Position numbers and translations under genes: made by a program. From positions 55,409-75,408 of the forward strand of contig JALAGF010006677.1 of NCBI GenBank assembly GCA_030167865.1: a stretch of 20,000 nt of DNA. Reading direction: 5' to 3'. This document shows, one piece after another, positions 1 through 20,000 of the stretch. Each line of letters opens with the position of its first letter. The stretch's first letter is position 1. The DNA is from Craspedostauros australis. Its lineage: Eukaryota. The notes beneath the pieces were generated by a model. It had not been told where the DNA came from. It worked only from the letters and a program-made list of their open reading frames with translations, and did not search any database.

Positions 1-789
1 ATTGGTGGCAGCATCAAGATACAAGCTGGCAGCGACCTCAACGAAGTCGCCGGTCACTGCAGGTACATGCACGAATGGGCCAAAGCGCACAATCAGATCA
101 CGGCTCTCAACTTTGCCTGCGTCAACCGCGTTTTCGTAGAAGTGCTGGTGGGGCAGCGGAAGTACCCTCTGGACATGGAACGTGCTGTCAAGGAGTTGGG
201 AGGCGAAGACTTGAACACGGACGTCCCAGTTGTCCAATGCGGCATCAACTGCACCATGCTCACGCTTCACTACATGTTTGGAGACTTTAAGGCGGCTGAA
301 AGCTGCTTTCAGAAATCCGCCAAAGAGGAGCTGCGCGAGTTCGGCGTGGCCCTCGGCTGGACATACGAAGCTCTGACCCGGCTGGCACTCGCCAGACAGG
401 GCATCAAGAAACGAAAGCACATCCGCAAGGTCCTTAACATCGTCAAGAATCTGAAGCACGTTTCTGCCAAGTGCCCCGAGAACTTTGCTGACAAACTGTT
501 CCTGGTTCAAGGGGAATTGGCATCGGTGCTGGGGAAGCATGAGAAGGCCTACAGCAAGCTCACCTACGCCGCGTCTCTGGCAGGGTCCTCCAATTTCCTA
601 GATTTCGAGGCGTCGGCAAATGAACGGCTTGGATGGCACATTGCTCGCCAGCACAATCCGAATCTGACGCACGCCAAAACGTTCTTCGACAAGGCCATCA
701 GCGGTTATGAAAAGTGGGGCGCATCCGCCAAGGCCGAGCACTTGCGCGACGAGGTGTCATCAGTGATCGGCATCACGCACCGAACGTAG
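1..789 (+). CDS. C-terminal part (5'-truncated by window) of a helical/TPR-like protein of the COG3899-type AAA-ATPase family
   Basis: Frame 1 is open from base 1 to TAG at 787-789. It carries 'CPENFADKLFLVQGELA', 'EASANERLG' and 'AISGYEKWGASAKAEHL', which resemble the C-terminal P.NF..K..L..AE / A.A.E..G / Y..WGA.AK motifs of this family. Confidence 0.75.
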   Translation: MGGSIKIQAGSDLNEVAGHCRYMHEWAKAHNQITALNFACVNRVFVEVLVGQRKYPLDMERAVKELGGEDLNTDVPVVQCGINCTMLTLHYMFGDFKAAESCFQKSAKEELREFGVALGWTYEALTRLALARQGIKKRKHIRKVLNIVKNLKHVSAKCPENFADKLFLVQGELASVLGKHEKAYSKLTYAASLAGSSNFLDFEASANERLGWHIARQHNPNLTHAKTFFDKAISGYEKWGASAKAEHLRDEVSSVIGITHRT

Positions 790-1513
790 GCTCGACGGCA
801 AGCACCACGATGGAAGAGAGGATGTCGCAAACCTGGCGTCCTATCATGACTAATAACGAAGGCTTCAGAATGATATGGTATTAGAGTACAGTTGATTAGA
901 GTATTGTGGCTCATTCTATGACTTGGTAGGGATGCAGAGGCAGCCAGCACGTGGTGTTGGTGCAGTGCGAGAACGTGGCTTCCATGAATTCGTCAAGATG
1001 TCTCAGCATGTATCATACGTTCGAGTATTCTTTGGGTATTCCAGCCATGTTCTGCTTCGGTGAGGTTTCCAGTAGTCTGCATCTGTGATGCCATCTCTTT
1101 GGGTGCAATACCATACATACTTCTACTTGTATTATAGAATATAATATAATACTTGTACTCGTGAGTGCTCTAAACTACGGGTGTGGTCGATGCATTGGTT
1201 GCAGTTGTTGTTGCACGATTCGGATTGGATGGAGTCCATCAAATTTGCGGCTTTAGCTGTTGTTTGCAATGCCAAAGGAAGAGAGCGTGGGATGGGCATC
1301 GTTCTCTATTTCTACCTCGAATGTGTGCCCGGAGGGGAGAACGTCGCAGGCGCATTCCAGGAGGATGGACCATTTTCTCTTCTGATGTTGAGCAACCCCA
1401 TTTCCCAAACCAGATTGTATCAATTGCGCAGGCACATATTGTACGAGGACATCGATCAATCTACTCCATCCGTCAACGCCCCCCATTCCCGCTGGCTGTT
1501 GATTCTGCAGCTG

Positions 1514-2737
1514 CTACTGATGCTGTTGTTGCTGTTGTTGTTCGTGCAATTGCTGTTCCCGTTCTTTTCTGTCATGCTCATCGGCCTCCTCCTTCGACAC
1601 AACCCCGAGCTGTCTATGGTATACGAGCCAGCCTGGCGGATAATCCTCATCATTCAAAAATGCCGGTTCCAGCTCAGTATTCTCGTCATCGTCATCATTG
1701 AGGAAGGTGTTCAGCGTGTCGAGGCTATCGAACGAAGAGGCCCGCTGCCGCGGCTTGTACTCAATCTCTCCCAACCCCGGTAACGAAGTCTGTCGTTGCG
1801 GACGTCCTCTCTCTTGCTGCAGTGGCTGCTCTTGTTCAATTGGCGGCTGATCATTGATGCAAGCATCGGGGTTGCTGTTCTGATGCTGCAGGATATTGCG
1901 TCGCAACCGCCGTCGTCTCGCATTTCGGCTCTTGCCGGGTGCAGCAATCGCTGCTGTGCCGTTGCTGGAGCGATTGAGTTGCGCGGCAGTAGCACCTTCG
2001 TCGTCCGCGCCGGCACCATCCCGTGCATGCTGCGCTTGACGTTGCCGCTGTCGCTGCTTTTGCTGCCGTTGCTTTTGCTGCATGGCCTTGCTGGCTGATC
2101 CACGGCCCCGCATTTTCCGCGGCCGCCTTCGAGACCCTCTGCGACCTTTGCGGCCGTCGTTCGCATCGTCGCCATCCTCGTCACCACCGACCAACGGTGG
2201 CAGGCCGTTGATGGAGGATGCCGACGACGAATCAAAGGAATGCAGACGCCGCCGTCTCGTGGTGGAGAATGTGCCATCGAAGTCGGGATCGTCGTCGTCA
2301 TCATCGTACTGCGCATTGTGCAGTCCCATGAATCCACCGATGGTGCGAACGCCCTCCATCGTCGAGTGGTAATTCCCACGCAGCCAGGCGAGAGTCTCCA
2401 TGAGCAGGATCGCCAAGGTATGCCACAGTCCCTCCGTCTGGTAACATTCGTACCATATCTGCAAGCTGGATCGATAATGCACGACCAAAACGACGAGGAT
2501 GGCAATGGCAAAGGTCGTCTTGGAATCCGGATTCATGATGCTATTGAGCAGGTTCCAAATGTACATCGAGGAATCCTGAGTATCATCGTAGTTGTAGTAC
2601 TGCTGCTGGTGATAGAAGTCCTGCCTCTCACGGTAGATATTGTGGGAGGTGGCCGACGAGTACAGCTCGTCATCGTAGGCCCTGCTGCCACCGCCCGGAG
2701 TGCCGCTGGGACTCCGAGTGCTGTACAAGGAATCCAT
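1514..2737 (-). CDS. Hypothetical 407-aa protein with 1-2 N-terminal hydrophobic segments, basic/Q-rich low-complexity middle and a short ordered C-terminal motif
   Basis: Long ORF with hydrophobic segments 'FAIAILVVLVV' and 'LWHTLAILLMETLAWL', acidic, basic and polyQ tracts, and the ordered motif 'LEPAFLNDEDYPPGWLVYHRQLGVV'. Confidence 0.7.
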   Translation of the reverse strand: MDSLYSTRSPSGTPGGGSRAYDDELYSSATSHNIYRERQDFYHQQQYYNYDDTQDSSMYIWNLLNSIMNPDSKTTFAIAILVVLVVHYRSSLQIWYECYQTEGLWHTLAILLMETLAWLRGNYHSTMEGVRTIGGFMGLHNAQYDDDDDDPDFDGTFSTTRRRRLHSFDSSSASSINGLPPLVGGDEDGDDANDGRKGRRGSRRRPRKMRGRGSASKAMQQKQRQQKQRQRQRQAQHARDGAGADDEGATAAQLNRSSNGTAAIAAPGKSRNARRRRLRRNILQHQNSNPDACINDQPPIEQEQPLQQERGRPQRQTSLPGLGEIEYKPRQRASSFDSLDTLNTFLNDDDDENTELEPAFLNDEDYPPGWLVYHRQLGVVSKEEADEHDRKEREQQLHEQQQQQQHQ

Positions 2738-3672
2738 CGTGTGTGGTGCCTGTTGGTGCGAACTGGGGACGGATGGTCTCTAGTCAGACTGCTGGTTTGC
2801 CTCAAGTCGTGCGTCTCTCTGCTCGTATGCTGGCATCCGCGAGTGTTTTTGTTCTTGTTGTTGTTCTTGTTATTGGTGCAAATGAGTGTGATGGTATGAA
2901 TACTGGTGCTCCTGTCAGTGTGGTATTACACAAACGAGTGTGATGGGAGCTGTTCGAAGAGAGCAATGCTGTGTGTTCCACAAGAAGGAAGCTGAGAGAG
3001 ATCCCCGACTCCACTGTCAAATGCTGCCTGTGGATGCCGATAGAAGCTGTCCGAAGAGCGTGGAGAGAAGGATTAGGTCTGTTCACAGACTCTATTATAT
3101 TATCATATATGATGATGCTCTCTTTGCTTCTCTGCACTGTCGTGATGTGGCAAACAGGAATCAAGGCGATGAATGCTTCCTCATGCGCACAAGCAGTCGT
3201 ATTTGCGGGTTGCAACAGAGGGACACGTGTGCGCTTCTTCCTCGAATCGACACGAGTCTTTTCTCTGGGAGGGGTGTTGTCGCCAAACACTGCGCGCACC
3301 TGTGTGCGTTTGTGTGCGTGAGAGACCATGACCAACTCCGGTCACAACAACGAGCAAAACATCATCCGAACCGTTTCGTTTCTACTCCCGCGGGACTGGT
3401 ATTCTTCAGCACCAAAATCGTTCGAATCTGCCTGGCGCCCCTCCGAACCTCCGTTGCGCATCCTTCACTCATTCCTCACCAACTCGCCAAGCGCATGGAG
3501 AGCAGAGCAGCGCACTCGAGAGCATAGTTAGACCATGGACTCCTGCATAAATTCACAGATCTTACCACTCTACTTTTACATTCCATTACCCGAAATCGTA
3601 TTCCGCAAGGTCTGTCCTGATCCCCGATCACTCTCAACGTGGTACTGCGAATGCTTCGCACTCTGTCTCGCT

Positions 3673-4707
3673 CTACCGCCTTCGGCGAGTGGTGAACATG
3701 CTGCGCATTTTGCGTCCCATCTTGCGATCGCTAGCTGACGATGCCTGTTTCGCAGCCCTCGGCTTGGCCCGCTGCGCTTTCTTTTCCACGTCTGCGTCCG
3801 CCTTCCGCGTCTGCTCCTGCTTCAGTTGGTCCAATTCGGCCATGGTTTCCTGCAGCTCCTCTTCCAGCGACGCGATCTCCTCCTCGTATTCCTCATTCTC
3901 CTTCGTCAGCTGCTTCATGGCCATCGACTGCACGCGGCACTGCAAACGCGATTGCTGCAGCTGTTTCCCGTACTTGGACGCCACGTCGCGTTCCCGTTCG
4001 TCGGCGGCCTCCACGGATGCAGTCGCGATCTGAATGCGTTCCTCCAGATCGGCCTGCAGCGTTTTCTGAACCTGCACTGCTTGATCCAGAGCCTTCTTGC
4101 GCTGCTCCAGGTCCTCGAACCGCTCCATCGAACGGTTGTTTTGCTCCATCAATTCGGCATTCGTCTGCTGCAGCTCTTCGTTGTCTTTCTCCAGCCGATC
4201 TATGTCGGCGTCCCGTCTTTGCATCAAATGCTGCGCTTTCTTCGTACTGCGGCGTTCCGTCTCCAGCATCTTCTCCAATTCATCCACCTTTTGACGACGT
4301 TGATTCTTATCTTCTTCCATCTGAGATTCCAGCTGCTCTATGCGTAGAGTTTGGCGTTCCATCTCCTCCCCATGCCGTGCCTGCTGTTCATCTTGCTGAA
4401 CGAGAAGCGCGGTGGCATTCTGCTGCGACTGCTCCAGCTGCGCCTTGAGTTCCAAAACGACCTGCTCCAGTATGCTCAACTTTGCCTGCAGTACTTTGTT
4501 TGAACCCTGCTGATCTGGAGACACCGTGCCATCCTCGATCTCTGTTGGTGACACCGCCTGCAGTGACCTCCGCGATGTTCGGATGCTGCTGCGGATCAGC
4601 ACCGGGCTGCGAACGAAGGATGACACATGACCCAGAAGTAACTGCATCAGGAAGACGCGCGCCAGGATTATCCACAACCCGACGCTTGCTGTATTTGAAG
4701 GCGCCAT
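3673..4707 (-). CDS. Plastid-targeted coiled-coil protein (likely start at Met 4707, not the ORF-track start 4779)
   Basis: Signal peptide 'MAPSNTASVGLWIILARVFLMQLLLGHVSS' followed by 'F' at +1 and an S/R-rich transit peptide 'FVRSPVLIRSSIRTSRRSLQA' (ASAFAP-type bipartite signal). The remainder is E/Q/K/L-rich coiled coil. Confidence 0.75.
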   Translation of the reverse strand: MAPSNTASVGLWIILARVFLMQLLLGHVSSFVRSPVLIRSSIRTSRRSLQAVSPTEIEDGTVSPDQQGSNKVLQAKLSILEQVVLELKAQLEQSQQNATALLVQQDEQQARHGEEMERQTLRIEQLESQMEEDKNQRRQKVDELEKMLETERRSTKKAQHLMQRRDADIDRLEKDNEELQQTNAELMEQNNRSMERFEDLEQRKKALDQAVQVQKTLQADLEERIQIATASVEAADERERDVASKYGKQLQQSRLQCRVQSMAMKQLTKENEEYEEEIASLEEELQETMAELDQLKQEQTRKADADVEKKAQRAKPRAAKQASSASDRKMGRKMRSMFTTRRRR

Positions 4708-5327
4708 GGCGATGGATTGAGACTCGCGGCAAGTAGTGTGCTCTTTTGGTAATAGGTATTCTATGTCACTTCTCTGCACTCACTGCGATGATGGGAGATC
4801 TACGTTGCGATCGCTGGGAGATCCTTTCCTGGCTTCTTTCTATTCTATGCCTGACGACGAGTGACTGACGACCGGCGTTCCTCCTTTCCCTCGTTCTAAT
4901 GCAACTGTGCTTCGGTATAGAATGGTGGAGTGGTACGACTATAGTACGACTGCGACTAGTCGTACAACTACGACCTATTCTATGAGTATGTGTCTCCCTC
5001 TGTGTGCCCCCTGTCCGAGTGTTGTTCTTGTGCTGCTTCTACTTCGCAGGCATCAGTGATGTGTTCTGCTGACACAAACAAGATACCATCGTCGCGCTCG
5101 TTGCACACTTGTGTGTTGGTGTCAACTTCGGCCCATAACCCAATACATCGTGAATGAACGGTTGACACGAATCAATTCCGATCGTGTGAGATGGAATCTC
5201 CATCCCACTCACGGACGGAATCTGAACGCACACACACAATACAAGATTGGGACTTATTCTGTCCTGGAACAGGAACGCAAAAAAAGTCAACCTCCGTGTT
5301 GTTGGTGGTCGCCATTTCTTTTGCGTG

Positions 5328-5430
5328 GTGTGTGTACCTGCGCTACCTGCGCGTGTACAACAGCGTTGTTGTGTGTTGTCTGCGTGTCTGCGTGTTGTCT
5401 GTGCGTTGTCTGTGTGCTGTTTGTGTGCGG
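5328..5430. repeat. Degenerate TG-rich low-complexity tract upstream of the PHD gene
   Basis: Imperfect repeats of GTTGTCTG/GCGTGT/TGTGTG with very few A residues on the + strand. Confidence 0.5.
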
Positions 5431-5624
5431 GTATTCGTATTCTTGTCACAGAGCGTGGTAATCGTACGCGTGTGGTGGAGTTACCGTTCATGGGAGAGAA
5501 AAACACCAAACAACGAAACCCAGCCCGTTGTTTTTGCTCGCATGTGCTTGCACAACATCATTTTCGGATCAGGGAAGAAGAAACGAAACCAAAAAAGGCC
5601 AACAGCAGGAAGAGGCAAAGAACC

Positions 5625-8600
5625 ATGGGGCGTCCACCGGGTTCGAAGCGGTACATCCGCGAAGATGCCAAGCAACCGGCTGCATCACCGGCAGCAAACG
5701 GAAAAGGAGGAAACGGTGGCGGAGGAAGGAGTGTTGCGCAAGACAAGGAGACCTATCCTCGAAGAAACCCTCGCTTGGGAACCAACTTTCAAACGAAGGT
5801 GCCAAGCTGTGTTGGCGGCAGCAGCTCTGCCACCGACGCAGATCAGGATGAAGGAGGACGCAGACCAGCGCCGGATCTCATGTCAGGAACGCACCCCTTT
5901 CGAACGGCGGAGGAGATGGATGTCATGAACGATGGCGTTGCTTCCAAGAGTGAGTGCAACCTACGAAACCGTTGAAGAAACGAAAGACAACCCAAGCATG
6001 GGAACGATGTCGTCTCGAACCATCATCATCATCATGATGGCTGTGACGACGTGGAAGGAGCAGCCCGTCCAAACGAGTGAGACGAATCATTCTCAAAGCA
6101 GATCATATCACATGCATGCGTGCAGCGACAGCCAATCCCTCGGCACAGGAGATGCTCCAAAGCAGATCCGTGCACAAGCGAACCTATCCATCACTTGCAA
6201 AGGATTGGTCATGATGAAGCATGCCACATCATCCAATCCAACTCAACCAAGTGACCGAGGGATCATTCTGCGAAGCAAGGGATTGGCTCGGCAGTACCAT
6301 GCATGGGAGAGACGGAAACTGCCGAAAGGATGGAGTTCGTGATGCTGCCAATCGATCCGTTCGCGCAGCTATCGCCCCCCTGCGGCCAAAACGTTGACTT
6401 CACTCACACTTGCCATCTTTGTTTGGACCATTGCTTGAACATGAACGGAATACCACCTTCCACACTTGCTCGCCTGCTTGCCGCACCATACTCACCATCC
6501 TCGCCTCCATCTCCTTCCATCATTCCATGCGGAACACCTGCTCTCAAAGCCAACGCAACAGGATCCTCTCCAGCCGGCACAAGAAGGACAACAGCGGACG
6601 AGGCGCTCAGAGGCATCGTTGTTGGTGATGGTGAACATGGTGGTCGTGTCGCGTGTCGGATTAGTCGACAAAATCAGTCGTCGATTCCAATGACTCAAAC
6701 ACGAACTGGTGGCATCCTCACACATTCCGCTGAAAACCATGTCCATCATCACCGCTTGCCACAACATGTCCACGAAACCTTTCTTTCTTCTTCTTCTTCT
6801 CTTTCGGCTGTAGCAACAACAGCAGCAACAACTGAAAGCGCATCTTCACATTCGAGTGACGGCGGCTTGGATCCAAGCAGACAGTTTGCAAAGTTCGTCC
6901 AACCCCTCTTCCAATCTTTCGACAGCCAACCAACACGAAGCGCTCATGATGTGACGGAAAGCGTGCAGCACATGATACGGCTGCATGCGCAAGCAACTCC
7001 AGCCAAGCGTAGTCGAGGTCCACGCGGTCGCAAGCGTAACGTGTGGGAGACCCAGCCGAAGTCCAATGGGATCGATGATCTGGAACAAGTGTGGCGACAG
7101 AAGCGAAGGCGGAATCTGCAACATCATCTCAATCAGCAGACCGGCTCGCAGGAGGATGACAGCTCCGCGCTGGCCTACTTGTGCGCATCGCATGGGGGTG
7201 ATGCGACGCAGGCAGAGCTTGCCACCATGGTACAGCTATTGGGAGGAAAAGGTAAGCATCTGGCGTGCACCCGTCCGTGTGTCTGAAGTCTGCTCCAACA
7301 ACTTTGGTTTTGTGACACTCTCTTTGAGATGGAAGGGGTGCGAGAATTAGAGTGTGTGCCCTATTCATTCTTCTGCAACGCACACCCACATGCGTATGTT
7401 ACTGGCATTCGTCCACATATTCACCTCCTCTGCGCTTCGTTCATATATTCCTTCATTCCTTCATCCATCTCGAGCAGCATCCAAAACGAGGAAACTACGG
7501 GAGAGGAGGCGCTGGGACGAAGGAATCAAGTTGCCACTCACATCGTCGGAGTCATGGAGAATACGTTACGACAATCACCACGAATCATTCTTGGGGCAGG
7601 TGCAGGAGGATGGCGCGTCTCCCAGATATCGTGCTTGGCCCACTGGGAAGGCTCAGGCAGGGACGGACTCTTTCTTCATGGATATGGAGTCGGCGGATGC
7701 AGAGGAAAGGAAGGGCGCGTGGAGATCAGTGCATGCATTCGGAGCAGCGCTGGAGCACCAATTGAACGATGAGTCCACCGCGTCTCAGCAGAAGCCGTTC
7801 CTTTCCACAGCCATGACGTACATACAGACAGCCCGCGATTTGCCCATTCCAGAATCCTGCTTTGGAACAAATCACGTCATGGTGGAAGAAGTGGCATCCT
7901 GCATGCATTCCATCCTCGATCGCATCGACGACCTACGCGATGCCCGATGCCGAATACTGGACATGCTGTACGACGAAGACTGCGAAGGAGTTGATGTGGA
8001 TGCTCTTCAAAAGTGCATGAACCAAAACATCAAGTCACTCCCACTCCATCTCGATGAGGAACACGCCATCACGCAGTTTTGCGACTCCGTGAAGACCTGG
8101 GAACGCAAGGTAGCAGCAACACTTGATGCAAAGCAATCCACAGGCAAAGGAAAGTCGTCGAACAAGACGGAGAGAGACGATTTGGGAAACGCTCAACGGT
8201 TGCTGGCAGAAGCGCGTATGCACGCCTTTCGTTCAAAAGCCGTGGTGCAGCTCGAATCGAGGGTGGAGAAGGCCTGCAAGATCCGAGATAGAATCAACGA
8301 ATGGGACATCGCCTGCAATATTAGCAGCGGCAACAACGTCAACAGCAGCAACGGCAATAGTAACAGCAACAAATGGTCCATCAAAAACATCGCCGGTGTT
8401 ATCCGGGAGGCCAATCGATTGAAATTCATGTTCCCCGTGCTCAGTAAGCTCACCCAGATGCATAGAGAATGCGAATGCTGGATCGACCGAGCCAACATCG
8501 CCATCCGGTCCAGAATATCGCTGTCAGAAATCAAGCAACTGGTGGCGCGTGGTCAGGAAATGCCCGTCGACGTCTCGGACTACATCGAAAAGCTCGTGGC

Positions 8601-11600
8601 CCGAGCAGACGACGCCGACGAATGGATAAGCCATCTGGATGGTGTCGTGCCCGTGTCGAAATTCAACACCCAGAATGCCAAGATCCTGATATGGATGCAG
8701 GAAGTTCGTAAGGCTCTGAATGATGGTTCACACGGCGTCCTCCACGAAATGGCATCCAAGGGGAGCAGAATACCTGTCGAAGTCGACCTCGTCAAGTTGC
8801 TCCAGGCAGAACTCGATGCCAGGAGCTGGACAGGCAAGGCGAGGAAATGGATTCCAACAGAAGGCGCTGAAGGCGTCGTGTACCGCAGAGGCAAAATCGA
8901 CGATCTGAGGGATCACATCACGAAAGCGGATACCATCCGCGATCGGCTGCCCCTGCCAACCTCCATCCGTTCGAAGTGGACGATGGATGGAGAGGAGGAG
9001 CTGTGCGCGATCATAGACGCAGCAGACGAATGGTACGAGAAGCACCAAGCCTTTCTGGAGGGCGACAACCGAAGGGCGCGGCGGAGGCACCGGTTGTCCA
9101 TCACGAAACTGAAGGAGATCAGCCAAGAGCTGAATGACATTTTTGTGAATGTGGGCAACATCGGCATGAAAGTTACCAGAATTCAAGCGCAAGCCGAGGC
9201 CTGGTGCAATGAACATTCTTCGGTGCTCACGGCGTGCGGTATCATGCCGGCCAATATCGCCATGGACAGCAACGACGGTAAGGAGAAGGACATCTCCAGC
9301 AACAACAACGGCAACAAGGTCAGCGTCGATGAAATTTCAACCGCCGTCACGTCTGCCGCATCGGACCTTCCTGTGGATTTGGACGAGGCGATGGAACTGG
9401 AGGCAATCTTAAAGAATGTCAAGGAGTGGCAGCAAACCTCGTCCATCTTGGCACCCCTTCGCGCCAACAAGCGGCAAGGCAAGATTTCCCGGCAGCGTTT
9501 CACCATGCAGGACCTGGAGGATGCAATCGACCAAGCACCTTCTCTTCCCGTCAACACGGTGGAAGAAGTTGGTCGCCTTCAAGAGCGATTGCATGCCATT
9601 GCTCAATGGAAGGAAGCCGTTGGTGAACAGTTCAAGAAGCTTCCCAGGGGCTTCGATCAGCTCAGAGAGGCCATCAACGATACTTTTGGGTCAGCTCATG
9701 ACTTCGACCAAAGCAAGGTGTGCACGCCAAGTGACAAGGCTGCTACTGCTGCTGCTACTGCTGACAACATGGAGACACAGGACGCTTCTCTCAAATCTAC
9801 CCGTGCCCCCGAAACAGCAACAGAAGCAGCATCATCAGCGGCAGTGACCGCGACTGTGACAAATGCCGAAAACAACGTCAACAGCGCCAATGGCAACAGC
9901 AGCGGCAACACAACCACTGACGACATGGAGACCAGCAATGGTGAAGGTGACGACGATGACGACGACGGTGATGGGGCTGGCGAGACCAATGTGCACAGCA
10001 TGATCCGTTCGCTTGTTGATGGCAGCTATCAAACTTCTGTGACAACAGTCGAGAGCGATGCCATCGAACTCCTGGAGAATGTGTCCAACTGGTGCATCCG
10101 ATCGCTCAAGTACTTGAATTCACCGCGTGAGATCTTTGACAAGCGCTACTTTGGTGCGTTCGATCGATTCGTCAAGGAGGGCAAAGCTCTGCTCAAGAAG
10201 TCCAAGAGCTCCATCGGAAATGATGGGAAGAAATCTGGCAACTGCAACGGTGCTGACAACGGCCTTGCGACAGAAGCATTCGCGCAAGAAACCAAGCTCC
10301 GCGAGAGCTGGGGTGCAATCTTGGATGATCAGCTCAAGCGGTTGGCGCATTTGGATGCGGAACGAAAGAAGTTCGTCATCTGGTGCAAGGTTGCCAGCCA
10401 AAGGATGGCCGACGTCAAACGTCTCACCATCGAGAGGCTGCGAGACCTCGACACCGCAAGTCGCGATTTCCCAGCAGGTATGTAAGAAGTGACATTGTGG
10501 AGATTGTAAGGGCCTGGTGGTCGGGTGGTATGATTATTCTTGTTGTGATATTTGTGCAGTTTGGAAAATGGGATGAGAATCCAACATCCTGCAGTTCTGG
10601 ACGTCATTCTCATCAGCTCACTCTTCTTGTATGTGTTGGTACCATACGATGCTGTATCTTGCCTACTACCACTCCCCCACTGCTCCACAAATACCGGTGC
10701 GGAATTCGTTTGATTCATTCAGTCACTGATATCGTGCAAAAGGTTCGCGCGCTTTCTGTCAAGGCAACTGCGTGGATCAACAAGGCAAAATCCTTGCTCG
10801 AAAGCGACGACAAGATGTCCATATACGACGCAAAGATCATCTTGGAGGCTGGAGAGAAGCTGAAGGTCAAATCGGCGGAACTGGAGACGCTGCAGGCCGC
10901 ATTCAAGGAAGTCCGCGCGTGGTCAACTCGATTTCGAAAGTGCAACCTCGAGGATGACTCTCCCGATATGGCCGAGATCCAGTCCTTGATCGCGGAACAC
11001 GACAAGCTGAAGCTGGTGATGCCAGACGAACTGGACGAACTCAAGCAGGCCATGAAGGTCTATTGCGTGTGCCGACGATCGCACGAGGGCTTCATGATTG
11101 GATGCGATCAGTGCGACGAGTGGTACCACGGTGCGTGCATCGGGATTACAGAATCGAGAGCGGATCGATATGAAAAGTTCGTCTGTATGCGATGTTCCGT
11201 CAAGAAGGTATTCACCACAAGCTGCACAAACGCCGTGAGCATCGTGCGGAAGTGGACAAGCTGGAAAGAGTTGAAGAAACGCCGGCAGGCGGAGGCGCAA
11301 CGGCATCAACGCAAGACACGGAAGGAGATGAAGGACATCGAAACCATGAAGAAGAACTTGGAAGACGCCGAGGCACAACTAGTCGCACTGTCGCGAAGAA
11401 TAGAAATGAGCGAAGGGGAACCAAACACACCACAATCCGCGGGACCGGCAGAGGTAGTAGTGCAGCTGGCTGTCCCGCCAGCGAGTGAGCCAATGATCGT
11501 GGGCGAGCCTGATACAGGAAAATTGACATCACCACCACTGCCGCCACCGCAGACAACAAGCGCAGGTGACGCAGCGCTTGCCCTTGTGCCAGCACAGCAG

Positions 11601-14600
11601 AGCAATTGTCAAGTCGCCCCGCAGGTTGCACAAGGCTGCCACGGGAGCGCCACGATCATGACGCCTGCAGAAGCAACGAAGGGCAGCGTGCAAGCGCCAG
11701 ACGAGATTCAATCATCGCCAGGAACGGCAGCAGAAGCCGCTGCGACTGCAAATGGCGTAGCGTCACTGACGACCATGGCACCGACTCCGGCCAAAGCCGC
11801 AGCGGCACCGGAACTCGTGGGATCACCAACAGCAACAGATCCACAGGCAGTAGCAGCCGCTGCTGTAGATGGAGCTGTAGTCGGAGGTGCAGCGCCGACA
11901 ACAACGCTGGCACCATCACTAACAACAACAACAACAACATCATCGCCATCAACAGCAGCAGCGAAGGCAGAGACAACGGCATCTCCTGACAAAGCAAATA
12001 TCCAAGTTAAAGTAAACGACGCGCCATCAGCACCAAAAACTCTGAAGGAGCTGAAGAAGGAACAAGCGACGTTGGAAAAGAAATTGGAGAAGCTGAAGAA
12101 GAAGCGAGCAGACAGCATCAAACGACTAGCTGACTACGAAAAGATGAGCGAGGGTGCGAGAGCGAAAGAAACCGATGAGGACAAGAACGCTGCAGCTATC
12201 CGCAGATGGTGCATCCGTGTGCGATCTCTCGTCCTCATCCCGTCATCCACGGAGCTCGTGGAGGCGGCACGTCCACTGCAGAATGGAACTCTCTCTGGCG
12301 CGATGCTCATGGTGATGAGCGACTCGCTCAAACTCGGAGTGTCACGTTTTGCTGACGTGAAGATGATGCTAAATTGGTTCAAGTGCATCTGCTGGAGTTC
12401 GATGACGATGTCCGTCCTCACTAGGATGCCAACACTGGCCGAAGCCAACAGGATCATTTCGCTGGCCTCCTCCCTCCAGCTCCCCGACGAAAGAGCTCTG
12501 CGAACTCTGAAATCTATCGTGCAGCGAGTCAACTACTGGCACCAACGGGCATCGAAGGCAATCGCACCGAAGGGCGGATCCACGAAGTCCATCAACATGG
12601 TTCTGCTTCGGCAGCTCATGACGGATTACTCGGCGTTGCCCATCGCCCTACCCGACATCAGCAGATTCGAAATGGCGGTCAATGACAGAGGCGCTCGGTA
12701 TTGCATCTGTGGTGGACCGAAGAATGGCACAGCAATGATCGGATGCAAGAAGTGCAGATCTTTGTATCACGCCAACTGCATTGAATCGCACAAGGGCAGT
12801 GCGGTCAAGAACGCAAAGGAATGGATTTGTTACGGCTGTGCGGGACAGAAGATGCCTTCGATGAAGATTCCAAGGCCAGACATCTTCCCACCGCAAGACG
12901 AGCCAGACTTCAAGTTCGACGCCGCGAAGATCGATTGGACCATGCTGCATGCACCGAACCCTACCGAACTGTGGCCGCCATTTGGGTTGTTTGGAGCCGA
13001 GAAGGCGGTCGAAGCCCTTGGTCACGATGCCTCCAGATACCCGGATGATATTGCGGTGCTGCATGAGAAAGCCGTTACCAGCGATGAATCTCCTAGCATC
13101 CGGCTTTCGGAAGGATCAGTGCCGCTATGCCTCGTTGTCAACCCACACGGAAACAGCCCACAGCGCCAACAGAATCAACAACAGCCTACGCAGCAACAGC
13201 CGCAGCAACAACAACAGTCGCATATTCCAATAGCAGCTGCGGCGCACTCAGTCCATCCGACGGTGAGAGTGCTAACTCCGCCAGCAGCTACGCCAGTGCT
13301 GCCAATCTCAGTGGCACGAGTAGCTGTGCCGCGAGGGGGAGCGTTGGTTGGGGCACCACACGCAGTCGCAACCCAGCTGCCAGTTGTCACGTCGACGATC
13401 GTCCAAATGACGGCATCATCATCTGCAGCAGCAGCATCAACCATTGCAGGGGCAGTAGTTGCGACACCAGTGCCAGCAGCCGTACCAACGGTACGAGCAG
13501 CTTCAGGTGTGGTAGCAACCCCACCAGGACCAACAGTATCAGCCGTGCCAACAGCGATGCCAAGGCTTCAACTTTCTGCCACACAGGCACAGCCACTGCA
13601 CCTGCAGATGAGAGTTGCGCAACCACCAGAGGCAGTGAAAAGCGATGCGTTCACTATCTCCCTCGCCACAAAGGCGGCTCAACCAATCCAGCCTCCCTTG
13701 CCCACGACAAACCAAACCCAAGGCCAGACCATCGGATCCACATGGGTCCAAATCAGATCTCCTGGCAACGCGGCACCGCCAACCTTGACCCCTCCGAACA
13801 TCGCAGTCGTGAACGTGCCGGCATCGGGTGCGAGCCCGCAGGTTGTCCGCCAAACACAGGCCGCCCCGGTAGACTACGTGAAGGCAACCAGCGCACTTCC
13901 AGCGCCTGTTCCTGCTACCGCAGTAGCTGCGGAGACTGCCGCAGCCAGTCGCAGCCGGCACATACTTACAGCTGCTGCTCCGGAAGTTCATGGGGGTGCT
14001 GTTGCTGCTGGAGCGAGAGTGAATTTGAAGGCTGACTCCGAGCAATCATCAAGATTGGCAACGACAGCAACACAACCACCAACAGCCATGGAGATCGATA
14101 CGAGCAATGGCGGCCCAGTTTCACAAGGTCCCCTGGTCACTTCTCCGGGTGTTGCCAAGGAAGATGGTGAAGTGAATGAGTTGGCGGTAAACCCATTCAC
14201 CGCACCAGTGGATAATTCTATCGGCACCGTCACAGATATTATCACAGCAGACAAGACACAGCCGGAAGGCACCCTGCAGCACCAGCGACAACTGAAGCCG
14301 GAAGACTCCGACGTTTACACAGCACAGCAGATCTCAAACACTAGTACGAATGGCGATGTCGGTCTGCGCAGGCCATTGCAATCTGCAGCATGTCCGCTGT
14401 CGGATGACATGCCTATGCTAACAAACGGGTGCAATGTGGTCCACGATCAAATGGATGTGGACTGTCGTGAGATCGAGCCTGCGGGCACCCAGAATCCAAC
14501 CACGCCGCCGATGGATGTGAAGTGCGTTGCATGCAAGGTTGACGATCTCACGGAGGGGAGCATCATCACCGCAACGGGAGCGGTGACGAGTACAACAACG

Positions 14601-14822
14601 TCATCAGCCTCGAACGACAGCAACGACCTCAGCGTGGATGAGACCGAAAGCAGAATGAACGTTGACAACGAGACTGCATCACACGGTCAGTACCACAACC
14701 AGCAACTGGCCGGAACGACCGAAGCCAACGGCGTCGCAGGACAGGCATCCGTCGTGTCGCTGCAGCTACCGCAGGTTCTGCCAGGTGTTGTGGTGGCCAC
14801 CAAGACGAACCATGGGATTTAG
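5625..14822 (+). CDS. Large (~2700 aa) chromatin-associated protein: ELM2-like motif, PLU-1-like helical region, two PHD fingers, low-complexity tail. Proposed exons 5625-5949, ~6574-7251, 7478-10477, 10723-14822
   Basis: Phase-consistent introns: 7252 GTAAGC..CAG 7477 and 10478 GTATGT..TTCAG 10722 (both phase 1). The first intron, 5950 GTGAGT..TCCTCTCCAG 6573, is less certain (alternative AG at 6561). Summed exons = 8103 nt (2701 codons). ELM2-like 'PRLGTNFQTKVP' at 5769-5804. Recurrent W..kA..l / i..L...g..lpv helical repeats resemble KDM5 PLU-1. Confidence 0.75.
11061..11195 (+). other. PHD finger 1
   Basis: YCVCRRSHEGFMIGCDQCDEWYHGACIGI...FVCMRC: C4HC3 pattern with Y, M and W at the aromatic-cage positions of H3K4me3-binding PHDs. 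Confidence 0.92.
12699..12839 (+). other. PHD finger 2
   Basis: YCICGGPKNGTAMIGCKKCRSLYHANCI...WICYGC: C4HC3 pattern, with L in place of the cage W. Confidence 0.88.
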
Positions 14823-15262
14823 AATCGGGAGGTGAATTTCGCACTGTTTCTTCACATTCGTGCGCATGTTGGTGCCTTTTTCCAACACGGTTCCATAGAA
14901 ATACGAGCTAGAATACTACTACCAGTATGTATGCGGTGATCTTCTCATCTTCTTCCTGAACTCTCGTAGCTTGTACATCGGCGACGACAAGGAAGAAGAG
15001 TCGCAGTCCCACGGTATGAGGACGCCTGTTCTCAGTATGTTGCGGTAGCGTGTGCAACATCATGTTTAGCTCATGTTGCTTCGTCATACAAAACGTCTCC
15101 TTGCATCAACAGCATCACGATACACATGGCCATGCGGCTGCCAAGTCGTCACAGGAGCTGCATCTTCTGCTCCATCCACTATCAGCCGCACGCACGGACT
15201 ATCGTCAAGGTGCACCGTTCTTGCATGGAATACTCGTATGTGCTCTAGAGTAGTATTATGCG

Positions 15263-16904
15263 TTATGCTATCGACGTCTCTCTCACTTCCGCAGGTTCCA
15301 CGAGAGAATACTCGTGATTGACAAAGTCTCTGTCGAACATGAATGACCGATATGTGTCTGGTCCGCCAGGGAATCCCCCTTTTCGCAAGCCGTTGGCAGC
15401 ATCGTAGATCTCCTGCATGGCGTTGGAAGCGTACGTAATTAGGATGAAGATGGGGTGAGGAATGGCGGACAATGGCGCAAAAGCCAGGGGAAACGACAGC
15501 AAGCAACGACAGCGACAACAAAGACAATGACTCCATTGTGCCCACAAGAACCACCACCACAAGCGTACGTACCTTGTTGACCGAGATGTAACCTTCCATG
15601 TCTGCGTCGTAAATCCCCGCCGTCTTCGCCAGGTCTCTGCAATAATCCCATTGGGCGTTGCCCAAGTAATGCGTGTCTTGGATGCGGCCGTTGGGCACGC
15701 CCCCGCAGCTGACAGAGTCCTGTTGCGCCGCATTCAGACGATCTTCCACAGATGGCAAGACCGATGCAGCGGTCCATGTGGCGCACACGGCCTCGGCTTG
15801 CAATTCGAAGAAGGGGAAGGGAAGGATGGAATGCGGCAAGCCGACGAATGCCAAATTGGGATGGTGGGCGTGCCACAGCTGTCGGTAAAGAGGTTTGACA
15901 CGGCGTTCGCCGTCTGGGAATTGGACGTCCAGGTTGCTGTCGTCGTTGAGGAATGGGAATTCGTAGTCGTATCCGGAACACATAATGATGCGGTCGATTG
16001 TGTTCGGTGGGATCGTGATGCCGGTCTCCTTGTCACCAAACTGTATGGAGCCGTCTTGCAGCACCTGCGTCGTTTTTGGGACCCACGCGCCATTGTCCGC
16101 GGTCTCTGGTTGTCCATCCACCAGCGGCGGACAGGTGGAATCGGATAAGTAGACGTAATCGGCGTGCTCCATAATCTCACGAGTCAGGTCCGCTCCACTG
16201 GCACGGGCGCCGATGCAAAGGACCGTTTCGGATTGGAACATCGCGGGGTCGTCGTATTCGATGGAGTGCATGACCTTGCCCTGGAAGTATTGGTCCAGTC
16301 CTGGAATGCGCGGGCTAGATGCTTTGGCATAATGGCCGTTGCAAATCAAGACGGCGTCAAACACATCGCTCTGCACATTGGAATCTTCTTCGCCAGTACT
16401 CGTCAGCTGTTGTTTTCCATGTTCATGTCCATGCTGCTGGTCTTGCTGCTGGTCTGTCTCGCTGACCGTCCATGAGAGTCTGATCTTGGGCCATGTCTCT
16501 GTGTCTGGTGACAGCGCCGACGGTTGGTCTGACAGGACAGTCAGCTGACGCACGGAATGGCCATGATGAATGTACCGCCCCAGCCGGAAGGAATCGCGGT
16601 AGCTCTCCAGATAGCGCGCAACATCGCGATGCGTGACGAAGCTGCCGCCATCCTGCGCTTCGAGCCAGGGCAGTTCGCGGTACCCCATGATCTCCTTGGG
16701 CAAGTTGGTGCGCAGACCTCGGTAGACGGGATCGCTGGTCGAATTGGAGACGTAGTTCCAGACGCCGCCCGTCTTGCGCGCATTCTTTTCAAAGACCTTG
16801 GGAGATGCCAGGCCGCTGCGCGAGACGACGCGCGCCGCCGCCAGACCGGATGCCCCGGCGCCGATTATGGCGATCTTCGGCTGCTGCGATGATGTCCGCA
16901 TCAT
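15263..16904 (-). CDS. Flavin-containing monooxygenase (class B FMO); exons 16904-15573 and 15412-15263, 493 aa
   Basis: FAD motif GAGASG, GGVW, 'YRGLRTNLPKEIM', 'FDAVLICNGHY', FMO motif FQGKVMHSIEY, NADPH motif GARASG, and 'CSGY'. A phase-0 intron 15572 GTACGT..TGCAG 15413 joins VNK|EIYDAA. Confidence 0.92.
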
Positions 16905-16920
16905 CGCTGACAGCTTTCAC

Positions 16921-17066
16921 TGTACTTCTTACCTCTTTACTAATCGTATTAATCAAATACTGGTCGGAGATTGTCCTCGGACAACTCACAATAAAACAAC
17001 AAGAGCTCCGACCAGGGCACGCAACAACGGGCCAATCAGTCTCAGTAGTTACTTGCATGTTTGACA
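16921..17066 (+). repeat. Putative 5' LTR (left end uncertain: TGT at 16921 or TGTC at 16972)
   Basis: Ends in ...TTGACA immediately before the PBS and contains AATAAA at 16990-16995. The 3' LTR is outside the window, so the left end cannot be confirmed. Confidence 0.55.
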
Positions 17067-17080
17067 GATTAAGAGTCGTG
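17067..17080 (+). other. Primer-binding site complementary to the tRNA-Lys(CUU) anticodon arm
   Basis: GATTAAGAGTCGTG. Its reverse complement CACGA-CTCTTAA-TC reads as 5-nt stem strand, CU-CUU-AA loop and 2 nt of the returning stem. Confidence 0.75.
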
Positions 17081-17120
17081 ATATCACCAACAAGCTTATC
17101 ACTATAACACCACTTCTACC

Positions 17121-18497
17121 ATGACGAGAACGATCAACAACAAAGCAGTAGCCGGATTCATCAAGGAGCTTGTCGGGCTGAACGACCAACAGATGTCTTT
17201 CATCACAAGCACTCTTGGACGCATCGACAATGCCATCCGCCTCACTGACCAAGAAATCGTGGACTCTTTGGTTCACTCCCCATCTCTCAACGCCGTCAAC
17301 ATCGGTAACGTCATGCGCATCTTCGAATACGCACGTCACAACGCCGTCGACGACACAACGAACTGGGAAGCCATCCATGACTTCAACGAAGGTCGCAACT
17401 ACAAGCTACCAACAATCGACTCGTCCGTGGCAATCTCGACGACCAAACTTCGCCTCGAGATGGACATGAAGCAAGCGGCCGCAGCCGTGCAAGCCAACGA
17501 GATGGTTGTACGCTCGCCGCAACGCGGAGGCGCAAGCACGCGCTCTCCATCAACACCTACCAACTGGCGCTATGACAAGGTCTCCATCCCAGACCCTCTC
17601 CCTTTCTCCGGTCTGAACGAAGACTGGCGTGATTGGAAGATATCCTTCGAGCGGTCCATGGTGACCACTCGATTCTCCAAGTACATGGACCGGGAGCGTC
17701 CAGCTGGATACGAGCAACACGTCGACCGACAGTTCCATTCGGTCATCAACGCATTGACCTATCAGGGGGACGCCGATTTCCTTGTCTCAGCTCACCGCAA
17801 CAGTGGACACGATGCATGGCAAGCATTGATTCAGCTCTACGAATCCGAGGAGAATCAGGCGCAAACAGTCGCCGAGCAAGAAGTCTACCTGACCCAGCTC
17901 TCCTTCGACGGATCCGAGCCATTCACCAAGTACGTCAACGCGTTTTCCAAATCCCTTCAAGTCATGAAGGACAACGGCAAGGAGATGACGGAAGAGCACA
18001 TCATTGCGCAATTCTTCCGCAACATCCGTGATGAGCGCTACGTAAGCGAGGTGTCTCGTCTCCGCAAGGAGAAGCTCACCTTCGCTGAGATCCGCAAGGA
18101 ACTCATGGAACATGATCGTGTGCTGACCAACATCGAAGCACATCAATCTCCTCGGCGTAACCGTCGACTTCAGACCAAGCAGGGCGGACGCAACGACCGC
18201 AAGCGACCACACGATGGCCAATCCGGCGAACGCAAATCCGCACCCGCATTTCGGCTGTCGGACAGCGTCTTCAGACGCCTCCCAGCCTGCCAACAGGCAC
18301 TCCTTGTGGAGGCCACGCGGTACTACCGCAAGAATGGGAAGAACATCGACGATGAGACCCTCAAGAAACTCAAGCCAGCGGAGTTCGCACAGAACCTCCA
18401 GCTGCCGCTCACACGCAGAGCAGCCAAGCGCGACCGAACCCACGGGACCCCGACTCGCGACGGCAAGAAACGCGGATCATACGGCGACAGCTCTTGA
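17121..18497 (+). CDS. gag: Gag (458 aa) of copia-type element
   Basis: Copia gag-like motifs 'PFSGLNEDWRDWK', 'SGHDAWQALIQLYE' and 'FTKYVNAF', plus a basic C-terminal tail. No CCHC knuckle. Confidence 0.85.
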   Translation: MTRTINNKAVAGFIKELVGLNDQQMSFITSTLGRIDNAIRLTDQEIVDSLVHSPSLNAVNIGNVMRIFEYARHNAVDDTTNWEAIHDFNEGRNYKLPTIDSSVAISTTKLRLEMDMKQAAAAVQANEMVVRSPQRGGASTRSPSTPTNWRYDKVSIPDPLPFSGLNEDWRDWKISFERSMVTTRFSKYMDRERPAGYEQHVDRQFHSVINALTYQGDADFLVSAHRNSGHDAWQALIQLYESEENQAQTVAEQEVYLTQLSFDGSEPFTKYVNAFSKSLQVMKDNGKEMTEEHIIAQFFRNIRDERYVSEVSRLRKEKLTFAEIRKELMEHDRVLTNIEAHQSPRRNRRLQTKQGGRNDRKRPHDGQSGERKSAPAFRLSDSVFRRLPACQQALLVEATRYYRKNGKNIDDETLKKLKPAEFAQNLQLPLTRRAAKRDRTHGTPTRDGKKRGSYGDSS

Positions 18498-20000
18498 CAA
18501 TCAACGACGGGCACACTTCGCCGTCAGTCTGAGATTGCCATCCGTGTCAAGCCCCGCGACTGTAGGGGGGAGACGCGTACAGCTGCAGAGGGACGGCCCA
18601 AGCGTGCACGCATTGTGGAACCCCGAGTGCCGCCGTCGAGCATAACCCACCCGCATGTCGAACACTGTCTTCGCAGGGCAAGAGTGATGGACGGTAGCCA
18701 GGGCTACATCGTATTGGACTCAGGGGCGGACGGCGACATCGTACATGCATCCGGATGGGTGGTGACCCGAAAACACACGCAGACTTTCCAAGCCCGCGGG
18801 GCGACGATGGAGTCACAAATCGAGACCTTCCAGATGGTCGACGCGGTGGCAGCATATGAATCACCCACAGGGGATGTGATTCTGATCAAGGCAAACTTCG
18901 TGGCGCTTGACGAGCACCCAAGGCAGACAGAGTCATTGATGAATACTCATCATATGCGCGCGTCCGGACTGAACGTCTACGATCGCCTCATTCAACACCA
19001 AGGGCAACAGCGCATCGCGTCAGGGGGGATCAGTATACCACTGGCCAATCATGACGGCAACACTCTGCGCATACCCATACGAAAACCGACGGCTCACGAG
19101 CTCGATAACACTACTAAGCATATCACGATATGCGACAGGCACCAACGACTTCGACGTAACAACCAACGGGTTGACTTCGGCGAAGTGTTCAAGCATCTCC
19201 CACAACAGGTGGTTGAGAAGACCATGGCGGCATCAACCCAGCTGGCGGACAAACCGATAGAGGCCGAGTCAAGACTCATCCCACGGCAATACCGTACACA
19301 GCGCGCAGGGATATTGCTACCACACCGACTTCACGGAAGAGTCGACACCGATCCATTCTTTTCCACCATCCAGTCGATCCGACACTACAAATGCTTTCAG
19401 CTGTTCATACACAGCGAATCCAAGCTGATTTGGACCAAGCCACTCCGACGGGAGGCGATGGCGCCAGGGGCGCTAACCGACTTCATCCTCAACGTTGGGG
19501 CACCAGACCTGCTCATTTCCGACAATTCACAAGTGCAGTCGGGCAAGGCATGGAAGGCGGTAACATCCAAGCACATGATCAAGCATTCGTTCACAACGCC
19601 AATGAACCAGAACCAGAACCGAGCGGAACGCGCTATCGGAGACATCAAGCGGCACGCATACCAACTCATTTGGGCGGCATCTGCGCCACTCGAATTCTGG
19701 TGCTACGCGGTACAGCACGCTGTCGACGTTTGGAACTTCACGGCCAAGGCCAGCATCCAATGGAAGACGCCGATCGAACTTGCTCGGGGCAACACACCTG
19801 ACATCTCTATGTTTCGTTTCACTTTCTTCCAACCGGTATGGTTCTTCGAACCGATGACGAAGTTCCCAGCTCATCCCTTCAAGCCAGGATATTTCCTGGG
19901 AATCGCGTGGGATCATGGCGATCCATTTACATACCACATCTGGTCACCGAAGGCCGACGACATCAAGAAAGGCACAGCACTCGTCCGGAACATCGTGAAA
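18498..20000 (+). CDS. pol: Pol (aspartic protease + integrase core; 3'-truncated by window), in frame with gag
   Basis: Translated by hand: stop-free from 18498 to 20000. Protease 'YIVLDSGAD' (DSG 18717-18725). Integrase 'VDTDPFF' (D 19350), 'LISDNS' (D 19521), 'QNRAERAIG' (E 19626), then 'FWCYAV', 'TPDISMFRF' and 'GYFLGIAWDHGDPFTYHI'. Confidence 0.92.

Follow-up and report, generated by a model that had tools for sequence, protein, structure and literature searches.

The window analysed here, a 20,000-nt stretch of DNA, contains at positions 16908-20000 the left part of an LTR retrotransposon that is apparently intact and of Ty1/copia type, resembling the CoDi-like elements of marine protists. 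Right behind its 5′ LTR, at 17067-17080, lies a 14-nt primer binding site (PBS), from which reverse transcription probably starts on a 5′ fragment of tRNA-Lys(CUU). In the proposed mechanism, a tRNA-Lys(CUU) fragment whose 3′ end falls after C40, within the 3′ side of the anticodon stem, would anneal to this site and would then prime minus-strand synthesis that runs into U5. As in the half-tRNA (anticodon-arm) class, which is taken here as copia, Ty5, Osser, Bianca and FunCo1, the PBS is the complement of an internal part of the tRNA ending in the anticodon stem and not of the CCA end. We infer the LTR boundary, the match to a host tRNA and the use of a cleaved tRNA as primer, while the cut, its nuclease and any regulation would be as the likeness to copia and Ty5 suggests. 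The window element adds one more example to a priming mode that is already known, since both non-Met and tRNA-Lys use are already in print, and the more interesting result is the clade-wide pattern, in which related elements carry blocks for several tRNAs.

The element and its surroundings

The window is eukaryotic, with an FMO-like gene (Table 1) and several long ORFs in which PLU-1 and PHD domains are found, and no tRNA genes were found in its 20,000 nt. The 5′ LTR, the PBS and the leader are confined to 16905-17120 because of the position of the FMO-like ATG. The LTR start stands head-to-head with the FMO-like gene, 3 nt from its ATG, and the 5′ UTR and promoter region of this gene have therefore been replaced by the insertion. 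The FMO ORF loses its FMO-like character past about 440 aa, which may be due to an intron or to damage. At 7354-14822, two long ORFs of 1043 and 1479 aa contain the PLU-1 and PHD domains together with AAC/CAG-rich repeats, and the pair looks like one JARID/KDM5-type gene interrupted by an intron or by a change of frame.

Table 1. Coordinates of the features in and next to the element, numbered from the first letter of the window.
Feature	Position	Strand	Description
FMO-like gene	15084-16904	minus	Pfam FMO-like, E 3.3e-36; ATG at 16902-16904
5′ LTR	16908-17066	+	159 nt, TG (16908)...CA (17065-17066); boundaries inferred by homology
PBS GATTAAGAGTCGTG	17067-17080	+	complementary to tRNA-Lys(CUU) positions 27-40
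Palindrome GTGATATCAC	17078-17087	+	perfect, 10 nt; overlaps the last three PBS bases
gag ORF	17121-18497	+	458 aa; TGA stop at 18495-18497
pol	18498-20000	+	same frame as gag, open up to the window end

Within the 5′ LTR, an AATAAA is found at 16990-16995. The gag product matches PF14223 (Retrotran_gag_2) with an E value of 4.5e-07 and 29.9 bits against a cut-off of 27, which identifies it as a copia-type gag. The visible part of pol encodes a protease with a DSGA motif followed by integrase-like sequence; RT and RNase H fall beyond position 20000, and full-length relatives of the element carry RVT_2 (PF07727). The palindrome at the 3′ end of the PBS could be a hairpin, a dimerisation site or a product of chance.

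The primer binding site and its match to tRNA-Lys(CUU)

The stretch 17061-17082 reads TTGACA, then GATTAAGAGTCGTG, then AT, exactly as the original prediction had described it, and no TGG follows the LTR-like end. The PBS lies directly behind the CA and 41 nt ahead of the gag ATG, and the 14-mer occurs once in the window when both strands are considered. Its 10-nt core, ATTAAGAGTC, is also present in a single copy, and was found anywhere in 3 of 200 dinucleotide shuffles of the 20 kb. A check for a canonical PBS gave a sole TGG in 16905-17120, at 16961, inside the LTR, and a CCA-end PBS was therefore rejected; with a PBS at this TGG, the LTR could span no more than about 55 bases. The leader and the LTR have no complementary run longer than 6 nt, which makes Tf1-type self-priming unlikely.

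The 14-mer had also been proposed to be the anticodon region of tRNA-Lys(CUU), and this identification was borne out by tRNA-Lys(ctt) genes called by ARAGORN, which come from viral contigs and not from the host. The PBS is the exact complement (14/14) of positions 27-40 in these genes, which read CACGACTCTTAATC, and the pairing takes in the 5′ side of the anticodon stem, the loop with CUU and two bases at the start of the stem's 3′ side. A scan of viral contigs for the 14-mer gave 86 loci, 80 of which were given to ARAGORN, and a tRNA-Lys(ctt) was called over the 14-mer in three of the 80 (L025, L033 and L051). A script applied to all 86 loci found four tRNA-Lys(ctt) genes that hold the 14-mer, as well as two tRNA-Leu(aag) genes that carry it on the other strand. 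The arm in L025 and L033 is CACGA-CTCTTAA-TCGTG, closing as CACGA/TCGTG. The source of the matching genes is viral or phage contigs (a giant-virus MAG for L025), and they show solely that such an arm exists in nature. Most of the 86 occurrences lie outside tRNAs, so the 14-mer word is not diagnostic by itself. At L008, L042, L046 and L021/L023, also on viral contigs, the 14-mer adjoins T-arm-like sequence with no full tRNA called, and these loci are possible phage attachment sites, in which the 3′ portion of a tRNA-Lys gene would be duplicated.

The original prediction further relied on the self-consistency of the site as an anticodon arm. The reverse complement of the PBS is indeed CACGA-CTCTTAA-TC. 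However, this argument is weak alone, because loosely defined patterns that resemble an anticodon arm turn up at about 12 per kb, and the weight is carried by the exact tRNA match and the position. A primer ending near position 40, as originally suggested, is supported by the 14/14 match and by the same 27-40 architecture in 13 related loci (see below). The complementarity is limited to these 14 nt and ends at tRNA position 27: the bases past 17080 (ATATCA) misfit the D-arm side of the tRNA in L025 and L033, and on the other side the A at 17066, which precedes the PBS, is unable to pair with G41 of such a tRNA-Lys. For the duplex between the PBS and the tRNA, as unmodified RNA, a free energy of -20.4 kcal/mol is predicted. 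Such tRNAs carry a heavily modified base at position 37, and this modification should make pairing harder; the objection is equally valid for copia itself.

Arm-type blocks in related elements

A protein search returned 14 relatives of the element, with a best identity of 56% and PF07727 (RVT_2) in 10 of the 14, and alignment of these relatives led to 36 loci from marine metagenome contigs. No relatives were found in the set viral_contigs, the prokaryote MAG contigs gave six short fragments, none with an upstream region or the motif, and no tRNA genes were found in the 36 metagenome loci. Because the loose pattern is so common, a strict arm pattern was chosen (G, N, TT, NNN, AG, N, C, NNN, where bases 2 and 10 can form a pair). 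Over the window and the 36 loci (134,241 nt), this pattern has 19 matches on the element strand vs. 7 on the other strand, and of these 19, 14 stand just ahead of gag, in the window and in 13 of the loci. These 13 are every locus with an identifiable gag-like ORF and upstream sequence; L090 is degraded and shows no block, and L106 has 91 bases upstream only. Ahead of gag in 13/13 loci, the block complements tRNA positions 27-40 and its first base is G, opposite C40 of the tRNA.

The blocks differ in the tRNA that they would select. The block of L087, L089 and L093, GCTTATGAGACT(T/G)A, reads as Met (CAU), and the word of L089 and L093 is found within 57 tRNA-Met(cat) genes among 120 viral loci. 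The block of L091, L092, L094, L095, L096, L099, L101, L104 and L111, GTTTATCAGACCCA, reads as Ile with a C opposite the wobble base. The Ile reading of these nine relatives is less secure than the Met reading: three of 119 viral loci with this word are tRNAs (Ile-gat, Ile-tat and Met-cat), none with the anticodon AAT. L088 carries GATTAACAGTCTTG, with two changes relative to the window site, behind an LTR end TTGACA as in the window, and this block reads as Asn (GUU) or as a decayed Lys site. The Lys-type PBS itself, TTAAGAGT, is absent upstream of gag in all relatives, and the L088 variant is the nearest to it. The presence of a block of the same form in all 13 loci points to anticodon-arm priming by tRNA fragments as the rule in this clade, and suggests that such priming with several different tRNAs is the norm in the lineage.

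A broader proposal is that C40 is the common 3′ end of the 5′ tRNA fragments from which the whole clade primes, irrespective of the tRNA, be it Lys-CUU, a Met-CAU that lacks an initiator-like stem, an Ile tRNA with inosine or perhaps Asn-GUU. We consider this proposal tentative and rather doubtful. The pairing in L089 and L093 can be extended by 1-3 bases into the last bases of the LTR, and a primer end at position 40 is therefore not secure clade-wide. If the proposal is true, it would, together with the mixed PBS types of close relatives, point to one cut at 40/41, blind to tRNA identity and made by a host or element nuclease, and to easy primer switching, with a few substitutions being enough. 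Unclassified tRNA fragments of about 19 nt, termed 'D loop/anticodon', have been described in Phaeodactylum (PMC4247016), and under the same proposal these could come from the same cut, which would tie retrotransposition to the supply of tRNA fragments under nutrient stress. A link between the element and stress-induced tRNA halves is speculation.

The relationships among the elements were estimated with a rough tree of the integrase (26 rows; FastTree on a query-anchored alignment, rooted at the midpoint), which left out loci covering <60% of residues 181-447, among them L093. The window element groups with L113, L087, L088, L089, L090, L097 and L109 with an SH-like support of 1.000, apart from the Ile group, and its group includes the Met and Lys-like elements; PBS types are mixed among close relatives in this tree. 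In L088 the RT is missing between the integrase fragment and the LTR-PBS-gag part, so the two may come from different elements. The mixing of PBS types favours an alternative explanation, in which the PBS is a fossil or a mismatch that was shaped in another host or by a tRNA with a similar arm (e.g., the Asn(GUU)-like reading of L088), does not match the tRNA-Lys(CUU) of the present host, and is not used for priming by this tRNA now. The two-base variant behind the same LTR end in L088 also favours it, indicating that the site drifts or switches. However, the reading frame is open throughout gag and as much of pol as the window shows, apart from one in-frame stop that is a clade trait and not damage, the complement of the loop is exactly CUU, and the whole 14-mer occurs in real tRNA-Lys genes, all of which make a fossil site unlikely.

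The LTR boundary

The window ends inside the integrase and the 3′ LTR lies beyond it; the 5′ LTR was placed via the metagenome relatives. At the left boundary, the LTR start TGACAGCTTTCAC (16908) and that of L087, TGACAGAGTTCAC, have 11 of 13 bases equal, and the L087 LTR start comes after a polypurine tract, AGAGGAG. The order in L087, L089 and L093 is the C-terminus of pol, the polypurine tract, an LTR starting with TG, the arm-type block and gag. At the right boundary, L088 and the window LTR end were aligned by blastn with 82% identity over 39 nt (E 0.006), and the two have ..TACTTG..GTTGACA in common up to the LTR end and GATTAA.AGTC.TGA after it. L096, L101 and L104 are end overlaps and not full LTR pairs, and therefore fix no LTR end directly.

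A different placement of the boundary would move the PBS. If the true LTR end were not 17066, the block would be inside U5 and the PBS would lie further downstream, between 17081 and 17120, a reading to which a boundary placed by homology, with the 3′ LTR outside the window, gives some room. However, the 40 nt past the block contain neither a TGG nor another strict arm pattern, and the similarity to L088 covers the last ~20 bases of the LTR and the block and then fades about a base past the block (17081). The block stands behind a CA end in L089 and L093, where the gag ATG follows 32 and 42 nt past it, respectively; L087 has no CA end, and its gag ATG is 9 nt past the block. A boundary other than 17066 is thus very improbable. 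Least probable of all is a chance match, in which the 14-mer is merely arm-like and the element is primed in some other way, be it on itself, by a different small RNA or from a PBS at another place in the leader: the frequency of the loose pattern and the many 14-mers outside tRNAs on viral contigs would speak for it, but the core that is so rare in shuffled sequence sits here at the one expected site, an arm complement occupies the corresponding position in 13 related loci, and the leader offers neither a TGG site nor self-complementarity beyond 6 nt.

The contigs of L096, L101, L104, L087, L089, L091, L093, L094 and L095 show pol-PPT-LTR-PBS-gag with one LTR, or end overlaps in coding sequence. 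Both layouts resemble circular permutation, for which collapsed LTRs, tandem copies or one-LTR circles may be the source. In L095, two elements with 76% identity are joined.

Relation to known elements

Half-tRNA priming is textbook knowledge for copia. Priming by a half tRNA-iMet was shown experimentally for Drosophila copia and yeast Ty5 (PMC5371799), which belong to the same superfamily as the window element and resemble it in having the PBS on the anticodon stem-loop rather than the CCA end and a 5′ tRNA fragment as the primer, predicted in our case. In contrast to the initiator Met of copia and Ty5, the predicted tRNA of the window element is Lys(CUU).

A tRNA-Lys site was reported for FunCo1, a group of fungal Ty1/copia elements: its PBS, ATTAAGAGTCT, was described as the complement of an internal part of tRNA-Lys (Donnart et al. 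2017, PMC5445492). Comparison of this PBS with window positions 17068-17078 shows 10 of 11 bases to be equal, the last one being G in the window and T in FunCo1, and the FunCo1 PBS as printed begins one base later, opposite position 39 rather than 40 as in the window element. FunCo1 is reported solely from Pezizomycotina fungi (PMC5445492), whereas the relatives of the window element come from marine metagenomes, and the likeness between the two concerns the PBS. In plants, the Bianca lineage uses 1/2tRNA-Ile with inosine at the wobble position (Neumann et al. 2019, PMC6317226). Bianca is alike in its non-Met half-tRNA PBS, and the C opposite the wobble base is also present in the nine window relatives with the Ile-type block; it is unlike the window element in host group and tRNA. 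The novelty that the words on a non-Met primer implied in the original prediction does not stand, given that the tRNA-Lys site of FunCo1 (PMC5445492) and the 1/2tRNA-Ile of Bianca (PMC6317226) were already published.

The window element changes little on its own because its priming mode is already known. Annotation tools that seek CCA-end PBSs only would miss or mis-bound such elements in protist genomes, and relatives that use several tRNAs form a natural series for studying the tRNA cut and primer switching. We found no tabulation of PBS types for diatom-type elements in the literature, and the main text of the diatom CoDi study contains no PBS analysis (PMC2806351). A literature search for the 10-mer returned none on retroelements among the matches listed.

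The diatom CoDi elements of the copia type have LTRs of 153-844 bp, with short ones of 153-163 bp, including 163 bp for Blackbeard (Maumus et al. 2009, PMC2806351). The window element shares with them a short TG/CA LTR, whose 159 nt come close to the short diatom lengths, one stop between gag and pol and relatives in ocean samples, and by the published description of CoDi an assignment to this group is plausible. Identity with Blackbeard itself was rejected, as the LTR primer and the Blackbeard-specific primer given in that study (PMC2806351) are unmatched in the window at up to 3 mismatches.

As in the CoDi layout, gag and pol of the window element are in one frame with a single in-frame TGA between them (context TGA CAA TCA). 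A single gag-pol stop was present in the eight relatives checked (L087, L092, L095, L096, L099, L101, L104 and L111); it is TGA in seven of these, giving the same layout as in the window, and TAA in L087. This arrangement suggests that Gag-Pol may be made by stop-codon read-through in this clade. The gag proteins of the Ile-type elements L092, L095, L096, L099, L101, L104 and L111 start with MG(N/S/T/A), a possible N-myristoylation signal, and the window gag starts with MTRT instead.

Follow-up and report, generated by a model that had tools for sequence, protein, structure and literature searches.

A candidate UGA readthrough site between gag and pol of a divergent copia-type retrotransposon

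The element and its interrupted frame

The window, by which we mean the whole 20,000-nucleotide stretch of DNA analyzed here, ends inside a mobile element. The part that it holds is most likely the 5′ half of an LTR retrotransposon of the Ty1/copia type, from a divergent lineage, and the host of this element is probably a diatom-like alga. The 3′ half and the 3′ LTR lie outside the window, leaving no LTR pair to compare, and no second copy of the element was found within the 20,000 nucleotides. All features of the element given below are on the plus strand. The gag ORF (17121..18494, 458 codons; 17121-18497 as an ATG ORF including its stop) encodes a 458-residue product that matches the Pfam family Retrotran_gag_2 (E 4.5e-07; 29.9 bits, cut-off 27) and is thus a copia-type Gag, with an N-terminus similar to that of the full-length relatives L001, L002 and L005. 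Upstream, a spacer of 216 bases (16905..17120) separates the gag ATG from the start codon of an FMO-like neighbor on the minus strand, and the 5′ LTR, primer-binding site and leader of the element, if present, must be confined to it; the repeat units of relatives have a non-coding total of only ~250-350 bases. A weak hint at the host is that the Atlas cluster nearest to the FMO-like protein is commonest in Bacillariophyta.

The frame that opens with gag runs from 17121 to 20000 and comprises 960 codons with one stop, a TGA (UGA) at 18495..18497, beyond which 501 residues remain open to the window end. The junction reads ...GGC GAC AGC TCT TGA CAA TCA ACG... and the six bases after the stop (CAA TCA, 18498..18503) match the CAR-YYA readthrough context exactly. 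A previous reading made from the sequence only had described a gag ending in TCT TGA CAA TCA, followed by 501 stop-free codons and by a perfect hexamer; both statements are confirmed in the sequence, and the hexamer is moreover the sole in-frame match among the 960 codons.

Relatives in which gag and pol are fused share the last motif conserved in gag, FRLSDSVFRRLP ... RYYRKNGKNIDDETL (18249..18362). Downstream of the stop lies a linker (18498..18692) that AlphaFold2 predicts to be unstructured, with pLDDT below 50 for residues 1-65 after the stop. Its motif LRRQSEIAIRVK (18516-18551) is conserved in the corresponding linker of relatives with a fused gag-pol and is not placed in the protease fold by the AlphaFold2 model; the linker also holds the proximal motif CLRRARV (18666-18686). 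The modeled domain of a putative retropepsin-type protease spans 18693..19133 (residues 66-212 after the stop), with the catalytic DSG at 18717-18725 inside LDSGADG (18714-18734). This domain has no Pfam match, and the 501 post-stop residues as a whole returned zero Pfam family matches even at E 10. Foldseek placed the XMRV protease first among weak matches to the model (E 0.06-1) that also include the HIV, FIV, MPMV and EIAV proteases. An integrase-like region follows (19176..20000, cut by the window end) and carries the conserved motifs RVDTDPF (19338-19358), ISDNSQ (19515-19532) and NRAERAIG (19617-19640). The stop falls in the unstructured linker, downstream of the last gag motif that is conserved and upstream of the protease. 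Its earlier placement at the gag/protease boundary holds to this extent; there is, however, no sharp domain edge at the stop, which precedes the catalytic Asp by 74 codons.

Gag-pol architecture among relatives

A phmmer search with the 960-residue read-through query returned 2061 proteins at E ≤ 0.001, and among the matches listed the matched stretches were mostly post-stop. The closest relative among those listed, P0151, is 56% identical over 432 columns; it starts at the protease motif, so that the gag junction lies outside the protein. A copia reverse transcriptase (RVT_2) follows the integrase-like region in P0151, P0003, the L011 pol and L002, and rve was seen weakly in L011 (E 0.0086). 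The pol part of the window keeps all invariant columns of alignment A2, which replaced an alignment (A1) that was too diverse for the scan. Scanning metagenomes yielded 32 loci, the closest of which reach about 30-59% identity over segments of protein. A search of a 5.8-billion-protein set with gag gave no match at E ≤ 1e-5, and scans of viral contigs and of genome contigs found no relative.

Where the junction between gag and protease is visible, most relatives are single ORFs. Taking as uninterrupted any ORF with at least 250 residues before the protease site, we counted an uninterrupted gag-pol ORF in 21 of the 44 relatives whose alignment reaches that site, and in 9 of the 16 rows of the window element's own clade. 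The sequence-only reading had the lineage as a whole making Gag-Pol by readthrough, and in this breadth the claim has against it the 21 uninterrupted relatives, the majority of the window element's clade among them. We also considered the start positions of predicted proteins as a sign of recurrent stops and rejected them, the histogram having no sharp peak.

These counts give weight to the main rival to readthrough, namely that the window carries a crippled copy from a single-ORF family in which one codon, most simply a CGA, mutated by chance to the TGA that stands before CAA TCA. We consider this unlikely, while recognizing several observations that speak for it. One relative, P0002, aligns straight across the window stop with a sense codon there. 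The TGA is one CpG transition from CGA, an Arg codon used 14 times in the frame, and the peptide around the stop is Arg-rich. The evidence on this element comes from a single copy, and the searches found no sister copy to support conservation of the stop. Single nonsense mutations do occur in the group: L003 and L007 each carry a TAA within conserved gag motifs, for which reason we rejected these stops as programmed, and L009 possibly carries another, reading TGA CAA GTC at a site where L029 has CGA. Counting for a programmed stop, by contrast, are the intact invariant columns of the pol part and a CpG observed/expected ratio of 1.14, by which the window copy shows no CpG decay.

Against a chance mutation, three coincidences would be needed. 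The substitution would have to land in the linker (codons 416-506), as about 9% of the possible nonsense substitutions do; it would have to yield TGA, which arises from 69 of the 313; and it would have to fall directly before the only in-frame CARYYA, a context with a chance of 0.0023 per position (the product of codon frequencies). Codon shuffles average 2.2 in-frame CARYYA matches per 960 codons, and the frame has one. The same chance argument applies if the TGA were made by a sequencing or assembly error, for a single-base error must likewise have hit just before the sole CARYYA; nothing specific points to such an error, and we find it hardly credible.

A related family with an identical nonamer at a different junction

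An empirical control comes from the 32 metagenome loci. In and near their homologous frames we counted 236 in-frame stops, only 3 of them followed by CARYYA. All three read TGA CAATCA at one homologous site, the linker between protease and integrase of L006, L021 and L029, and none of the other 233 has the hexamer, which counts against a stop that arose by mutation alone. A fourth family member, L009, reads TGA CAAACA at this site, so that the TGA is shared by 4/4 copies and CAATCA by 3/4, among copies that are 79-89% identical to one another. Between L006 and L009, dS is ~1.0 and dN/dS is 0.07 over the 110 codons upstream of the shared TGA and 0.10 over the 170 codons downstream, as compared with pN/pS of 1.8 and 3.0 in shifted-frame controls. 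At such a dS these ratios indicate that the stop has been kept while the frame beyond it was under selection. The family falls inside the 16-row clade of the window element (SH-aLRT 100). Because a related family thus keeps the same nine bases, conserved and bypassed, at another junction, the window stop is probably deliberate. Whether a divergent copia clade, probably of diatoms or else of other protists of the sea, has placed UGA-CAA-UCA more than once, at gag/protease in the window and at protease/integrase in L006, L009, L021 and L029, is a matter on which we judge the odds to be even.

A second relative provides the gag-TGA-pol arrangement itself. L011 is a complete 5948-base repeat unit with a gag of 505 codons, a TGA and a pol of 1393 codons, otherwise intact, and an uninterrupted gag-pol ORF was found in 0/5 members of its clade. 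The RNA downstream of its stop gave no significant fold (z -0.52). The idea that the L011 and window stops occupy homologous positions was rejected: the RR motif beside the stop of L011 matches the proximal CLRRARV of the window and not the distal motif.

Downstream of the window stop, too, the predicted fold of 18495-18620 was no better than that of shuffled sequences (z -1.67; 14 of 200 shuffles equal or better), in a test whose tool predicts no pseudoknots as such. We treat this weak fold as neutral evidence because type I signals need no structure. We also considered UGA as a sense codon of the host and rejected it: TGA also closes two other long ORFs of the window, and when it is read as sense the frames grow only unspecifically.

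A native stop need not imply readthrough. Pol could instead arise from a start codon within the frame, such as Met 18687, from a shorter RNA made by a promoter in the junction, or by splicing out of the stop, routes that we regard as very improbable. This Met is 10 codons upstream of the catalytic Asp, and the modeled protease fold starts at about the same place, as internal initiation would have it. A junction promoter has a precedent in the Candida albicans element Tca2, in which no readthrough was driven in yeast by the sequences flanking the UGA, and a minor promoter was reported in the junction (PMC2194720). Initiation at Met 18687 would nevertheless leave unused the conserved linker motif at 18516-18551, which lies between the stop and this Met. 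As to splicing, 25 in-frame GT..AG pairs could excise the stop; none has a strong donor, and every one would delete conserved gag residues. We also know of no obvious route into particles for a Pol that is not fused to Gag.

Proposed mechanism and known recoding systems

Altogether, on the evidence of sequence comparison, we put the probability that the window stop is a programmed UGA readthrough site at roughly 0.7. The context statistics, the TGA CAA TCA kept under purifying selection in the L006 family and the gag-TGA-pol of L011 lend indirect support to this part of the earlier proposal. We envision that most ribosomes would terminate at the UGA (18495-18497) and release the 458-residue Gag, with a minority inserting an amino acid there because CAA UCA, a CAR-YYA context of type I as in tobamoviruses, would weaken termination. 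These ribosomes would continue in the same frame through the linker, the protease, the integrase and, beyond the window, the reverse transcriptase, to yield small amounts of a Gag-Pol fusion. We infer that the UGA is the native state of the window element's family, and we likewise infer both readthrough in this host and its efficiency.

A textbook six-base leaky context at the stop of a copia element offers a simple, testable mechanism for bypass, and the recurrence of these nine bases at a different junction of a sister family suggests a reusable module, which retroelements could insert at any point where the output of downstream domains has to be lowered. If this is true of both junctions, the stop would determine how much structural protein is made relative to enzymes. 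The elements would then be the first retrotransposons shown to have the type I hexamer signal, and they would show it to be active with ribosomes of this eukaryotic branch. CAR-YYA readthrough, documented to date in plants, in yeast-like variants and in human cells, would thereby reach a further major branch of eukaryotes. The annotation of algal genomes would be affected as well, in both gene and transposon calls, as ORFs of this kind are at present split or labeled as pseudogenes.

The putative signal most closely resembles the type I, TMV-like signal of tobamoviruses, which as described is stop-CAR-YYA with no need of downstream structure (PMC3542737, PMC4132726). The natural cases are generally UAG codons in plant RNA viruses (PMC3542737), whereas the stop in the window is a UGA, belongs to a retrotransposon whose host is probably an alga, and lies at a gag/pol junction. 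According to Firth and Brierley, CARYYA stimulates UGA readthrough too (PMC3542737). In human cells it was reported by Loughran et al. to give ~15% readthrough in one reporter context (PMC4132726), with UGA about as good as UAG and all six bases mattering. The gammaretroviruses, like the window element, have a stop between gag and protease and make small amounts of Gag-Pol (bioRxiv 10.1101/2022.12.06.519325); their class, however, is reported to need a downstream pseudoknot (PMC4132726), and the window fold does no better than shuffles.

Several retrotransposons share one or another feature with the window element. In the fission-yeast elements Tj1, Tosmo1-3 and Tcry1, Gag and Pol are separated by a TGA in frame, set in a short conserved context, and the single-ORF elements Tf1 and Tf2 belong to the same group (bioRxiv 10.1101/2022.12.06.519325). 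These are Ty3/gypsy elements with the context GAA TGA CT, whereas the window element is copia with CAA TCA. Suppression of a stop has been reported for soybean SIRE1, a copia element of the Sirevirus type (PMC3414828), yet there the stop separates pol from an env-like ORF, and in the window it separates gag from pol. The CoDi copia elements of diatoms are divergent, with the order PR-IN-RT and short LTRs from 153 bases, and the main text that describes them names no recoding mechanism (Maumus et al. 2009).

Two parallels in organization are fungal. In Tca2, a Ty1/copia element, gag and pol lie in the same frame with one UGA between them, as in the window (PMC2194720), and the copia element VdLTRE5 of Verticillium dahliae is likewise gag-UGA-pol, an organization that its authors call "very rare" (PMC3441728). 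The statement, made from the sequence only, that copia elements normally use a single ORF, frameshifting or splicing is therefore incomplete. Tca2 is described as having a possible pseudoknot and no CARYYA (PMC3441728), whereas the window has the canonical hexamer and no significant structure. VdLTRE5 has no CARYYA by its authors' own search (PMC3441728). Thus gag-UGA-pol was already known among copia elements of fungal hosts, as far as these sources describe them without the CARYYA context that follows the stop in the window.

The gag-UGA-pol frame and its surroundings

Translating 17121-20000 yields 960 codons with a single stop, confirming the lone in-frame UGA, followed by CAATCA and 501 open codons, that the sequence-only reading had described. 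The frame begins with an ATG-started ORF of 458 codons (17121-18497) that ends AGC TCT TGA (stop 18495-18497), continues with CAA TCA (18498-18503) and stays open to the window end. The 458-residue product matches the Pfam family Retrotran_gag_2 (E 4.5e-07). Against Pfam the residues past the stop had no match even with the threshold relaxed to E 10, leaving rve unrecognised, and no HHCC zinc-finger pattern was seen upstream of the integrase core. A phmmer search of 1.84 billion representatives with the 960-residue read-through query returned 2061 proteins at E <= 0.001, 76 of them at E <= 1e-30, and among the matches listed the aligned stretches lie mostly downstream of the stop. The closest relative found, the protein P0151, shares 56% identity across 432 aligned columns. 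The protease motif LDSGADG lies at 18714-18734, and copia reverse transcriptase (RVT_2) follows the homologous region in P0151, in a second related protein (P0003) and in the metagenome loci L011 and L002. As judged by these comparisons, the order appears to be that of Ty1/copia: gag, protease, an integrase-like region and reverse transcriptase, the last placed from the relatives.

Modelled with AlphaFold2 on an 8-sequence alignment, the 251 residues that follow the stop are unstructured over 1-65 and folded over 66-212. Foldseek matched the modelled region best to XMRV protease and also to the HIV, FIV, MPMV and EIAV proteases, all weakly (E 0.06-1). The element's lineage is thinly represented in domain libraries, and domain-based transposon annotation would miss such elements. 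Seven codons past the stop, at 18516-18551, lies a peptide motif (RR, a few residues, then V-x-V/I-x-L/I-K) that also occurs in loci L001-L005, L007 and L010 and in the proteins P0004 and P0154; it is conserved amid an otherwise low-complexity, unstructured gag-protease linker.

The element stands head to head with an FMO-like monooxygenase gene (15084-16904, minus strand), with 216 bases between that gene's ATG and the gag ATG. The host is a eukaryote, and the Atlas cluster nearest to the FMO-like protein is commonest in Bacillariophyta, a faint pointer to a diatom; the final ~170 codons of the ORF as listed resemble read-through into non-coding sequence. The remainder of the window holds, besides this gene, a PLU-1/PHD (KDM5-like) gene. 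Two long ORFs there, 7354-10485 and 10383-14822, overlap and are read in different frames; each has PLU-1 domains, the second has PHD fingers as well, and together they probably form a single KDM5/JARID-like gene, interrupted around 10383-10485 by an intron or frameshift. AAC/AGC/CAA repeats are abundant across 7354-14822. In three related metagenome contigs (L002, L005 and L011) the start and end stretches of 93-123 bases are identical, so the contigs close into units of 5737-5948 bases, which may reflect either assembler collapse of the LTRs or a circle with one LTR. Non-coding sequence amounts to just ~250-350 bases per unit; LTRs in this group must therefore be very short, and a short LTR is plausible for the window's element too.

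The stop context and what it suggests

We favor a model, with a probability of roughly 0.7, in which the window's stop is a programmed UGA readthrough site in a CAA UCA context that gives rise to Gag-Pol. The majority of ribosomes would terminate at the UGA and release Gag; at a few per cent of passages, with termination weakened by CAA UCA, a near-cognate tRNA would decode the UGA and the ribosome would go on to make Gag-Pol. The hexamer CARYYA, the type I leaky-stop signal, is reported to promote readthrough at UGA and UAA too (PMC3542737). A UGA-CARYYA reporter in human cells is described as giving ~15% readthrough, with UGA about equal to UAG and all six bases mattering, and a related motif, CARNBA, as active in yeast (PMC4132726). 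Signals of this class are described as working without downstream structure, and the sequence after the window's stop shows no evident one (fold z -1.67).

The alternative is a single nonsense mutation in one member of a family with an uninterrupted ORF: TGA arises from CGA by one CpG transition, the frame has 14 CGA codons, and a single ORF is a common state of relatives. This account needs a joint coincidence of linker position, TGA and the sole CARYYA hexamer, and we consider it unlikely. Of 313 single substitutions able to create a stop in the 960-codon frame, ~9% would land in the linker (codons 416-506), and TGA would result from 69. The 960 codons contain no in-frame CARYYA other than the CAATCA that follows the stop, the expectation being 2.2 from codon shuffles, or 0.0023 per position from the product of codon frequencies. 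As an empirical control we collected all in-frame stops inside or within 60 codons of homologous frames in 32 metagenome loci. CARYYA follows 3 of 236, all at one site of one family, and none of the other 233, which are mostly decay.

Expression of pol by other means, whether from a start at Met 18687, from a promoter at the junction like that of the copia element Tca2, or through splicing, appears improbable: the linker motif conserved in fused relatives sits between the stop and Met 18687, and no convincing intron was found across the stop. That a sequence error made the TGA is, in our estimate, less probable still.

Related elements and a conserved stop at another junction

Protein segments of the 32 metagenome loci are 26-59% identical to the window. 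Gag-pol is an uninterrupted ORF in L001, L002 (1814 codons) and L005 (1820 codons), the frame is open over the gag/protease junction in L010, and the alignment of the related protein P0002 runs right across the position of the window's stop. In a protease-integrase tree the window's element and P0151 are sisters (SH-aLRT 100) within a clade of 16 rows (SH-aLRT 100), 9 of which have single gag-pol ORFs, making the single ORF a common state. Of the 44 relatives whose alignments reach the protease site, 21 have an ORF that runs without a break through 250 or more residues ahead of it, which speaks against a junction stop throughout the lineage. L011 differs in having an intact gag-TGA-pol. Its element (L011:100-5799) comprises a gag of 505 codons, TGA GGA GCA (stop 1615-1617) and a pol of 1393 codons and is otherwise intact; its contig closes into a repeat unit of 5948 bases, the two 100-base ends being identical. 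The L011 stop has no known leaky context and an insignificant downstream fold (z -0.52), and none of the five members of its clade has a fused gag-pol ORF. The TAA codons within conserved gag motifs of L003 and L007 are chance stops. In the gag/protease linker, L009:322-324 reads TGA CAA GTC where the homologous L029 codon reads CGA CAA GTC; with two sequences either direction of change is possible, and this too is possibly a chance stop.

The evidence that weighs most toward programmed readthrough in the window's element comes, we suggest, from a single family of four copies (L006, L009, L021 and L029; 79-89% DNA identity) placed inside the window's clade. Each copy carries an in-frame TGA at one shared site in the protease/integrase linker, followed by CAA TCA in three and by CAA ACA in L009 (L006:336-344, L009:1099-1107, L021:2074-2082, L029:1219-1227), and over the five codons past this TGA no third position varies among the four. 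Private stops or frameshifts in every copy indicate that these are decaying insertions rather than a host gene. L006 and L009 are separated by a synonymous distance of ~1.0. Their dN/dS is 0.07 across the 110 codons preceding the TGA and 0.10 across the 170 following it; repeated in the two shifted frames, the calculation yields pN/pS of 1.8 and 3.0. The low values on both sides imply that these lineages diverged under purifying selection in-frame with the stop retained. The shared TGA therefore resembles a bypassed, functional stop, likely a programmed readthrough site at an unusual junction, and elements of this clade do then use the window's nine bases, UGA CAA UCA, at another junction. The inference of programmed readthrough in the window's element thus gains from the rarity of its context and from this conserved signal, and is weakened by how common the single ORF is among relatives.

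Comparison with known systems

Two copia elements, Tca2 and VdLTRE5, are already described as having gag and pol separated by an in-frame UGA (PMC2194720, PMC3441728). Both share the window's gag-UGA-pol arrangement, which the VdLTRE5 authors call very rare; unlike the window's element, both lack CARYYA according to those authors (PMC3441728), and the Tca2 flanks are reported to have failed to drive readthrough in yeast (PMC2194720). Fission-yeast Ty3/gypsy elements are described as having a conserved GAA TGA CT at the junction, beside single-ORF relatives (bioRxiv 10.1101/2022.12.06.519325), and stop suppression is cited for the env-like ORF of SIRE1 (PMC3414828, a citing paper). For diatoms, Maumus et al. 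describe most putatively active copia elements as ones in which gag and pol are separated by at most one stop or frameshift, and their main text names no recoding mechanism. Judged by titles and abstract openings, we found no literature on readthrough in diatom retrotransposons, and within the CARYYA literature found, the sole transposable-element work states that the motif is absent (PMC3441728). Since the described copia gag-UGA-pol elements lack CARYYA and no diatom case was found in that survey, the window's element would represent a new variant: gag-UGA-pol itself is already known, and what appears new here is a type I context of canonical form in a copia gag-UGA-pol, along with conservation of that signal in a related family.
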